Source: Spirochaetia bacterium
Lineage (GTDB): Bacteria > Spirochaetota > Spirochaetia > UBA9216
Direction: 5' to 3'
DNA: 64,000 bases
Assembly: GCA_963677925.2 (NCBI GenBank)
Contig: CAXXYH010000004.1
Coordinates: forward strand, 1,088,001 to 1,152,000
Position numbers and translations under genes: made by a program. The notes beneath the pieces are model-generated. The model was not told the DNA's origin. It was given only the letters and a program-made list of their open reading frames with translations, and did not search any database. Within the stretch, counting starts at the first letter, position 1. Every line of letters begins with the position of its first letter. Of the stretch, positions 1 to 64,000 are shown in pieces.

Positions 1-115
1 TTATGAAAAAGACTGAATTCTATGACCTGGTGAGAACTGAATTGTCAGCGCGTAAAACTTTTCAGGGGCGACTTTTTAAAACTGATCTGCTATAATATTT
101 TTCACGGAGAAGAGA

Positions 116-598
116 ATGGCGGCGAAAAATACACAGATTATTAATATTGTCGAAAGAATCAGCGAACACTACAAGCAGAACATAGGAAACCGCTATCTTA
201 GAAAGGCCTTTAACGACATTACAATTGAAAAGGGCGCCTGGGAAAAGATAGAAAAAATTACCGAGATTTCCGACTACGAGAGGATGCAGGGATACAGCTT
301 TGCCGAACTCTATGATGGAATCTACAATCTGGCTGTTTTTATCAGAAAGGTAAGAAAAGATGTTGCTCCGAACCTCAGGTTTATTCTTGGAAGCAGCAGG
401 GCTAGCGGAAATGAAAAACTGCTGATGGATATGGCAATCTGCAATTTTAATGATAATCTCGGAATTCTTGCCGATATGGTCAACGAGCTTTATATGAAAA
501 CTATAGAGGTGGATAAGCTGGAAGCAAAAGGGCGGATGCCTGTATATTCCAGGATGTCCGAGCTTCAGGAAGTCGGAAAGCTGCTGGTTCCGGAATAA
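116..598 (+). CDS. hypothetical protein
   Basis: 160-aa ORF with a purine-rich RBS (GGAGAAGAG) and a downstream hairpin; no recognised motif. Confidence 0.75.
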   Translation: MAAKNTQIINIVERISEHYKQNIGNRYLRKAFNDITIEKGAWEKIEKITEISDYERMQGYSFAELYDGIYNLAVFIRKVRKDVAPNLRFILGSSRASGNEKLLMDMAICNFNDNLGILADMVNELYMKTIEVDKLEAKGRMPVYSRMSELQEVGKLLVPE

Positions 599-640
599 AA
601 AAAAGCATCTCAGGAAAAGGGTTTTTTCATGAGATGCTCT
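597..640. terminator. hairpin/terminator between convergent genes
   Basis: AGCATCTCA...TGAGATGCT inverted repeat preceded by an A-run (U-tail for the minus strand). Confidence 0.55.
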
Positions 641-660
641 GAAGTTAATGCCGGATTTCT

Positions 661-1986
661 TTAAAGCTTTGCGGCTGCTGCAAATATCCTTGCGTAAAGA
701 TCATCAATATCTTCAATATCGACCGCAGAGAATGCGATTCTGAGATACTTATCCTGAATAGAAATAGTACCGATTCCCTCGCCGTCAAGCAGGTTTTTCC
801 GAAGCTGCTCGGCGCTTCCTTTTTTCATCATGAAACTCATGAAGTAGCCTGAGTTGAAAGGAAGTGCTTCGAGAACAGGATCGTCATTATGCTTTTCAAG
901 AATTCCCTTTATTTTGATATATCGTTCCTTGATCTCTTCTTCGTATGCTGCTTTTTCACTGCCGTAGGACGGGTTCTGCATGGCCTTGATCAGAAGGCTC
1001 TGAGCCGGTCTTGAACAGTTTGATACTGTGCATCTCAGGGATGCTGACAGTTTTGTTTCAATAGCCTTGCATGCCTCTGCACTCATTCCCTTTGCGCCGA
1101 AGGTCACAAAGCCCACTCTGAAACCCCATACAAAGTGCTCTTTTGTGGCACCGTCAACCTTGATCGCAAGGATGTTTTCATGGGCATCATAAAGTTCATT
1201 GAACAGTGAGCTTTTGTACGTATCCTCTTCAAAGAATAGTCCGAAGTATGCATCGTCGGTGATTACAGCAAGCTTGTATCCGTCTTCAGCAAGCTTCACC
1301 AGCTCATTCTTAAGTTCAGCCGCCTCAGCCTTGCTCGGAGAATATCCTGTGGGATTGTTCGGAAAGTTTACTATCATCACAGATTTTTTGTTTTTAGCGG
1401 TTTTCTTGATTGTTTCAACAAAGCCGGCAATATTCAGTCCGCCTTCAGCATTAAAGAATGGAAAGCCTGCTATGGAGGCAGATCTTCTTTCTTCAATCAT
1501 CAGCCTGTAGTTGCCCCAGAACATGTCAGGGATAACAACAGATTCCCCTTCATCCACAAAAAGATCCATAAGCTGGGATATTCCGTTTGTAAGTCCGGGG
1601 ACAACCACCGGATTTGATATCTTCTCAGGGTTTACGGCCGGATTCTTTCTGACCAGATCTTCTTTCCAGAGTTTGATGAGATTTGCGTCTCCTCCGGTCG
1701 GAGCATATGTAACAGCCTCTGCGGGGCTGAGTTCGGGAAGAAGTTTTCTCAAGGATGGTAATTCTATGGCTTCACCCTTGCTGATAGCCATACCGATAGT
1801 CGCATTATAGGTTTTAGCCTTTTTTCCTGCCTCTGCTGACTGGGCTGCAATGCCCGCCGGGAAGTACATCCTTTTCCCGTAGTCGGAAAGCAATTCATAT
1901 GCGCATGTTTTTTCCAGAATCTTATTCAATTCAACTGCCAAGTTATTCATATTACGGAGGATATCTTTCAGGATTTTATTTGTCAA
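661..1986 (-). CDS. PLP-dependent aminotransferase class I/II
   Basis: NFPNNPTG, DDAYFG and DGATKEHFVWGFRVG motifs; true start may be about 1950 (MNNLAVE). Confidence 0.9.
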   Translation of the reverse strand: MTNKILKDILRNMNNLAVELNKILEKTCAYELLSDYGKRMYFPAGIAAQSAEAGKKAKTYNATIGMAISKGEAIELPSLRKLLPELSPAEAVTYAPTGGDANLIKLWKEDLVRKNPAVNPEKISNPVVVPGLTNGISQLMDLFVDEGESVVIPDMFWGNYRLMIEERRSASIAGFPFFNAEGGLNIAGFVETIKKTAKNKKSVMIVNFPNNPTGYSPSKAEAAELKNELVKLAEDGYKLAVITDDAYFGLFFEEDTYKSSLFNELYDAHENILAIKVDGATKEHFVWGFRVGFVTFGAKGMSAEACKAIETKLSASLRCTVSNCSRPAQSLLIKAMQNPSYGSEKAAYEEEIKERYIKIKGILEKHNDDPVLEALPFNSGYFMSFMMKKGSAEQLRKNLLDGEGIGTISIQDKYLRIAFSAVDIEDIDDLYARIFAAAAKL

Positions 1987-2031
1987 TACAAGCCTGATTG
2001 ACTGAATCTCCTTTTATATCTATTGTAAACC

Positions 2032-2400
2032 GTGACTCTAAAAAAACTTAGCTTTATACTTTTTCTTGTCTGCCTTGCTTCAGTAACTGTTCTATCGTTG
2101 ATTCCGTCACCGCCGAAACTTCCCGGCTCGTTTGAATATATAGACAAGGCTGAGCATGCTGCGGCTTATGCTGTTTTGTCGATGCTTTTGTTTATGTCTC
2201 TTCCTGATTTCAGAAAAAAAATCACTGGAGTCCTGGTCTGTGTACTGATGCTTGCAGTTTATGGTATTTTAATAGAATTTATACAGTCTTTTACCGGTCG
2301 AAGTCCGGAGCTGGCCGATTTTGCGGCGGATCTTGCAGGGATAGTACTCGGAATTTTTGCATCTTCTCTTCTGACAAGAGTGTTTAGAGCCGGAACATAA
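2032..2400 (+). CDS. VanZ-family membrane protein
   Basis: DKAEHAAAY ... EFIQSFTGRSPELADFAADLAG pattern with hydrophobic helices. Confidence 0.8.
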   Translation: MTLKKLSFILFLVCLASVTVLSLIPSPPKLPGSFEYIDKAEHAAAYAVLSMLLFMSLPDFRKKITGVLVCVLMLAVYGILIEFIQSFTGRSPELADFAADLAGIVLGIFASSLLTRVFRAGT

Positions 2401-2468
2401 CAAAGGAAATTTTTCTGTGATTGACAGGGACCTCTTTTTAAAATAACATTACGCAGGAGGGTTCCCGG

Positions 2469-4001
2469 TTGAGCGATGGTTCCGGTTTTCTTGATAAAAT
2501 ACTGTCTCTTATAGGAAGATCCGCTGATCCTGAAAAAGAAAAAAAGCGGCTCCTGAAAGAAATTGACAAACAGCTTAAAAAGAGCAAATTCAAGTTTTAC
2601 AAACCTAAATCAGTAGAAGCACTCTCGGCTATGGCGAAGTTCTTTTATGATATTTACCGCGTTGTGGGACCCGCAAAACTTCTCCTCGATCATGCAGAAT
2701 CTTCTGTTGTCCTTAAAACCATTATTATCGAGAATTCTCTCAATGAAAAACAGGTTGAGATTCGCGACAGCTTTGATGAATCTGCTATTCGAGAGACAAT
2801 TAAGCAGAATAACGGCAATATAAAAGCTGTAGCCGATGAGCTTAAAAACAACCTTGTAAATTTCTTCTCATTCTTTGATACAGCGAAGGTGAAGTCTATC
2901 AATTCGACTTATAACCTTATGTCTGTCTTTATTGATTTCATTTCATTTGACTTTTATTTCTTTCTGCGTAAATTCGATTCCAGATTCCCTGAAAATGATT
3001 TCAATTACAGCCCCAGATTCGAAGATATTAACGGAGAATATGTATCCGAAGATCTCAAGGATTTTCTAACGCTGATACCCTTTCTTGAACTGGACGCTGA
3101 CTGGAATAACCTTTTTGACGTTCTAAGCGCATATAAGGGCGCAGAAGTTCTCAACAGAAGCGAATGGACAAAGCAGCTGAGAAAACTAAGGGATATCAGA
3201 ACATCAAAGGTTTTTGAACTGATCATAAAAAGCATTGATAGAAACCCCTCCTACAGCTATCAGGTTTCCCGTCCGGCTAATAGAATTGTTGAGGACTATC
3301 TAACCAAGCTTAAAAGTCAGGCTGAGCTGATAATTCAGAAAATAATGAAAGAGCAGCAGAAGAGTAAACTCGATGACCTTGCGTTCAAGGTTTTTGGAAC
3401 TTCTGCTGTATCAAGAATGAATCACTATACCGAAAAGGCCAACCTTGCATTTGAGAAAAAGATGCTGGGCGGGTTTATCTACATAGCTCCAATGAACTAT
3501 CTGAAAGCTTTCCTTGTCGATTACTGTAAAAAGGATATCAGAGAGGTAAGCGATGTCCTGATAATCAGGGGTAAGTGGACTACAAATATAAACTCGCAGC
3601 AGCTCTCTGAAGCTTTTTACGGACTGATGGCTGTTGCTGATGAGGTTGTCAAGTTTGATGAGAGTCTTTCTGAAGAAGGCGCAAAAGGCGCAGAACTGTC
3701 GAAGCTTCTTAAAAGGCGCGATGCGGATAATTCACACATAGCTAAACTCAGGAAGGAGCTTAAGGACGTAAATCAGGAAGCTGCCCGCATGATAAATGCA
3801 ACCGGTCTTCACCTTATAGCTCTTGCAAAAAGCCTGAAGATGGTGATCGAAGATTTCCATAAAAAGCCGCATGAACTTATCACAAACTGGAAAGAGATTG
3901 AAAATGCGATGGATGGTCTGGTTGATGAGCGTCTTTCGGCTATCTATAAGAAAAGTTACTATTTTGTTCAGCTGCTGCAGCATTACAGCAAGAAAAAATA
4001 A
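2469..4001 (+). CDS. conserved helical hypothetical protein (possibly spirochaete DUF5312-like)
   Basis: 510-aa ORF, AGGAGG RBS, TTGACA...TAACAT promoter-like sequence upstream; family assignment tentative. Confidence 0.7.
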   Translation: MSDGSGFLDKILSLIGRSADPEKEKKRLLKEIDKQLKKSKFKFYKPKSVEALSAMAKFFYDIYRVVGPAKLLLDHAESSVVLKTIIIENSLNEKQVEIRDSFDESAIRETIKQNNGNIKAVADELKNNLVNFFSFFDTAKVKSINSTYNLMSVFIDFISFDFYFFLRKFDSRFPENDFNYSPRFEDINGEYVSEDLKDFLTLIPFLELDADWNNLFDVLSAYKGAEVLNRSEWTKQLRKLRDIRTSKVFELIIKSIDRNPSYSYQVSRPANRIVEDYLTKLKSQAELIIQKIMKEQQKSKLDDLAFKVFGTSAVSRMNHYTEKANLAFEKKMLGGFIYIAPMNYLKAFLVDYCKKDIREVSDVLIIRGKWTTNINSQQLSEAFYGLMAVADEVVKFDESLSEEGAKGAELSKLLKRRDADNSHIAKLRKELKDVNQEAARMINATGLHLIALAKSLKMVIEDFHKKPHELITNWKEIENAMDGLVDERLSAIYKKSYYFVQLLQHYSKKK

Positions 4002-4020
4002 ATAACTGTAATATATTTAT

Positions 4021-6030
4021 CTAATCCATTATCTCTGAAATACCCGTCTTTCCTGCGGGCTTTCTGAACCAAGAGAATATAAACACAATAATCAGGCAGT
4101 TCAGTACCGAGACTGCGGCAAAAATATTCCAGGAAGGGGTACCTGATGCAATACTTCCTATCAGAGAGTATATTTTGATGCTGATGGTGTAGAGACGTTC
4201 CTCATTCAAAAAGATCAGCGGCACCATAAAGGAATTCCAGGCGGATATGAAGGCAGCCATAAAAGAGGTTACTATAACCGGAATGGACAGCGGAACGAGT
4301 ACCTTTATGAGATAACCGAACGGCTTCATTCCTTCCACCAGGGCTGCATCCCTGAAAGAGTCGGGCATACGATCAAGCCATGCTGTGATCGTGAATATTG
4401 CAACCGGAATTGCATGATAGGTACCGATTATTATCAATGGCGTGAAGGAATTAACCAGTCCTGCCTTTCTGAAAATCTCATAAAGAGGTATAAGGGAATG
4501 CATTCCCCCGGCAATACTTATCAGCTGTATTGCTGCAAGAACTGTTCCGGTAAAAATCTTTCCCCTGGTGTTCAGGTACATTGCCGCCGGGAAGCAGACA
4601 AGCGGAGTTAGAATCCCGGTGAGGGCTGAAACAATTATCGTATTTTTAAAGTAGTATATAATGTTATGCTCGCTGAAAGCCTCGCGGTAGCTTTCAATAC
4701 CCGGCGACGGCGGCAGAAACCCGTCTATGAAACAGGCGCTTATACCTGAAAAACTCATCCAAATAAGCAGGTAAATAATTACAGCAGACGAAACAATGAG
4801 CAGGCTTGAGGCTGCCAGCGATATACCGGCTGCAGGCAGTTTAATACGCCGGATTATCGGCTGTATTGAGGTCTTCCGGTTCTCCGGATCTCTTCTGTTC
4901 TGAAGTACCAGCCATACAGCTGTATAGACCGCCGGTATAATACCCGGATCAAAACCTGAAAGGAATCCGTTCTGAGCTGTTTTGATGCAGATAAAAATGA
5001 AATGAATAAAAGATGAAATATAAAAAAGTTTTCTGTTAATAAGGCCGGTAAGATAGCCCAGTGCCGGAAGCACACCTGAAAGACCGGAAAATATCAGCTG
5101 GATTAAGGCTGTGAATAATGAGAGTATTCTGAAGCGGAATGCTGCAGATTTCTTTGATGACCCCGAGATGTACCATACCGCAATAAGTACAATAATCAAA
5201 CCCGCCGTCATTACCGAGTATGCGGATGAAATTCCCATATCCTCTGTTGTATTGAAAATGTCGTAAATAAATACATCGAGGGTTGTGACTGCGCCGATAA
5301 TGAACCGGTCTGTGATACCGCTGAGCAGCGGCGGGCCGCCTGCAGTCATAAGGAAGGGAACCGAAAATTCCTTGAATGCCTTGATGAAATTGAGTATACC
5401 CATGGTAATAAGGACATTCTTAATCTGGGGCATTATGATGTAGAGGGAAACCGTTATCCGATCAGCACCGTCTATTTCAGCAGCTTCTTTCATTGTAACC
5501 GGAATACGGCTTATAGCTCCATGAATTATGAAAACCGTGAACGGCAGTGTCAGCCAGAGGTTAACGATAAGGCATGAGATAAATCCTGCAGCAGGGTCCA
5601 TCATCAGGTTGAAGCTCAGTCCGAATAGTTCCGTGAAGACTGAATTTCCCCCGTTCCCGTGTATAAGGGCCCGCCAGAGCGGTACGGCTATGTAAACCGG
5701 AATACCCCAGGGAATCAGCAGGGCCCCGTAGATTAGTTTTGAAAGTCTCTTTACCGATGACATCATTGATGCAAGAATGAAACCGGTAAAGATGCTTAAA
5801 AGCGCGGAGCCTACCGACCACAGCGCTGTGATATTGATGCTGAGCCTGAACCCGCTGTCCTGTCTGAGAAAGAAATAGTTTTCAAGTCCGGCGAATGTTT
5901 TCTGCCCGAAAATATCATGAAAGAAAGAGGTCTGAAAAGCTTCTATAAAGGGAGCAATCCCCGCCGCTGCCGTAAGAAGCAGGACGGGGATAAAGTAGTA
6001 TATGTTTTTTAATGAGCTGTCTTTATTCAA
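4021..6030 (-). CDS. ABC transporter permease, fused MalF/MalG-type (two TMDs)
   Basis: two EAA loops (MKEAAEIDGA, FRDAALVEGM) and many transmembrane segments. Confidence 0.9.
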   Translation of the reverse strand: MNKDSSLKNIYYFIPVLLLTAAAGIAPFIEAFQTSFFHDIFGQKTFAGLENYFFLRQDSGFRLSINITALWSVGSALLSIFTGFILASMMSSVKRLSKLIYGALLIPWGIPVYIAVPLWRALIHGNGGNSVFTELFGLSFNLMMDPAAGFISCLIVNLWLTLPFTVFIIHGAISRIPVTMKEAAEIDGADRITVSLYIIMPQIKNVLITMGILNFIKAFKEFSVPFLMTAGGPPLLSGITDRFIIGAVTTLDVFIYDIFNTTEDMGISSAYSVMTAGLIIVLIAVWYISGSSKKSAAFRFRILSLFTALIQLIFSGLSGVLPALGYLTGLINRKLFYISSFIHFIFICIKTAQNGFLSGFDPGIIPAVYTAVWLVLQNRRDPENRKTSIQPIIRRIKLPAAGISLAASSLLIVSSAVIIYLLIWMSFSGISACFIDGFLPPSPGIESYREAFSEHNIIYYFKNTIIVSALTGILTPLVCFPAAMYLNTRGKIFTGTVLAAIQLISIAGGMHSLIPLYEIFRKAGLVNSFTPLIIIGTYHAIPVAIFTITAWLDRMPDSFRDAALVEGMKPFGYLIKVLVPLSIPVIVTSFMAAFISAWNSFMVPLIFLNEERLYTISIKIYSLIGSIASGTPSWNIFAAVSVLNCLIIVFIFSWFRKPAGKTGISEIMD

Positions 6031-7417
6031 GAATCAGGGCTGAAATGTTTCTTACCGCCTTGATTCCGGCCGGAACAAGAGCAGCGTCCTGATCCCATAC
6101 GATAACAAGCGGGAATTCACTTTCAGAAAGTTCGCTTTCATCGCCGTAGAACATTGCAATAATTACATCATCGTTTCCTGCAAGTTCAGCAGCATCGAGG
6201 GTAATTGAGTATCCGTCAGCGGCCTGCACGGTTACAGTCTTGTAGCCGGTGTATCTTTCAAGAAGTACGTATACAGGTATGCCGAGGTATTCCACAGCTT
6301 CGCCTGCTTTTCTGTTGAAGTAGGCAACTTTTGTTCGTGAAGTAGTAACGCCGCTCTGAAGAGTCTGCCTGTCCATTACTTCGGTCTTACCGTTCTGTGT
6401 AAGATCGAGACTGAAATCCTTGAAGGCTACATCCTTGATGATAATCTTCTTTACCATTCTTGCAGAAACATGTCCGGTGATATTGGGATTGTTCGGTCCT
6501 ACCTTTACAAGCCGGATATAGCCTGGATCTTCCGGCATGTATTCGCCGTTTTCCTTGAAAGCAAGAATCCAGTCGCCGTCAGAGTTGTCCAGAAGCTGTG
6601 AAGCGCTATAACTCATGGCATAACCGTCCATTGCCTCAATTACTACTGTCATTTCAGGTGTCAGAGATGCATATTCTTCTATAAGATCGACAATTTTTAC
6701 TCCGCCCCAGATGTACTGGAAATTGTTGTCATAGCTGTTGGTGTAGTTTCCCTTGTCTTCAATGTAGTATGGAAGTTTTTCAAGCTCTGCGATTGTCCTG
6801 ACAGCATGATTTCCGCCGATGTCGAGGATTAGTTCAAAATTGTTCTCAGCAAGTGAAACCGGTTTAAGATCAGCTTTGATTGAAGCGAGTTCTTTAACCC
6901 AGAACTGGGTTGAGATGTTTCCGGTCAGCATTGGAGCTACTTTTTCACCCCTCATTGCATCTGCAATGTAGAGATCTTCAACGGCAAAATCTGCAGTATT
7001 GATTGTTGCGGAATAGCCGTCGGAGGCTGTAAGAGTAATCTGATATCCTGATTTCCAAAGTTCAGCATCAAATGCGTAGGGCATTGTTGCATCAGGATCA
7101 TCAACCATGGCAATGATGTTTTTAAAAGGAATGGCCATAAAGCTAGTATCTTCACCCTTAAGCTGGAACATGTATTCACCGTATTCCGAGCCTTCCATTT
7201 CTTTCCATTTTTCGAAATTGGATTCCCAAATTTCGTCTTCCCTGACGCCGCTGATACTGATCATCCATCCGGTTCCCTTGGGGGTTGCATGTGCGACTGC
7301 GTCAGCTTCTGTTTCTTCAATTACAAGTCCTGAGGGGCTTTGTGATGCTGTGGCGCAGCCGCTGATAAGCAGTACGGCAAGCATCAGAACTGATAATAAT
7401 TTTACAGTCAGTTTCAT
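6023..7417 (-). CDS. lipoprotein with three tandem molybdopterin-binding (sulfite-oxidase-family-like) domains
   Basis: lipobox LISGC; repeated ASDGYS/AMDGYA/AADGYS, WGGVKIVDLIE/YLGIPVYVLLE and ILAFKENGEYM..PGYIRLV motifs; no Cys other than the lipobox Cys. Confidence 0.7.
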   Translation of the reverse strand: MKLTVKLLSVLMLAVLLISGCATASQSPSGLVIEETEADAVAHATPKGTGWMISISGVREDEIWESNFEKWKEMEGSEYGEYMFQLKGEDTSFMAIPFKNIIAMVDDPDATMPYAFDAELWKSGYQITLTASDGYSATINTADFAVEDLYIADAMRGEKVAPMLTGNISTQFWVKELASIKADLKPVSLAENNFELILDIGGNHAVRTIAELEKLPYYIEDKGNYTNSYDNNFQYIWGGVKIVDLIEEYASLTPEMTVVIEAMDGYAMSYSASQLLDNSDGDWILAFKENGEYMPEDPGYIRLVKVGPNNPNITGHVSARMVKKIIIKDVAFKDFSLDLTQNGKTEVMDRQTLQSGVTTSRTKVAYFNRKAGEAVEYLGIPVYVLLERYTGYKTVTVQAADGYSITLDAAELAGNDDVIIAMFYGDESELSESEFPLVIVWDQDAALVPAGIKAVRNISALILE

Positions 7418-7431
7418 TCTATCTCCTTTTT

Positions 7432-8904
7432 TTACTGTAAATTGTTATTTATAATCTTCTGAGTCTGTTCCAGGACAGCTTCAGGAGTCATTCTTCCGGA
7501 AAGCGCGAATCTAAGCATTTTCCACATTGTATTCTTATAAATTCCGAAGGCCTGATCCGGGGGAATGATTGTTCCGGTTTCCGATCCGACGGTCAGCTGC
7601 TTCATGTATCTGTTTGCCTCTGCGGCAAGTTCCAGTGCCGCTTCTGATGCGGGTAATTTGGAAACTGCTGCCGTAAATCTCTGCTGAACTCCTGTTCCGC
7701 AGAGATATTCGATAAGTCTGACGGCTGCGGCGGTATTGCGGCTTTTTTTAGGCACTGCAAAACCCTTGAAATCAAGAAGTCCCGAAAGCCGGATTCCGGT
7801 TTCAGAGTTGATCGGCAGAGGTACTGCCTCAAAGGGGATTCCGAGCTTTTCAAAATAGGGAATGCTGTATGAGGCGCTTATGATCATTCCGACATCGCCT
7901 GATACAAACATTGATGTCATTGCATCACGTTCCATCGGCTCCATCAGCCCCCTCTCCTGCAGACTTAGAATATACTTCAGTGATTTGATATTAGCCTCAT
8001 CATTAATAATTACCGATCCGTCGGGTTCAATCAGCGTCTTTTTGCCGAAGCTTATCTGAAAGGGGATAAGAAAAGATGATGAGTAGGCATTCCATGCCGA
8101 CGGAATTATTTCCCGGTTTTTTAACTGCAGGGCGTATGTTTCATAGTCCTTCGTTGTCCAGCTGTTTTTAGGAGTCTCCATCAGTCCGGTGTTGATGAAC
8201 ATCATCTGGGCATCATAGTAAAAGGGAACCGCCCAGGTTTTTCCGTTAAGACTGAAGGCCTCCCTGCCTTCTTTTATAAGTCCTTCAGGATACATGTAAT
8301 CAAGATTCTGTATGCTTTCCGATTTTGAAAGACTTTCCATATATGTCGACTGAACCATTATTAAATCAGGGACGCTTCCGCCTCCGCCTGAAACAGCAAT
8401 GAGTTTGGAGTCGGGCCGGGGCACCGAAACCGTGTTTATGCTTATGTTATGCAGCTCTGCATATCTGCTGATTTCTTCTTTTAGAAGGTCTTCCCCTTCC
8501 CAGTTTGTCCATATTTCAAGCTTTGAAGTAATCAGCTTTTCACCCCGCAAATCGATGCCCTGCACATCCTCTACAGTCCATCCGGGACCTTTAAGTGCCC
8601 ATTCTGAATCTGTCTTGATCAAATATATCCGGGGAAGCTGATCGGCAAGCCGGGTTTCTTTTTTTTCTATCAGGCCGTCTTCTATTGAAATATTCATTTT
8701 CCAGGCGTCATACATGGGAGGGAAGAGTTCATCAATAGATATTCCAACCGCGTTATTACCCTCTGCAGGTACCGGATAGCTTAATGTCTGAAGCTTTTCA
8801 GATGTAAAAGATTTCCATGGTTTTCCATTCAGGGTGAAATCAAGAGCGTTAAGGCTTACGGAGGCTGAGACTAATAAGAGAAAAAGAATCGATTTTTTGG
8901 GCAT
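7432..8904 (-). CDS. extracellular solute-binding protein (family 1) with an extra N-terminal domain
   Basis: signal peptide; GSVPDLIMV, NGKTWAVPFY, FVSGDVGMII and GFAVPKKSRN motifs of sugar-type SBPs. Confidence 0.85.
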   Translation of the reverse strand: MPKKSILFLLLVSASVSLNALDFTLNGKPWKSFTSEKLQTLSYPVPAEGNNAVGISIDELFPPMYDAWKMNISIEDGLIEKKETRLADQLPRIYLIKTDSEWALKGPGWTVEDVQGIDLRGEKLITSKLEIWTNWEGEDLLKEEISRYAELHNISINTVSVPRPDSKLIAVSGGGGSVPDLIMVQSTYMESLSKSESIQNLDYMYPEGLIKEGREAFSLNGKTWAVPFYYDAQMMFINTGLMETPKNSWTTKDYETYALQLKNREIIPSAWNAYSSSFLIPFQISFGKKTLIEPDGSVIINDEANIKSLKYILSLQERGLMEPMERDAMTSMFVSGDVGMIISASYSIPYFEKLGIPFEAVPLPINSETGIRLSGLLDFKGFAVPKKSRNTAAAVRLIEYLCGTGVQQRFTAAVSKLPASEAALELAAEANRYMKQLTVGSETGTIIPPDQAFGIYKNTMWKMLRFALSGRMTPEAVLEQTQKIINNNLQ

Positions 8905-8907
8905 CCC

Positions 8908-9007
8908 ACTTCCTTTCCAAATACGGGAGGCTGCTCTGTTTCCGGAACAGCCCTTCGACCCTCATTCCTTAAATATTGTGATTCTTAGGTATCAGGGTTC
9001 GGAAGAA
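8908..9007 (-). promoter_or_regulatory. Moco (molybdenum/tungsten cofactor) riboswitch motif
   Basis: minus strand reads TTCCGAACCCTGATACCTAAG...GAGGGTCGAAGGGCTGTTCCGGAAACAGAGCAGCCTCCCGTATTTGGAAAGGAAG then ATG; GCCTCCCGTATTTGGAAAGG and the GAAA-capped stem are Moco RNA hallmarks; the RBS lies in the closing stem. Confidence 0.85.
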
Positions 9008-9060
9008 TAACGGGATTATTTTATATTCAATTTATGAAGGGGTCAAGGATTATATAAAAC

Positions 9061-9088
9061 GGGAGCTCCCTGAGTTAAGGGAGCTCCT
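9061..9088 (-). terminator. rho-independent terminator of the acyl-CoA synthetase gene
   Basis: GGAGCTCCCT-N6-AGGGAGCTCC hairpin with an A-run on its left. Confidence 0.7.
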
Positions 9089-9112
9089 GATATAATTAGT
9101 TAGCTGTTAGCT

Positions 9113-10750
9113 TTATTCGTAGAGGTAGCGTTTAATTTTTGCAGTAGGTGTTTTCTGGAATTCCTCTTTTCTTCTTTCTATGGCTACCAGAGTTGAATAG
9201 GAAGGAAGTTCTTTATTAAGTGTCTTCATCACATCATTGAGTGCTTTATCCACATCAGCATCAGAAAGATTTTTTGATTCGATGTAGTCAGGATCCGCAT
9301 AGACGATTGCTATGATCCGGTGATCACGTGATATTACTAAAGAGTCTGCAATAATGTCTGAATTATTCAGTTTGGCTTCTATTTCTTCGGGGTAGATATT
9401 CTGTCCTGCAGGTCCCAGCAGCATGTTTTTGCAGCGGCCCTTGATATAGACTGTTCCGTCCGGATCGAGGGTTCCCATGTCGCCGGTATGAAGCCATCCG
9501 TCCTTGTCGATGGACTGAGCGGTTGCCTCTTCATTTTTATAGTAACCGAGCATTACATTCTCTCCGCGAACGCATATTTCACCAAGGACGTTCTGCGGAT
9601 CCTCGGAGTCGATTTTACATTCAAGGTGATTTATAATCCGTCCGGCAGAGGCGCTTTTGTATACATCCCACGGCATATAGCTAATGAGCGGTCCGCATTC
9701 GGTCATCCCGTAGCCGACTGTGAATCTGAACTTAATCCTTGAAAGAAATGCTTCAACTTCAGGATTGAATGCTGCTGCTCCTATAACAATGGAGATGAAG
9801 TTTCCGCCGAAAGTAGCGGTGAGCTTCTTGTAAATGACCCTGTCGAGGATCTGTTTTATAAGCGGGAGTTTAGCATATGGTTTATTCAAAATCGGTTTCA
9901 GCTGTTTGAAGTAAATCTTTTCAATAACAAGCGGAACTGAAAGGATAAGCCTCGGGCTGATTTCCCCGAATGCCTTCATTATCAGCTGCGGTGAAACCCT
10001 CTTATGAAGGAAGGTTATATGACAGCCGGTGTTGAAGGGAAAAAGGAACTCGAATGCGCAGCCGAAGCTATGGGCTACCGGCAGAAAACTGACGATTTTG
10101 TCTCCGGCTTTGAGAGCAATATTATGCTGGGCATAGTCGACGTTTGCAATCATGCAGTTGTGGTTAAGCATTACACCTTTTGAAAATCCGGTTGTTCCTG
10201 ATGTATACACAATTGATTCGAGTTTATCATTTGAAATTTCTTCAAACTGTACCGATTCAGGAGTAAGACCGCCGGGGAATTTCTTCTCAAGCGCTGTACG
10301 GGCGTGAAGAAGTACCTCTGAATCATACTTTTCGCCGGCCTTTATTATTGCGAAATCTTCAAGGTTGATTACCAGTTCCAGATTCGGCATTTCTTCCGTT
10401 TTGAGATTTTTCCAGATATAATCGGCAGCAAAGAAGAAGCGGGCTTCAGAATGATTAATTATGTTAGTGATATCTGCTGCGGAAAAGTCCGGTAGCACCG
10501 GTACAATTACAGCGCCGTATGTCACAGCGGCAAGGTATGTCTTTGCCCAGTTGACGGAATTTCTTCCGCAGACTGCAATCTTATTGCCGGGCTCTATTCC
10601 ATTTATCCTGAAGGCTTCGTGAAAAGTGAGTATACTCTCGGCAACGTCACGGTAGTAAAAGATCTCTTCACCGTAATTTGAAAAGCAGGGCCTGTCCCAG
10701 TTCTCAGTCAGACTCTGTTTTATGGTTTCTACAAAATTTCTATTAAGCAT
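9113..10750 (-). CDS. long-chain-fatty-acid--CoA ligase (AMP-binding)
   Basis: YTSGTTGFSKG, GYGMTE and GWLHTGDMG motifs. Confidence 0.92.
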   Translation of the reverse strand: MLNRNFVETIKQSLTENWDRPCFSNYGEEIFYYRDVAESILTFHEAFRINGIEPGNKIAVCGRNSVNWAKTYLAAVTYGAVIVPVLPDFSAADITNIINHSEARFFFAADYIWKNLKTEEMPNLELVINLEDFAIIKAGEKYDSEVLLHARTALEKKFPGGLTPESVQFEEISNDKLESIVYTSGTTGFSKGVMLNHNCMIANVDYAQHNIALKAGDKIVSFLPVAHSFGCAFEFLFPFNTGCHITFLHKRVSPQLIMKAFGEISPRLILSVPLVIEKIYFKQLKPILNKPYAKLPLIKQILDRVIYKKLTATFGGNFISIVIGAAAFNPEVEAFLSRIKFRFTVGYGMTECGPLISYMPWDVYKSASAGRIINHLECKIDSEDPQNVLGEICVRGENVMLGYYKNEEATAQSIDKDGWLHTGDMGTLDPDGTVYIKGRCKNMLLGPAGQNIYPEEIEAKLNNSDIIADSLVISRDHRIIAIVYADPDYIESKNLSDADVDKALNDVMKTLNKELPSYSTLVAIERRKEEFQKTPTAKIKRYLYE

Positions 10751-10845
10751 CCGTACATTATCAACTGTCTATGAAAAAAATTCAATAAATAAATCGGCCG
10801 GAGACTGAAAAGTGCCTCCGGCCGGAATTATCTGGTTTATCGATT

Positions 10846-12429
10846 TTAATCCTGGAGCAGCTGATAATAGGCTTTGAGCACTGCATCGGCTCCGGCTCCG
10901 TTGTTGTCCAGCAGTTTTTTTGCAAGAACCTTACCCAGCTGAACACCTTCCTGGTCAAAGGAGTTGATATTCCAGGCAAGCCCCTGGAACATCACCTTGT
11001 TCTCGAAGTGAGCAAGCAGGGCGCCGAGTGATTCAGGGTTAAGATCCGATCCCCAGATAAGACTTGAGGGACGTTCGCCGCTGAAGTTTTTGTTGGGGTT
11101 GGAGTTTTCCTGGCCGAGGGCAAAGGCTGTTATCTGGGCGGCAAGGTTTGCGTTGAGCTTCTGCTGGCTGGTTGAACCTTCAATTTCAAGGTCAAATCCT
11201 CTCTGGGAGTTCTTAAAGCCGATAAACTGCAGGGGTACGATGTCTGTTCCCTGATGAAGCAGCTGGTAAAAGCTGTGCTGTCCGTTTGTACCCGGCTCAC
11301 CGAAGATTACCGGTCCTGTACTGTAGGATACGAGTTCGCCGTCTCTGTTGACAGATTTTCCGTTGCTTTCCATATCAAGCTGCTGAAGGTGAGCCGGAAA
11401 ACGGGAAAGTGCCTGAGAGTAGGGAAGTACCGCGGTAGACGGCAAGTCCATCACGTTTCGTTCAAAAAGTCCTATCATGGCATCCATCAGGGCTGCGTTT
11501 TCCCTGATATCAGCCTCAAGCGCCATAACATCGGCTTCATGAGCCCCGGCCAGCAGGGCTGCAAAACTGTCTGCGCCGTATGCCAGGCTCAGAACCACTC
11601 CTCCGACCGCACTGGTTGATGAGTATCTTCCGCCGATGTAATCATCGATATAAAAACTGTCGAGAAACATGTCAGAACCTGCCATCGGGCTGGTCTGGCT
11701 TGTAACTGCTATCATGTGCTTTGACGGATCCAGACCTTCTGCACCTGACTGCTTGATAATTTCTAAAACAAAGTCGCGGTTTGTAAGGGTTTCCTGGGTT
11801 GTTCCGCTTTTTGATACCAGAATGAACAGGGTTGTTTCCGGATCTATTGAGGAAGCAACCGCGGTTGCGTCATCAGGGTCCACGTTTGATATAAACAGGG
11901 CATCCATTACAGCCTTGTTGTTCACCTCGGCCCAGCCTTCAAGTGCAAGATAAAGAGCCCTTGGACCAAGATCCGAGCCCCCGATGCCAATCTGCACTAC
12001 GGTATCAAATTCTTTTCCTGTGGACCCCTTTATTTTTCCGCTGTGAACGGCCTTTGCAAAATCAGCAGTCTTTTTCTGCTGTTCAACGTAAAAATCAGCA
12101 AGATTCTGTTCATTCTCGGATACCGGTGCTACAGTGATTCCGCGGGTCAGGTGATGCAGAACCATCCGGTTCTCCCCGGTATTCATGCGCTCTCCCTTGA
12201 GGATGCTCATATACTTCTGAATGAGTTCCTGCTCAAGAGCCAGTTCTCCAAGGATGTCAATGATGTTTTCATCAACGGCTTTGGCCGAGTAGTTGTATGT
12301 CAGGCCCGATGCAGCCTTGATTGAATATGCTGCAATTCTTTCCGGGTTTATTACCGCCTTCAGTGACGGCGCCTTCAGCTTCATCAGTCTGCTGTAGGCT
12401 TTGGTCTTATCAAGGTTAATAAAATTCAT
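10846..12429 (-). CDS. pgi: glucose-6-phosphate isomerase
   Basis: GIGGSDLGP, SKSGTTQET, GGRYS, QQLDMESNGK, INSFDQEGVQLGK. Confidence 0.97.
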   Translation of the reverse strand: MNFINLDKTKAYSRLMKLKAPSLKAVINPERIAAYSIKAASGLTYNYSAKAVDENIIDILGELALEQELIQKYMSILKGERMNTGENRMVLHHLTRGITVAPVSENEQNLADFYVEQQKKTADFAKAVHSGKIKGSTGKEFDTVVQIGIGGSDLGPRALYLALEGWAEVNNKAVMDALFISNVDPDDATAVASSIDPETTLFILVSKSGTTQETLTNRDFVLEIIKQSGAEGLDPSKHMIAVTSQTSPMAGSDMFLDSFYIDDYIGGRYSSTSAVGGVVLSLAYGADSFAALLAGAHEADVMALEADIRENAALMDAMIGLFERNVMDLPSTAVLPYSQALSRFPAHLQQLDMESNGKSVNRDGELVSYSTGPVIFGEPGTNGQHSFYQLLHQGTDIVPLQFIGFKNSQRGFDLEIEGSTSQQKLNANLAAQITAFALGQENSNPNKNFSGERPSSLIWGSDLNPESLGALLAHFENKVMFQGLAWNINSFDQEGVQLGKVLAKKLLDNNGAGADAVLKAYYQLLQD

Positions 12430-12443
12430 GATGTCCTCCGGTT

Positions 12444-12659
12444 TTATAATTCAGATGTCAATGAAGCAAGAGCTTTCAGCTCAGCCTCGCTGAGAGTGAT
12501 ACCCTTGCCCATTTTCTGGTGATCGGGAGACCAGTCTCTGATATCATATTTAGGATCTCTTCCATTCCATGATACAAGATTAAGTTCTTTTCTCCATCCC
12601 TTTGCCGACTCTGATATGGTTCCAATATTTTTGACAATTTCATAGCTGAAATCAGACAT
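12444..12659 (-). CDS. YdbC/PC4-family ssDNA-binding protein
   Basis: GWRKELNLVSWNGRDPKYDIRDWSPDHQKMGKGITL signature. Confidence 0.9.
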   Translation of the reverse strand: MSDFSYEIVKNIGTISESAKGWRKELNLVSWNGRDPKYDIRDWSPDHQKMGKGITLSEAELKALASLTSEL

Positions 12660-12686
12660 GTTTTACTTCCTCCTGAAAAACCTTTG

Positions 12687-14069
12687 TCATACTTTATGAG
12701 GTTTTATTTTTCCGCTTTCAAGCCGGCTGATTGTCCTGTTTACAAAAATAATTGCAACAATCATTGATACAACGCTTCCTGCAGCAAGCCCCAGCCAGAC
12801 ACCCCAGATTCCCAGGTTGAAAACATATATAAGAATAAGCATAACCGGTATTGCTATAAGAAGCAAACGCAGAAGTGTCAGAAAAAGAGCCGGCAGCGGA
12901 TAACCGATTGCCTGGAAAAATGATCTGCCGATTATTCCTACAAGTGCTGTAAGATAGGAAATACCGAGAACCCTGTACTGCATTACCGCATACCAAAGGA
13001 CTTTGTCTACATCAGTAAAGGGTCTGAAGATCCATGGCGCAAATCCGACCATCAGTCCTGTAAGGACTCCGACTGCAATGAGTCCCATCAGCCATGCATC
13101 CTTCATGGTATCCCTGATTCTGCCGAAGTTTCCACGTCCGGAGTTCTGTCCGACGATAGTTACTATTGCCGCGCCAAGCGCAAAAGCCGGCATAAGCATA
13201 AGCTGCTCAAACCTGCCGCAGAGGGCAAATGCAGTAAGGGCAAGGGCATCGATGTTGATAACTATTCGATTAAATATCAGAAAACTCATGGACATTATAA
13301 TCATCGCAAAGGACTGGGGTATTCCAATTGCAAGGATATCCTTAATTGTGCCGCCTTTAATATTTGCTTTAGACCATTCAATTTTGATTGATGATTTATT
13401 CTTCAGAAAAACACTGACTATATAGACCATTGAGACTGCCTGTGCGATAACCGTTGCTATGGCTGCACCGCGAACATCCATTTTCAGCAGGAAGATGAAG
13501 ACAGGATCGAGGGCAATGTTGAGGACTGTTCCAATTACCATTGCGTTCATGACGTATTTCATCAGTCCCTCGCCCTGAAGTATTCCCTGAAAAATCATGG
13601 CAAAAAAGATAACGGGACCGGCTGGTATTATGTAGCGGAGATACTCAAGACCGTGGACGTAGTAATCGCCTTCCGCTCCCAGAATTCTGAGCAGCTGAGG
13701 TGCAAAGGGCAGTATAATTCCAAGTGAAAGTATTGAGAGTATGAGGCTGATGAACATGCCTGATTCTGCTGTTGTTCCAAGCACCTTTCCGTTTTTTTCG
13801 CCGATTGCTCTTGCAACCAGTGAACTTACTCCCACTGTAAGCCCGTTTCCTAGGGCCATAAAAAAGAATATAAGGGGGAATACAAGGGCTGTACCTCCCA
13901 TATACGAAGGGTCGGCAAGGTCTATTCTTGCAACCCAGAAGGTATCTGTAACATTATACAGAACCTGGACGATCATCCCGGCAAACATGGGGATAGACAG
14001 TTTGAGAAGCAGAGGCCGGATAGGGCCTTCAAACATCCCCGGGATTTCATTTACTTTTATATCGCTCAT
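12687..14069 (-). CDS. MATE family efflux transporter
   Basis: LYNVTDTFWV, NIALDPVFIF, GAAIATVIAQ, GIWGVWLG; about 12 TM segments. Confidence 0.92.
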   Translation of the reverse strand: MSDIKVNEIPGMFEGPIRPLLLKLSIPMFAGMIVQVLYNVTDTFWVARIDLADPSYMGGTALVFPLIFFFMALGNGLTVGVSSLVARAIGEKNGKVLGTTAESGMFISLILSILSLGIILPFAPQLLRILGAEGDYYVHGLEYLRYIIPAGPVIFFAMIFQGILQGEGLMKYVMNAMVIGTVLNIALDPVFIFLLKMDVRGAAIATVIAQAVSMVYIVSVFLKNKSSIKIEWSKANIKGGTIKDILAIGIPQSFAMIIMSMSFLIFNRIVINIDALALTAFALCGRFEQLMLMPAFALGAAIVTIVGQNSGRGNFGRIRDTMKDAWLMGLIAVGVLTGLMVGFAPWIFRPFTDVDKVLWYAVMQYRVLGISYLTALVGIIGRSFFQAIGYPLPALFLTLLRLLLIAIPVMLILIYVFNLGIWGVWLGLAAGSVVSMIVAIIFVNRTISRLESGKIKPHKV

Positions 14070-14194
14070 ATTTGAAGAATGTATTGATTAAAAATAAAGA
14101 TCAAGTAAATTAAGGCTGTAATTTTATAATAAAAAGCCCCCGAAGGCCTGAAGATTCGGCTCCGGAGGCTGATGTATTCTGCAGAAAGCGGATA

Positions 14195-14929
14195 TCAGTC
14201 GAAAAGAAGGCCGCCGTTCTGGTCTACAATTTCTCCGGTTATAAATCCTGCTTCTTCACCTGCAAGAAATGCCACAAGGGCGGCAACTTCAGAAGGTTCG
14301 CAGAAGCGCTTTACAGGGATTTTCTCTATGATTGCTGCACGTTCTGCTTCGGTCAGCTGTTCGGTTACCATCGGAGTTTTCACATAGGCGGGGGCGATTC
14401 CGTTTACAGTGACGCCTGTGCCTGCAGTTTCCATTGCAAGCGAGTAGGTCAGCGACATTACGCCTCCCTTGCTGGTGCTGTAGGCTGTTCCTGCGGTGAT
14501 TCCGCCTGATTTTGCAGCAAGGCTGCTTATATTGATAATTCTGCCCCAGCCCTTCTCAAGCATAGAAGGAAGCAGATATTTACACAGAAGGAAGGGGCCG
14601 GAGAGGTTTACTCCCATAACCTTCTGCCATTCTGCATAGCTTGTGGAAGCTATCTTGTTGTTTGTAAGTATCCCGGCATTGTTTACAAGGATATCGGGAC
14701 TGCCGGGTTCGGATTTAACCTTCGCGGCCAGTTCGATTACATCCTGTTCGTTTGATACGTCTACCTTGAAGGCGAAGCATTTTTCGGGGAATTTCGCTGC
14801 AAACTCATTGAGTTTCTCTTCATTCAAATCAACGGCAATTACCTTGTGTCCGTTTTCCATCAGTCTTTCGGCAAATGCCTGGCCCATCGGCCCTGCACAG
14901 CCTGTTACGAGTGCTGTTCTGCTGCTCAT
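14195..14929 (-). CDS. short-chain dehydrogenase/reductase (FabG-like)
   Basis: TGxxGxxG, NNAG and YSTSK motifs. Confidence 0.9.
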   Translation of the reverse strand: MSSRTALVTGCAGPMGQAFAERLMENGHKVIAVDLNEEKLNEFAAKFPEKCFAFKVDVSNEQDVIELAAKVKSEPGSPDILVNNAGILTNNKIASTSYAEWQKVMGVNLSGPFLLCKYLLPSMLEKGWGRIINISSLAAKSGGITAGTAYSTSKGGVMSLTYSLAMETAGTGVTVNGIAPAYVKTPMVTEQLTEAERAAIIEKIPVKRFCEPSEVAALVAFLAGEEAGFITGEIVDQNGGLLFD

Positions 14930-14982
14930 TTTTTGTCTCCTCTTCTGATCCTCATTTCCGGATCAAACATACAGTCATAATA

Positions 14983-15017
14983 TAAAAAAAGCATGGATTG
15001 AGTCATCCATGCTTTTT
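14983..15017. terminator. bidirectional terminator after the arg operon
   Basis: AAAAAAAGCATGGAT-loop-ATCCATGCTTTTT. Confidence 0.8.
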
Positions 15018-15035
15018 ATTCTTAAACTGAAAAAA

Positions 15036-15512
15036 TCAGTTCAAATCGGTATCTATCACCAGTGCTGTTTCATCACAGGCTTCCAGTTTAGGACACTCAA
15101 GACATTCACGCCAGAGTTTCCTGGGGAACTCGTTCTTGTCCACAATAGTAAACCCAAGCTTCTGAAAGAACTTCACCTGATAGGTCAGTGTTATAACCCT
15201 GGGTATTCTGATTCTTTTTGCTTCTTCAATCAGCTCCAGAACCAGCTTCTTACCCAGCCCCTTTCCCTGCCATACGGGGTGTACGGCAAGGGCGCAGACT
15301 TCACAGAGATCGGTCCACAGCGGAGCAAGCGACCCACAGGCTACAATTTTTTTGCTCTCCAGGTCCTCGGCTACAAAGTATGTAGTCAGTGTTGTAACTA
15401 TCTTGTACTTGCTTCTCATAAGCATCAGCCCCTGAGCAGCCATGCCTGATGTAAGATTATAGATGCTGTCGACATCATCGGCGGTTGCCCGCCGCATAAT
15501 GATATTTTCCAT
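15036..15512 (-). CDS. argA: short GNAT amino-acid N-acetyltransferase (N-acetylglutamate synthase-like)
   Basis: GNAT motif QGKGLG; KLWRECLECPK...CDETAL C-terminus; located in the arg operon. Confidence 0.75.
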   Translation of the reverse strand: MENIIMRRATADDVDSIYNLTSGMAAQGLMLMRSKYKIVTTLTTYFVAEDLESKKIVACGSLAPLWTDLCEVCALAVHPVWQGKGLGKKLVLELIEEAKRIRIPRVITLTYQVKFFQKLGFTIVDKNEFPRKLWRECLECPKLEACDETALVIDTDLN

Positions 15513-15526
15513 AGTTATTCCCTGGA

Positions 15527-16801
15527 TTATTTGTCGTGGAAGGTCGCCGCTGTGGCAACAATCTCCTCAACCTGTCCGCCGGAAACATTTACGTTCTTGT
15601 GCACCATGGCTGTTACACCTGTTGAAAGACCGTAAAGATTGATGAATCCGGTTGCATCATGATGATCGTAGGCACTCTCTCCGAATGAGGCAAGGTCCTC
15701 GATGTAGATGGAGTAGGGTGATTTCCTTCCGGCTATGATTACATTTCCCTTGTAGAGCACGAGTCTAACAGAACCGGTTGTGTACTCTGCAGCCTTATCC
15801 ATATAGGCGTCGATTGATTCCCTTACCGGGGTGAACCACTTTCCGCAGTATACGAGGTCCGCGTACTTAAGGCTGAGTGTGTCCTTCATGCTCAGGGTAT
15901 CATAATCCATTGTGAGCATTTCAAGTTCGCGGACAGCCTTGTAAAGGATTTCACCTGCCGGAGTTTCGTAAACACCGCGGCTCTTCATTCCGACAACACG
16001 GGTTTCAACCAGGTCGGAACGTCCGATTCCGTTTGCAGCGCCAATCTTATTGAGCTCAGCAATGATTTCAAATCCGCTCATCTTCTTGCCGTTGAGGGCA
16101 ACAGGGAATGATTTTTCAAAGTCGATTGTGATCTCTGTTTCAGCATCGGGTGCGTCAGCGGGTGACTTTGTAAGCTGGAACATTTCCTCTTTCGGTCTGT
16201 TCCACGGATCTTCCAGATCACCGCCCTCATGGCTCATATGCCAGATGTTCCAGTCGCGTGAGTAGATGTTCTTCTTTGTGATATTTCCAAGCGGAACGTT
16301 GTGTGCCTTTGCATAGTCGATGGCCTGTTCACGGCTTGTTATGTCCCAAATTCTCCAGGGAGCAATTACCTTGAGATGGGGCGCAAGTGCCTTGAAAGTA
16401 AGTTCGAAACGAACCTGGTCGTTACCCTTGCCTGTACAGCCGTGGCAGATTGCATCTGCGCCTTCTGCAAGTGCTACCTCTGCGATGTGCTTTGCCTGCA
16501 GCGGTCTTGCAATTGATGTACCCAGAAGGTACTTGCCTTCGTATTTTGCACCGGCACGGATGATTTTGAACAGGAAGTCCTCCGCAAACTCATCTTTAAT
16601 ATCTTTGATGTAGAGTTTGCTTGCGCCTGATTTGAGCGCTTTTTCTTCCATTCCGTCCCAGTCTTCATCCTGGCCGACGTTTGTGCAGCAGCCGATGATC
16701 TCAGCATCGTTGTAGTTTTCCTTCAGCCAGGGGATAATTATTGATGTGTCGAGTCCGCCGGAGTAGGCGAGAACTATTTTCTTTATTTCTTTGTCAGCCA
16801 T
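15527..16801 (-). CDS. argG: argininosuccinate synthase
   Basis: [33 protein letters not shown]. Confidence 0.97.
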
Positions 16802-18026
16802 TCTGAATCTCCTTTAAAATGCTTTCAATTATATTAAGACCTTTGTCTATTTCTTCCTTTGTTATTACAAGCGGAGGAGCTATACGCAGGATGTTTTTTC
16901 CTGAACGAAGCAGCAGAAGCCCCTTCTCCTTGCCTTCAGATATCACCTTGCCGCAGAGTGCCATACCTTCCTCGTCGGCTGTCCCGATTGCCAGACCCCG
17001 AAGCATTCCAAGACCCTTCACTTCGCCGGCCGCTTCGTATTTGTCGGAAAGAGCTTTCAGACCCTCTGCAAGGTAGTCGCCTTTGGCCTGTACATCAGCA
17101 AGAAAATCGGGAGTAAAGATGATATCCAGAACCTTGTTTGCAACCGCACAGGTTACAGGTCCGCCTCCGAAGGTGGTTCCATGCTCTCCCGCATGTATGA
17201 TCTTGTTCACCTTTTTGGGAATGAGCGTTGCAGACAGGGGAAGTCCGCCTGCAAGCGGTTTGGACAGGGTAATGATGTCCGGTTCAAGCCCGACGATTGA
17301 TGAGGCGTATGGAAAGCCTGTACGTCCTATTCCTGTCTGAACCTCGTCTGCAATAAGAATTACATCAAACTTTTTGCACAGTTCGTTGAGTTTTGCCGCA
17401 AACTCCGCAGACATCACGGTCAGTCCGCCCTCGCCCTGAACCGGTTCAACAATTACGGCTGCAAAGCTGTCATCGAGGATTTTCTCAAGCTCAGCCGCAT
17501 CGTTATATGTGCAGGTTTCAACTCCCGGTACAAGCGGTCCGAAGGGTTCCTGGTACTTGGGGGTCGGAGTACAGCTGAGCGCACCGAGGGTTCTTCCGTG
17601 GAAGGCGTTTGTGAATGACAGCAGCTTGTGATGCCCCTCGCCCTTAGTCCGCAGTGAATAGACCCTTGCGTACTTGATTGCCGCCTCGTTGGCCTCCGAG
17701 CCGCTGTTTCCGAAGTGAACTGCGTCGAAATTGCCTGAGGATGTCAGCTTGAATCCCAGTTCGAGGGTCGGTTCGGTTGTATAGAGGTTTGAAACGTGAA
17801 TCAGTTTCTTCATCTGCTCATAGGCAGTAAGCGCAAGGTCGTCCCTTCCGTGTCCGAGAGCGTTTACCGCTATCCCGCTTCCGAAATCAAGGTATTCCTT
17901 CCCTGCCTTGTCGTATACATAACAGCCCTTTCCATGTTCAAAGATGTGGAAGGGGACTGTGTAGTTGTTGGGGTAGGGAACATCGTATGTTTCCGTTGTT
18001 ACTTCATATTTTTCCATGTGTTCCAT
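16794..18026 (-). CDS. argD: acetylornithine aminotransferase
   Basis: [47 protein letters not shown]; start moved to 18026 (AGGA RBS). Confidence 0.93.
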
Positions 18027-18048
18027 ATTATATATTCCTGTATCAGTT

Positions 18049-18810
18049 TTACTTATGTATATTTGTGCCCGCACTGCGTTCAAGAAGCTTAGCGAGATCA
18101 CCGCTTTCATTGTATCCGCCGATAGTTACCGAGCCTACTCCCTCTGCCAGAGCTCCGGCCGATGAACGGACCTTCGGTATCATGCCTCCGGCAATAACCC
18201 CTGCATCTATCTCGGCCTCAGCCTGCGCGGGTGTAAGGTTTGTTATAACCTCTCCGTCTTTCAGTATTCCGGGGATGTCCGATATGAACACCAGCCGGTC
18301 CGCAGGCATTGAGCAGGCAACCGCAAGCGCAGCGTCATCGGCATTGATATTGAGGGCTGTTCCCTCAGCATCCATCGAAACCGACGACATTACCGGCATG
18401 TATCCGCCTTCCATCAGAAGCTTAAGCAGTTCGGGTGATGTTCCGGTTACAGCCCCGGTTCTGGATCCGGCCGCAACAGATTTACCGGTAAACACCGCGC
18501 CGTCGCAGCCGCTGACTCCTACAGCCTTCACCCCGATAGAGGCGAAGAGCCTTACAATGTATTTATTCATCTTGCCGGCCAGGACCATATCCACGATGTC
18601 CATCTCCTCCGGCGTTGTCTTTCTTACTCCGTTTTCAAAAACAGCCTTCAGGCCGAAGACTTCCGACACCTTTGTAACCTCGGCGCCTCCTCCGTGTACG
18701 AGTATGAAGCTGTATTCCGATGACAGCCCGGCCATCTCTGATGCCAGAGCCTTAAGCGCCGCAGTCTCAGAAGCCGCCCTTCCGCCTATTTTGATGAGTA
18801 CTGTTTCCAT
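18049..18810 (-). CDS. argB: acetylglutamate kinase
   Basis: IKIGG, VHGGG, NINAD, GGMIPKV. Confidence 0.95.
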   Translation of the reverse strand: METVLIKIGGRAASETAALKALASEMAGLSSEYSFILVHGGGAEVTKVSEVFGLKAVFENGVRKTTPEEMDIVDMVLAGKMNKYIVRLFASIGVKAVGVSGCDGAVFTGKSVAAGSRTGAVTGTSPELLKLLMEGGYMPVMSSVSMDAEGTALNINADDAALAVACSMPADRLVFISDIPGILKDGEVITNLTPAQAEAEIDAGVIAGGMIPKVRSSAGALAEGVGSVTIGGYNESGDLAKLLERSAGTNIHK

Positions 18811-19850
18811 TAAAGTTCTCCGTAGATCTTGAGACCTGCAGTTTCATTTAATCCGAAGCGGATGTTCATGTTCTGCACGGCCTGTCCCGATGCACCCTTT
18901 ACCAGGTTGTCGATAACCGAGAAAAGCATCAGTACTCCGTCCTCAACCTTCCAGCTTATCCGGCATGAGTTTGATCCCCAGACATCACGGCTCTGCGGCA
19001 GCCTGCCGCCGTCAGCCTCAACGAAGGGGCTGTTGCCGTAGTACTTCTCATAGACCGCGGCAATGTCCGCATCTGAAAGCTGCTTCGCAGGTTCTACAAT
19101 TATAGTTGATTCCATGCCCCGTTTCAGCGGAACAAGGTGCGGTGTAAAAAGAACCGGCAGAGCCTCATCGGCATTGCGGTCAAGCTCCTGCTTGATCTCG
19201 GGCTGATGCCTGTGGGAAGTGCCCGGAGCGTATGCACCGCAGTTTTCGGTTCTTTCCACAAAAAGGTTGTTCACAGCAGCCTTTTTCCCGGCACCTGAAA
19301 CTCCCGAGAGCGAATTGATTATCACCCTTCCTTTAAGCCCGAACTCCTTAACAATTGGAAGAGTAGGAAGCAGTACAGATGTAGGGTAGCAGCCCGGGTT
19401 TGCGACCAGGTCGGCTTTTTTTATCTCATCGGTATAAATTTCAGACAGTCCGTATACCGCCTTCTCAAGCAGGTCCGGGCGTTCGGGAGCAACCCCGTAG
19501 GCCTTGAAGAATGTATCGTGATTCTTGATTCTGAAGTCGGCTGAGAGGTCGATTATGACTGCCTTGCCGAAAAATGGTTCGCATATCTTTGCAGACTCAA
19601 GATGCGGAAGCGCCGCAAACACAACATCCGGTGCCGCCTTAACTGCCTCGGCTACGGTGGTCGTGCATCCGCCGGTTGCCGCGGTCTTTGCAGCAAGGGC
19701 AGTGTATACGCCCGGGTCGATTTCTTTTATATGCTTTCCGGCGCTAGATGATGAGACCGGTATGATTTCTGTAATATCCGGATGATCTGCAAGAAGCCGC
19801 AGCAGAATCATTCCTGTATAGCCTGTTGCTCCGAGTATCGCTGCTTTCAT
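18810..19850 (-). CDS. argC: N-acetyl-gamma-glutamyl-phosphate reductase
   Basis: GATGYTG, DLSADFR, ANPGCYPT, DNLVKGASGQAVQNMN. Confidence 0.97.
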   Translation of the reverse strand: MKAAILGATGYTGMILLRLLADHPDITEIIPVSSSSAGKHIKEIDPGVYTALAAKTAATGGCTTTVAEAVKAAPDVVFAALPHLESAKICEPFFGKAVIIDLSADFRIKNHDTFFKAYGVAPERPDLLEKAVYGLSEIYTDEIKKADLVANPGCYPTSVLLPTLPIVKEFGLKGRVIINSLSGVSGAGKKAAVNNLFVERTENCGAYAPGTSHRHQPEIKQELDRNADEALPVLFTPHLVPLKRGMESTIIVEPAKQLSDADIAAVYEKYYGNSPFVEADGGRLPQSRDVWGSNSCRISWKVEDGVLMLFSVIDNLVKGASGQAVQNMNIRFGLNETAGLKIYGEL

Positions 19851-20308
19851 TCTATCCCCCTGAAAAAATCTTCAATTTCCCTGCGGTCGCTGCCCTCCGA
19901 CAGTACCGCCATGATTGTATCGTCACCGGCCAGAGTTCCCAGTATCCCCGGGACTTCGATATTATCGATGGCCGAAGCCACGCTGTTCGCATGACCTTCA
20001 AGTGTTGAAATTACACATATATTGCCTGAAAAGGCAAGTGATACAAAGCCTCTCCGCAAATCTTCTATATATACAGAGGCGGCTCCTGCCTCCCTCTGCG
20101 GTTTCTGGTACTCGGGTATTGTATACTTGTAGCCCGATACTCCGTCGGGAACCTTTGCAACCTTCAGCTGTTTGAGGTCTCTGGACAGGGTAGCCTGGGT
20201 TACATCAAAGCCCTTCCGGTGCAGCTCGTTAAGCAGCTGTTCCTGACTTTCTATCCGTTTTTCGCGAATGATCTTTCTTACCGCCTCAAACCGCTGTGTT
20301 TTCTGCAT
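19847..20308 (-). CDS. argR: arginine repressor
   Basis: SQEQL, TQATLSRDL, GTLAGDDT; ATG at 20308 preferred as start. Confidence 0.95.
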   Translation of the reverse strand: MQKTQRFEAVRKIIREKRIESQEQLLNELHRKGFDVTQATLSRDLKQLKVAKVPDGVSGYKYTIPEYQKPQREAGAASVYIEDLRRGFVSLAFSGNICVISTLEGHANSVASAIDNIEVPGILGTLAGDDTIMAVLSEGSDRREIEDFFRGIE

Positions 20309-20318
20309 AAACAACCCC

Positions 20319-20356
20319 AATGTATAAATATACCAAAGTGTGCATAAATATACGCC
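20319..20356. promoter_or_regulatory. tandem ARG boxes (ArgR operator)
   Basis: AATGTATAAATATACCAA and TGTGCATAAATATACGCC, 18-mers 2 bp apart resembling WNTGNATWWWWATNCANW, directly upstream of argR. Confidence 0.7.
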
Positions 20357-20424
20357 TATTATCGGTTTGTATCAAGTAGTATTTATAGAAAAAAGATGAG
20401 ATAATCGCGGCATCGGAGGATAAG

Positions 20425-20685
20425 ATGGAATGCCGTAAGGGCTGTGCCGCATGCTGTATTGAAGCTTCAATTTCCCAGGCAATACCCGGAATGCCCGGCG
20501 GCAAACCCGGAGGCGTCCGCTGCGTCAATCTTGATGAGCACGGACTCTGCACTATCTGGAACACCCCCGATTACCCCTCAGCCTGCCGCAACTTCACTCC
20601 GACCCCGGAGTTCTGCGGTTCCACCAATGAAGAAGCAATGTCCATCCTCCGAGCCTTTGATAAGGCAACTACCCCGGATAAATAA
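20425..20685 (+). CDS. YkgJ-family cysteine-cluster protein
   Basis: CRKGCAACC...GKPGGVRC..LD...LC.....PSAC. Confidence 0.85.
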   Translation: MECRKGCAACCIEASISQAIPGMPGGKPGGVRCVNLDEHGLCTIWNTPDYPSACRNFTPTPEFCGSTNEEAMSILRAFDKATTPDK

Positions 20686-20751
20686 TATGGATGGGGGAAG
20701 TATCCCCCCGGCTTCAGCCCGGCTGTTTCCGCCGCACTGCTTCCGGCTTGC

Positions 20752-21129
20752 TCACGCGCCGCCGGGTGCGTCGGGCCGGTCTTCCGCCACCCCCTCGGGG
20801 GCCCCTTCGGGGAAATCTTCAAGAGTTGAGAATTTAACCGCAAAGTAGGCTGGTACTTCATACGGATGGGTATCTACAAGGGCTTTAAGCGCCGGTTTAA
20901 TGTACTCATCAAGACACATCATTTCAACACGCATTTCCGGAATCCTTGAAAGGCTGTTTCGCTCGCCGATGAAGGGAGTGCTCTCTGAAAGCGGCTTGAA
21001 CTGGCCGGTTCCTTCAATTTCCCAGCTGCAGTTTGAGTACTCACCCATCGCACCGGCACCCGCCGCAAACATTGCCTCTTTGACCTCTTCGGCCTGCTCT
21101 TTGGGTACAAAGAAAGTTATCTGATACAT
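20752..21129 (-). CDS. YqfO/NIF3-related PII-like small protein
   Basis: VKEAMFAAGAGAMGEYSNCSW...GQFKP...HPYEVPAY; start MYQITFF at 21129. Confidence 0.85.
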   Translation of the reverse strand: MYQITFFVPKEQAEEVKEAMFAAGAGAMGEYSNCSWEIEGTGQFKPLSESTPFIGERNSLSRIPEMRVEMMCLDEYIKPALKALVDTHPYEVPAYFAVKFSTLEDFPEGAPEGVAEDRPDAPGGA

Positions 21130-21252
21130 GGGGAGAGTATAACTCCTGTAAAGGGAATGTACCAGTAATCTGATGCTGAAAATGGAGGAGCCCATGATGA
21201 CAGTTAAAAACAGGAGTGAAGATATACAAGGTTAATAAATATATTGTTGTTA

Positions 21253-22461
21253 CTATTTCTCTTCAACGATGAAGCTGTAAGTGCCCAAGGCATCTGAAAT
21301 TTTAATATAGTAAGTTCCGGTTCCGGGACAGGTCCATTCGTAGCCCCAGTATGGAGAAATATCTACTGAAGAAGATAAATCAGAAGAATACAGTTTGAAA
21401 TCGGACAGTCCGGTTAAGGTATTACCTGTATTGATAAACCAGCTCAGTGTAGTGTCATTCCCAGACATCGATACGGTATAAGTGACTCCGTCTGATGCCG
21501 GGAATTTAAAATAATCAATATCTGAAAATGAATGCAGACTCCCCGAAACGGATTCACCGACAGTTATCAGTACAGCAGCAGCCGGGCTCTCATTGCTTTC
21601 ATATTCATCAGCGGGGACTGTATAACTCTGCAGGTACAATATCCGATCTTTTTCATCAACCTCGGATTCACTCAGGCGCAAATACATAGTTTCATTACTG
21701 TCGGAAGCGTAGCAGCGATATTCCGAATCTATTGAACCTCCTATACCCGAACCAGAGAAGTAAACATTCTCACCTGCCGGATCAACAGCTGTAAAATCAA
21801 CAGACTGGTACAGCCAGTAATCGTACCGGATTGCTCCGCTGTTTATCCCGATGGAATAGCAGGTATCCTGTAGCACTGGAAATGAAAACCAATCTGTCTG
21901 CCCCGACGAATTGAAAGTAATATAATATGGAGTATTAAGTGACAGCGGAGTACTTAAATCTCTCTCATCATTTGGTTCATATTTATCATCCTGCACTTCG
22001 TAATCTGACCAGAGATTTTCGATATAGTACCCATCGTATACGGTTCCGGATTTTGATATCACATTCATTATCATTGAATTTGGAAAATTTGTGTAGTCGA
22101 TTTCATCCAGATTTAATTCAACTGCGGTACTATCCAGCATATAAACAAGACTTTCGGTCACTGCAAATGAATTTGGCAGTAATAGAACACCTGCCTCTTC
22201 AGTTATATACTCTGTGCCTATATGTTGGGAAAAGGTGGAATAATCATCAGTATGATTAATGGGCATCGAAGCTGTCCATATCTGAATTCTTATCTTATCT
22301 GTCTCACGGATTTCAACCGGAGTATCCCAGGTAATATAGATTTTTTCTAAAGAGGCTTCTACCGCAACATTGGTTAGCTGTAGCCCCTCCGATGAAGAGG
22401 GATCGTGGCAGGCCATTGATAGAATTACTACTAAAACAAGAATAAAATTTTTTACTTTCAT
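21253..22461 (-). CDS. lipoprotein with PPC-like (pre-peptidase C-terminal) beta domains
   Basis: lipobox SMAC; DDKYEPND/DEYESNES..A, DWFSF/DYFKF and GTYYIKI motifs. Confidence 0.7.
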   Translation of the reverse strand: MKVKNFILVLVVILSMACHDPSSSEGLQLTNVAVEASLEKIYITWDTPVEIRETDKIRIQIWTASMPINHTDDYSTFSQHIGTEYITEEAGVLLLPNSFAVTESLVYMLDSTAVELNLDEIDYTNFPNSMIMNVISKSGTVYDGYYIENLWSDYEVQDDKYEPNDERDLSTPLSLNTPYYITFNSSGQTDWFSFPVLQDTCYSIGINSGAIRYDYWLYQSVDFTAVDPAGENVYFSGSGIGGSIDSEYRCYASDSNETMYLRLSESEVDEKDRILYLQSYTVPADEYESNESPAAAVLITVGESVSGSLHSFSDIDYFKFPASDGVTYTVSMSGNDTTLSWFINTGNTLTGLSDFKLYSSDLSSSVDISPYWGYEWTCPGTGTYYIKISDALGTYSFIVEEK

Positions 22462-22600
22462 TTCTAAATTCCATTTAAATATATAATTTTAACTAATAAT
22501 TAATGAACAAGGCTATAATCAGATATATTTCTTGTCAATTATTTTTTTCCATGCTTATAATATATCTGCATTAAAAAAAATATTTCAAATGGTAAATTTA

Positions 22601-23779
22601 ATGAAAAATAAAATTACAGTCCTTTTTCTTTTATTAGCTGTATTAAGCTGCTCTGACAATCCGGATGAACCTGAATACATGTTTGAATATGAACAGTATG
22701 TAATTACAGACAGCTTCCCCGGTGTAACTAATATAGAGATTACAGATATCGACAATGACGGCGATATTGATATCATCGGGTCATCGTATTCGGCAAACTG
22801 CATCACCGCTTGGCTGAACGACGGCGAGCAGAATTTCAGCAGTTTAGCTCTTGTTACATATCTTGAAGATGCTTATGGGATTTTTCCGGCGGATTTCAAT
22901 AACGACAGCCTGAATGATATTCTCTGTACCGATTACAACTCAGACAGGATTATAGTTCTGATCAATACCGGAGGATTGACCTACAGTCAGATCACTGTAG
23001 CAGATGATTCAGACTCTTTCGGTGCATGCTGTGTAACTGATTATAACGGTGACGGGTATTATGACATACTCCGTGCAGGCTCATCAGTTGACATATTTAT
23101 AAACAACAAGGACCAGAGTTTCACAAAAAGCACAGTCATGGACGATACCGGAACTGCCGTCTCTGTTTTTGAGTTCGATCATAACAATGACGGGTATACT
23201 GATTTCATCTATTCAGACAGAACAAACGATTGCCTTAAAATATTATCAAACAACGGAGATGGTACATTCAGCCTCCTTAAAATAGGAACAACCACCTATG
23301 TTGAAGGTCTTTTTCTTTCAAAACCGGTTGATTTTAATTCGGATGGTAATACAGACCTGATTGTATCCCATGTAAAGAATGTAATGTTTCTGGAGAATAA
23401 CGGAGAAAGCGACTATGAATCCAATCCTTATAATGATAGCAATTATACAAAGAATTTCCTTTTCCATGAGTGCACTTCCTACTCTGAAACCGGTTTTCTG
23501 AATAACATAAACTCAATGGCTGTCATAGATTTTGATGATGATGAAGACTATGATATAATCTGTTCCGGGTACCTCGATACTACTGTCGAAGTACTTATAA
23601 ATAAAGGGGCGAATGTGTTCTCAAGTACAATCATCTCATCAGATTATCAGGAACCGTATAAAAGCATTCCGGTTGATCTGGATAATGATGATGATCCCGA
23701 TATCGTTTCCTGTTCTCAAACAACCAATTCAATAGTCTGGTTTGAAGCGAAAGCTGTTCCTGTGGAAGAGGTATTCTGA
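22601..23779 (+). CDS. FG-GAP/VCBS-repeat lipoprotein
   Basis: lipobox VLSC; repeated D(I/F)(D/N)NDGDxD motifs; start at 22601 preferred. Confidence 0.85.
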   Translation: MKNKITVLFLLLAVLSCSDNPDEPEYMFEYEQYVITDSFPGVTNIEITDIDNDGDIDIIGSSYSANCITAWLNDGEQNFSSLALVTYLEDAYGIFPADFNNDSLNDILCTDYNSDRIIVLINTGGLTYSQITVADDSDSFGACCVTDYNGDGYYDILRAGSSVDIFINNKDQSFTKSTVMDDTGTAVSVFEFDHNNDGYTDFIYSDRTNDCLKILSNNGDGTFSLLKIGTTTYVEGLFLSKPVDFNSDGNTDLIVSHVKNVMFLENNGESDYESNPYNDSNYTKNFLFHECTSYSETGFLNNINSMAVIDFDDDEDYDIICSGYLDTTVEVLINKGANVFSSTIISSDYQEPYKSIPVDLDNDDDPDIVSCSQTTNSIVWFEAKAVPVEEVF

Positions 23780-24891
23780 TGAAAAAAGTACTCCTTCTTT
23801 TGTTAATTATTTTAGTATTCACATGCTCTGATAATACTGGCACCGGTAATGCAGAATCCGAAAACAGCTTTTTCTACACATCCAGTCTGTCTTTTGAAGA
23901 AATAGTGGTATGTTCCGACCTTACTTTTCCTCCGACGCTGGCGGTTGGAGATCTTGACAATGATGGTGATACGGATATCGTTTCAGGGATTTCATATCTT
24001 GAACATAAAATATACTATTATTTAAATGATGGCACCGATAAAAACTTCTCCAGAAAAAGTATGAATGATGATATTCCATATAACAATTTCAGAACATGGA
24101 TCTTTGATTTCAACAAGGACGGCTACAACGACTGCCTGGCTATTTCCACCAGTTCGGAACATGCAATTTATTTAAACAACAAGAACGGATCCTTCACTGA
24201 GACTTCACTATCCGAAACCTATCATAGTTATGTCCTGGCTGATGACAGGGACAATGACGGTGACATAGATCTTTTTCTAAATAATGTTTATCTGGAAAAT
24301 GATGGAAGCTGTAATTTTTCTGAAACAGCAATGTCGTATTATTTCAATTCAGCAGATCAGATGGAAACAGCTGATTTAAATTCAGACGGAACAAAGGATA
24401 TCGTCGTGCTCCAGGATGATCATAAAAACATAAGTTATTTTTTAAATAACACTTTGACGACGTTCTCTTCAGAAGTATCGATCGCAGACGCTACCGAATT
24501 TTTTAAAGAGATCAGGCTTGAAGATCTCGATAAGGACGGCGATGTTGATATCATTGGAACGGAAGACTACTCTGATTTAATTTACTGGTGGGAAAATGAT
24601 GGCAGCCTCGGGTTTACAAGACATACAATATCTTTTGAAATCACAGGCCCCTACGGTATAGAAACATCAGACATAGATAATGATAATGACATCGACATTA
24701 TTGCAACCTACGAAGAAGATAGCAAGACTGCAGTTTGGCTCAACGACGGTTCAATGAATTTTCATATGGAAACAGTTTCAAATGAATATGGAGCAAGTCT
24801 GGTTAATGTAACAGATTTTAATAGCGATGGCTATGATGATATCATAGTTACTTACTATAACGGGGTCGTTATTTTTTTGAATACAATGTAA
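23779..24891 (+). CDS. FG-GAP/VCBS-repeat lipoprotein
   Basis: lipobox-like VFTC; about seven DLDxDGDxDI repeats; start overlaps the previous stop. Confidence 0.85.
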   Translation: MKKVLLLLLIILVFTCSDNTGTGNAESENSFFYTSSLSFEEIVVCSDLTFPPTLAVGDLDNDGDTDIVSGISYLEHKIYYYLNDGTDKNFSRKSMNDDIPYNNFRTWIFDFNKDGYNDCLAISTSSEHAIYLNNKNGSFTETSLSETYHSYVLADDRDNDGDIDLFLNNVYLENDGSCNFSETAMSYYFNSADQMETADLNSDGTKDIVVLQDDHKNISYFLNNTLTTFSSEVSIADATEFFKEIRLEDLDKDGDVDIIGTEDYSDLIYWWENDGSLGFTRHTISFEITGPYGIETSDIDNDNDIDIIATYEEDSKTAVWLNDGSMNFHMETVSNEYGASLVNVTDFNSDGYDDIIVTYYNGVVIFLNTM

Positions 24892-24972
24892 TCCCTTTGA
24901 TAAATATCTGTTGTTTCTAAATACGGATTAATTTTATTTAATTAATAAATTTGACTGTAAATAAAGCTTAAA

Positions 24973-25170
24973 ATGACTCCTGGAGTAGATGAACTTTTGG
25001 TAAAAGCAGATAAATGGAATGCCGAGTTTTCAAGGTTGCATGAAATAATTCTGGAATGCAGTTTTTCTGAAAATTTTGAATGTGGACAACCAAAGGAGCA
25101 GAAGATACTTTAAGCATGAGCTACTCATGTTCATAGGTAGTTTATTTTTATTGCTAAAAAAGCCGGAAAC
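24973..25170 (+). pseudogene. YdeI/DUF1801-family gene remnant
   Basis: 46-aa ORF MTPGVDELLVKADKWNAEFSRLHEIILECSFSENFECGQP resembles the YdeI N-terminus (NPKVDEFL.KA.KW..EF..LR.IIL.C.L.E.FKW..P), then degenerates. Confidence 0.6.
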
Positions 25171-25217
25171 GGAAAACCGCTTCCGGCTTGAAGGGGATCT
25201 AAATCCTTCAAAAAGCT

Positions 25218-26738
25218 TTAGATTTTATCAGCGGGAACCAGCCTTCCTCCTCCGGCAAGGCTTATCGTTTTTCCATTCAGAAATTTATTCGATTCAGTAT
25301 CATAGGTAATGGTATGACCATTATCCTTAATCAGCAAGGAGATGCTGTCTTCTGATGGAACAGTGAGAGTGTTCACTGACGAGTTCCCTGTCACAACCCA
25401 GATGCTTGTTTCATCAAGTGCAACAGATGCGTTGTCTATACTGCCCTTCAGTTCCGAATTATCATTCAGAACAATATTAATACTGCTGGTATCGTCAGCA
25501 GTAATGATGCCGTTTAAAAACTGATTTCTGGCAGTAAGGCTTACCTTTCCGCCGTTGCTGCCTTCTGTGCCCCATCTGTCAGGTCCGGCCTTAAGCAGGA
25601 TTCCGGATGCCGAGCTGAGTTCCGCGTTATCAAGATTAATTTCCGCTCTTGTGTTTGTAATGTAGAAAATCGGACCTTCTTCCGCTCGCAGAGAGCCGCC
25701 ATCCATGCTGAATACAGCAGTTCCTGTCTCTGCATCTCCGGAGAAGCTCTGATAAAGCATAACTCCGCTTTTTATAAAGCCTTTAGCTTCAACACTTTCA
25801 AAGCTGATAGAGTTTCGCCCTTCTACAACCGCGGCTTCGGAACCCTTTGATACTATCGTAGCGTTTTTCAGGCTGATATTTCCGGTAGAGTACACTCCGG
25901 GCGAGCCTTCACCTTCTGTTTTGAGAACAGCATCAGTGACTGTTATAGTTCCCTCGCCCCGGTCTGTTGCAACAGCGGCGCAGTGAGCTCCTGATGTTGT
26001 GATTCTTATATCCTGCGCTTCAATAGTTCCGCCCATTGTTGCATCAAGTCCGCGGCTCGAATCTTCTGTGGTAACAATATTTATACTTTTAAGGCTTATA
26101 TTTGAACCTTCACCTGTGGAGAATACAGCATTGGCACCATCAGCCCCGGTTTTTATATCAGTGGCTGACATTACAAGTGATGAGCCGTCGGCTGCAAGAA
26201 CGGCTGCGTTCAGACCGTAAAACTCGCTTCCTTCCGTGTTTGTTGCAGCCCCTGTTTTATACAGTTTTGAATCTTTGAGTTCGAGGGATGCTCCGTTTAA
26301 AAGATAAATAACAGACTGGTTTTCACCAGATGCTGTCATATCCTCTCCGCTGCGTGAATCTTCACCACCGTCAAGCGTATACAGTCCTTTGAGAAGAGCG
26401 GTAACCTGCATCGCATCAGTGTGATCTCCCGGTGGAGGTCCCTGCATGCCGTCCTGCGGAGGCTGCTGCATCTTCCCGCCCGGCGGAGGCCCCATCATTT
26501 TACCCTCAGGCGGCGGTCCCGGAGGCGAGCCTTCAGGCCGTTCTCCCTGCGGAGGCTGTCCCTCAGGGGGCATGCCCTGCATAGAGCGTGAATCTCCGTT
26601 CTGTCCCGGGGGCTGCTGCATGGACAGCTGATTATTTTTTTCTTCTTTGTCTGTCAGGCATGATGTAAACAGCACAGCTGAAGCCGTAAAAAGAAGAAGC
26701 AGAATGTATTTCGGATTAAAGTGTGATTTCTTTTCCAT
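25218..26738 (-). CDS. lipoprotein with Gly/Pro/Gln-rich linker and beta-helix (autotransporter-passenger-like) domain
   Basis: lipobox FTSC; GPPP repeats; FYGLNAAVLA, RGLDATMGG, ATDRGEG beta-solenoid repeats. Confidence 0.75.
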   Translation of the reverse strand: MEKKSHFNPKYILLLLFTASAVLFTSCLTDKEEKNNQLSMQQPPGQNGDSRSMQGMPPEGQPPQGERPEGSPPGPPPEGKMMGPPPGGKMQQPPQDGMQGPPPGDHTDAMQVTALLKGLYTLDGGEDSRSGEDMTASGENQSVIYLLNGASLELKDSKLYKTGAATNTEGSEFYGLNAAVLAADGSSLVMSATDIKTGADGANAVFSTGEGSNISLKSINIVTTEDSSRGLDATMGGTIEAQDIRITTSGAHCAAVATDRGEGTITVTDAVLKTEGEGSPGVYSTGNISLKNATIVSKGSEAAVVEGRNSISFESVEAKGFIKSGVMLYQSFSGDAETGTAVFSMDGGSLRAEEGPIFYITNTRAEINLDNAELSSASGILLKAGPDRWGTEGSNGGKVSLTARNQFLNGIITADDTSSINIVLNDNSELKGSIDNASVALDETSIWVVTGNSSVNTLTVPSEDSISLLIKDNGHTITYDTESNKFLNGKTISLAGGGRLVPADKI

Positions 26739-26919
26739 TTCAACTCCCTGTTCTTGTATGTATTTAATGTAGATCCGGGGAGTGTAAAAAGAATCTATGC
26801 AGTGTAAAAAGCCGGTAAACTGTATGTAAAATTAAAGTGAGCAGAAACTCATTTGTTTTCTGTGAAAAGGGTGTTATATTAATCGATAAAAGAATAAACG
26901 TTTTTTTAAGGAGAAATAT

Positions 26920-27537
26920 ATGAAACGATTTCTTATATTAACAAGTGTAGTTGCAATAATCCTGGGATTGTCATCCTGTGGTAATATCGATGAAAGCAGT
27001 GCGGAAGAAGTTGCTCAGGTGATATCTGCGCCGGTAAATATGGGAATGCAGAATTCAACCACATCCAGAGCATGGAGCTTTTCGTCTTCTTTGTCTTATA
27101 CACATACTCAGGAAGATGGGGGTACTGCTGTATTTAGCTTTACTTCAGGTTCTTTAGAATTATCAGGTTACACATATAATGCAACTGCGGTATACACTGA
27201 TTACATCGTTACCTATACAAATGAAGATGGAATTGAGACTGAATACTTACTTGACGGTGAGGTCGGATATACTGTTACATACTCATTCCTCTCAACCAGT
27301 CTAACTTATGAACTTGTAATTGATAATACTGAATCGGATAATACACTTCATATTACCGGTGGAGGTATTGATTCAGACGTTGCGCTGGATATTACTAACA
27401 GCATGACTTTAGAATATACTTACTCCGAAACAGGAGGCTCAGCTACAGGAAATTATGATGTAAGCGGTACGGTAAACGGTGTAGAGATAGATGGAAAAAC
27501 CGGAACGTTTGATGTTTCTTATTCATCAACTCCATAA
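26920..27537 (+). CDS. hypothetical lipoprotein
   Basis: AAGGAG RBS, lipobox LSSC, Ser/Thr-rich beta sequence. Confidence 0.8.
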   Translation: MKRFLILTSVVAIILGLSSCGNIDESSAEEVAQVISAPVNMGMQNSTTSRAWSFSSSLSYTHTQEDGGTAVFSFTSGSLELSGYTYNATAVYTDYIVTYTNEDGIETEYLLDGEVGYTVTYSFLSTSLTYELVIDNTESDNTLHITGGGIDSDVALDITNSMTLEYTYSETGGSATGNYDVSGTVNGVEIDGKTGTFDVSYSSTP

Positions 27538-27558
27538 TGATTTTTTTTCTCCCCAGCA

Positions 27559-27588
27559 GGCGGCTGTTTTTACAGCCGCTTTTTTTTT
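27559..27588 (+). terminator. rho-independent terminator
   Basis: GCGGCTGT-loop-ACAGCCGC followed by a T-run. Confidence 0.8.
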
Positions 27589-27614
27589 GTCTCTATTAAT
27601 ACTATATTTGAAAG

Positions 27615-28717
27615 ATGATAACTGCTGTAGCAATGAGCGGCGGGGTGGATTCAAGCGCTGCCGCCTGGCTTCTTAAAAATGATCCCGGTTTCCGTGAGAT
27701 GTATCCTGACAACAAAATTTTCGGAGTAACCCATTGGTGGGATGAGCTGAGGCTGTCGAGTCCGGGGCTTCAGGAAAGGGCGGGCAATGTCTGCAGCAGA
27801 CTCGGGATGAATTACCATATAGTTGATCTTGAAAGCCTTTTCCGTAAAAGCGTAATGGATGATTTTGCCGGAAACTATCTTTCCGGGATGACCCCCAACC
27901 CCTGTGTACGCTGTAATGAACGGGTACGCTTCAGTGAGTTTTACCGCAGCTGCCTTGATATTGCCTGTGAAAAGGAAGGCGCAACGGCCGGGGACTTTCA
28001 CTTCTGCACAGGTCATTATGTACGGACTGCAGAATCCGGAGGAAGGCTCTTTTTACGAAAGGCTGCCGACCTCTCAAAGGATCAATCCTACATGCTTTAC
28101 CGGATAAAAAGGGATGTTCTGCAGCACTGTATCTTTCCTCTTGGAGAATATACAAAGGATAGAATCAAGATGATTGCGGATGAACACGGATTCTTCGGCA
28201 AGGCCATCAAGGAAAGCCAGGATATCTGTTTTATAGATGATGACTATATAAAATTCATGAAGCGTTATCTGCCCTCAGAAGTTCTTAAGGCTAAAGACCG
28301 TCCGGGTACAATCTGTGATACGGACGGAAAAAAGCTGGGAGCCTCCAGAGGTTTTCTGCACTATACAATCGGCCAGCGCAAGGGCCTGGGACTTGGAAAC
28401 GGCCCCTGGTATGTTGTCTCGATTGACCCTGCGGATAACCGTGTTGTTGTAGGCCGGAAGGAAGAGCAGGGCACTGATAATTTTGTTATTTCCGACACAA
28501 ACTGGTTTATAGACAAACCTGAAAAGCAGCTGGAATGTCGAGTTCAGGTACGTTACAATTCAACAGAATATGCAGCACAGTTACGCCTTCCGGTGATGAC
28601 AGGTTTGAGGTTCGTCTTGAATCTCCGGCCGTAGCCACGCCCGGCCAGTCAGCAGTCTTTTATGACGGAGAGCTCGTCATTGGCGGCGGCATTATTCAGA
28701 GACCCGATAATGTATGA
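27615..28717 (+). CDS. mnmA: tRNA 2-thiouridylase MnmA, frameshifted near 28575
   Basis: [43 protein letters not shown]; the C-terminal [21 protein letters not shown] is in another frame ending at 28717. Confidence 0.92.
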
Positions 28718-29567
28718 GCTTATTCCCGATATAATTAACCCTTTCTCTGTTAAGGGTAAACGTTCCCCGGTCTGGTACATCGATGAAACTGAATCAACCA
28801 TGAGCGATGCCCGTGTCCTTGCGCGTGATGAAGCGCCTTCCGGTTCGGTAATTGCGGCAGGATACCAGAACAGCGGCCGCGGCAGAATAGAGGGCAGACG
28901 CTGGGAATCGGAGCACGGCGGCAGTCTTCTTTTTACAGTGATATTTCATCAGGATCATATTAAATCTGCCATGGGGGATAAGCCGTTTACTCTTTTGCCC
29001 CTTCTGTGCGGTATTGCCGCGGCTGAAGCAATCGAAGAGTCTGCTGAAACTCCGAAGGGAACTGTTTCAATCAAGTGGCCTAATGATGTTCTTGCGGACG
29101 GCCGTAAAATATGCGGAATACTATGCGAGGCTTCGGGCCGGTTCATTTACGCCGGTGTCGGTATCAACCTCAGGCTTGAAAAACATGATGATGGATTCAG
29201 AAGGCCTGCAACCAGCATGGAGCTTCTTGCCTCTTCCGGAAATTCCATGACTTCGGGCGCTGCATTGGTCTCTGAATCAGCAGACGGCCCCGGATACGGA
29301 ACTTACGGTAACCGGCTGCTTCAGCTGTTTCTTGAAAAACTTAAGAGTGCTGTTTCCGACGAGCGGTGGCAGCCCAGGCTGGAGAAGCGTCTTTACCGCA
29401 TCGGGGAAAAAGTTGAGTTCAGAACAGGAATGCCTGATGATTTCTCCGCGGGAGCACCGGGTTCTGTAGTAAGCGGAGTCCTTACAGGGGTAAGTTTAAA
29501 CGGTGCTTTACTGATTGATGTGAACGGCAAGTTCTGTGAATACTCCAGCGGTGAGCTGATTATTTAA
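28710..29567 (+). CDS. birA: biotin--protein ligase (no HTH domain)
   Basis: ETESTM, QNSGRGR...[20 protein letters not shown]; ATG 28710 overlaps the corrected mnmA stop. Confidence 0.9.
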
Positions 29568-31031
29568 TCAGATTTCAAAGGCTTTGAAGCTGAACTGTAT
29601 GTGATCGCGGCGTCCGCTGTAGAACCAGGCAGGAACCGGATAGTAGTTACCGCCCGGGTTAATGAAAAAGAACCGCCTGCCCCTGTGGTCGGCAATTTTC
29701 ACCGGCAGTCCGGGGTTTGTTCCGCTTTTATCATCTGAATAACTGATTTCAACAAGGCGCTTTCCCGATTTGAGTGTGAACCTGTTTCCGGGAATAAGCC
29801 ATTTACCGAACTCTCTGCCCGGTTCTGCAGAACCTGAACTTCCATCGGAAGATGAATATTCGATTTTAATTTCTCCGCGTCTCAGATCGAAGAGAGGTAT
29901 TTCGCAAAGCGAGGCCTCATAAATTATAGAATCATCCGGAAGCTGCGGGTAATCAGCAAATAGTGATATAAGAGGATCTTCAAAATTATCTGAAAAATAA
30001 AAATCCGTGATGATGCGTTTTTCCTGGCCGAGTTTTTCGGGATACTGCAGGGTCCGCATTCCGTACTCATCTTCGTCTTCGAATGAAAAAGCGCTTTCAT
30101 TTGTATACTTGAAAACCCCTTCCGAGGATTTTATTGAGGCGCCGCCTCCGGTCCAGTTGAGAATACTGAGCTTTGAACAGGAAACTCCAGTCGGTCTGCC
30201 TCTGTAAAAGTGAAGATTCATCTTCTCTCCGGCAAGCTGGGTCTGTCCGCTCATGTTGGCAACGAGTGTTCTTGCTCCGGCTGCAGATGCGGCAGATGAA
30301 ACGCTGTTCTCGGGAATCATTCTGCTCCGAAAAAGCGGAGTTGAAGCCGGTCCGGAACAGGGGAGCATCCTGGTTTCTGAAAATGTTTCAGTGCTGATCT
30401 GCTCAAGAGCCTCAGGCGTAATAAAGTTAATCCTGTTTTTTCTGAGGAATTTAAATTTAAGAAGATTAAGGAATTCCGAAAATTTTTCATCATTTCCGGG
30501 GTAATAATCAAAAATCAGAGCTGCAGTTCTTCCTGTATTCTTCAGTTCTGAAAGAACAGCTGTGAGTTTTCCTGATTCGGCTGCTGCATTTACAATTAAG
30601 GCAGGAATGCTGACTTCCTTGTCGGCATCTGTCAGTGTCAGAACCGGTTTGTTTCCGATTTTCCTTATACAGAGCAGTCTCAGTTTTTTTTCTGATAGCT
30701 TATTTAAAAGTGCGGTATTGCTGCAGTCTGCTGCTGCCGGCATGATGTAGGAGGCCGGTACATCAATCTCACTGTCAATATCCCCTGCAGGCAGGTTTAG
30801 AAGAGGCAGTCCCTTCTTTCCCGACGGCAATATATGGAAGCCTGCCTTTTCTGAAACGGCAAGCGTTTCCGGATCAGCTGGTATATTGAGTGCCACCGAC
30901 TCCGGAATCAGCCCTGAAGTATCTTCAGTAAGCAGATCCGACAGTTTCTCAGTCATTTCCGGCAGCTTTTCTTTGAATTCTGAGAAGAATCTTACAATTA
31001 AAAGTATATTTTCCGGATTTTTAACAGCCAT
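29568..31031 (-). CDS. hypothetical protein
   Basis: 487-aa ORF with no recognised motif. Confidence 0.65.
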   Translation of the reverse strand: MAVKNPENILLIVRFFSEFKEKLPEMTEKLSDLLTEDTSGLIPESVALNIPADPETLAVSEKAGFHILPSGKKGLPLLNLPAGDIDSEIDVPASYIMPAAADCSNTALLNKLSEKKLRLLCIRKIGNKPVLTLTDADKEVSIPALIVNAAAESGKLTAVLSELKNTGRTAALIFDYYPGNDEKFSEFLNLLKFKFLRKNRINFITPEALEQISTETFSETRMLPCSGPASTPLFRSRMIPENSVSSAASAAGARTLVANMSGQTQLAGEKMNLHFYRGRPTGVSCSKLSILNWTGGGASIKSSEGVFKYTNESAFSFEDEDEYGMRTLQYPEKLGQEKRIITDFYFSDNFEDPLISLFADYPQLPDDSIIYEASLCEIPLFDLRRGEIKIEYSSSDGSSGSAEPGREFGKWLIPGNRFTLKSGKRLVEISYSDDKSGTNPGLPVKIADHRGRRFFFINPGGNYYPVPAWFYSGRRDHIQFSFKAFEI

Positions 31032-31283
31032 CGCTTTATTTTTTGCACCGAAAAGGATATAAAGTCAAGCATATATTTACTAAATACAATTGCATCAAAA
31101 ATTTTTTAATTTTTCTGTTGATGATCAGTATTAATATTTGTATCTTAATACCAGAAAATTCATACAGAAAATAAACCTCCACAATGTCAGGGGGTATTTG
31201 CGGAGTTTTATCAGACAGAAGGCAGATATCTGCTTCTTTGTCATCCGCAGCTGGTAAAACCAAAAATAAGAGAGGTAATATAA

Positions 31284-32924
<1,641 letters not shown>

Positions 32925-33004
32925 TCAAAAGAGCGGAGCTCTTTTGATTCTGCAGTTTCACCTAAGAAGGTGAAACATGCATATGTTTCAATGATTATTT
33001 ATAC

Positions 33005-33034
33005 AGCCCTGCCCGGTTTTGGGCGGGGCTTTTT
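33005..33034 (+). terminator. groL terminator
   Basis: AGCCCTGCCC-loop-GGGCGGGGCT followed by a T-run. Confidence 0.85.
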
Positions 33035-33051
33035 ATTAAAAGGGTAAAAGT

Positions 33052-33348
33052 ATGACCAGAGAAGAATTTGTGTTTTCAATCGGGTTCCAGGGTGAATCGG
33101 CAATCATCGACGGAAAGGCTAAAAAGGAATATGGACGGCTCGGCACTAAAGAGCTGGCCGATAAGGGCCTGTACCGTGCCGCTTTCTGTTCAGCGCTTTA
33201 TGAGGATAACGGGGACGATCTTAAATATGTCCTGAATGCCTACAACGAAAAAAGCGGAGCTACCCTTACAGAAATTGATGATATGAAGAAACTGCTTGGT
33301 GTTTATACCGTTCCCGACGGTATAAAGAAGATTTCTGTTATCAGTTAA
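33052..33348 (+). CDS. hypothetical protein
   Basis: 98-aa ORF with RBS. Confidence 0.7.
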   Translation: MTREEFVFSIGFQGESAIIDGKAKKEYGRLGTKELADKGLYRAAFCSALYEDNGDDLKYVLNAYNEKSGATLTEIDDMKKLLGVYTVPDGIKKISVIS

Positions 33349-33350
33349 GT

Positions 33351-35042
33351 TCAGATTCGCTGGTTATAGGTTCCCAGATTGAGCCGGATGATACATGAAA
33401 AGTGAACATCGTCCGGAAATATAAGATTTCCGTTAAGCTGAGATGTTACAAGATTATTAATTATTGACAGGCCGAGCGATTCGGTTTTTTCTATATCAAA
33501 TCCGGCAGACAGCCCCTGTCCGTTATCCCGGTACCGGACTTCCAGAATGTTATCTTCGCAGATTTTTACCTCTATCTCTATCAATCCATTATCTGTTTCA
33601 TCAAAAGCATATTTAAGACTGTTCATAGTCAGCTCATTAATTACCAGTCCAAGCGGAATGGCGTAATCAATGAGCAGCTGCAGCTCTTCCGAATTAATAT
33701 GATACTTTATCTGCTTTGCCGGTGGGGTAAAGCTGTAAATCAGAATGGGAACAAGCTCTGTGATATAGTTTTTAAAATTTATATGAGAAAGCTCTGCTGA
33801 ATTATAAAAATTTTCATGTACAAGGGCTATGGATTCAATTTTGGATTTTACTTTTTTCAGAATCTGCTGAGGATCTGCATCAGGGTACTGATTTTCATAG
33901 AGCTGCATCAGTGCTATTATCATCTGCATGTTATTCTTTGTCCGGTGATTCAGCTCTGAAAGCAGTGTTTCTCTTTCTGAGATTGCCTCATTAAGCGAAG
34001 TTTCCCTGCTTTGAATTTTACTAATCATTTTTGAGAAACTGTCGGCCAGGGACTGAAATTCCCTGTAGGCTGCGGGTTTCATCTGATCGTATCTGCCTGA
34101 GGCGGCGCTGCTCATCGAGGCCTGAAATTCTGAAAGAGGCAGAAAAAATCTCCTTATAATAAGAAGTGCTATAGTTGTAAAGACTGCTGCAATGAAAATA
34201 ATTGATAGGAGCAGTGAGGTCGTAACGATATATATTTTACGGTACATCAGATCATAATCCTTGAAGACAAGGATCATATATCCGCTGATATCTGCCTTTT
34301 TTACACTGACCAGACCTTTTTTATTGAAGAGATAGTTAATTGAGGTTCCATAATTCCCCCTTATTGAGTTCTGGATCGCAGGCAGGTTGTTAAGGTTTCC
34401 GATAAGTTTGTCTGAATTCTTTGACTGGGTAACAATATTCCCCCTGCTGTCAAGGATAGCAATGAAATCAGACTCATATTCGACCTGTATGGATATATAC
34501 TGCTCCAGCTGTTTCATATTATAGAAGGCTATCAGGATGCCGGCATCACATCTTGTGGACATGGCAATTGTAGGGGCTCCGGAAATAAGTGATAGAAAGC
34601 TGCCCGACCAGTATACTTCATCGGGTTTAAGGTTCTTTTTGTAGAAGGGCTGGTTGGTAATATCAATTCCGAGATAGTTCTCTTCAAAGGGCCACATATC
34701 AGATACTTTTCCGTTCTCATCTACAAGAGCAATTGCCTCAAAAGTCTGCGTATATTCTATCATGTCTGAAATAAAGCAGGGTTCATTGGAACTCCGACCA
34801 GCCTCATTATGATCATTGAAGTAGGTCCTGATTCCTCTAAGATAATTGACCGGTATATAAAAGTTATGATCAATACTTTGAGTCACTATTTCAGTCAGAC
34901 TGTCGATTTCAGACATCATCCGCTTTTTATAAATCCTGTCTGTTGAAATTACCAGCACAAGTGAGATTAGAACTGCAAAAAATGAGAACAGTATCATTCC
35001 TGTCAGAAGCTGAAGCCTGAAACTTTTTACGATTCTTTGCAT
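33351..35042 (-). CDS. sensor histidine kinase (Cache + HAMP + HisKA_2 type)
   Basis: two TMs, ELNHRTKNNMQ H-box, NELTMNSLKYAF, DNGQGL, SLGL. Confidence 0.92.
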   Translation of the reverse strand: MQRIVKSFRLQLLTGMILFSFFAVLISLVLVISTDRIYKKRMMSEIDSLTEIVTQSIDHNFYIPVNYLRGIRTYFNDHNEAGRSSNEPCFISDMIEYTQTFEAIALVDENGKVSDMWPFEENYLGIDITNQPFYKKNLKPDEVYWSGSFLSLISGAPTIAMSTRCDAGILIAFYNMKQLEQYISIQVEYESDFIAILDSRGNIVTQSKNSDKLIGNLNNLPAIQNSIRGNYGTSINYLFNKKGLVSVKKADISGYMILVFKDYDLMYRKIYIVTTSLLLSIIFIAAVFTTIALLIIRRFFLPLSEFQASMSSAASGRYDQMKPAAYREFQSLADSFSKMISKIQSRETSLNEAISERETLLSELNHRTKNNMQMIIALMQLYENQYPDADPQQILKKVKSKIESIALVHENFYNSAELSHINFKNYITELVPILIYSFTPPAKQIKYHINSEELQLLIDYAIPLGLVINELTMNSLKYAFDETDNGLIEIEVKICEDNILEVRYRDNGQGLSAGFDIEKTESLGLSIINNLVTSQLNGNLIFPDDVHFSCIIRLNLGTYNQRI

Positions 35043-35095
35043 AATCTAAATTATCATACTATTATTAAAGTAAATCTACGTTAAGGAATGTATTT

Positions 35096-36190
35096 ACGAA
35101 AAAGTTAACAATTTTTATAATTCTGATTCTTCTGTTCTCAGGCTGTTCCGGTGAACGGACTCTAAATATTGGAATGGTTGTAAGCTTGAGCGGAAAATAT
35201 TCATCCCTGCTGACCTCTGCCAGAAACGGGGCTCTGCTTGCAGTAGAAGAGATAAACAATGAAAATGAACTGAAAATTGCATTGACTATTAAAGATGACG
35301 AAAGTGATTGGGATATTATTGAAGGCAGGGTTAAAGAGCTTCTTGAAGAGGATGTTAAGTTGCTGGTTATGGCGGTTGTAAGTTCAAACTATGGAGAGGC
35401 CGCCGATCTGATTGACCGAAGCGATGTTCTGGCGCTTTCATCAACGGTGTCTTCAGAGGTCTTTACAGGAAAGGATGATAATCTTATACGAACAGAGGTT
35501 TCGTCTTCTACCTTTGGTACTGTTCTTGGAAAGTATGCTTCAGAGAAAGGAGTCTCACACGCATTAATAATTGCTGACGGCAGTAATCAGATGTATTCAC
35601 AAAGCCTTTCCGACAGCTTTGTCAAACAGCTGAATGGTTCAGGACTCCCAAAAACGATATCCCGGATTAACTACAATACGCTGAACAATCCGAATTTTAA
35701 AAATATTGCTGCAGAGGCCTCCGATATTTTGCCGGATGCTGTTCTTGTTATCGCCAATCCATTTGATTCAGCCCTGATTTTTCAGCACCTGAGTCCCCGC
35801 CCCAGGCTTAAGCTGATTGCCCCCTGGGGCTTTTCCCATGAATTTATTGAAAACGGCGGTCAGGCAGTAGAAGGGGTTGTTGCGATTGTTTCGAACGGCG
35901 GCGATTCGGAATCTGATGCATATGCCGATTTTGTGAATGCATACCATGAAAGATTCGGTACAGAACCGACCTTTCAATCTGTTAAAAACTATGATCTGGT
36001 AAAGCTTCTTTACCAAACAGCGGTTTCTGAAAAAAAGATGGAGCCCGGCAGGATTAAGAGTGAAATAATCAGTAAAGGTCGATACAGCGGTGTGAATCTT
36101 GAATACTTTTTCGATAGGTATGGTGATTGCACAAGCGGAATGACTGCCTACACAATAATTGACGGTGAGATTCAGCTTCTGGATTATTGA
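35096..36190 (+). CDS. branched-chain-amino-acid-type periplasmic binding lipoprotein
   Basis: LSGKYS...ARNGALLAVEEIN, IKDDES, FDRYGD; the in-frame signal peptide KKLTIFIILILLFSGC extends upstream of the listed ATG 35174. Confidence 0.8.
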   Translation, partial: TKKLTIFIILILLFSGCSGERTLNIGMVVSLSGKYSSLLTSARNGALLAVEEINNENELKIALTIKDDESDWDIIEGRVKELLEEDVKLLVMAVVSSNYGEAADLIDRSDVLALSSTVSSEVFTGKDDNLIRTEVSSSTFGTVLGKYASEKGVSHALIIADGSNQMYSQSLSDSFVKQLNGSGLPKTISRINYNTLNNPNFKNIAAEASDILPDAVLVIANPFDSALIFQHLSPRPRLKLIAPWGFSHEFIENGGQAVEGVVAIVSNGGDSESDAYADFVNAYHERFGTEPTFQSVKNYDLVKLLYQTAVSEKKMEPGRIKSEIISKGRYSGVNLEYFFDRYGDCTSGMTAYTIIDGEIQLLDY

Positions 36191-36231
36191 TTGTCTTGAC
36201 ACTTTGGATTCAAATGAGCATATTATAAATA

Positions 36232-36600
36232 ACAGCACAGACGGAGACGAGTAAGCGGTTACAGCTGCCAATAGAGAAAGCGCCCAAAGGCTGGAAGGTG
36301 CTGATAGCTGCCCGCCCAAAACCACTCCCGAGCTGCCCGCAGGAACGCGGAAAAATTCGGCAAAAGTCCTTAGAGACTCAGCCCTTTTATTTCTGTAATT
36401 ATTCCGGGCCGTGGACGACACGTTAAAATCTTCCATAAGGTGCGTGGATAAAAACAAGTTTTCTTAAACCTGTTTTTATCTGTCGAAGTAAGGTGGAACC
36501 GCGGATGGCGCAAAAGCAATTAAGCTTTACGGCTTAAAGAGCTCTTATGCTTTTCGTCCTTGCATAATAAGTAAGGATGGCAGGCGTAAGGGCTTTTTTA
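36232..36600 (+). promoter_or_regulatory. T-box riboswitch, Thr (ACC) specifier, upstream of thrS
   Basis: stem I with GAGTA, AGAGA and GCTG motifs; ACC-A specifier at 36321; T-box AAGGTGGAACCGCG at 36490-36503 with partner CGTCCTT near 36555; alternative hairpin CGTCCTTGC/GTAAGGATG. Confidence 0.85.
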
Positions 36601-36633
36601 AATTTTATACCCTTGCCTGCCGGGGAGATAAAT

Positions 36634-38376
36634 ATGGCAGAAGAAAAAAATGAAAAACTTGAATTAATAAGGCACTCTACAGCGCATGTCATGGCCGAGG
36701 CAGTTTTAAAGCTGTTTCCCGAAGCCAAAATAGCAATCGGACCGTCAATAGAAAACGGATTCTATTATGACTTCGATCTGCCGCGCTCAATCGGTCCGGA
36801 TGATCTTGAAGAAATCACCAAGGTCATGCAGGAAATAATCAAAGAGAAAAAAGAGTTTGTACGCGCTGAAGTTTCTAGAGCGGAAGCCCTTGAGCTTTTC
36901 AAGGATCAGCCCTACAAGGTTGAGCTGATCAATGACCTTCCTGAAGATGCAGTCATTACAACCTACAACCAGGGCGGATTTACAGATCTTTGCCGCGGAC
37001 TCCATGTTGAAAATACAGGCAAACTCAATCCTCAGTCATTCAAGCTTCTTTCCATAGCCGGTGCGTACTGGCGCGGCGATGAAAGCAGGCCCATGCTTCA
37101 GCGTGTATACGGTACGGCCTGGAGCAATCCGAAGGAACTGAGGATGCATCTGCAGCATCTTGAAGAGATGGAAAAACGGGACCACAGAAAGCTCGGAAAA
37201 GAACTGGAACTGTTCAGTCTTCATGAAGAGGCTGGCCCGGGAATGGTTTACTGGCATCCGAAGGGCGCACGCATCAGGCTTGCAATAGAGGATTTCTGGA
37301 GACGGGAACACTACAAAAACGGCTATGAGATGATCTACACTCCGCATATCGGTAAATCCTGGCTCTGGGAAACCTCCGGCCATCTTGATTTCTATAAAGA
37401 GGGGATGTTCAACTCCATGGAAATGGATGCAAGCGATTACTACGCCAAGCCGATGAACTGTCCCTTTCATATTATGATCTACAACAACAAGAAGCACAGT
37501 TACCGTGATCTTCCCTGCAGATGGGCGGAGCTTGGAACTGTTTACCGTTATGAGAAATCAGGAGTTCTTCACGGACTGATGCGTGTCCGCGGATTTACCC
37601 AGGATGATGCGCACATTTTCTGTACACCGGATCAGATGGAAGATGAGATTGCAGAAACTCTGCGCTTCTCGCTTTACATGCTTAAATCTTTCGGCTTTAC
37701 CGAGTTCAAAGCCTACCTGTCTACCAAGCCGGGAGGCGGAAAGAGCGTCGGTGATGAATCCAAATGGGAAGCAGCAACTGAATCACTGCGGAAGGCTATT
37801 GTCAAAGAAGGTCTTGAGTATGAGGTTGATGAGGGCGGCGGAGCATTCTATGGTCCGAAAATCGATATCAAAATTAAGGATGCGATGGGACGCGCCTGGC
37901 AGCTGTCAACAATTCAGTTTGACTTCAACCTTCCTGAAAGGTTTAAAATGACCTTCGTAGATCAGGATGGAAAAGAAAAACAGCCCTACATGATTCACCG
38001 TGCACTGCTGGGTTCAATCGAAAGGTTCTTCGGCGTGCTTATCGAACACTTCGGCGGAGCCTTCCCTGTATGGCTTGCTCCAGTCCAGGTTGAAGTTATT
38101 CCTGTAGCTGAGGCCTTTGATGCTTATGCGAAGAAGATTACAGCTGAACTGAAGGCTGCCGGAATCAGGGTTGAGGCGGATCTCTCCGACGACCGCATGA
38201 ATGCCAAAATCAGAAATGCCCAGAACCAGAAGATTCCGTACATGCTTGTTCTTGGCGAGAAGGAAGAGGCTGAAGGTGCTGTCTCCGTCAGACTGCGCTC
38301 AGGAAAGCAGACCAATGGTGTTCCTTTTGCCGATTTTATGAGTCAGCTGAATGAGGCAATTGAGAGTAAGAGCTGA
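36634..38376 (+). CDS. thrS: threonine--tRNA ligase (short form without TGS domain)
   Basis: RHSTAHVMA, DLCRGLH, RDHRKLG, KPMNCP, RVRGFTQDD, IHRALLGSIERF; start at 36634 after GGAG. Confidence 0.97.
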   Translation: MAEEKNEKLELIRHSTAHVMAEAVLKLFPEAKIAIGPSIENGFYYDFDLPRSIGPDDLEEITKVMQEIIKEKKEFVRAEVSRAEALELFKDQPYKVELINDLPEDAVITTYNQGGFTDLCRGLHVENTGKLNPQSFKLLSIAGAYWRGDESRPMLQRVYGTAWSNPKELRMHLQHLEEMEKRDHRKLGKELELFSLHEEAGPGMVYWHPKGARIRLAIEDFWRREHYKNGYEMIYTPHIGKSWLWETSGHLDFYKEGMFNSMEMDASDYYAKPMNCPFHIMIYNNKKHSYRDLPCRWAELGTVYRYEKSGVLHGLMRVRGFTQDDAHIFCTPDQMEDEIAETLRFSLYMLKSFGFTEFKAYLSTKPGGGKSVGDESKWEAATESLRKAIVKEGLEYEVDEGGGAFYGPKIDIKIKDAMGRAWQLSTIQFDFNLPERFKMTFVDQDGKEKQPYMIHRALLGSIERFFGVLIEHFGGAFPVWLAPVQVEVIPVAEAFDAYAKKITAELKAAGIRVEADLSDDRMNAKIRNAQNQKIPYMLVLGEKEEAEGAVSVRLRSGKQTNGVPFADFMSQLNEAIESKS

Positions 38377-38407
38377 TTGAGCAGCTTTAGATAATGCATA
38401 ATAATCA

Positions 38408-38437
38408 CCGGGTCCAAAATGGACCCGGTTTTTTTTT
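38408..38437 (+). terminator. thrS terminator
   Basis: ACCGGGTCCA-AAA-TGGACCCGGT followed by a T-run. Confidence 0.88.
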
Positions 38438-38481
38438 GATTTGATGAACGGTGTATTCTGAAGTATATTTGATTAATATCC

Positions 38482-39126
38482 GTGAAGGATATTACCAAGG
38501 AGATAAAATTGTCAGTACCTGTTTTTGAAGTTGGACCCATTGATCATACCATTGTATATTCCTTTGCTGTCGGGTTTATTCTTGCCTGGCTGATATTCGG
38601 AATCAGGATACTGGTACTCAAATCCCGCAGTAAAAAGGCAATCCGGGGGCTTAAACATACGCTTACCAGCAGAATTGACCTTGATTCCGAGTCGATCGAC
38701 CGGATGCGGAAGGAAATTGAATTACTGCGGAAGAAGAATGCAAACCTTCAGTCTTCTATTTCAAACCTTTCACAGAAGTCCGGCCGGAAGGAAAACCTCC
38801 AGCTTAGGATTTATCAGGATGCTGTGGAGAAGATGTCACTTCAGGCTCCCGGCTTTGCGCCGGCCTGGCAGATAGTGCTTCGTGAATGTGAAGAGGAAAA
38901 CGGCCGAAGCCTTGACGGTTCAAAGGTTTTTACAAAAAGGATTACTCCGGCCGCCGGAAGCGGCTGGATAACTGATGCCGGCAGCCGGGAACCTCGTGAG
39001 GCCCGTTCCGCAGAGACTGTAATTGAGCATGATTCCCAGCTTTCCGGTTCACCGTCGGCGGGTGCTTCAGCTAAACCGGAAAAGGCTGCAAAGCAGGGCC
39101 TTCTTGCTAAGCTGCGGAATCGATGA
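38482..39126 (+). CDS. hypothetical membrane-anchored coiled-coil protein
   Basis: N-terminal TM, coiled coil, APGFAPAWQ motif. Confidence 0.7.
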   Translation: MKDITKEIKLSVPVFEVGPIDHTIVYSFAVGFILAWLIFGIRILVLKSRSKKAIRGLKHTLTSRIDLDSESIDRMRKEIELLRKKNANLQSSISNLSQKSGRKENLQLRIYQDAVEKMSLQAPGFAPAWQIVLRECEEENGRSLDGSKVFTKRITPAAGSGWITDAGSREPREARSAETVIEHDSQLSGSPSAGASAKPEKAAKQGLLAKLRNR

Positions 39127-39139
39127 ATACGATCAGTCT

Positions 39140-39865
39140 CTATGAGACGAAACTCATTACAAAGCCGATAAGGCCGCCGAATACTCCGCCCCAGACTACA
39201 AGCCATCCAAGATGCCTTCTCATCATTTCTTTTACAAGTTCCTTAACCATCTTCGGTGTAAGTTCATCCAGTCTGCCCTGAACGATACCGTCAACCTTGT
39301 CTTTTATTACTGCGGAGAGGTCGAAATTCCCGGATTCGAGAATACCCTTGATAAACTTGGGATGTGCAACTTCTTCAAGAAGATATTCCCTGATTTTTTC
39401 CTTAAATTTGCCCCGGTATTTCTCAAACAGACCGTCGCCCCCGAACATTGAGAGCATGCTGCCGAATCCGCTTGAGAGAATCTCTTTCTTAACTGTGTCG
39501 TAGATCTTGTCATAGTCGACCTTGTCAACTGCAGACTCAAAGTCTATCGATTCAAGGATCATATCCTGACCCTCGCTGAAATACTTGTGGAGATTTTCAG
39601 TCGTAAAAAACTGGTCCATCACAAGTTCCTTGATCCATACCTTTATCTCGATAAAATGGGCCGGGATTACACCGGAACCGTAGAGTCCGGGAACCTTTTC
39701 AAACAGCATGAAAATCGCAAGCCAGTTTGTAAGAGCTCCAGAAAGAGCAAAGAAGCCTATGCTTCTGATTCTTTCACCCCACACCGGATCAAGGCGGGCG
39801 GCTATGATGTATCCCGCAGCAATTACAGCTGCAGCAATAAGGTTTGTTACAGAGCTTTTGTTCAT
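39140..39865 (-). CDS. DUF445-family membrane protein
   Basis: GALTNWLAIFMLFEKVPGLYGSGVIP and HLGWLVVWGGVFGGLIG. Confidence 0.85.
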   Translation of the reverse strand: MNKSSVTNLIAAAVIAAGYIIAARLDPVWGERIRSIGFFALSGALTNWLAIFMLFEKVPGLYGSGVIPAHFIEIKVWIKELVMDQFFTTENLHKYFSEGQDMILESIDFESAVDKVDYDKIYDTVKKEILSSGFGSMLSMFGGDGLFEKYRGKFKEKIREYLLEEVAHPKFIKGILESGNFDLSAVIKDKVDGIVQGRLDELTPKMVKELVKEMMRRHLGWLVVWGGVFGGLIGFVMSFVS

Positions 39866-39985
39866 TAATACCTCTAAAAATTTGTATTTTTACGAATTTA
39901 TCAGTAAAATATACATACGCTTCAGCCCTCCGGCAATACCTATTTGAGAATACCGGAAAAGAGGGCATGTGTATCGGAGATTGAG

Positions 39986-41509
39986 ATGAAAGAGAGCCTG
40001 TCAAACCTTAAACAGCTAGGGCGAGAGATTTATTTAATGCAGCATGCCCAGGCCGTACTTGAATGGGACATGGAAACCCAGATGCCTGAAGACGGCGCCG
40101 AAGAACGTGCCGAACAGCTTGCACTTTTTGAAGGATTAACACACAGAAAAATAACTTCCCCTGAAATTGGACGTCTGCTGTCGTTTCTCGGCGCAGAGGA
40201 AGGTAAACCCGAGGGAAAGGGTGATTTCGATACCGCAGACAAGGCCTTCGTCCGTGAAATGTTCCGGATGTACAGTCATGCTTCCAAGCTGCCTGAAAGC
40301 CTTGTAACTGAACTTGCAAAACAGACCGGAATTTCCCACCAGGTATGGGTTGAGGCGAGAAAGAAGGCTGATTTCAGTATATTTGAAGATTCTCTTACAA
40401 AGATATATGAACTGAACCATCAGAAGGCTGAGAAACTCGGCTATAAAGAACATCCCTATGATGCCCTGCTTGATGAATATGAACCCTGGATGACTGCGTC
40501 CGAGGTTGAAAAGGTTTTTACCCCCCTTGCTGCTGAACTTTCCGCCCTGGTTGCGGATATTAAAAAGGCGGGTGCTCCTGACTCATCGTTTCTGGAAAAA
40601 AGCTACCCGACAGACCTGCAGGATAAGTTCGGCCGTATGCTTATCGACCGGATGGGATACCCGGAAAAGAGGGGCAGGCTGGATATATCGGCACATCCGT
40701 TTACAACGACCCTGGGTGCAGATGATGTAAGAATAACCACCCGCTACGATGAAAAACTCGTAATGAGCGGGGTATTCAGTAATATTCACGAATGCGGACA
40801 CGCCCTCTATGAGCTCGGTGTAGGAGATAATCTGAAAGGCGGAATCCTCGGTACCGGTGTGTCGCTTGGTATCCATGAATCACAGTCACGTTTCTGGGAA
40901 AACCTTGTAGGCCGCAGCCTTCCGTTCTGGAAGCATTTTTATCCTGAGTTTTCAAAGCTCTTTCCAGAGCAGACTAAGGGTGTCGATGTGGAAACCTTCT
41001 ATAAAGCCGTTAACAAGGTGACTCCGTCATTCATACGTATTGAAGCCGACGAGGTTACTTACAGTCTCCATGTGGTTCTCCGCTTTGAGCTTGAAAAGGA
41101 AGTTCTTTCCGGAAACCTCAAGGTTTCAGATCTTCCTGATGAATGGAACAGAAGGATGAAGAAATTTCTGGGTATAACCCCTGCCAACGATTCCGAAGGC
41201 GTGCTCCAGGATGTACACTGGTCTGCGGGGCTGATAGGTTATTTTCCGACCTATGCTCTTGGAAACCTCTACGGCGCCCAGTTTCTCAACAGCATGAAAA
41301 AGCAGCTGGGAGATGTGGACGGAATATTAGAATCAGGCGATCTGGGTACAATACTCGGGTGGCTGCGTGAGAATATCCACAGTCACGGTATGGTTTACCC
41401 CGCCTCCGAGCTCTGCAGAAGAGTCACAGGAGAGGATTTGAACGCCGCCTACTTTACAGACTACCTTCGGGATAAATTCGGCGGAATATATGGACTTCGC
41501 GGGAATTAA
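39986..41509 (+). CDS. carboxypeptidase M32 (Taq-type)
   Basis: HPF, DVRITTRY, HECGH, HESQSRFWEN, IRIEADE, QDVHW, GYFPTYALG. Confidence 0.95.
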   Translation: MKESLSNLKQLGREIYLMQHAQAVLEWDMETQMPEDGAEERAEQLALFEGLTHRKITSPEIGRLLSFLGAEEGKPEGKGDFDTADKAFVREMFRMYSHASKLPESLVTELAKQTGISHQVWVEARKKADFSIFEDSLTKIYELNHQKAEKLGYKEHPYDALLDEYEPWMTASEVEKVFTPLAAELSALVADIKKAGAPDSSFLEKSYPTDLQDKFGRMLIDRMGYPEKRGRLDISAHPFTTTLGADDVRITTRYDEKLVMSGVFSNIHECGHALYELGVGDNLKGGILGTGVSLGIHESQSRFWENLVGRSLPFWKHFYPEFSKLFPEQTKGVDVETFYKAVNKVTPSFIRIEADEVTYSLHVVLRFELEKEVLSGNLKVSDLPDEWNRRMKKFLGITPANDSEGVLQDVHWSAGLIGYFPTYALGNLYGAQFLNSMKKQLGDVDGILESGDLGTILGWLRENIHSHGMVYPASELCRRVTGEDLNAAYFTDYLRDKFGGIYGLRGN

Positions 41510-42227
41510 TCCCGAAAATCAGTACCTGTGGCTGACTCTGGCCGGTTTTGCTCTGGGCAGCGGAATCAGTTTTTTCAGCCACAGAAAGCCGCGCAGGCAT
41601 CCGGCGGCGGCTGTACTATTTATCAGTTTATCAATTCTCTTTCTTACTTTCGGAATATTTTTAAGCAGCTACAGCTTCTGGAATTACAAGGTGCTGCTTG
41701 TATGGTTCGGAGCACTCACAGTTTCCGGCTTCCTCTGTGTCAGGTTCTGGCGCTTTGTAGGTATTCCTGTATTCTCCCTGTTTTTTGCGGCTCTTTTTAT
41801 TTTTTATTACAGTTTCGCCTCCTGGTCGCCGGTTCAGCCGGGACAAAATCTGTGCAGTTTTACACTTCTTTCAGGCGGCGGCGATAAAACTACAATTTTG
41901 AGTGAAGATACGCAAAATAATCAGGATGTACTTGAATTCGGCGCCGGAGGGATCTATCCTGAAATCAGGATGCTTGAACTTCCGCACTGGTTTTTCCTGT
42001 CCAGAACAGGGGCCATATATGAGCCTCTGCATTCACAGTTTGCAGCAGAGGAAAACGGAGATTCTGAGAGCGCTCCGGCGGTTAAGATCAGGCAGCTTTT
42101 CGGACGGATTCCGGGCTTTATTTTTGTAACTGAAAGTGCAGGACCCCTCTATCCGGTTCCCGGAGTCCGATATGATTTGTCATTCAATTCCGACGGTCTG
42201 CCGGCCATAAAAAAAAGAATTGACTGA
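41490..42227 (+). CDS. hypothetical membrane protein
   Basis: four N-terminal hydrophobic helices; overlaps the M32 stop. Confidence 0.65.
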   Translation: MDFAGINPENQYLWLTLAGFALGSGISFFSHRKPRRHPAAAVLFISLSILFLTFGIFLSSYSFWNYKVLLVWFGALTVSGFLCVRFWRFVGIPVFSLFFAALFIFYYSFASWSPVQPGQNLCSFTLLSGGGDKTTILSEDTQNNQDVLEFGAGGIYPEIRMLELPHWFFLSRTGAIYEPLHSQFAAEENGDSESAPAVKIRQLFGRIPGFIFVTESAGPLYPVPGVRYDLSFNSDGLPAIKKRID

Positions 42228-42274
42228 TAAAATGATGCTCACGCTATTGAGGAGCGTGCCCGATACAGTAATAT

Positions 42275-42568
42275 ATGCTGATAACATTCTACAAACCAGA
42301 AGAAGACGGAAGTCTCAGATACTACTCGGTCCATGACCGTCAGCCTACATTGTTCAGTAAGTATTCATTCACTTCGATCTACGGTATGAATCAGGGAAGC
42401 GGACGCGAACGCGTTTATTCTTTTACAACCCGGCGTGAAATGGATAAAAAGATGAGAGAAATATTCAACGAAAGAGTGAAAGACGGCTACAAGGTCCTGT
42501 ACTCGTTTGCAAGAAACAAGAAGTACGTCAGCATGTTCGATGAAGTCTCGAAGATGAACGCCGGATAG
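42275..42568 (+). CDS. small WGR-like domain protein
   Basis: RYYSV...Q.TLF...YG....GR...R.KDGY pattern. Confidence 0.6.
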   Translation: MLITFYKPEEDGSLRYYSVHDRQPTLFSKYSFTSIYGMNQGSGRERVYSFTTRREMDKKMREIFNERVKDGYKVLYSFARNKKYVSMFDEVSKMNAG

Positions 42569-42602
42569 AGTATACTGCTCAACCGGTTTTCTGGCTCTCC
42601 GC

Positions 42603-43379
42603 TCAGATACTCCCGATATTCTTTGCAATTTCCTCTGCGGTTTTAATAGTAGCTTTTTTCAGCTCTTCCGTTTCAAGAGCCCTGTTCAGCTGCGACTCTA
42701 TGCAGCATAGCGAAAGCGCCGCTTTCAGCGGGGCAGAATCAGAACCTATGATAACCGCAATATCCGTAACTCCGGCTGTTAGAGTGCTTTTTCTAACTAT
42801 ATAGCGGTTTTTATTGATCTCGTCTATCAGCTTAAGCTCTTGCAGCTTTGCTTCTTCGGACATGTTCTGATATTCATTTAACTGTTGGAGAATTTGTAAT
42901 CGGTTTTCCGGATTGTACTGGGCCAGGAGAGTTCTGCCTGAGGTTGTAGCCAGAAGCGGATATGTTCTTCCTTCTTCCATCGATACGGAAATCGGTCCCG
43001 GGCTCAGTGTAGGGGCTACAATCATAATCTGATTTTCATGCATGACTGTAATGTGACTGGCCTGATTTGCAAATGCTGAAAGTTTTTTCATCAGCGGTCT
43101 GGCCGCTTCTCTAAGTTTTTCAATAGGTGAGTGGCAGTGCGAGAGGTTGTACAGTTTGAGCGTCATCTGGTAGCAGCCTGTTGCCGAATCCCTGCTTATG
43201 TATCCCCGCTCATCAAGACACATCAGCATTCTGTAGATTTCGTTAGGATTGCGGTTTGTGCCCTTTGCTATATCGGTCTGTGTAAGGGGTTCGGCTGATG
43301 ACGCCAGGAACTCAAGGATTTCCAGGCCCTTCTCAAGGGCGGGAGCGCTGTACTTCATCTTCTTATCATCTGTACTCAT
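42603..43379 (-). CDS. IclR-family transcriptional regulator
   Basis: APALEKGLEILEFLA HTH; TTSGRTLLA effector domain. Confidence 0.92.
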   Translation of the reverse strand: MSTDDKKMKYSAPALEKGLEILEFLASSAEPLTQTDIAKGTNRNPNEIYRMLMCLDERGYISRDSATGCYQMTLKLYNLSHCHSPIEKLREAARPLMKKLSAFANQASHITVMHENQIMIVAPTLSPGPISVSMEEGRTYPLLATTSGRTLLAQYNPENRLQILQQLNEYQNMSEEAKLQELKLIDEINKNRYIVRKSTLTAGVTDIAVIIGSDSAPLKAALSLCCIESQLNRALETEELKKATIKTAEEIAKNIGSI

Positions 43380-43467
43380 GCTTCATGATATCCGGTTACT
43401 GCAATATTGAAAATAGCTGATTGACAGGAATCAAATTAGAAGTCAATATTTGTAAATAAAAATATTA

Positions 43468-43479
43468 TTCATATATGAA
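43468..43479. promoter_or_regulatory. candidate IclR operator palindrome
   Basis: perfect palindrome TTCATATATGAA between the divergent regulator and operon. Confidence 0.5.
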
Positions 43480-43505
43480 ATATGTATAATTACCCAGGAG
43501 CTGCT

Positions 43506-44546
43506 ATGAAAGCATTCAGAATATTTGAACCGGGGATAACAGGCATTACTGAAGAGCCTGAAATTGATATAATTGAAGATGATGAAGTTCTTCTGAGGCT
43601 GGTTAAGGTCGGGTTCTGCGGAAGCGATTTGAGCACCTTCAGGGGGCTGAACCCTAATGTAAGTTATCCGCGAATTCCCGGGCATGAGATAGCCGCAGTG
43701 GTCATCAGGAAAGGGAAGGATGTGCCGGACTCAATAACCGGTGGGCAGCGGGTTTCTGTTCTTCCATACACAAGCTGCGGAAAGTGTTCATCCTGCCTGT
43801 GCGGCCGGACTAATGCCTGTAAAGACAATCAGACCCTCGGCGTCCAGCGTGAGGGAGCTATGACAGAGTACATCACCGCCCCGTATACAAAATTGATAAC
43901 TGGTGTGGATGAACTGAGTTTTTCAGATATCGCACTTATTGAACCCCTGTCGGTCGGTTTTCATGCGGCCAGGCGGGCAGAAGTAAGCTCCGGTGAATAT
44001 GTCCTGGTTTTCGGCTGCGGCCTTGTCGGTCTGGGCGTAATTTCCAGAGCTGCAGGTGCGGGAGGCCGGGTAATAGCAGTCGATATTGATGATGACAAGC
44101 TGAAGCTGGCTGAAGCGATGGGTGCATCCTATGTGATCAACAGCAGAACTGAAAAACTTATAGGACGGGTTTCGGCCATAACAGGCGGGCATGGACCTGC
44201 CGCTGTTATTGAAGCCATTGGACTTAATGAAACCTATCTTGCATCTATAGAACTCGCTGCATACTGCGGGAGAGTCGTCTATGTGGGATATGCGAAGATG
44301 CCGATTGAATATGACACAAAGCAGTTTATACTCAAGGAGCTTCAGATTCGGGGCTCACGAAATGCCGAACGTAAAGATTTTGAGGATGTCCTTTCATATA
44401 TTGCCGATGGAAAGATTCCGGTAAATAAACTGGTTTCAGATGATGTTACAATGGAACAGGCTGGAAAAGCCCTGGTAGACTGGTCTGCGGATCCCGGGTC
44501 TGTTTCAAAGATCCTGGTAACAATAGCCGATGAGAAAAGCATTTGA
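43506..44546 (+). CDS. zinc-dependent dehydrogenase, L-galactonate 5-dehydrogenase-like
   Basis: CGSD, GHE, CGKCSSC, GCGLVG, KELQIRGSRNA; upstream of uxaB-uxaA. Confidence 0.8.
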   Translation: MKAFRIFEPGITGITEEPEIDIIEDDEVLLRLVKVGFCGSDLSTFRGLNPNVSYPRIPGHEIAAVVIRKGKDVPDSITGGQRVSVLPYTSCGKCSSCLCGRTNACKDNQTLGVQREGAMTEYITAPYTKLITGVDELSFSDIALIEPLSVGFHAARRAEVSSGEYVLVFGCGLVGLGVISRAAGAGGRVIAVDIDDDKLKLAEAMGASYVINSRTEKLIGRVSAITGGHGPAAVIEAIGLNETYLASIELAAYCGRVVYVGYAKMPIEYDTKQFILKELQIRGSRNAERKDFEDVLSYIADGKIPVNKLVSDDVTMEQAGKALVDWSADPGSVSKILVTIADEKSI

Positions 44547-46035
44547 GGTTATACAAATGGATTTCCTGAACAGAAAAGATCTGAATATATCACAGCATCC
44601 AGAGAGGATTCTTCAGTTCGGCGAGGGTAATTTCCTGCGCTGCTTTTTCGACTGGCAGATAGATATCCTCAACGAGAAGTGCGGACTTGATGCCGGGGTT
44701 CTTGTAGTAAAGCCCCGGAATACTCCGCGTCCGCTTGATCTGAACAGCCAGGACGGACTCTATACATCCATTATCAGGGGATATGATGATGAGGGTTTGC
44801 TTCGCAATGAAAAGCGTCTTATTACCTGTATAAACCGGGAGATTTCAGTCTACAGTCAGTTTGATGAATATCTTGCAGCAGCGGCCAATCCAAAGCTTCG
44901 CTTTATCATTTCAAATACCACCGAGGCTGGAATTGTTTTCAATCCTGATGACAAATATGAGGACCGGCCCCAGTCTTCTTTTCCGGCAAAACTTACAAGG
45001 TTTCTGCATCAGCGGTATCTTGATTTCAAAGGTTCCGCAGGGTCGGGACTTATCCTGATACCCTGTGAACTGATTGATTATAACGGAGAAGCGCTTAAGG
45101 AAATTGTGCTTAAATATGCCGGTATATGGGAATTAGAAAAAGGATTCACAAACTGGCTTTTAAGCTCAAATACATTCTGTTCGACTCTCGTAGACCGTAT
45201 TGTAACAGGATATCCGGATGACGAGGTTCAGGTACTCACGGATGAGCTTGGATATAAAGATAATTTCATAACGGCCGGCGAATATTTTCATCTTTTTGTT
45301 ATACAGGGGCCGGCAGAGGTCCAGGAAGCACTTAAACTTTCAGGCAGCGGACTTGATGTAAGGTTTGCGGATGATTTAAAGCCTTATAAACAGAGAAAGG
45401 TTGGAATTCTAAACGGATGTCATACTGCCCTGGTTCCGGTTGCCTGGCTTTGCGGCTTTGAGACCGTAGGGGCCGCGGTTGCAGACAGCAGACTTTCAGA
45501 GTTTTTAAGCCGCCTTCTTGAAGCTGAAATCATCCCCGGACTCGTCTCTCCGGTTGCAGGACTGACTGAAGCGGAGCTGATGCAATACGCGGAGAGTGTG
45601 ATTGCCAGATTCAAAAACCCGTTTATAAACCATCAGCTTCTATCCATTTCACTTAATTCAATGACCAAGTTCAAGACGAGGCTTTTACCGCAGTTTCTTG
45701 AATACAACCTTACGAACGGCAAGCTTCCGCCTCTTATCTCCCTGTCTCTTGCTGCACTTGCCGTGTTTTACAGGGGAGAACTTGACGAAAGGACATGGCC
45801 GGTAAGCGATGATGAGGAGTTTATTGAGCTTTTCAGCCGCCTATGGAAGGATGGTGCTCAGCCGAATGAAGATCCCTCACTCAGGGCGGCTTCTGTTGCT
45901 TCCGGTATACTTGGACTCGATGCACACTGGGGGGTATCTCTAGGAAGCATGGCCGGACTGCAGGAAAAGTTGACTGAGAATATACTGAGCATATTGCGCA
46001 ATGGAATGCGGGAAACCCTGGAGGCCTGCCTGTGA
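44530..46035 (+). CDS. uxaB: tagaturonate reductase (altronate oxidoreductase)
   Basis: QFGEGNFLR, SNTTEAGI, PCELIDYNG, TLVDRIVTG, ILNGCHT, RFKNPFINH. Confidence 0.93.
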   Translation: MRKAFEVIQMDFLNRKDLNISQHPERILQFGEGNFLRCFFDWQIDILNEKCGLDAGVLVVKPRNTPRPLDLNSQDGLYTSIIRGYDDEGLLRNEKRLITCINREISVYSQFDEYLAAAANPKLRFIISNTTEAGIVFNPDDKYEDRPQSSFPAKLTRFLHQRYLDFKGSAGSGLILIPCELIDYNGEALKEIVLKYAGIWELEKGFTNWLLSSNTFCSTLVDRIVTGYPDDEVQVLTDELGYKDNFITAGEYFHLFVIQGPAEVQEALKLSGSGLDVRFADDLKPYKQRKVGILNGCHTALVPVAWLCGFETVGAAVADSRLSEFLSRLLEAEIIPGLVSPVAGLTEAELMQYAESVIARFKNPFINHQLLSISLNSMTKFKTRLLPQFLEYNLTNGKLPPLISLSLAALAVFYRGELDERTWPVSDDEEFIELFSRLWKDGAQPNEDPSLRAASVASGILGLDAHWGVSLGSMAGLQEKLTENILSILRNGMRETLEACL

Positions 46036-47510
46036 AAAAGGAGCTGTTCATCCTTGATAAATCCGACAATGTCGGGGTAACCTTCACAGCTCTGCAGTCG
46101 AGGCAGGAGTCTTCAGCCATAATCCCTGCAGGACATAAAGTTGCTTTATGTGACATTCCCGCCGGCGCCGCCGTAATAAAGTACGGGGCAGTTATAGGCT
46201 ATGCGACTGTCGATATATATGAAGGCGGCCACGTTCATATCCATAACCTGAAAACCGGACTGTCCGACAAATCAGTCTATGAAAAACATGACTACCGTCA
46301 GCCCGACGCAGCCCTTCCCGTATCAGGCCGTCCGCTCATGCTTTACCGACGCGGCAAGACGAAATGTGGAATACGAAATGAGCTCTGGGTTGTTCCGACA
46401 GTCGGCTGTGTCAACGGAACTGCCGCCAGTATTGTCCGCAGGTTTATTGACCGGTACAATGAAAACGGGCTGCCGGGAATTGACGGGGTTTTCAGCTTCC
46501 CCCATCCCTATGGCTGTTCCCAGCTTGGTGATGATCATACCCGTACCAGAACACTGCTTCAAAACCTGGTTCTGCACCCTAATGCGGGAGGAGTTATTGT
46601 GCTGGGGCTCGGCTGTGAGAATAACCAGATAAAAACTTTCAGGGAAACCCTGCCGGATGATGCCGATTTTGAGCGGCTTGAGTTTCTTGAATCACAGTCG
46701 GTGGAGGATGAGATTGAGGCCGGAGTTGAAGCGCTCAGCCGCCTGTATGAGAAGGCCAAAGATGATAAAAGAACCCAAGGGCAATGGTCTGATCTTGTCA
46801 TCGGTCTTGAATGCGGGGGGTCGGATGCACTCTCGGGAATTACGGCTAACCCCTTAATCGGAAGAGTCAGTGACAGGATTATTGCCTCCGGCGGCAGCAC
46901 TGTACTCACCGAAGTTCCGGAGATGTTCGGAGCTGAAAATGTACTGTTAAAACAGTGTCCTGATGATGAACTGTTCAGCCGTACTGCAGAAATGATAAAT
47001 CAGTGGAAGACTTATTATACCGCGCACAATCTGCCTGTTTATGAAAACCCCTCTCCGGGCAATAAAGCCGGCGGAATTACCACGCTTGAAGAGAAATCGC
47101 TTGGATGCATCAGAAAAGCGGGAAGTTCTGCAATAGTGGATGTAGCAGGAATGGAGGAACGGATTTCAAGGCAGGGACTTAATCTTCTGCATGCTCCGGG
47201 GAATGACATAGTTGCAACCACCCTGCTCGGCACCGCGGGCTGCCAGCTTGTGCTTTTTTCAACAGGAAGAGGAACTCCGCTTGGCGGGTTTATTCCCACC
47301 CTCAAGATTTCAAGCAGCACTGAGCTATATGGGCGTAAAAAACACTGGATAGATTTTAATGCCGGCATAATTGCCGAAGGAATCCCCGCCGAAAAGGCTG
47401 CAGAACTCCTGCTTGACCGGCTGGCTGCAGTTGTAAACGGAGAAGAAACAGCCGCCGAGCAAAACGGAATCAGGGAAATTGCACTGTTCAAAGACGGCGT
47501 TACTCTTTAA
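46032..47510 (+). CDS. uxaA: altronate dehydratase
   Basis: SAF domain GHKVA..IKYG; PTVGCVN, HPYGCSQLG, CGGSD, NPSPGNKAGG. Confidence 0.93.
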   Translation: MKKELFILDKSDNVGVTFTALQSRQESSAIIPAGHKVALCDIPAGAAVIKYGAVIGYATVDIYEGGHVHIHNLKTGLSDKSVYEKHDYRQPDAALPVSGRPLMLYRRGKTKCGIRNELWVVPTVGCVNGTAASIVRRFIDRYNENGLPGIDGVFSFPHPYGCSQLGDDHTRTRTLLQNLVLHPNAGGVIVLGLGCENNQIKTFRETLPDDADFERLEFLESQSVEDEIEAGVEALSRLYEKAKDDKRTQGQWSDLVIGLECGGSDALSGITANPLIGRVSDRIIASGGSTVLTEVPEMFGAENVLLKQCPDDELFSRTAEMINQWKTYYTAHNLPVYENPSPGNKAGGITTLEEKSLGCIRKAGSSAIVDVAGMEERISRQGLNLLHAPGNDIVATTLLGTAGCQLVLFSTGRGTPLGGFIPTLKISSSTELYGRKKHWIDFNAGIIAEGIPAEKAAELLLDRLAAVVNGEETAAEQNGIREIALFKDGVTL

Positions 47511-47577
47511 CGCAGAAGTAACACAGCAGCCCGCCCCCCGCGTTGACAATATATGAAAATACGAATACCCTCATATC

Positions 47578-48159
47578 ATGAATCTTCCAACTAAAATAAC
47601 CGTTTTCAGAATCATATTAGCGCCGGTATTTATCATTATCTACATGCTCCCCGAACAGACCGGCAGTTTCATGGGATTATCGGTTGCAATTATGCTTCCG
47701 CTGTTTGTCCTCATGGAGATATCCGATGCTCTGGACGGACACATCGCCAGAAAATACAACATGGTTACAGATCTCGGCAAGATCCTCGACCCGTTTTCGG
47801 ACGTAATAAGCCGGGTAACCTTCTTTATATGCTTTACCTTTACCGGAATCATGCCCCTCTGGGCCTTTGTAATTATCATCTACCGTGAGCTCGGAATCAC
47901 ATTCCTTCGTATGATGATGATGGGCAAGGGAACTGCAATGGCGGCAAGCATCTGGGGCAAGGCCAAGGCAATCACCTATACAATAGCCGGTATAGCAGGA
48001 CTTCTTGTTACATCGTTCAACAGGCTTGAATACTATCCCGACTGGATGCCTCTGTTCGGAACTGTAACCTATATACTTTTTGCGCTGGCAGCTATCTCCT
48101 CAGCTCTTTCTTTTCTTACCTATTTTGCAAGTGCCCGGAAAGTCCTGAAGGGCAGCTGA
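47578..48159 (+). CDS. pgsA: CDP-diacylglycerol--glycerol-3-phosphate 3-phosphatidyltransferase
   Basis: DALDGHIARKYNMVTDLGKILDPFSD CDP-alcohol phosphotransferase motif. Confidence 0.9.
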   Translation: MNLPTKITVFRIILAPVFIIIYMLPEQTGSFMGLSVAIMLPLFVLMEISDALDGHIARKYNMVTDLGKILDPFSDVISRVTFFICFTFTGIMPLWAFVIIIYRELGITFLRMMMMGKGTAMAASIWGKAKAITYTIAGIAGLLVTSFNRLEYYPDWMPLFGTVTYILFALAAISSALSFLTYFASARKVLKGS

Positions 48160-48276
48160 AGCACAAGGGCTGAACAGCTGCAGAGCAGCAGCCGTCCAGT
48201 CCGGAACACTGAACCCGCAGCCCTGCATCGCTGCGGGGAGCTGGGTACAAATCCCTGCACAAGGAAATGCATCAAA

Positions 48277-49065
48277 GTGAAAAATGTAAAAGAGTTTCTT
48301 TCAGACTGCCCTCAAAAGATAAAGTATGTACTTACCGATATCGATGATACCCTGACAGAGGAAGGAAAACTTGGCGCAGATGCATATTCAGCCCTGTGGA
48401 GGCTGCATGATGCGGGCTTTACAGTGATCCCTGTAACCGGACGTCCGGCAGGCTGGTGCGATATGATAATCCGCCAGTGGCCTGTTGATGCAGTAATAGG
48501 TGAGAACGGCGCCTTTGTCTACTATTTTGAAGACCATCAGCTTAAGACCTACACACACCCCTCAGTTGCTGATACCGATGTGAGAAAGAAGCTTGATGAT
48601 GTATACGATGCAGTAAAGACTGAAATTCCCCTGGTCCGGAAGGCAAAAGATCAGTTTGCAAGAATCTATGATCTTGCAATTGATTTCAACGAGGATCCTC
48701 CGCGGCTCGGCTATGAAGCGGCCGGACGGATTAAGGATATATGTGAGGCCCAGGGCGCGATAGCCAAGGTCAGCTCGATTCATGTAAACACCTGGTTCGG
48801 TGATTATTCAAAGATAGGAATGGCAGAGCTCTTTATGAAATACCGCTACGGCCTTGATTCTGATGCTTTTAAACAATCCTCCGTCTTCTGCGGTGACTCT
48901 CCCAACGATGAGCCTATGTTCAACTTCCTGCCTTACTCCTTCGCCGTAGCCAATATCCGCGACTTTGATGATATGCTCGTCCACCGTCCTGCCTACATCG
49001 CAGACTCAAGAGGAGGAAGCGGCTTTGTAGAAATTTCTGATGTGCTTATAAACAGCATCAGCTGA
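48277..49065 (+). CDS. HAD-IIB family hydrolase
   Basis: DIDDT, TGRP, GDSPND. Confidence 0.9.
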   Translation: MKNVKEFLSDCPQKIKYVLTDIDDTLTEEGKLGADAYSALWRLHDAGFTVIPVTGRPAGWCDMIIRQWPVDAVIGENGAFVYYFEDHQLKTYTHPSVADTDVRKKLDDVYDAVKTEIPLVRKAKDQFARIYDLAIDFNEDPPRLGYEAAGRIKDICEAQGAIAKVSSIHVNTWFGDYSKIGMAELFMKYRYGLDSDAFKQSSVFCGDSPNDEPMFNFLPYSFAVANIRDFDDMLVHRPAYIADSRGGSGFVEISDVLINSIS

Positions 49066-49067
49066 CT

Positions 49068-50000
49068 GTGACGGGAGGATATGAAGTGGATGAGATAATC
49101 AGATGGCTTCTTGAAGGCGATGCCTCGATCGCGTATCAGACCTGCCGTGACCTTCTTGATACAGACAGACCTGAACTTCAGATAAAAGCCGCTGGCGAGG
49201 GGTGGGGTAAAATTCTTCTTGATGCACAGCGTCCCGACGGTCACTGGGGCCTGAAGTTCTATCAGCCCAAATGGACATCTACCCACTATACGCTGCTGGA
49301 TTTACGCAACCTGTGCATTCCTGCTGAAACTCCAGCAGTGCAGGAAACTGTTGAAATGCTTCTGGAGCAGGAGAAGGGTGTGGATGGAGGAATAAATCCG
49401 CCCGGATCTGTAAAACAGAGTGACGTCTGTTTAAACGGAATGTTTCTGAATTATGCCTGCTATTTTAATGCTGATCCTGAAAAGCTTGTATCAGTAATTG
49501 ATTATATGCTTGATCAGAGACTTCCAGACGGCGGATATAACTGTCAGTTTAACCGCAAAGGTGCTGTTCACAGCTCACTGCATTCCAGTCTTTCCGTAGC
49601 CGAAGGCTTCACCGAATACCTGAAAAACGGCTACTCCTACCGAGCCGATGAAATCAAAAGCTCTCTCGGCGGGATTCGTGATTTTATCTTTCGGCACAGA
49701 CTGTTCCGTTCAGATCGAACCGGTGAAATAATTAAGAAAGATTTCCTCCGTTTTCCGTATCCGCCGAGATGGCGTTATGACATTCTGCGGGCAATGGATT
49801 ATTTCAGGTATTCGGAAACGCTTTACGCCCCGGCTATGGATGAAGCAATAGCTATAATCAAAAGCAAGCAAAAACCTCCCGGTCACTGGAACGCCCAGGC
49901 CTCCCTGCCGGGGCAGGTTCACATTCATTTTGAACAGGCTGGCACCCCCGGCAGGTGGAATACGCTGCGGGCTCTTCGTCTACTTAAATTTTATTGCTGA
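49068..50000 (+). CDS. prenyltransferase/squalene-cyclase-fold hypothetical protein
   Basis: QRPDGHW and QRLPDGGYNC repeats; WRYDILRA; RWNTLRAL. Confidence 0.7.
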   Translation: MTGGYEVDEIIRWLLEGDASIAYQTCRDLLDTDRPELQIKAAGEGWGKILLDAQRPDGHWGLKFYQPKWTSTHYTLLDLRNLCIPAETPAVQETVEMLLEQEKGVDGGINPPGSVKQSDVCLNGMFLNYACYFNADPEKLVSVIDYMLDQRLPDGGYNCQFNRKGAVHSSLHSSLSVAEGFTEYLKNGYSYRADEIKSSLGGIRDFIFRHRLFRSDRTGEIIKKDFLRFPYPPRWRYDILRAMDYFRYSETLYAPAMDEAIAIIKSKQKPPGHWNAQASLPGQVHIHFEQAGTPGRWNTLRALRLLKFYC

Positions 50001-50042
50001 TTCGTCACAGGTCTGCTAATATAAAATAAAACGGATAAAGTA

Positions 50043-51116
50043 TTGGCAGTTGAAATCGTTTATGAAGAAAATAATAAAATTGGTATAATTTTCCCTTTTG
50101 ATGCCCAGATTCTGGATATTGTACGCACAATACCCGGAAGACAATGGCAGCCCGCAAATAAAAAATGGACATTTCCGGATACTGATGCAAATATGCAGCA
50201 TTTTCTCTTATCATTATATAAAACCGGCAGGTTTAATGTGGATGAGAAGGCTCTCGAAAATCAGGAACCGTCTCATAGCCGCTATTTGGAAAAAATGCTT
50301 CAGTATCTAAAGCTTAGAGACTATAGTCCTCATACTATTGAAACGTATAAGATGCAGCTCAAGTGGTTCTTTGATAGAACAGAACTTTCTCCTTCAGAAG
50401 TCACGACCGAGGATATCAAATTATATCTGGAGAAAATGCGGACACTGGCGGGGTGTTCAAGAACATACTTTGTACAATGTGTGAGCGCCCTGAAAAGCTT
50501 CTATAAGTATGGTTATCCCGGCGGTCTGTTTAATCCTGCAGCATCGATTCCCATGCCGAAAAAAGAAAAGAAGTATCCGGATATTCTATCCAGGGAAGAA
50601 GTGAAGAAGATAATAACATCTCCGTCGAATATTAAGCACCGATTGCTATTATCATTAATATACTCTGCAGGTCTCCGAGTAAGCGAAGCCGTTATAATAC
50701 AGTTGCAGGATATTGATACCGATAGGAAAGTAATTCATATCAGGCAGGCAAAAGGACGAAAAGATAGATATGTAATGCTTTCAACTGAGATTATTAATAT
50801 GATTAATCAATACAGATCCAAAGTGATGGTGCATACATGGCTTTTTCCTGGCAGTGCAGGTGCGGATACCCATCTTGCTACAAGATCTGCACAGAATGCC
50901 TTTTATAAAGCTATAGAAGCAACAGGTATCGAAAAAAATGTAAGTATACATTCTTTAAGACATGCCTTTGCCACTCATCTGTTGGAAAACGGTACAGACC
51001 TGAGATATATTCAGGAGCTCTTAGGTCACCGTGATCCAAAAACAACACAGATTTATACACATGTAAGTACTAAAGACCTAAAAAATATAAATAGTCCACT
51101 GGACGGGTTATTATGA
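50043..51116 (+). CDS. tyrosine recombinase associated with the cassette array (HARP-like + SAM-like + catalytic domains)
   Basis: GLRVSE, AKGRKDR, HSLRH, LGH, IYTH catalytic residues intact; LRDYSPHTIETY SAM-like domain; directly upstream of the first cassette. Confidence 0.93.
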   Translation: MAVEIVYEENNKIGIIFPFDAQILDIVRTIPGRQWQPANKKWTFPDTDANMQHFLLSLYKTGRFNVDEKALENQEPSHSRYLEKMLQYLKLRDYSPHTIETYKMQLKWFFDRTELSPSEVTTEDIKLYLEKMRTLAGCSRTYFVQCVSALKSFYKYGYPGGLFNPAASIPMPKKEKKYPDILSREEVKKIITSPSNIKHRLLLSLIYSAGLRVSEAVIIQLQDIDTDRKVIHIRQAKGRKDRYVMLSTEIINMINQYRSKVMVHTWLFPGSAGADTHLATRSAQNAFYKAIEATGIEKNVSIHSLRHAFATHLLENGTDLRYIQELLGHRDPKTTQIYTHVSTKDLKNINSPLDGLL

Positions 51117-51190
51117 ATAACAGGTTTATAAGGATTTAAGCTGGAGGGTTATATGAATGATATACCAGTTTATAATTCTGAGTTTATATG
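51117..51190 (+). other. candidate primary integration (attI-equivalent) site
   Basis: between the recombinase stop and the cassette 1 start (TTATATGC at 51184); TATAA-TTCTGAGT-TTATA core and a GGGTTATATGA box complementary to TCATATAACCC of the long attC-like sites. Confidence 0.45.
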
Positions 51191-51265
51191 CAATGGACCC
51201 GACAAGAGGAAGACGCCCGGACCTCCGGCCGACGGGCGAAGAGACATAAAGGTGGGGGATTTTTT

Positions 51266-52735
51266 ATGCAAGATTTATATATAAAATATAATAAGAAAGA
51301 TAATAAAATTGATTTTGGGCAAACAAAAGGCTCAATAATCGAGATTACTATAAAGCCACCTTCAATCGTTAAAGAAACAAAAGAAACAGGCATAACGAGA
51401 ATATCTGCTATTCAAGAAGATTTTGATAATCTAATTTCGGGAAAGAAGATGATTGACGTTAATAAAACGACTCTCGAACATTGTTATATCTTGGATAAAA
51501 AGGATCCTTACCGATTAGCGGCGACAAATTTTATTTTAAAAAATGAAAAGGATATTGAAGAATATAGTGAAATTCCAAAAGAAAATGATGCTGGTATATA
51601 TAAAAACTATGTAAAAGCATTTTTAGAAGAATTTACAAGATGTACGAAACACATTCCGTTTGCTGAAAAAATTAAAGTCTATCCTTTACCATTGTTGACT
51701 CCATGTAATGTGGAAGTATTAGTAGGTAAAGATGGTGTGTGCTTTATTTTCTCATCAGAAAGTAGACCTGAAAAAGTAAGTGTTTCCTTAGATATAAATA
51801 AAATAATAGAGGAACTTCTTCTGCCTCATCCTACTAATAGAAGATATTCATCATATGGACCTAATACTATTTTTAATTTTATCTGCTCAGATGAGAATTT
51901 TATACATGTGGTAGGGGATGGGAATGCGTTTTTAGATTCTATGCTAGGGAATCCAGTATTTTTGATTTTTGAAAAATCGTTTCATGGTTATTATTCCAAT
52001 ATGAATTTTATAAGAAATTATCCTGATACGGGACTTCAAGTTAAAAAGAAAGTTGAATATTGTGAAATATTTGGTAATAACCATATCTCTAACTTTTCAC
52101 TTGAAAACGCAAGGAGTAGAGCTAGGATAGTTGCGTATAAATCAATTTTGAGTAGTGTTACAGGAAATGTTAATAAAGTAGAAGAACTTAAAAATGTCTT
52201 GATAGAATTGAAAAACAAAATAAACAATGATGTCGGTGAAATAGAAATTGAGAAATTTATTGATTCAAATAAATGGATTTTAGAGAAAGGGATAGGGTGT
52301 CAAAAATATTTTTCACAAATTTCGATACCGAAAGATTTATTATATGATGCTGATGGTGGAATTAAACCTGATAAATATATGATGAATAATGACGGATATT
52401 GTGATATTTTAGATTTAAAAAAACCATCAGCCAAACTAATTGTAATAAAGAATAACCGCAGTCATCAATCTAGTTCTTTAACCGAAGCGGAGGCACAAAT
52501 TGATAAATATATTGATTTCTCTCGTGAACCAAAGGTTAGAGATTATTTATTAACGCTTAATATAAAAATTACGAAACCTGATGGAATTGTATTGATTGGG
52601 AGAACCCCGAAGGAATATTTAAAAGAATGGATTGATATAAAAAAGAGATTACAAATAAAAGTATATACTTATGATGATTTAGTTAATAATTTGGATAATT
52701 TAATTGATTGGATAGATAAGATTCTTACAATTTGA
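51266..52735 (+). CDS. cassette 1: Shedu-like (DUF4263) anti-phage nuclease with long N-terminal region
   Basis: C-terminal E.EIEKFI..N.WIL, KPD, ILDLKKP, LTEAEAQIDKY, P.GIVLIGR, VYTYDDL; start moved to 51266. Confidence 0.75.
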   Translation: MQDLYIKYNKKDNKIDFGQTKGSIIEITIKPPSIVKETKETGITRISAIQEDFDNLISGKKMIDVNKTTLEHCYILDKKDPYRLAATNFILKNEKDIEEYSEIPKENDAGIYKNYVKAFLEEFTRCTKHIPFAEKIKVYPLPLLTPCNVEVLVGKDGVCFIFSSESRPEKVSVSLDINKIIEELLLPHPTNRRYSSYGPNTIFNFICSDENFIHVVGDGNAFLDSMLGNPVFLIFEKSFHGYYSNMNFIRNYPDTGLQVKKKVEYCEIFGNNHISNFSLENARSRARIVAYKSILSSVTGNVNKVEELKNVLIELKNKINNDVGEIEIEKFIDSNKWILEKGIGCQKYFSQISIPKDLLYDADGGIKPDKYMMNNDGYCDILDLKKPSAKLIVIKNNRSHQSSSLTEAEAQIDKYIDFSREPKVRDYLLTLNIKITKPDGIVLIGRTPKEYLKEWIDIKKRLQIKVYTYDDLVNNLDNLIDWIDKILTI

Positions 52736-52788
52736 ATTAAGAATCCAGACCTAACTCCGTTGAACGGTCTGGATGTCGGGTCCAAAGC

Positions 52789-52882
52789 ATAAAACAGGGG
52801 CTATGTGTATCGTCGCTATGCGCTCCTCGGGCTGCGCCACATACGGCTACGCCGTACGTCACATAACACCGGGACGTTATGA
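52789..52882 (+). repeat. attC-like site 1 (short, 94 bp)
   Basis: ATAAAAC-AGGGGCTATGTG...CACATAAC-ACCGGGAC-GTTATGA. Confidence 0.85.
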
Positions 52883-52993
52883 GCAATAAGCCCGACAAGT
52901 AAAAGACGCCCGGACCTCCGGCCGACGGGCAAAGAGAGACAGTGTGATAAAATATTATACTAAAAAAGTAAATATAGAATTAAGGGTTTTCAT

Positions 52994-53587
52994 ATGAAAA
53001 AAATAATATGTGTTCTAATCCTTTACATATTATCTATTTTTAGTTGTGTTACAACAGAAACTGTAAATATCAAGAAAGATAGTATGGAAAAGAGTGATTC
53101 TGTCTCTAAAGAAGAATTCAAAATTAGCATAAAAGAATTTGATGATATTTCAAAATATAAAAAGCTTATAAATTTATATGCATTTAAATATAGTGATGAG
53201 AGCAATACAGAATTTCGAGTTTTTACAGGTAGATGTTCAGCTTTTGTCAGGGACAATGGATATTCATCAATATTGCTGAACAATTCTGATGAGAGAGAAA
53301 TAATAAATAGTTATGAAGGTGATTATGAAAAAATTGCTATTATAAATGTCCATACAGTTGATTTAGATAAAGAAAATGGGAAAATTATAATAATCATGTT
53401 TGGAATAAATGATGATGATAAAGAAAAAATATTGTATGTACCTTTTTGGATTGCTACAGCAGAAGGTAAAAGTGTTGAGATTTTGAAATTAAAAAGTAGA
53501 GAAGAAGTTGGAAAATACATGATAGATTGTTTTTTTAATAATATGGAAATTTCTAATGAGTTGATTTATACATTAAGTGGAAATTAG
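52994..53587 (+). CDS. cassette 2: hypothetical lipoprotein
   Basis: MKK...IFSC lipobox; AT-rich. Confidence 0.75.
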   Translation: MKKIICVLILYILSIFSCVTTETVNIKKDSMEKSDSVSKEEFKISIKEFDDISKYKKLINLYAFKYSDESNTEFRVFTGRCSAFVRDNGYSSILLNNSDEREIINSYEGDYEKIAIINVHTVDLDKENGKIIIIMFGINDDDKEKILYVPFWIATAEGKSVEILKLKSREEVGKYMIDCFFNNMEISNELIYTLSGN

Positions 53588-53660
53588 ATTATTCATAACA
53601 ATGAAGGATAAAGAATCCAGCCCTAACTCCGTTGGACGGTCTGGATGTCGGGCTTAAAGC

Positions 53661-53755
53661 TCATAACAGGGGCTATGTGCTTCGTCGCTATACGCTCCTC
53701 GGGCTGCGCCACATACGGCATTCGCCGTACGTCACATAACCCCGGGACGTTATAG
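53661..53755 (+). repeat. attC-like site 2 (short, 95 bp)
   Basis: TCATAAC-AGGGGCTATGTG...CACATAAC-CCCGGGAC-GTTATAG. Confidence 0.9.
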
Positions 53756-53848
53756 CGCAATGAGCCTGACAAGATGAAAATCGCCCGGACCTCCGGCCGA
53801 CGGGCGAAGATATATATATGCTAAGTATCCAAAAAAGGTGATATGTAA

Positions 53849-54385
53849 ATGAATTATCAAACAGTCTATGATATTTCTAAATCTTCTTATAATTGGGTAT
53901 TCCCCTTTTTAGGAATACTTATAACCATTTTATTAATAATTTTTACTAAAGTGGTAAGAAGAAACTTGAAAGTTTTAAATAGGATAGAGGCAGAAAAAGA
54001 AAAAAAGGAAATTTTCTATAATTTTAATAATCCATATGTGAGTAATATGTTGAGACGATTACCCATGGTTTTCACGATATTGGCTTCTATAGCGACCGTT
54101 TTTATAACTTATGGATCTATAAATTATTATGTGAAATTAAATGAAGTGATTCAAAATCAAGAGTATTCAGTTGTTGAAGATAAAATAAAAATTATTAATA
54201 AGTTTGAAACAAATAGAATTCAAAATTTCAAAGTTGGAAAATTTATTTTTAATGTTGCGGATATAAACTCCATCAGAATCTCATTTTGGAAATCTGGAAC
54301 ATATGAAGATTTTTTAGTTGAAGGTCAAGATGTTAAAGTTTATTTTTATGGAAAGTATATTTTGCGTGTTGATTTAATGAAATGA
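53849..54385 (+). CDS. cassette 3: two-TM hypothetical protein
   Basis: AGGTG RBS; two hydrophobic helices plus a soluble C-terminal domain. Confidence 0.75.
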   Translation: MNYQTVYDISKSSYNWVFPFLGILITILLIIFTKVVRRNLKVLNRIEAEKEKKEIFYNFNNPYVSNMLRRLPMVFTILASIATVFITYGSINYYVKLNEVIQNQEYSVVEDKIKIINKFETNRIQNFKVGKFIFNVADINSIRISFWKSGTYEDFLVEGQDVKVYFYGKYILRVDLMK

Positions 54386-54520
54386 ATATGCATGCAAAAT
54401 TTCTATTCATATAGTTACTATTAAAGAGTAATTACTAAGAAATTTGAGTATTATTTTAGCATATAAGAGTGGGAATCCAGACCTAACTCCGTTGAACGGT
54501 CTGGATGTCAGGCTCAAAGC

Positions 54521-54843
54521 GCATAACAGGGGCTATATGCTCGTCGCTAAACGCTCCTTGGGCTTCGCCACATTTTTATTTTCTGAATTGGGTAATTGGG
54601 TACAGCATTTAACAAGAGATTTGGAGTAGTCAAAACCTTTGTCACAGTTCTGGCTAAAGACACTCCGCGCTGATCGCGCTACGTTCCAGAACTGCGCCAA
54701 GCCTCGGAGACTCGGCCGGTTTCGCTACTCAAATCGTCGTTAAATGCACAGAAATGTGCCAATAGTTTATGATTGAGAAATACGGGTAAGTGGTGGTAAA
54801 ATTAAGAAAAATAAAAACGTCATATAACCCCGGGGCGTTATGA
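54521..54843 (+). repeat. attC-like site 3 (long, 323 bp)
   Basis: same ends as the short sites, with an approximately 240-bp structured arm replacing the ACGGC..GCCGT hairpin. Confidence 0.85.
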
Positions 54844-54960
54844 GCAATGAGCCCAACAAGAGGAAGACGCCCGGACCTCCGGCCGACGGGCGAAGAATCG
54901 ATTGGTTTGATTTTTATAACTGATAAGTGATGTCAAAAGTAATATAAAGAATAGGTTGGT

Positions 54961-55680
54961 ATGGATATACAAGAGGATAAAGTAAATAATAATTTGATTG
55001 CGCAAGATTTAGAATTAGGAGTAATAACTATGGGGGCAGCAACGATTGATCAAAGACATAATTTTGCATACCAACATATGCACTCAGCTATTGAATTTAG
55101 GAATCAAACTTATAAAATTGAAGAAGATAATAAAAACGAAAAATTTGGATATTTTTTTGAGTTGATTAGAACATATGTAAGTGGTTGTATATTCTTTTCA
55201 GTGGCTTCAGTAGAGGCAAATATAAATGAAATTATATGTGATATTATTGAAAATAAAATAAAATTAGGTGAGTTTGAAAAAAAGAAAATTATTGAAATAA
55301 ATGATAGAGAGTCTACTCTTAAAAAATACGAAATCATATTAAACGAGGTAATGAAGTTTGAATTATCAAAAGATAAAGAAATTTATCAAAATATGAAAAT
55401 TTTAATAGATGTAAGAAATGCTTTTACTCATTTCAAACCAGAATGGGAATCAAATCAGAAATGGCATGATAAAATTGGAAGAAAATTATCTGGGAAAATC
55501 AAGATGACTCCATACATAGAAGATAGCAGTCCGATTTTTCCGATGCGTTGCATGACTTATGATTTTTGTTGTTGGTCCACAATATCAAGTTATAATTTTA
55601 TGAAAGAAATTTTTAGTTTACTATCAATAAGAAATAAATTTGAGAAATTTGAAGAAACAATTTATAAGGGTAGTAATTAA
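54961..55680 (+). CDS. cassette 4: HEPN-like protein
   Basis: ASVEANINE helix and RNAFTH (R-X4-H) motif. Confidence 0.6.
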   Translation: MDIQEDKVNNNLIAQDLELGVITMGAATIDQRHNFAYQHMHSAIEFRNQTYKIEEDNKNEKFGYFFELIRTYVSGCIFFSVASVEANINEIICDIIENKIKLGEFEKKKIIEINDRESTLKKYEIILNEVMKFELSKDKEIYQNMKILIDVRNAFTHFKPEWESNQKWHDKIGRKLSGKIKMTPYIEDSSPIFPMRCMTYDFCCWSTISSYNFMKEIFSLLSIRNKFEKFEETIYKGSN

Positions 55681-55761
55681 TATAATTATATAGCTTATTT
55701 TTATAGTGTAAGGGAATCCAGACCTATCTCCGTCGAACGGTCTGGATGTTGGGCTCAAAGC

Positions 55762-56085
55762 GCATAACAGGGGCTATATGCATCGTCGCTAAATGCTCCT
55801 CGGGCTGCGCCACATTTTTATTTTGTAATTGGGTTAATAGGGTATAGCATTTAACAAAAGATTTGGAGTAGTCACAACCTTTGTCACAGTTCTGGCTAAA
55901 GACACTCCGCGCTGATCGCGCTGCGTTCCAGAACTGCGCCAAGCCTCGGTGACTCGGCCGGTTTCGCTACTCAAATCGTCGTTAAATGCACAGACATGTG
56001 CCAATAGTTTATGATTGTGAAATACGGGTAAGTGGTGGTAAAATTAAGAAAAATAAAAACGTCATATAACCCCGGGACGTTAGCT
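55762..56085 (+). repeat. attC-like site 4 (long, 324 bp)
   Basis: near-identical to site 3. Confidence 0.85.
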
Positions 56086-56213
56086 GCAATTTCGGTCATG
56101 GTAATTATCTAATTAGTAGGAGCCCGCCTTCCATGGCGGTCAGGATAGAAGAAGTAAATATCTACATTTTGATACATTTTTTAAATAAACAATCTAAATA
56201 ATAAGGAATTTTA

Positions 56214-56933
56214 ATGAAAAAAAAGAGAATTATATCAATACTTCTATGTCTTTTTTCAACATCGGTCTATGCAGAAACAAATGATGTTCCAAATGGAATG
56301 ATCATAGAATCATCTTCTAATAATGGACAATCAATTCTTGTAAGAAAACATGACCAAGTTTTGACGATTGATTACTCTGCGCACGATTTTCAAATGGTTA
56401 TTTATGATTCTCCAATAAATAAAGAAAAAATTGGGGAATTGAAAAAGAAGGATGTAATACGAATAAAAGAAATACATATTATTGATGATAACGAAATGTG
56501 GTTTAAAATTTCTGCTTCTGAGAAAAATGGTTATATCTTATTTAAAATTGGTGAAAATATTTATGATTTCTACGCTGATAATTTATGGCAACCAGTAGAA
56601 ACTATTCAGAGTGGGGAGCAAACTTGGCATACATTAAAATGTAATCAGAGTTTTATTGTTTATACTAATTTGTTTATTCGTGATAAACCTGGATTTGGTG
56701 GGGAAAAAATAGGAATGATAACTGCAAATAATAGCAATTCCGAAATAGTAAGCACTTCAGAAGTTACTGTTGAAAAAGAGAAGATTGATGGAAAAACTGA
56801 ACGCTGGGCTAAAATTGAATATTAAGGACTAATTGGTTGGGTATTTGCAGGTTATTTGAGTTATGAAAGAGGTGGGCCTAGGTTTAATACTCCCGAATCA
56901 ATGATAGCAATGAGTCTTGGCGCAGGTATTTAA
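56214..56933 (+). pseudogene. cassette 5: secreted SH3-domain protein with an in-frame stop at 56823-56825
   Basis: signal peptide; NLFIRDKPG...WAKIEY*GLIGWVFAGYL is an SH3b-like motif split by TAA; the frame continues to 56933. Confidence 0.7.
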
Positions 56934-57040
56934 ATTTTTAGATATTATTATAATTCGTGGAAATTTAAATTGTTTTACAGAGTCAAATACATCCTTGTAT
57001 TTGACAGAATTAATCACTTGACAACCATGACGGAAACAGC

Positions 57041-57367
57041 AGCTAACAGGGGTTATTTGCTTCGTCGCTATGTGCTCCTCGGGCTTCGCAACATTTTTAT
57101 TTTTGTAAATGGACGATATGACAAAAGGCATTTAACAATGATTTGCAGCAGTCCTGGCTATTTTCACGGTTTTAGCTAAAGACGTTCCGCGCTGATCGCG
57201 CTGCACTCTAAAACCGAGCCAATGCCGTAGGAGACTACGGCCGCCAGGCAGCTGAAATCGGCGTTAAATGCACAGACATGTGCCAATAGTTTATGATTGA
57301 GAAATACGGGTAAGTGGTGGTAAAATTAAGAAAAATAAAAACGTCATATAACCCCGGGACGTTATAC
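57041..57367 (+). repeat. attC-like site 5 (long, 327 bp, divergent arm)
   Basis: AGCTAAC-AGGGGTTAT...CATATAAC-CCCGGGAC-GTTATAC. Confidence 0.85.
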
Positions 57368-57399
57368 GACATATCACATATCTAAAATGGAGTAAAAAA

Positions 57400-57807
57400 G
57401 TGAGTGAAAGACCGTTTAAAGAAAAATCGAATGAACCTACAAACGAAAAAATAAATGAAGCACTCGGTGCTGTTTCCGAATATTATCATGATTTAAATAA
57501 ATTGACAAAAGATTTTCAACACACCTGGAATCATTCAAAATCCAGTGGCTGGATGGAAAAAGTAGAAGATAATAAAAAAGCTCTTTACTATTTTATTCCG
57601 TTGAATGATTCCTTTATTCTGAGTATGGCTATTAGAGAAAATGAAAAAGAATATTTTGAGTCTAAAGAGGGTATGGTAAAATATAAAGATATAGTATCAA
57701 CCGCCAGAAAATATTCGGAAGGATATAATATAAAATTTGAGGTAGAAAACTCTGAGCAATACGATTTTTCAAAAGAGTTTGTAAAAGAAATAATTGCTCA
57801 AAGGTAG
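57400..57807 (+). CDS. cassette 6: DUF3788-like hypothetical protein
   Basis: P..E.I.EALG...W...K.SGW..K....KK.L.Y..P....F, ARKYSEG pattern; GGAG RBS with GTG start. Confidence 0.6.
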   Translation: MSERPFKEKSNEPTNEKINEALGAVSEYYHDLNKLTKDFQHTWNHSKSSGWMEKVEDNKKALYYFIPLNDSFILSMAIRENEKEYFESKEGMVKYKDIVSTARKYSEGYNIKFEVENSEQYDFSKEFVKEIIAQR

Positions 57808-57821
57808 ATATGTGAAACGTC

Positions 57822-57915
57822 GTATAACAGGGGCTATGTGCTTCGTCGCTATACGCTCCTCGGGCTGCGCCACATACGGCTTCGCCGTACGTCACATAAC
57901 CCCGGAACGTTATCT
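57822..57915 (+). repeat. attC-like site 6 (short, 94 bp)
   Basis: GTATAAC...GTTATCT; body nearly identical to site 2. Confidence 0.9.
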
Positions 57916-57977
57916 GACATACCCAGAAAAGTTCCGACCCTCACCATCCGTGGTTCGGGTTTTAAGAAGAAGAGAAA

Positions 57978-58724
57978 ATGAATATTGAATGTATTATTAA
58001 AGAAGCTGGAAGAAAGTTAAAGAACGAATATTTGGAAACGCCTCTTGTCTCAGTTAAAGAAAGATATGATTTAGTAAGTCAAAGTGATAAGAGGATTGAA
58101 GAGGAATTAATAAAAGAGATTATAAAGTTGTTTCCAAATGATGATATTTATTCAGAAGAAATTGGAGAAATTAAGAATGAAGGAAGATCAAGATGGATTA
58201 TAGATCCAATTGATGGAACCGCTGATTTTATTTTTGGAGTCCCGTACTTTGCAATATCAATCGCAAAAGAAGTAGATGGGATAATTGAAGAAGGTTATGT
58301 ATATAATCCAATATCGGAAGAGTTTTATAAATCAATTAAAAATGAAAGAAAATCCTACCTCAATGATGTAGAAATAAAAGTTTCAGAAAAAAATGTAATT
58401 GAAGAATCTTTAATTGCTTTCGGATTTAGTGCCAATGAAGAGAATATGAATTTATATCTTTCTGAATGGTCTAATCTCATGAATGATTGTAGAAAGGCAA
58501 TGCCATTAATCACTCCTGCATTAACAATTTGTAATGTCGCAAGAGGAAGGATCGACGCTTACATAGATTTTGGTTCAAGTATGGAAGGAAAAGCTGCTGC
58601 CAGTATGATATTGCTGAATGCAGGAGGAAGTATTCGGAATTATTATAGAGAGGGTTTTGATCATAGAGAAAAAGGACATATATGTAGCAATGGAAGATTG
58701 GATCTTGAAGAAGGAAGAGGTTAG
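57978..58724 (+). CDS. cassette 7: inositol monophosphatase family protein
   Basis: DLVSQSD, SEE, WIIDPIDGT, VARGRIDAY. Confidence 0.88.
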   Translation: MNIECIIKEAGRKLKNEYLETPLVSVKERYDLVSQSDKRIEEELIKEIIKLFPNDDIYSEEIGEIKNEGRSRWIIDPIDGTADFIFGVPYFAISIAKEVDGIIEEGYVYNPISEEFYKSIKNERKSYLNDVEIKVSEKNVIEESLIAFGFSANEENMNLYLSEWSNLMNDCRKAMPLITPALTICNVARGRIDAYIDFGSSMEGKAAASMILLNAGGSIRNYYREGFDHREKGHICSNGRLDLEEGRG

Positions 58725-58783
58725 GAAGAAAAATAAGTACATCCCTGTACTTATTTTAGAGGTATAATAAAAATGGGTACGTC

Positions 58784-58875
58784 AGATAACAAGGGTTACA
58801 CGCTCCGGCCATACGGCCTGCGGGCTGAGCCACATTCGGCTACACCGAACGTCGTGTAACCCTGGAACGTTATCT
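58784..58875 (+). repeat. attC-like site 7 (short, 92 bp, divergent)
   Basis: AGATAAC-AAGGGTTACACG...CGTGTAAC-CCTGGAAC-GTTATCT; compensatory stem changes relative to the other sites. Confidence 0.85.
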
Positions 58876-58990
58876 GCAATGTTTCCGCCAAGAGGAAGAT
58901 GCCCGGACCTCCGGCCGACGGGCGAAGAAGAATGAGGTTTGAATATACTAATTAGTGAGATAAGATAAAATAAAAAAATGAGGTAGCATT

Positions 58991-59560
58991 ATGAAAGTGT
59001 TTATTTTAACTGTTTTAGGAGTAGTCTCAACAAGAATTTTGGATTTATTCACTACATATAAAATTACTCCGGATTTAGAGAAAGAAAGTAATTTATTTGT
59101 AAAGTTGCTTGGGGAAACTGGAGGTTGGGCAGCGATTTGGATATTTCAAGCAATTGTAGTAATTTTACTTCTCTATTTAGAATATTTAAGAATAAAAAGT
59201 CCAACCGTCGAATATGTAGAAGATGAGGGTTTGAAATTTAAAGAATATTTTTCATTAAATTATTCGAGTAAGAAAGATGATTTAATAAAATCAGTAATGA
59301 ATTTACCATTAAAGAAGAGGTTGATGATCGATCTATTAGGATATATTGGTACAAGAACTTTACTATTTGGAACAATTCCTGTCTGTTTATCAAGTCTGTT
59401 TGCGATTTTAAACTCTTCTTATCGAAGTTTCTATGTAGATAATAGTTTATGGAGAATACTGTATTTAATAATGGCAGTAGTATTAGTGAGTTTTTATATA
59501 AGATTTTTTTGGATAAGATTTAAGGATTATGAGAAGAAAGATATTTTAAAGAAAATGTAA
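58991..59560 (+). CDS. cassette 8: hypothetical membrane protein
   Basis: four TM segments; DLFTT....PDL.KESN motif. Confidence 0.75.
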   Translation: MKVFILTVLGVVSTRILDLFTTYKITPDLEKESNLFVKLLGETGGWAAIWIFQAIVVILLLYLEYLRIKSPTVEYVEDEGLKFKEYFSLNYSSKKDDLIKSVMNLPLKKRLMIDLLGYIGTRTLLFGTIPVCLSSLFAILNSSYRSFYVDNSLWRILYLIMAVVLVSFYIRFFWIRFKDYEKKDILKKM

Positions 59561-59637
59561 GAAAGAGAGAAAGAGAGAAAGAGAGAAACCAGCCCTGGCT
59601 CCGCCGTACGGTCTGGCTGAAGAGGCGGAAACACAGC

Positions 59638-59816
59638 AGATAACAGCGGCTATGTGCGGCGTCGCTAAACGCTCCTTGGCCTACGGCATATTTTGTTTTG
59701 GCATCGCTTTTGCGAAGAGGTAGAAAAATATAGGGTAAAGGCGTCGAATGCAAAAGTGCTGCCAATCGGCCTGTAGGGCCGACCACAAAACATCACATAA
59801 CCGCGGGACGTTATAG
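59638..59816 (+). repeat. attC-like site 8 (intermediate, 179 bp)
   Basis: AGATAAC-AGCGGCTATGTG...CACATAAC-CGCGGGAC-GTTATAG with a different inserted arm. Confidence 0.85.
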
Positions 59817-59930
59817 GAAATATTTTGGCTAAGAGAAAGACGCCCGGACCTCCGGCCGACGGGCAATAAGGAAAAAAAGAATAAATTTTAAAATTGATAT
59901 ATTATGTCAATATATAAGAAATGAAACGTA

Positions 59931-61057
59931 TTGAAAAGGATTCTATTATTTTTATTATTATTAGGAATAACCTCATGTAAAAACTTTTTTCCATATTATC
60001 AAAATGGATACCATTTCAATCAAATATTTTCTAAAGATACAAAACTTATTTTAGATGAAAAAGCAGATTCATTCTCTGCGTTTATATCTGAGACTTCTAA
60101 AGTTTTAGTATATTATAGTACTGATGGGATGGTGCACTTGATAGATTTGGAAGGATTGATTGAAGTTTCCACCATCCCTTGGGTTGATAATTCAAATTAT
60201 TATAATGATATTGTTCCTGATTTTAAACAATTGTATATTTATGAAAATTATTTGTATCTTCTAGGGTCAACAGATTGTCTGGTATATTTGATTGAGGATA
60301 TATCAAATCCATCTTTTAAATATTCTATTAGTGAAAATAATACCTATAATTTAAACACTACCTATTATTTAAGTTTAAGATGTATGGATAATAAAATATA
60401 TATTTTAGATTCTAATTCATTTTCATACTATAAACTATTATTAATTTTGGATGCAGATAATATGCTAGAAATTGAAAGACATTATTTAGATTCTTTTGAA
60501 GGAGTAATTGATAAAGAAATTTACTTAAATTCAAATTATTTATACACTTTTTCAAGTGAGCTTAAAATTGATAAAGATGGTAATCCTTTTACAATAACAA
60601 ATCAAATGATTGTTTATGATATTACTGATATTTCTAATAATTATGAATTGGTCGATATAAATTCTATCAGTTTAGAGGACAATGGATTTAATATATATAA
60701 TGATATTATAGTAAGTGATGGAGCAATAGGTTTAAATTCAGAAGAGTATTTTTGGAGCATAATAAAATTAGATAGTGAAAAAAATATGAATTTCTACAAA
60801 AATGTAATTCAACAGATGAAATAAACTTGTTTAGTTATTTTGATTTAGATTTTGATTTTAATAATATTTTAATCGGGAATTATTTTGTTTATGATATAAG
60901 AGAGTTAAATAGTCCAAGATGGATTGGGACTATTGATGAGGATTTGAAAGACATCGAAGTTGTAAGAAAACTTCAAACTGGAGATAACTTATTTTTATTT
61001 GAAAAAGGTAGTGATAGTGAGAATGAAATAGCTTTAGTGAAGTATGCTTTTAATTGA
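59931..61057 (+). pseudogene. cassette 9: LVIVD-like beta-propeller lipoprotein, frameshifted near 60800
   Basis: lipobox ITSC; IEDISNP, VYDITDISN, VYDIRELNSP repeats; the two ORFs join if one A is added to the A5 run at 60798-60802. Confidence 0.65.
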
Positions 61058-61156
61058 TAAAGTTTGTTTTGGGATACTGTTAAAGTTGAAAGTTGTATGT
61101 TTAAGAGTCCAGCCCTATCTCCGATGTACGGTCTGGCTCAAGAGCCAAAATACTTC

Positions 61157-61479
61157 CTATAACAGGGGCTATATGCTCAGCCCATTCGGGCTTCGGGCTG
61201 CGCCACATTTTTATTTTATGGATTGGGCTATTTGGGTATAGCATTTAACAAAAGTTTTGGAGCAGTCCTGGCTATTGTCATGATTCTGGCAGAGACGTTC
61301 CGCGCTGATCGCGCTGCACTCCAGAATCACGCCAATGCGCGCGAAGACACGCGCCGCCATGCAGCTCAAAACGTCGTTAAATGCACAGACATGCGCCAAT
61401 AGTTTGTGATTGGTAAATACGGGTAAGTGGTGGTAAAATTAAAAAAATAAAAACGTCATATAACCCCGGGACGTTATGC
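61157..61479 (+). repeat. attC-like site 9 (long, 323 bp)
   Basis: CTATAAC-AGGGGCTATATG...CATATAAC-CCCGGGAC-GTTATGC. Confidence 0.85.
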
Positions 61480-61950
61480 GGACATCGCCGGAGCATGGTT
61501 ATGGGGTGGAGAAAGTTCCGAACAAGAAGTGATTACCAAATAGTTTGCAATATTCAATTCGCCCTAGATTGAGGAAGATTTTTGATTTTGATTTGGATGT
61601 TGTTGGAAGAAGGTCGTTAAAATTGACGAAGCTTGTTCTGGCGTGAAAGAAAAAGTATTGTCTTAAAATTATCAAAATCTTTTTTGAAGATGGAGCAGGT
61701 TTTACCATTTTGCAAGTCTGATTCACTCGCATAGCTCGTTGACTTGCGACTTAATAAAAATGATTGTTTTACTTGCAAAGGGCGAATAGAATATTGAGAA
61801 GAAATAGAAAGAGAAGATTGTATAGATTATTTGATTGATCGGAATCTTTCTCTAATAAAGGCGACGTCGCATAACAGGGCACATGCGGCTACGGGGTCAA
61901 GCCCCTTCGCCCAAATTGGCCTGCGGCCAACTTCGCATATGCCCGGGACG
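61474..61950 (+). other. cassette 10: ORF-less structured cassette (includes attC-like site 10, 61869-61956)
   Basis: no credible ORF; nested long-range complementary segments; paralog of cassette 11. Confidence 0.75.
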
Positions 61951-62426
61951 TTATGCGGACATCGCCGTAGCATGATCTTGGGGTGGAGAAAGTTCCGAAC
62001 CAGAAGTGATTACCAAATAGTTTGCAATATTCAATTCGCCCTGGATTGAGGGAGATTTTGGATTTTGATTTTGTGGTTGTCAGAAGAAAGCCGTTGCATC
62101 TGACGAAGTTTATTCTGACGTGGAAAAAAGTATTGTTTTATAATTATCAAAATCTGCTTCGTGGACTTGGCAGGGTTTTCCGTTTGGCAAGTCTGCCTCA
62201 CTCGCTTTGCTCGTTGACTTGCAGGTGAAATAAAAATGATTGTGAAAGTCGCAAAGGGCGAATAGAATATTGGGTAGAAATGGTAAGAGGAGATTTGTTA
62301 GGTCATTTGATTGATCGGAATCTTTCTCTAATAAAGGCGACGTCGCATAACAGGGCACATGCGGCTACGGGGGCAAGCCCCTTCGCCCAAATTGGCCTGC
62401 GGCCAACTTCGCATATGCCCGGGACG
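61951..62426 (+). other. cassette 11: ORF-less structured cassette (includes attC-like site 11, 62345-62432)
   Basis: diverged tandem copy of cassette 10 that keeps the paired segments. Confidence 0.75.
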
Positions 62427-62535
62427 TTATAGGAAATGCCCATCAAAATCTTTGAAAGATCCTCGCCATCCATGGCTCGGTTTAGAAGAATAGAAAGAAG
62501 TTGACAATCCACTACAATGTAATTACAGTATAAAT

Positions 62536-62820
62536 ATGGAACATATCCAGTTTGAATGGGATAATAAGAAAGATGAGCTAAATCAGAAGAAGCATAAGAT
62601 AGGTTTTGACGAGGCAAAAACTGTATTTTATGATCCATCTGCATTGTTGATTCATGATCCAGATCATTCTGAAGATGAAGAAAGATTCATAATTATGGGG
62701 ATGAGTCAAAGCTTGAAGATCTTAGTTGTTTGTCATTGTTATAGATCTAATGATGAAGTTATACGAATAATATCTGCTAGAAAAGCAGAGAAAGAAGAGA
62801 TTAGGCAATATGGAGGATGA
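62536..62820 (+). CDS. brnT: cassette 12: BrnT-family toxin
   Basis: FEWDNKK...N..KH.I.F..A..VF.D...EERF...G...IRIISARKA; candidate own promoter TTGACA at 62501. Confidence 0.9.
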   Translation: MEHIQFEWDNKKDELNQKKHKIGFDEAKTVFYDPSALLIHDPDHSEDEERFIIMGMSQSLKILVVCHCYRSNDEVIRIISARKAEKEEIRQYGG

Positions 62821-63040
62821 AGATATGAGAGATTCATATGATTTTTCGAATGCAAGAAAGAATCCTTACATTACAAAATTAAAGAAGCAAATCACAATCA
62901 GATTGGATGAAGAAACCATAGATTATTTTAAAGAGATGTCAGAAGAATCAGGGATAAAATATCAGCAATTAATAAATCTTTATCTGGCTGATTGTGCAAA
63001 GAAAAATCTAAAATTAAATATAAATTGGAAAGCCTCTTAA
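62810..63040 (+). CDS. brnA: cassette 12: BrnA-like (RHH) antitoxin
   Basis: YDFSNARKNPY...KKQITIRLD...IDYFK...GIKYQQLIN. Confidence 0.85.
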   Translation: MEDEDMRDSYDFSNARKNPYITKLKKQITIRLDEETIDYFKEMSEESGIKYQQLINLYLADCAKKNLKLNINWKAS

Positions 63041-63093
63041 AGCCCAAAGTACGTCCTGTACTTTGGGTAAATAATAAAAGTGATGGGCACTTC

Positions 63094-63188
63094 CTATAAC
63101 AGGGGCTATGTGCTTCGTCGCTATGCGCTCCTCGGGCTGCGCCACATACGGCTTACGCCGTACGTCACATAACCCCTGGACGTTAGCT
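63094..63188 (+). repeat. attC-like site 12 (short, 95 bp)
   Basis: CTATAAC...CACATAAC-CCCTGGAC-GTTAGCT. Confidence 0.9.
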
Positions 63189-63313
63189 GAAATGCCCCCG
63201 CGAAGAGAAAGACGCCCGGACCTCCGGCCGGCGGGCGATAAGGAAATTATAATATGCATAATTGATTTACAAGTCTAAATATAGTACTATATAAGCACTA
63301 ATAGGAGTTTATT

Positions 63314-63598
63314 ATGAATTTAAGAGAAGATATTAAGCCGATTTCATATATTAAAACAAACGCAGCAGACATGTTAAAACGTGTTAATGATACTCACAAC
63401 CCGATTGTAATAACCCAGAATGGTGAAGCAAAAGCAGTTTTGATGGATACTGAATCATATCAAGAAATGAGGAATAGTCTTGGAATTTTAAAATTGCTTG
63501 CAGAAGGTGAACGTGATATCGAAAAGGGAGATATCTATACACAAGATGAAGTTTTTGAAGAAATTGAAGCAAAACTGTTAAATATGAAGAAGAAATAA
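63314..63598 (+). CDS. cassette 13: Phd/YefM-family antitoxin
   Basis: IKPISYIK...PIVITQNGEAKAVLMD. Confidence 0.9.
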   Translation: MNLREDIKPISYIKTNAADMLKRVNDTHNPIVITQNGEAKAVLMDTESYQEMRNSLGILKLLAEGERDIEKGDIYTQDEVFEEIEAKLLNMKKK

Positions 63599-63602
63599 TG
63601 AT

Positions 63603-63917
63603 ATGGAAGTTATTTGGACTAAAACAGCAAAAAATGATTTAAATGAGATAGTTGAATATATAGCAAATGACTCTGTAGAAATAGCATTAAATAAATTTTA
63701 TGAAATTAGAGAAAGTACTAAACCCTTAGAGAAATTTCCTGAACAAGGAAGACTGATTCCAGAATTAAGAAATGAAAACATCTTGCGATATAGGGAAATT
63801 ATAATAAACCCATGGCGGATAATGTATAAAATAGAAGATAAGAAAGTTTATATTATAGCAGTCATAGATGGAAGAAGAAATGTTGAAGATGTTTTAATGA
63901 AAAGGCAACTTCGTTAA
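63603..63917 (+). CDS. cassette 13: RelE/ParE-family toxin
   Basis: WTKTAKNDL.EI.EYIA...FPEQGR..PEL...YRE....WRIMY...IAVIDGRR. Confidence 0.9.
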   Translation: MEVIWTKTAKNDLNEIVEYIANDSVEIALNKFYEIRESTKPLEKFPEQGRLIPELRNENILRYREIIINPWRIMYKIEDKKVYIIAVIDGRRNVEDVLMKRQLR

Positions 63918-63982
63918 AGAAACATTAAAAGAATCCAGACCTAACTCCGTCGAACGGTCTGGATGAAGAGCGGGGGCACTAC

Positions 63983-64000
63983 AGCTAACAGGGGCTATGT
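63983..64000 (+). repeat. attC-like site 13 (5' part, cut by the window end)
   Basis: AGCTAAC-AGGGGCTATGT. Confidence 0.8.

Follow-up and report, generated by a model that had tools for sequence, protein, structure and literature searches.

The recombination sites of integron cassettes (attC) are usually treated as single hairpins of at most approx. 140 nt, and detection tools have been built accordingly. Foreign elements, namely the IS1111-attC family and group IIC-attC introns, insert into such sites, and Xer-dependent dif modules are also known. The published attC sizes are 57–141 bp (PMC5027507), with 63–132 bp given for Treponema (PMC3607928). The sites of sedentary chromosomal integrons, such as the Vibrio VCRs, have the form of an imperfect palindrome with the boxes RYYYAAC and GTTRRRY at its ends, an unpaired spacer, extrahelical bases 6 bp apart, a more stable bottom strand, and a branched tip; a long terminal structure is reported to lower recombination when the site extrudes from double-stranded DNA, and, besides integron integrases, no tyrosine recombinases other than XerCD are known to use folded single strands as substrates (PMC5027507). 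The DUF1874 motif, a multistem structure repeated in consecutive intergenic regions, may, as its authors suggested, be an attC of unusual complexity with no integrase close by, and nesting is not described in that paper (Weinberg et al. 2017, PMC5737381). In a literature search confined largely to openly accessible journals, no description of a nested, hybrid, composite, or compound attC was found, nor was any report of Xer-type integron recombinases or of such sites in the integrons of Spirochaetes.

The window, i.e., the whole stretch of 64,000 nucleotides analysed here (Spirochaetia bacterium, contig CAXXYH010000004.1, positions 1,088,001 to 1,152,000), carries a cassette array in which four sites on the + strand are giants of 323–328 nt, the R'' and R' boxes being taken as their limits: site 3 (54521..54843), site 4 (55761..56085), site 5 (57040..57367), and site 9 (61155..61479). 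The short sites of the array (site 6, 57822..57915 on the + strand, which served as the reference for the outer site, and those at 52792-52879, 53663-53752, 58786-58872, and 63096-63185) end in a 13-nt hairpin tip, ACGGC-loop-GCCGT, whereas the giants carry at the equivalent position, between ...CACAT and ACGTCA..., an arm of ~240 nt. This replacement had been recognized in the initial annotation, and all of the stems listed there are present in the four giants: TTTTTATTTT/AAAAATAAAA and GCATTTAAC/GTTAAATGC, as read from the sequence, and, with variants, GATTTGGAGTAG/CTACTCAAATC and CAGTTCTGG/CCAGAACTG. A repeat finder returned the four arm copies and, additionally, two 300-nt copies with 94% identity. 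The tip CGCGCTGATCGCG, which had been called invariant, is the same in the four giants, although it varies in the wider arm-core family.

What the earlier reading missed is the identity of the module, which is a free-standing attC type nested in the loop of another attC. The arm core is a complete second attC (hereafter type B) of ~143 nt, for which GCATTTAAC/GTTAAATGC serve as boxes, and each giant is a compound attC, i.e., an 88-nt type A site in which the second hairpin tip is replaced by a segment x, the type B attC, and a segment y. In site 3, the order is AL (54523-54572), x, the inner type B attC (54605-54747), y (54748-54816), and AR (54817-54840); the inner B and y lie at 55847-55989 and 55990-56058 in site 4, at 57128-57271 and 57272-57340 in site 5, whose B belongs to a different subfamily, and at 61241-61385 and 61386-61452 in site 9. 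Unlike in VCR-like sites, the 'terminal structure' is here a complete attC of another family, apparently used as a crossover. The giants are mosaics: y is 90–99% identical among them, B only 63–97%, and x 50–84%, and in sites 3 and 4, the B core is closer to free B sites from another genus (93–94% identity) than to its counterparts in sites 5 and 9 (71–75%). Intact giants are also found in a sister genome, G001 (91% identity over positions 2–320 of 322), and in another genus, represented by G007, in which x and y have diverged.

Site 8 (59640..59813, + strand) is a type A site of 174 nt with an intermediate arm of ~100 nt, in line with the third, shorter arm noted earlier. Its arm shows partial likeness to x and y and has no B core; as a clean empty site it was rejected, even though it resembles x and y minus B. 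The idea that x and y derive from a cassette without an ORF that entered the loop at a GTT was dropped as well, a suitably placed GTT being present in site 4 only.

Compensatory covariation in the arm, which had been suspected from the four copies, is borne out by an alignment of 62 arm-core homologues from three genomes, each less than 90% identical to any other kept. The paired cells amount to 92.7%, compared with 30–41% when the partners are slid by 1–3 columns; changes on both sides occur in 27 of 42 pairs (7–12 when slid), and the covariation score of 0.441 (≤0.124 when slid) was reached by none of 500 shuffles. Counts of G.U and A.C in the type B alignment are approximately equal and leave the folding strand unreadable, and this was decided by folding energies. 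The bottom strand is the more stable one in 120/120 B sites (mean -33.6 vs. -27.9 kcal/mol for the top strand), in 22/23 A sites, and in all four giants. For site 4, folded as single-stranded DNA, the bottom strand reaches -47.3 kcal/mol (z -3.5; one of 100 shuffles folds as well) and the top strand -37.7 kcal/mol (z -0.4; 32 of 100 shuffles as good). Because of this covariation and the bottom-strand advantage in all four giants, the arm can be regarded as a selected, structured single-strand module. The bottom strand of a giant would fold as one long nested structure, in which the outer A stems would be closed by the TTTTTATTTT/AAAAATAAAA extension, with the three-way-junction fold of B inside.

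The inner site carries the other marks of an attC as well. AAC and GTT are invariant in 62/62 aligned B sites, and an unpaired spacer (4 nt vs. 3 nt) is present. Two bases, G23 and T30, bulge out at either end of a 6-bp stem (columns 24–29), each with a conservation of at least 90%. In VCR sites, the bulged bases are G and T on the bottom strand, whereas those of the B sites would be C and A. The criterion applied, i.e., first and last extrahelical bases 6 bp apart, was taken from PMC5027507, and the inner B is like the VCRs described there in its palindrome and boxes, spacer, bulge spacing, more stable bottom strand, and branched tip. As a signature of cassette boundaries, the 8 nt that follow GTT in one site tend to be complementary, read in reverse, to the 8 nt that precede AAC in the next; the match averages 6.04/8 over 46 junctions and 6.0 at nine hybrid-site junctions, compared with 3.58 +/- 0.16 for shuffled pairs (0/5000 reach the observed mean). 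The genome was searched for sites by iterated nhmmer, which replaced a loose motif-pair scan judged too unspecific and was more sensitive than blastn-short on the site components. All 43 core matches fall into two arrays, four into that of the window and 39 into positions 51–127 kb of another contig, C3, with none elsewhere in the genome; the seven copies of y lie within the same two arrays. With the C3 array adjoining an integron integrase gene, boxes, bulges and spacer, bottom-strand bias, and array position all place type B among the attC sites.

The outer site is less canonical. The AAC/GTT pair is present in 26/26 type A sites, 14 of 28 pairs are compensatory, and three conserved G.T pairs can form on the bottom strand only; boxes, bottom-strand bias, and the cassette-boundary signature are those of an attC. 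However, the type A consensus lacks the single extrahelical bases of the R''-L'' arm, its 11-bp L stem being free of bulges, and the unpaired spacer is not two-sided, as a 4-nt bulge is present on the R'-L' arm alone; type A is therefore termed attC-like rather than canonical. Matches to a type A covariance model were obtained in 16/26 genomes with the recombinase discussed below and in 8/54 without it; this cross-table is weak evidence, given the kinship of the genomes, the arbitrary choice of 1e-60 as threshold, and a family-specific model.

In the second array, on C3, type B alone serves as the cassette site ~39 times. These sites follow co-oriented ORFs at a spacing of 0.4–2.5 kb, apart from a single stretch of 23 kb in which no site was detected, and the array is divergent from the gene of a true integron integrase of 419 aa (L006 200-1459). 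[quoted passage not shown] Within the C3 array, the giant site is found in two halves, AL-x-B and B-y-AR, which bracket type A cassettes. There are five such closer/opener pairs (B-y-AR ... AL-x-B), each around one or two type A cassettes; two of the brackets are decayed, one in its outer halves and another by deletion of the B core of its opener. The cassette to which site 9 belongs (59814-61476) has a 98.4% identical copy on C3, whose site is divided at the position of the inner crossover: window positions 59787-61386 match C3:120890-119291, and the match stops at the inner GTTAAATGCAC. The two arrays share another cassette with 99.8% identity.

The outer G|TT is the limit of type A cassettes in the window array, and the inner G|TT (in GTCG|TTAAATGC) is the point at which compound sites are split in the C3 array; as this comparison of the two arrays shows, both levels, outer and inner, appear to have served as crossover points. 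The inner B may have been recombined by an integron integrase, of which the split sites and paralogues would be the traces. In hybrid attC sites that arise from attC x attC recombination, a G|TT crossover fuses the body of the first site with what lies downstream in the second, and AL-x-B and B-y-AR conform to this pattern. However, the two crossover points are here nested in one folded site, belong to two families, and are ~100 nt (y + AR) apart. Among the sequencing runs listed as containing this DNA, none was of RNA. The contigs of two of the runs are short unitigs that break at the repeats, the many joints being accounted for by the other array, and two contigs of the probable source sample span cassette-AL-x-B; none of this provides independent support.

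It appears probable (we would put it at roughly 0.8) that the nested compound site acts as an adapter between the two arrays, i.e., that one cassette circle would have two usable sites, the outer A and the inner B. A cassette excised through the outer A would form a circle that still carries an intact B. Through this inner B, the integron integrase encoded on C3 could capture the circle at attI or at a B site, giving the product ...y-AR - cassette - AL-x-B. The next B cassette to enter upstream would then donate a B body and thereby create the observed B-y-AR closer. In this way, the compound site would move cassettes between the two arrays.

An alternative, which we consider unlikely, is that a type B site once landed in a type A loop (secondary-site insertion at a GTT would be one route) and is now an inert passenger that weakens the outer site or leaves it unaffected; the C3 hybrids would then be old events and no working adapter would exist. 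It is consistent with this view that none of the four inner B sites of the window array holds an inserted B cassette, that two C3 brackets are decayed, and that long terminal structures are said to reduce recombination from double-stranded DNA (PMC5027507). However, the outer boundaries of the giants keep the cassette signature (6–7 of 8 matches), and the 98.4% identity of the copy that is divided at its inner site shows the split to be recent. Moreover, different B subfamilies are joined to near-identical y segments, the architecture is kept in another genus despite diverged x and y, and the stems of the inner site are all intact and covary, all of which argue against a fossil.

It is very improbable that the arm is instead a structured RNA (an sRNA, riboswitch, or ribozyme) transcribed within the site. 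Its multibranch fold with strong covariation would suit such a role, as would the promoter-like sequence in the y segment of all four giants (TTGAGA-18-TAAAAT with a TG extension). Nevertheless, the Rfam search that had been proposed as a check returned nothing on the arm: at gathering score, the sole match in the window was a Moco riboswitch elsewhere, and at E values up to 5, there were four chance-level matches, none of them on an arm. The more stable fold lies opposite the cassette-gene strand in 120/120 B sites, and the invariant AAC/GTT, the complementary boundaries, and the array beside an integrase gene are features of a recombination site rather than of an RNA. Of the earlier proposal that the arm is a selected RNA or ssDNA module and not a neutral spacer, the ssDNA part stands, and the RNA part finds no support. 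The DUF1874 motif resembles the giants in its multistem form and serial intergenic repetition, but it belongs to another sequence family, with which the Rfam scan of the window gave no match.

It is very unlikely that the arm is an element that targets attC, whether a MITE, the relic of an insertion sequence, or a group II intron without an ORF. Its 10-bp terminal inverted repeats (TTTTTATTTT/AAAAATAAAA) and constant position in the host site would fit such an origin, but the arm replaces the 13-nt hairpin tip without target duplication, none of the 43 core and seven y copies lies outside the two arrays (the initial annotation had named a genome-wide MITE with target duplications as a finding that would overturn its view), no intron or other Rfam model matches, and the core alone is the cassette site of ~39 cassettes. 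In contrast to the IS1111-attC elements and group IIC-attC introns, which likewise reside in an attC as foreign elements, the insert comes with no transposase, intron RNA, or target duplication and is itself a cassette recombination site.

If a working site of 320 nt can enclose another, single-strand recombination sites would be modular and nestable, cassettes could have two 'addresses', and arrays of different site families in one genome could exchange genes through adapters. Directly upstream of the window array, on the same (+) strand, lies the gene of a XerA-like tyrosine recombinase (50043..51116), in which the integron-integrase insertion, the domain between the catalytic K and HxxR, was not found. 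This insertion is thought necessary for integron integrase activity. The protein scores 194 bits against TIGR02249, below the cut-off of 265, in two stretches that skip model positions ~180–234, and 232 against NF040815 (XerA), above the cut-off of 220. It likewise aligns with 2a3v in two stretches, while its best solved relative, the XerA-like 4a8e, aligns in one. As with XerC/D, folded single strands could be substrates of a Xer-type recombinase that lacks the insertion, but XerC/D and dif modules differ from the present arrangement, in which a XerA-like gene heads up to tens of AAC/GTT hairpin sites and an attI-like junction, as in an integron.

The odds are about even that type A is cut by the upstream XerA-like recombinase and type B by the canonical integrase. 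The two arrays are separated in this manner in G000, G001, and G007 (A array after the XerA-like gene, B array adjoining IntI) and in G237, where IntI lies ~0.4 Mb from the A array that follows the XerA-like gene; in G018, the A sites adjoin a weaker homologue, divergently, and IntI is on another contig. The assignment is weak in view of one pure B site within the XerA-like-linked array of G006 and of the co-occurrence of both enzymes, as an IntI above the cut-off is present in 10 of 16 genomes with a XerA-like gene. Since most of these genomes also have IntI, one integrase could serve both site types. It is a tentative and somewhat doubtful extension that there are two single-strand cassette platforms, IntI with type B and the XerA-like enzyme with bulge-less type A hairpins via its own attI, and that compound sites evolved as adapters between them. 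If XerA-like-headed arrays are confirmed, they would bear on the origin of integron integrases from Xer-type enzymes, and arrays scored as integrase-less may have an unrecognized recombinase. The attI-like junction (51117..51184, + strand) was located by comparison with a sister genome: the two sequences agree as far as GAG|TT, which places the crossover between 51182 and 51183, and the sister genome continues with a different first cassette. The layout with a XerA-like gene at the head of a cassette array is widespread, with 13 genomes that represent at least seven groups of Spirochaetia at the family level.

The source genome of this Spirochaetia bacterium comprises 5.04 Mb in four contigs. 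From approximately 51.1 kb to the end of the window, and on to approximately C4:1160260 (the window spans C4:1088001-1152000), the DNA is AT-rich (32-37% G+C vs. 40-52% upstream) and consists of co-oriented ORFs parted by G+C-rich repeats that start with ...ATAAC and end with GTTA... This stretch of the window is a gene-cassette array, whose cassette-encoded contents include a Shedu-type defence protein (SduA_C, 51188-52735), the toxin-antitoxin genes BrnT (62536-62820) and Phd with ParE (63314-63917), an inositol monophosphatase, and DUF3788. Most of its sites are short attC-like repeats of approximately 88 nt (type A). In sites 3 (54521-54843), 4 (55761-56085), 5 (57040-57367), and 9 (61155-61479), the tip ACGGC-loop-GCCGT, flanked by ...CACAT and ACGTCA..., gives way to approximately 240 nt, which brings these giant sites to 323-328 nt in total. 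A repeat finder recovered the four giant arms, and all the stems named in the initial annotation were found at these positions. Site 8 (59640-59813) is 174 nt long, with an arm shorter than that of the giants.

The arm proved to have relatives on one other contig, C3, which carries a second array. A blastn comparison of one arm with the genome returned the four copies of the window plus 32 partial ones, which all lie on the minus strand of C3 at 51-127 kb and are spaced mostly by approximately 0.7-1.9 kb. There, a free-standing arm core lies behind each ORF as ATAAC-AAGA-GATTTGGAGTAG ... CTACTCAAATC-GTC-GTTAT (type B). Because the core stands alone as a cassette site on C3, the giant can be read as AL-x-B-y-AR, i.e., the left and right parts of a type A site (AL, AR) with an inner B flanked by segments x and y (52, 35, 138, 71, and 26 nt, in this order, in site 4). 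The giant is thus a full B site within the loop of an A site. Iterated nhmmer searches of the whole genome detected the core in 4 copies in the window array and 39 on C3, the y segment in 4 and 3 copies, respectively, and neither of them elsewhere; the left half of the A site was found in 15 and 5 copies. The start of the C3 array adjoins a divergently oriented gene for a 419-aa integron integrase (IntI), which scores 382 bits against TIGR02249 (cut-off 265) and aligns with the solved Vibrio integrase 2a3v in one stretch running through the integrase-specific insertion. No B sites were detected in a stretch of approximately 23 kb within the C3 array (approx. 60.5-83.4 kb; L003/L004), where a weak tyrosine-recombinase match was observed at C3:62191-62811.

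Type B is an attC by its defining features. In an alignment of 62 sites, each less than 90% identical to any other kept and drawn from 120 full-length copies in the source genome, its sister genome of the same genus (G001), and a genome of another genus (G007), all sites share AAC and GTT, the bulged bases G23 and T30 reach at least 90% conservation and flank a 6-bp stem, and the 4/3-nt spacer is unpaired. By RNAalifold, 21 of 33 pairs vary in a compensatory manner. In a 42-pair structure, 92.7% of cells are paired, compared with 30-41% with slid partners, and double changes occur at 27 of the 42 pairs (7-12 when slid); the covariation score was reached by none of 500 shuffles. The initial annotation had regarded the arm as a selected structured RNA or single-stranded DNA module rather than neutral spacer. 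Covariation bears out a selected single-strand structure, but the exact identity of the arm, an attC nested within another attC, had been missed. In the published description, attC sites measure 57-141 bp, their extrahelical bases lie 6 bp apart, and the tips of chromosomal-integron sites are branched (PMC5027507); type B agrees with this spacing, size, and branched tip. Folded as single-stranded DNA, 120/120 B sites, 22/23 A sites, and 4/4 giants are more stable on the strand opposite the cassette genes, and the inner site alone folds at -32.5 kcal/mol (z -5.0). Type A differs from canonical attC in its bulge layout: the bottom strand of its consensus forms a 5-bp R stem, a 4-nt one-arm bulge, an 11-bp L stem free of single-base bulges, and a three-way junction, with 14 of 28 pairs compensatory and three conserved G.T pairs that would be C.A mismatches in the top strand.

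The bases that follow G|TT in an integron already belong to the next cassette and agree with its own R'' box. When the 8 nt following GTT were set against the reverse-complemented 8 nt that precede the next AAC, a mean of 6.04 of 8 positions agreed over 46 junctions in both arrays, compared with 3.58 +/- 0.16 for shuffled junction pairings (observed value reached in 0/5000 permutations); the mean at nine junctions with hybrid sites was 6.0. Moreover, C3 carries split giants, in which B-y-AR (the closer) is followed by one or two type A cassettes and then by AL-x-B (the opener). Two of five such brackets are decayed, one with degraded outer halves and the other with an internal deletion in the opener's B core and a y segment of the G007 type. 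Giant 9 is the site of the cassette at 59814-61476, which recurs on C3: window 59787-61386 is 98.4% identical to C3:120890-119291, and the match stops at the inner GTTAAATGCAC, beyond which C3 runs on with a B-type cassette. A second A cassette is 99.8% identical between the arrays, with a short A site as its 5' neighbour on C4 vs. B-y-AR on C3. Identity among giants is 90-99% in y, 63-97% in B, 50-84% in x, and 65-93% in AL. The B cores of sites 3 and 4 are closer to free B sites found in another genus (93-94% identity) than to the B cores of sites 5 and 9 (71-75%). Such a mosaic, alike in y and unlike in B, is the pattern predicted by exchange at the inner crossover. Less probably, the inner B sites of the window giants are inert fossils, since none of the four is occupied; both this mosaic and the recent paralogue split at an inner site argue against it. 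Comparative evidence from sequence indicates that both levels, outer and inner, have been used as crossover points. An RNA role, a MITE, or an intron as the identity of the arm found no support.

From the standard integron model, we infer how two-level use might proceed. Excision at the outer site would yield a circle, ORF-AL-x-B-y-AR, in which both an A site and a B site are complete. If its B site recombined with the integrase's attI or with another B site, capture would give ...y-AR | ORF | AL-x-B, and the next B cassette inserted upstream would donate the B body of B-y-AR. Capture via the inner B followed by upstream B insertion would account for all A-type pieces in C3. By folding on its own and drawing the outer arms together, the structured inner site may, in addition, compensate for the length penalty of a long tip.

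A 322-nt giant query had matches in 11 of the 41 genomes searched, including the source genome. Intact giants occur in the sister genome (91% over 2-320) and in G007, where the T-run stem and the GCATTTAAC/GTTAAATGC boxes persist despite divergence of AL, x, and y; G007 also has a second copy, which is without AR. The y segment of each giant contains a promoter-like TTGAGA/TTGTGA/TTGGTA-18-TAAAAT with a TG extension, directed into the next cassette (54773-54802, 56015-56044, 57297-57326, and 61410-61439), and in G007, where y has diverged, TGATAGAAT occupies a comparable position. This signal might be the reason why y is conserved at 90-99%.

Directly upstream of the window array, on the same strand, lies a recombinase gene (50043-51116) whose product has tyrosine-recombinase domains. 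It passes the XerA model (232 bits, cut-off 220) and fails the integron-integrase model (194 bits vs. 265), with an alignment that is broken in two and leaves out the insertion; among solved structures, the XerA-like 4a8e is its best relative. A contig scan found a 96% identical copy in a Spirochaetia bacterium MAG. Among 8000 proteins scored, 7221 belong to its family at E <= 1e-30; these are labelled by their sources as XerD, tyrosine recombinase, or "integron integrase", many lie on contigs of 1-4 kb, and they include Firmicutes proteins of roughly 41% identity. The source and sister genomes have common sequence from the recombinase stop codon to ...TTCTGAG|TT and then different first cassettes, and similar junctions are visible in G007, G004, G234, G010, and G177. 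In this, the junction 3' of the XerA-like gene (51117-51184) behaves like an attI. Of 251 genomes of the class, 26 encode homologues (E <= 1e-60), and in 13 of these, from at least seven family-level groups, co-oriented type A sites were detected downstream (the source genome G000, G001, G004, G006, G007, G012, G039, G056, G062, G168, G177, G234, and G237; matches are partial in G039, G062, and G168). Among the other 13, twelve offer less than 0.9 kb of downstream sequence, mostly at contig ends, and G005 has no type A match in 1.5 kb downstream of the gene.

The source genome, G001, and G007 each have an A array 3' of the XerA-like gene and a B array next to IntI. G237 likewise has its A array after the XerA-like gene, with IntI approximately 0.4 Mb off, and in G018, A sites lie in divergent orientation beside a weaker homologue, with IntI on a separate contig. 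A covariance model of A sites matches 16 of 26 genomes with the XerA-like gene and 8 of 54 without it, a contrast that is weak evidence because the genomes are mutually related. Of 16 genomes checked, 10 also encode IntI (two more carry it as two adjacent pieces), and a pure B site lies inside the XerA-linked array of G006; both observations argue against a strict one-enzyme-one-site split. It is about as likely as not that A sites are substrates of the XerA-like protein. Together, the XerA-like gene, the attI-like junction, and the array of bulge-less AAC/GTT hairpins may form an unrecognised integron-like platform. The openly available full texts searched, including PMC5027507, PMC4889954, PMC8352920, PMC5737381, and PMC3607928, described neither a nested or compound attC nor one of approximately 320 nt, nor an insertion-less recombinase at the head of an integron-type array. 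The nearest suggestion in these texts concerns the DUF1874 motif, which might be a complex attC (PMC5737381).

Other repeats accompany the cassettes. The hairpin (G)AATCCAGACC-TAACTCCGTTGAAC-GGTCTGGATG (family D7) lies approximately 20 nt 5' of seven type A sites (approx. 52742-52776, 53614-53648, 54474-54508, 55715-55749, 59586-59620, 61106-61140, and 63932-63966) and also occurs on C3. Eight cassette starts have in common a motif, ...GCAATGAGCCCGACAAGAGGAAGACGCCCGGACCTCCGGCCGACGGGCGAAG, with a G+C-rich hairpin (families D5 and D8; 51190-51240 and, e.g., 52885-52935, 54846-54896, 58878-58928, 59819-59869, and 63191-63241), which has no match in Rfam and could be a 5'-UTR element. At 61477-62430, an ORF-less cassette of approximately 476 nt with a third kind of site (D10-D12) is present in two tandem copies that are 86-92% identical, and the first cassette of the sister genome's array has the same start. 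Finally, a molybdenum-cofactor riboswitch, unrelated to the giant sites, lies at 8894-9016 on the minus strand (74.5 bits, gathering score 36).

Follow-up and report, generated by a model that had tools for sequence, protein, structure and literature searches.

A genus-restricted family of gene-less integron-type cassettes with predicted nested helices in Spirochaetia

What does a gene-less cassette carry, and why would two neighbouring ones keep the same elaborate predicted fold while their sequences diverge? The role of gene-less cassettes has been debated since the 2006 description of paralogous families in Vibrio, and promoter activity explains some. The question arises here for two adjoining units near the end of a 64,000-nucleotide stretch of a Spirochaetia genome (the window, to which all positions refer), in which an earlier note had recognised tandem ORF-less cassettes and suggested a mobile structured RNA or fold-back single-stranded DNA (ssDNA) as their cargo. 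The present analysis placed both units within a family, examined their coding capacity and structural conservation, and weighed the readings that remain.

Two cassettes of a mobile family in an integron-type array

The region is spanned by direct repeats spaced 475-477 nt apart (per-block identities of 92%, 86% and 77%), which correspond to two tandem cassettes of an integron-type array (Table 1). Unit starts fall on the TT of G|TTAT (61474 and 61951) and cassette 2 ends with G 62426. Their pairwise alignment comprises 478 columns, with 84.2% identity between the bodies and a single differing position between the attC ends. Cassette 1 is the more degenerate copy, having an altered -35-like hexamer, a broken small hairpin (H5) and broken outer pairs in helix H3. 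Exact read contigs cover both bodies in run X1 and the junction between the attC of cassette 1 and cassette 2 in run X2; over 59500-64000 the run contigs are interrupted at the recurring attC and leader modules and contain many repeat-driven joints. A search for sequencing runs containing 61474-62426 listed no RNA run and two runs of DNA type, both from one study.

Table 1. Positions of the cassettes, recombination features and predicted helices in the window
Feature	Position	Strand	Remarks
Tyrosine recombinase, XerA-like	50043..51116	+	N-terminal extension of ~75 aa; without IntI-specific segment
attI-like junction region	51117..51186	+	common to the sister genome up to ...TTCTGAG; arrays differ beyond
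Cassette 1, type A, 477 nt	61474..61950	+	body 61474-61875 plus attC
Cassette 2, type A, 476 nt	61951..62426	+	body 61951-62351 plus attC
attC of cassette 1, subtype alpha	61869..61950	+	R''-type core ...GCATAAC 61869-61875; crossover after G 61950
attC of cassette 2, subtype alpha	62345..62426	+	one difference from attC of cassette 1
Promoter-like block, cassette 1	61751-61792	+	-35 = TTGTTT
Promoter-like block (most conserved block), cassette 2	62227..62268	+	A-rich tract, TTGTGA 62240-62245, 17-nt spacer, TAGAAT 62263-62268
H0 5' arm (cassette start), cassette 1	61474..61488		partner 61861-61874, flank of own R''
H0, cassette 2	61951-61965 with 62337-62350		predicted pairing
H1 5' arm, cassette 1	61508..61515 with 61846-61853		GGAGAAAG/CTTTCTCT; predicted pairing
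H1, cassette 2	61985-61992 with 62322-62329		predicted pairing
H2 5' arm (17-18 nt pair), cassette 1	61549..61565 with 61779-61795		16 pairs
H2, cassette 2	62026-62042 with 62255-62271		predicted pairing
H3 5' arm, cassette 1	61582..61592 with 61671-61681		GATTTTGAT/ATCAAAATC; predicted pairing
H3, cassette 2	62059-62069 with 62146-62156		predicted pairing
H4 hairpin GCAAGT...ACTTGC	61712..61747; cassette 2, 62187-62222		6-bp stem, 24-nt loop

Both units are members of a genus-restricted family of gene-less integron-type cassettes, known from 17 copies in two species of one genus: the two window copies and 15 in a sister genome, where the family has been amplified to 15 of the 33 cassette rows, including the slot adjoining attI. 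The sister-genome copies comprise ten of type A, to which both window units also belong, and five of type B, the two types being 64% identical. They are mutually 97-100% identical except for one at ~93%; cassette 2 shares 91-93% identity with nine of the ten type A copies there and 89% with the remaining one. All 17 copies lie at G|TT cassette junctions within the two arrays and every one of the 12 type A and five type B starts reads TTAT, with the left homology breakpoint exactly at G|TTAT behind differing upstream attC sites and, once, behind attI. The attI-adjacent copy matches one 20.7 kb downstream with 0 mismatches in 483 nt, which bears out the mobility proposed earlier. Comparison of these boundaries and copies shows that the units have evidently been moved and copied by the array's recombinase. 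The tandem arrangement as a functional signal was rejected, family-family adjacency being at the level of chance (P = 0.46); a family member lies directly upstream of 7 of the 15 sister-genome copies and of 1 of the 2 window copies, and the observation that every B stands next to an A is marginal (P = 0.03).

No further copy was found by BLAST and nhmmer in the whole window genome, none in nine other genomes of the family or order, and none in 399 other genomes of the class sample, where three short matches of 45-51 nt had no nhmmer support; plasmids gave no family match. These genome searches used single sequences as queries, and BLAST and nhmmer reached the 64%-identical subfamily. Scanning genome contigs with a pattern of 14 specified bases, which proved too unspecific, gave at least 122 stretches, and among the matches listed the family profile found four weak nhmmer matches (E = 0.026-0.082), judged to be chance; the corresponding metagenome scan gave eight stretches and one weak match (E = 0.024), judged likewise. 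Both pattern scans demand exact motifs and may therefore miss distant relatives, and records of the window genome were possibly left out.

The recombinase of the array is encoded in the orientation of the cassettes and belongs to the tyrosine recombinases (PF00589, E = 2e-42). It scores 232.5 against NF040815 (XerA / integron integrase; cutoff 220) and 194 bits against TIGR02249, under the cutoff of 265. IntI proteins bear an additional segment specific to integron integrases. Matched to IntI4 (PDB 2a3v), the window protein gives a split match in which 25 query residues face 66 chain residues, and it is collinear with the XerA structures 4a8e and 5hxy. By its sequence features the array works like an integron, on a platform that is not canonical because the recombinase is Xer-like and lacks the IntI-specific segment. 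Each unit ends in an attC-type imperfect palindrome, the G|TT breakpoints occur in varied contexts, and the recombinase and the attI-like site adjoin the array.

The window attC sites read GCATAAC ... GGGACG|TTATGC, with inner pairing GGGC-ACATGCG / CGCATATGCCC. The consensus of attC core sites is RYYYAAC/GTTRRRY, from which the R' of the window sites, GTTATGC, departs at the fifth base. The earlier suggestion that the cassettes have their own site subtype stands in part: the window subtype occurs on family members only (3/3 occurrences), but on 9 of the 12 type A bodies the attC belongs to one of two other subtypes, which protein-coding cassettes have as well. The outermost helix, H0 (~20 nt), is a general DNA-level feature of cassettes in both arrays, coding ones included, as complementarity of this type (16-19 of 20 positions) is present in 23 of 29 non-family cassette rows; a conserved A.C mismatch in it on the plus strand becomes a G.T wobble on the bottom strand. 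The same array holds giant attC sites of 317-321 nt, in which 16 pairs are changed on both sides among four copies, so elaborate conserved folds do occur inside recombination sites of the window array. Homology of the family body to the giant attC insert was rejected, matches extending over 10-12 nt only. Complementarity of the family to the recombinase gene and attI region was also rejected, with nine shared 9-mers against 5.9 in shuffles and none of them in a conserved loop.

Coding capacity, nested helices and the promoter-like block

The family has no conserved reading frame and is non-coding. No frame is common to both window copies, as the earlier note had stated, and no ORF shares start and stop between types A and B. 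Indels of 1-2 nt occur among close copies, codon periodicity is absent (p = 0.43, 0.78, 0.048 and 0.79 in four comparisons), and four candidate frames gave no Pfam match. The length rule of Boucher et al. (2006), by which no ORF exceeds 150 bp, is formally broken by chance frames of 77 and 82 codons that are not common to the copies. A 115-codon minus-strand frame, open in 8 of the 10 type A copies of the sister genome, was rejected: it runs through the upstream attC, has no Pfam match, is broken in both window copies and two sister-genome copies, and is absent in B. At gathering score, the only Rfam match in the window was a Moco riboswitch located elsewhere; over 60800-62600 at E up to 10, one chance snoRNA match was obtained (E = 2.6). 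A group IIC-attC intron was likewise rejected, as Rfam gave no group II match even at E up to 10, no ORF is present and the unit lies between attC sites rather than within one.

The four nested helices named in the earlier note are all present in both copies, at the places it had given. In type A, H1 is extended by TTCCGA/TCGGAA with one bulged T. Divergence is concentrated in unpaired parts, as had been claimed: cassettes 1 and 2 differ in 6 of 122 paired columns (4.9%) and in 57 of 278 unpaired columns (20.5%; Fisher p = 4e-5), and across six comparisons the divergence of paired columns is 3-11 times below that of unpaired ones. Over the 17 members and 61 predicted pairs, 99.3% of cells pair, compared with 33-48% when partners are slid by 1-3 columns. 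Of these 61 pairs, 8 differ on both sides between the types while still pairing, among them two of the 16 pairs of H2 and two compensatory stem pairs of H4, the loop sequence of which is conserved. Five further pairs changed on one side only between A and B with pairing kept, and in 47 pairs each of the five lineages has a Watson-Crick combination, whichever strand is read. The observed covariation score was reached by 0 of 500 shuffles; as all both-side changes fall on the single branch between A and B, the number of independent lineages is no more than about five, with no statistic of the R-scape type. Taken together, the comparison indicates that the predicted nested long-range helices H1-H3, plus hairpin H4, have been maintained by compensatory substitutions between the two subfamilies.

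The strand on which such pairing would act is not singled out by wobble-pair counts, the pairing fitting ssDNA of either strand equally: plus-strand-predicted helices have 3-6 G.T pairs and minus-strand-predicted helices 4-7 of the opposite kind. The conserved pairs hold only about a quarter of the nucleotides, and large, asymmetric internal loops separate the helices. RNA folding-energy z-scores are -3.25 for the plus strand and -5.07 for the minus strand. Under DNA parameters the range is -2.6 to -6.0 for the family bodies and -1.4 to -6.0 for nine protein-coding cassettes of the same arrays; because these coding cassettes score similarly, fold energy was rejected as a distinguishing mark of the family.

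Two unpaired blocks are strongly conserved, the loop of H4 and the stretch that precedes the -10-like hexamer. The latter belongs to the block most conserved between A and B, which looks like a sense-strand sigma-70 promoter by its match to the consensus and gives the promoter role mentioned as background in the earlier note a concrete candidate. The -10-like TAGAAT and the 17-nt spacer are found in 17 of 17 copies and the -35-like TTGTGA in 15 of 17, with the -10-like hexamer lying within the 3' arm of H2. At the 5' end of the family body no promoter-like site was found, and no terminator. Sense promoter activity has been published for most of the gene-less cassettes tested (Blanco et al., 2024, PMC11014356; Tansirichaiya et al., 2019, PMC6557892).

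Another genus has a further ORF-less fold-back family, type C, in the three attI-proximal slots of its array; these cassettes are without such a promoter-like site. Homology of type C to A and B was rejected, since neither nhmmer nor BLAST detected it and a short two-block resemblance in a MAFFT alignment was insufficient.

Single-stranded DNA, RNA and other readings

The explanation we favour, at a probability of roughly 0.4, is that these genus-restricted gene-less cassettes have helices acting as single-stranded DNA, which would make each a selfish, self-folding cassette that also bears a sense promoter-like site. The body helices would work while the cassette is single-stranded, continuing inward from H0, which itself must presumably serve attC folding of the excised cassette. 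Zipping of the whole body would keep the attC sites on either side close to each other, with little single strand exposed, and a zipped body would favour its own excision and re-insertion. In double-stranded form, the conserved sigma-70-like promoter could read into the next cassette.

Several observations touch on this reading from both sides. The generality of H0 in both arrays and the covarying folds within the giant attC sites support action at the DNA level, as does the unrelated fold-back family near attI in another genus. Against a role as ssDNA only, the conserved unpaired blocks need a sequence-specific reader, and against a compact rod stand the large asymmetric loops and the small share of nucleotides in conserved pairs. 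Family adjacency at chance, fold energies no better than those of coding cassettes and covariation on a single branch also weigh against the explanation. One-sided changes in H2 and H3 yield G.T on the plus (top) strand, not on the bottom strand used by integron recombination, although minus-strand-predicted helices carry equally many wobbles. The promoter part is a consensus match, and type C cassettes are without the site.

A bolder form of the ssDNA reading, which we hold to be unlikely, is that of a cassette without cargo that zips itself up and is selected for its own transfer. Its excised single-stranded circle would be a nearly closed dumbbell, the nested helices extending the attC outer stem through the whole body and so offering the Xer-like recombinase an unusually good substrate; this would account for the family having come to fill nearly half of one array and for its place next to attI. 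A bolder idea again is that, in the folded circle, H2 would turn the -10-like hexamer into duplex, so that the element could mimic an RNA-polymerase-primed origin and give the circle its complementary strand. Origins of that kind, RNA-polymerase-primed and single-stranded, are known from rolling-circle plasmids and filamentous phages.

The strongest alternative, possible though in our estimate doubtful, is a structured sense-strand RNA, either a regulatory RNA carried by the cassette or a cis-acting element, transcribed by read-through from preceding cassettes or started at the promoter of a family member lying upstream, with the conserved loops as functional sites. Compensatory changes together with conserved unpaired blocks are typical of functional RNAs, the one-sided changes in H2 and H3 would give G.U in the plus-strand transcript, the plus-strand fold has the z-score of -3.25 given above, and the copies that follow a family member (seven and one, as counted above) have its sense promoter-like site directly upstream. 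Precedent comes from sRNA-Xcc1, an ORF-less cassette sRNA cited by Tansirichaiya et al. (2019; PMC6557892), and RNA was one of the options put forward in the main text of Boucher et al. (2006; PMC1382264). On the other side stand the lack of promoter-like sites at the 5' end (0), of terminators (0) and of any Rfam match, wobble counts that favour neither strand, the quarter share of nucleotides in conserved pairs, and an outermost helix also found in most other cassettes, coding ones included. Fold-back ssDNA is at least as likely as RNA. The earlier proposal of a structured RNA or fold-back ssDNA cargo is thus sustained for its ORF-less, mobile units and nested structure with compensatory changes, but its RNA side found neither an Rfam match nor a 5' promoter or terminator.

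It is improbable that the units are plain or regulated promoter cassettes in which the inverted repeats are paired protein sites on double-stranded DNA (an operator pair or recombinase accessory sites), their arms changing together. The fixed 17-nt spacing of -35 and -10 in the best-conserved block, the overlap of the H2 3' arm with the -10, a palindrome AATATT within each H2 arm and the frequency of sense promoters among gene-less cassettes tested, as the main text of Blanco et al. (2024; PMC11014356) has it, would suit such a model. Base pairing is nevertheless the more economical account of three nested repeat pairs with different centres and a covarying hairpin stem; the one-sided changes are transitions that preserve wobble, which a binding-site model does not predict, and the analogous cassettes of type C have no promoter-like site.

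That type A encodes a protein of 23-25 residues (start at 61495 in cassette 1 and 61972 in cassette 2), the remainder being untranslated, is very improbable. All 12 type A copies have an open frame beginning at one and the same alignment column, ten of them also share its stop, and GGAG stands 7 nt ahead of an in-frame ATG or TTG; yet the frame is absent in 5/5 type B copies, where a 1-nt insertion shifts it to a stop after 10 codons. Near-identical copies encode R, I, T or K at one of its codons, codon periodicity is lacking, and the same bases make helix H1. A functionless, decaying remnant, be it a pseudogene or a neutral duplicate whose similarity gene conversion preserves, could account for the near identity of the sister-genome copies and for the pairs lost in cassette 1, but has equally little to commend it when A and B, at 64% identity, keep every helix, all 13 changed pairs remain paired, paired columns are selectively conserved and no candidate frame matches Pfam.

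Relation to known gene-less cassettes

The favoured reading, a self-folding selfish cassette, invites comparison first with attC sites, which are likewise imperfect inverted repeats that function when folded; in the circular form H0 is the outer stem of the cassette's own attC, within which H1-H3 are nested towards the body. Unlike attC, the body helices lie between the R' of the preceding site and the cassette's own R'', outside attC, and the R-type duplex of the body faces the opposite way relative to the loop, so that the body itself is not an attC. MITEs are small, non-coding, multi-copy elements with long imperfect terminal inverted repeats. The window family is also small, non-coding and multi-copy with inverted-repeat ends, but a MITE was rejected as there are no target-site duplications or transposase-type ends and the copies are confined to cassette junctions of the arrays.

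The closest counterparts are the paralogous non-coding cassettes of Vibrio, which, in the main text of Boucher et al. (2006; PMC1382264), also have no conserved ORF, many paralogues per array, homologues in close relatives only and conservation across species, and for which 'selfish element' was proposed against 'promoter or regulatory RNA'. They differ in that the window family has nested helices with compensatory changes, whereas that main text does not use the term 'secondary structure'; the host differs at phylum level, and the window recombinase lies in cassette orientation without the IntI-specific segment. Gene-less cassettes in long arrays were likewise described by Blanco et al. (2024; PMC11014356) and Tansirichaiya et al. 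(2019; PMC6557892), the latter in 'reverse' integrons with the integrase in cassette orientation, as here. No conserved fold is reported in these two main texts, which are also without 'secondary structure', a distinction drawn from description and not from sequence; the window promoter, unlike theirs, is a motif match. With sRNA-Xcc1 of a Xanthomonas integron, as cited in PMC6557892, the family shares the prospect of a non-coding cassette proposed or shown to yield a functional RNA; the window element differs in being ~400 nt long, multi-copy, devoid of its own 5' promoter or terminator signals, and known from DNA alone.

As paralogous, lineage-restricted non-coding cassettes have been known since 2006, some of them promoters, the family is an addition to a known class, with unusually clear structural conservation. 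Its 17 copies form a compact test case, with two subfamilies at 64% identity, defined helices, natural compensatory variants, a candidate promoter and evidence that a copy reached attI very recently, set on an Xer-like recombinase platform beside attC sites that reach 321 nt and show strong covariation within them. It therefore allows a direct question to be put to gene-less cassettes, namely whether they fold for recombination, as selfish cassettes would, or for an RNA function.

The recombinase and its cassette array

The window ends in a cassette array whose units, from about 51187 onward, each terminate in a GC-rich imperfect palindrome, the attC site (...ATAAC ... GGGACG/TTAT..., the slash marking the crossover), and which extends beyond the window in the genome sequence to at least window-equivalent position 66617. 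The accompanying recombinase scores 232.5 against NCBIfam NF040815 ('XerA / integron integrase'), above the cutoff of 220, and 194 against TIGR02249 (integron integrase), below the cutoff of 265. Its alignment with IntI4 (2a3v) splits where 25 query residues lie opposite 66 chain residues, the protein being shorter there by about 40 residues, in the region where integron integrases have their specific extra segment. It is collinear with archaeal XerA structures, with about 75 additional N-terminal residues. Of 401 genomes sampled from the class, 32 have homologues spanning this N-terminus (E up to 1e-60), and all six neighbourhoods inspected, other genera of the class included, show arrays with ...ACG/TTA... 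junctions. Judged by sequence, the recombinase is XerA-like, and the platform works like an integron, yet without one defining feature of integrons.

Cassettes 1 and 2 were delimited at the G/TTAT boundaries and are spanned by direct repeats spaced 475-477 nt, in agreement with the earlier note, which had described two adjacent units of 477 and 476 nt; the helices it had listed were all found in both, where it had placed them. The bodies (each unit minus its attC) are 84.2% identical, and the attC ends, of roughly 80 nt, differ at one position.

Other units of the array were also annotated. Its first cassette is predicted to carry a phage-defence gene, and toxin-antitoxin modules with a nearby promoter-like site lie downstream of the two cassettes. 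Many protein-coding cassettes have, just after their start, a GC-rich leader hairpin that is conserved among them (by regex, 5 of 12 rows here and 8 of 33 in the sister species); its loop includes ACCTCC, which resembles an anti-Shine-Dalgarno sequence.

Coordinates and helices of the array, its cassettes and other annotated features (window positions unless another contig is named)
Feature	Position	Strand	Description
Molybdenum cofactor riboswitch	8894-9016	-	Rfam RF01055, 74.5 bits; outside the array
Tyrosine recombinase	50043-51116	+	Pfam Phage_integrase, E = 2e-42
attI-proximal cassette	51188-52735	+	515-aa protein, Shedu SduA C-terminal domain (E = 1.9e-12)
Leader hairpin, GCCCGGACCTCCGGCCGACGGGC	51190-51250; 58841-58932; 59782-59873; 63154-63245		
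Giant attC sites	54521-54837; 55762-56079; 57041-57361; 61157-61473		317-321 nt
Cassette 1	61474-61950		477 nt; body 402 nt (to ATAAC core); begins at TT of G/TTAT
Cassette 2	61951-62426		476 nt; body 401 nt (to ATAAC core); begins at TT of G/TTAT
End of body/attC homology, ATAACAGGG	61869-61880; 62345-62356		also in type A copies of the sister species
Block most conserved between types A and B	62227-62271		in cassette 2
Promoter-like site	62501-62529		TTGACA, 17 nt, TACAGT
Toxin-antitoxin modules	62536-62820; 63314-63917	+	BrnT then small ORF; Phd/YefM with ParE
Examples of H0-type complementarity	62426-62445 with 63081-63100; 59810-59830 with 61143-61163		array 52877-66617
H0 (cassette-end helix)	first 15 nt of cassette with 14 nt ending in own ATAA		RNAalifold
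H1, H2, H3			long-range, nested; RNAalifold
H4			hairpin, conserved 24-nt loop; RNAalifold
Two further hairpins			small; RNAalifold
Type C units	contig C10 of another genus, locus L211, 17613-18817	-	three tandem ORF-less units, directly after attI

Relatives, mobility and conserved fold

BLAST, and nhmmer run with a profile of the family, detected only these two copies in the window's own genome. Another species in the genus has 15, all within one array on contig C9: ten share 89-93% body identity with cassette 2 and 84-86% with cassette 1, forming type A with them, and five (type B) are 63-66% identical to type A. Nothing comparable was found in nine further genomes from the family or order, nor on the plasmids searched, and a type B query of the 401-genome class sample gave three matches of 45-51 nt without nhmmer support. 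Exact-pattern scans returned at least 122 stretches of genome contigs, with four weak nhmmer matches among those listed, and eight of metagenome contigs, with one weak match, all judged to be chance. Because such scans require motifs to be matched exactly and may leave out the record of the window itself, their result reads as 'not found', not 'absent'.

In the sister species the family accounts for 15 of 33 cassette rows, the rows coming from a boundary regex with one hand-added boundary and a few probably containing more than one cassette. Adjacency among members (seven instances) is not above chance (P = 0.46), while all five type B copies touch a type A copy (P = 0.03). The recombinase there is 96% identical to that of the window, and the sequence after its stop codon is the same through ...TTCTGAG, where the arrays diverge; the first unit past this junction is a type A cassette. 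This attI-adjacent copy matches another 20.7 kb farther down the array with 0 mismatches in 483 nt, attC included, the trace expected if a cassette was recently excised and reinserted, or copied, at attI. The family members are real and probably active cassettes.

For the 17 bodies (414 columns), RNAalifold predicted 61 pairs in seven helices. Standard pairs occupy 99.3% of alignment cells, a share that falls to 33-48% when partners are shifted by 1-3 columns, and neither the paired fraction nor the covariation score of the real alignment was reached in any of 500 shuffles. In eight pairs both sides changed with pairing retained (three in H0, one in H1, two in H2 and two in H4), and five more changed on one side, likewise staying paired. 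All of these changes divide A from B and so fall on one branch, and independent lineages number only about five; as evidence the changes are good but not statistically deep. The claim that divergence is concentrated in unpaired parts holds: cassettes 1 and 2 differ in 6 of 122 paired versus 57 of 278 unpaired columns (p = 4e-5), and types A and B in 21 of 122 paired and 117 of 268 unpaired columns (p = 2e-7). The nested helices of the family are under selection.

The acting strand is not assignable from the pairs, 47 of which appear in the predictions for either strand, with Watson-Crick pairing in each of the five lineages; G.T counts are 3-6 for plus-strand-only pairs and 4-7 of the complementary kind for minus-strand-only pairs. 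Fold energy was rejected as a distinguishing mark, since coding cassettes of the same arrays fall in the same range (DNA parameters, 15 shuffles per sequence; z of -2.6 to -6.0 for four family bodies and -1.4 to -6.0 for nine coding cassettes of two arrays). H0 is likewise not family-specific. When the first 20 nt of each cassette were set against the 20 nt ending at its own R''-type core, 16-19 of 20 end positions were complementary in 23 of 29 non-family rows from the two arrays, with a recurrent mismatch at positions 10-11. Six rows scored lower, and in at least three of them the boundary regex had merged cassettes. The two arms stay complementary even with 0.5-1.5 kb of coding sequence between them, so selection must act on them as DNA. 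In effect, H0 is the outer stem of attC once the cassette is circular, and its roughly 20 bp far exceed the 7-bp R box of classical attC sites.

Possible roles and coding potential

The reading we favour, with a probability of about 0.4, is a role for the helices in single-stranded DNA, where they would extend the general cassette-end helix inward and aid the cassette's own excision and insertion, together with a sense promoter that the cassettes would offer to their neighbours. The block with the highest conservation between the two types comprises, read in the sense direction, an A-rich tract, TTGTGA, 17 nt and TAGAAT. Both the -10-like TAGAAT and the spacer length are invariant (17/17 copies); the -35-like TTGTGA is present in 15 of the 17, with TTGTTT in cassette 1 and TTGAGA in one copy of the sister species. 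A simple scan of 61000-62600 gave eight promoter-like sites versus 3.2 +/- 1.7 in shuffles, and no terminator was found there. The block is a candidate sense promoter by consensus match only; as TAGAAT lies within the 3' arm of H2, pairing in that helix could equally explain its invariance.

The main rival, a structured RNA made from the sense strand, appears somewhat less likely: the strongly conserved unpaired blocks and the plus-strand wobbles in H2 and H3 speak for it, but start and stop signals for an RNA are missing. Single-stranded DNA and RNA structures are hard to separate bioinformatically, as Weinberg et al. observed for integron-like motifs (PMC5737381).

The description of the cassettes as ORF-less withstood comparison across the family. 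No start-stop pair is common to A and B, and the sole shared start column (7/12 A, 5/5 B) leads to different stops. Indels between close copies are of 1 and 2 nt besides 3 nt, substitutions lack three-base periodicity (p = 0.43, 0.78 and 0.79; 0.048 in one small sample), and a Pfam search of four candidate frames, with E allowed up to 1, gave no match. A minus-strand frame of 115 codons, open in 8 of 10 type A copies of the sister species and reading on through the upstream attC, was rejected as a gene, being broken in both window copies and absent from type B. That a 25-codon plus-strand frame encodes a small protein has low probability: the frame is open in all 12 type A copies but not in type B, and at one codon the copies encode four dissimilar residues. 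The family is not protein-coding; types A and B form a gene-less, recombinase-mobilised and amplified cassette family.

Structured sites and comparison with known gene-less cassettes

The earlier note had credited the two cassettes with a site subtype of their own. Their attC subtype does occur on family members only (3 of 3 occurrences, in two genomes), but nine type A bodies of the sister species carry a second (seven) or a third subtype (two), both also present on protein-coding cassettes. Type A bodies that are nearly identical are thus followed by any of three attC subtypes, with homology ending just after ATAACAGGG; this would fit an exchange of attC separately from the body, through gene conversion or a crossover on the R'' side.

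In the giant attC sites, the tip of the normal site of ~85 nt gives way to an insert of about 250 nt that is branched and structured; the sister species has at least one, upstream of the type A copy at C9:478673. RNAalifold on four copies predicted 95 pairs, of which 16 changed on both sides, a stronger covariation than in the A/B family; elaborate conserved folds therefore occur inside recombination sites. The type C cassettes, ORF-less paralogues in another genus, have ends that zip over about 27 bp. In the two copies that are 70% identical, both sides changed in 6 of 63 predicted pairs; at one position these two bear hairpins of wholly different sequence. Type C has no detectable homology to A/B, and promoter-like sites are not enriched in it.

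Non-coding cassettes of Vibrio arrays have been described as conserved, paralogous (up to 45 copies) and limited to close relatives, their proposed nature being either that of a selfish element or that of a promoter or regulatory RNA (Boucher et al., 2006; PMC1382264). Of 29 gene-less Vibrio cassettes, most were active as sense promoters (Blanco et al., 2024; PMC11014356), and sense promoter activity was reported for cassettes of Treponema-type 'reverse' integrons (Tansirichaiya et al., 2019; PMC6557892). The phrase 'secondary structure' is absent from the main texts of these three papers, and a literature search on gene-less cassettes found no report of a conserved fold in cassette bodies. 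Like the Vibrio non-coding cassettes, A/B members are paralogous and were found only in close relatives. Gene-less cassettes are already known; here their structural conservation is clearer than documented for such cassettes, and the platform that carries them is unusual.
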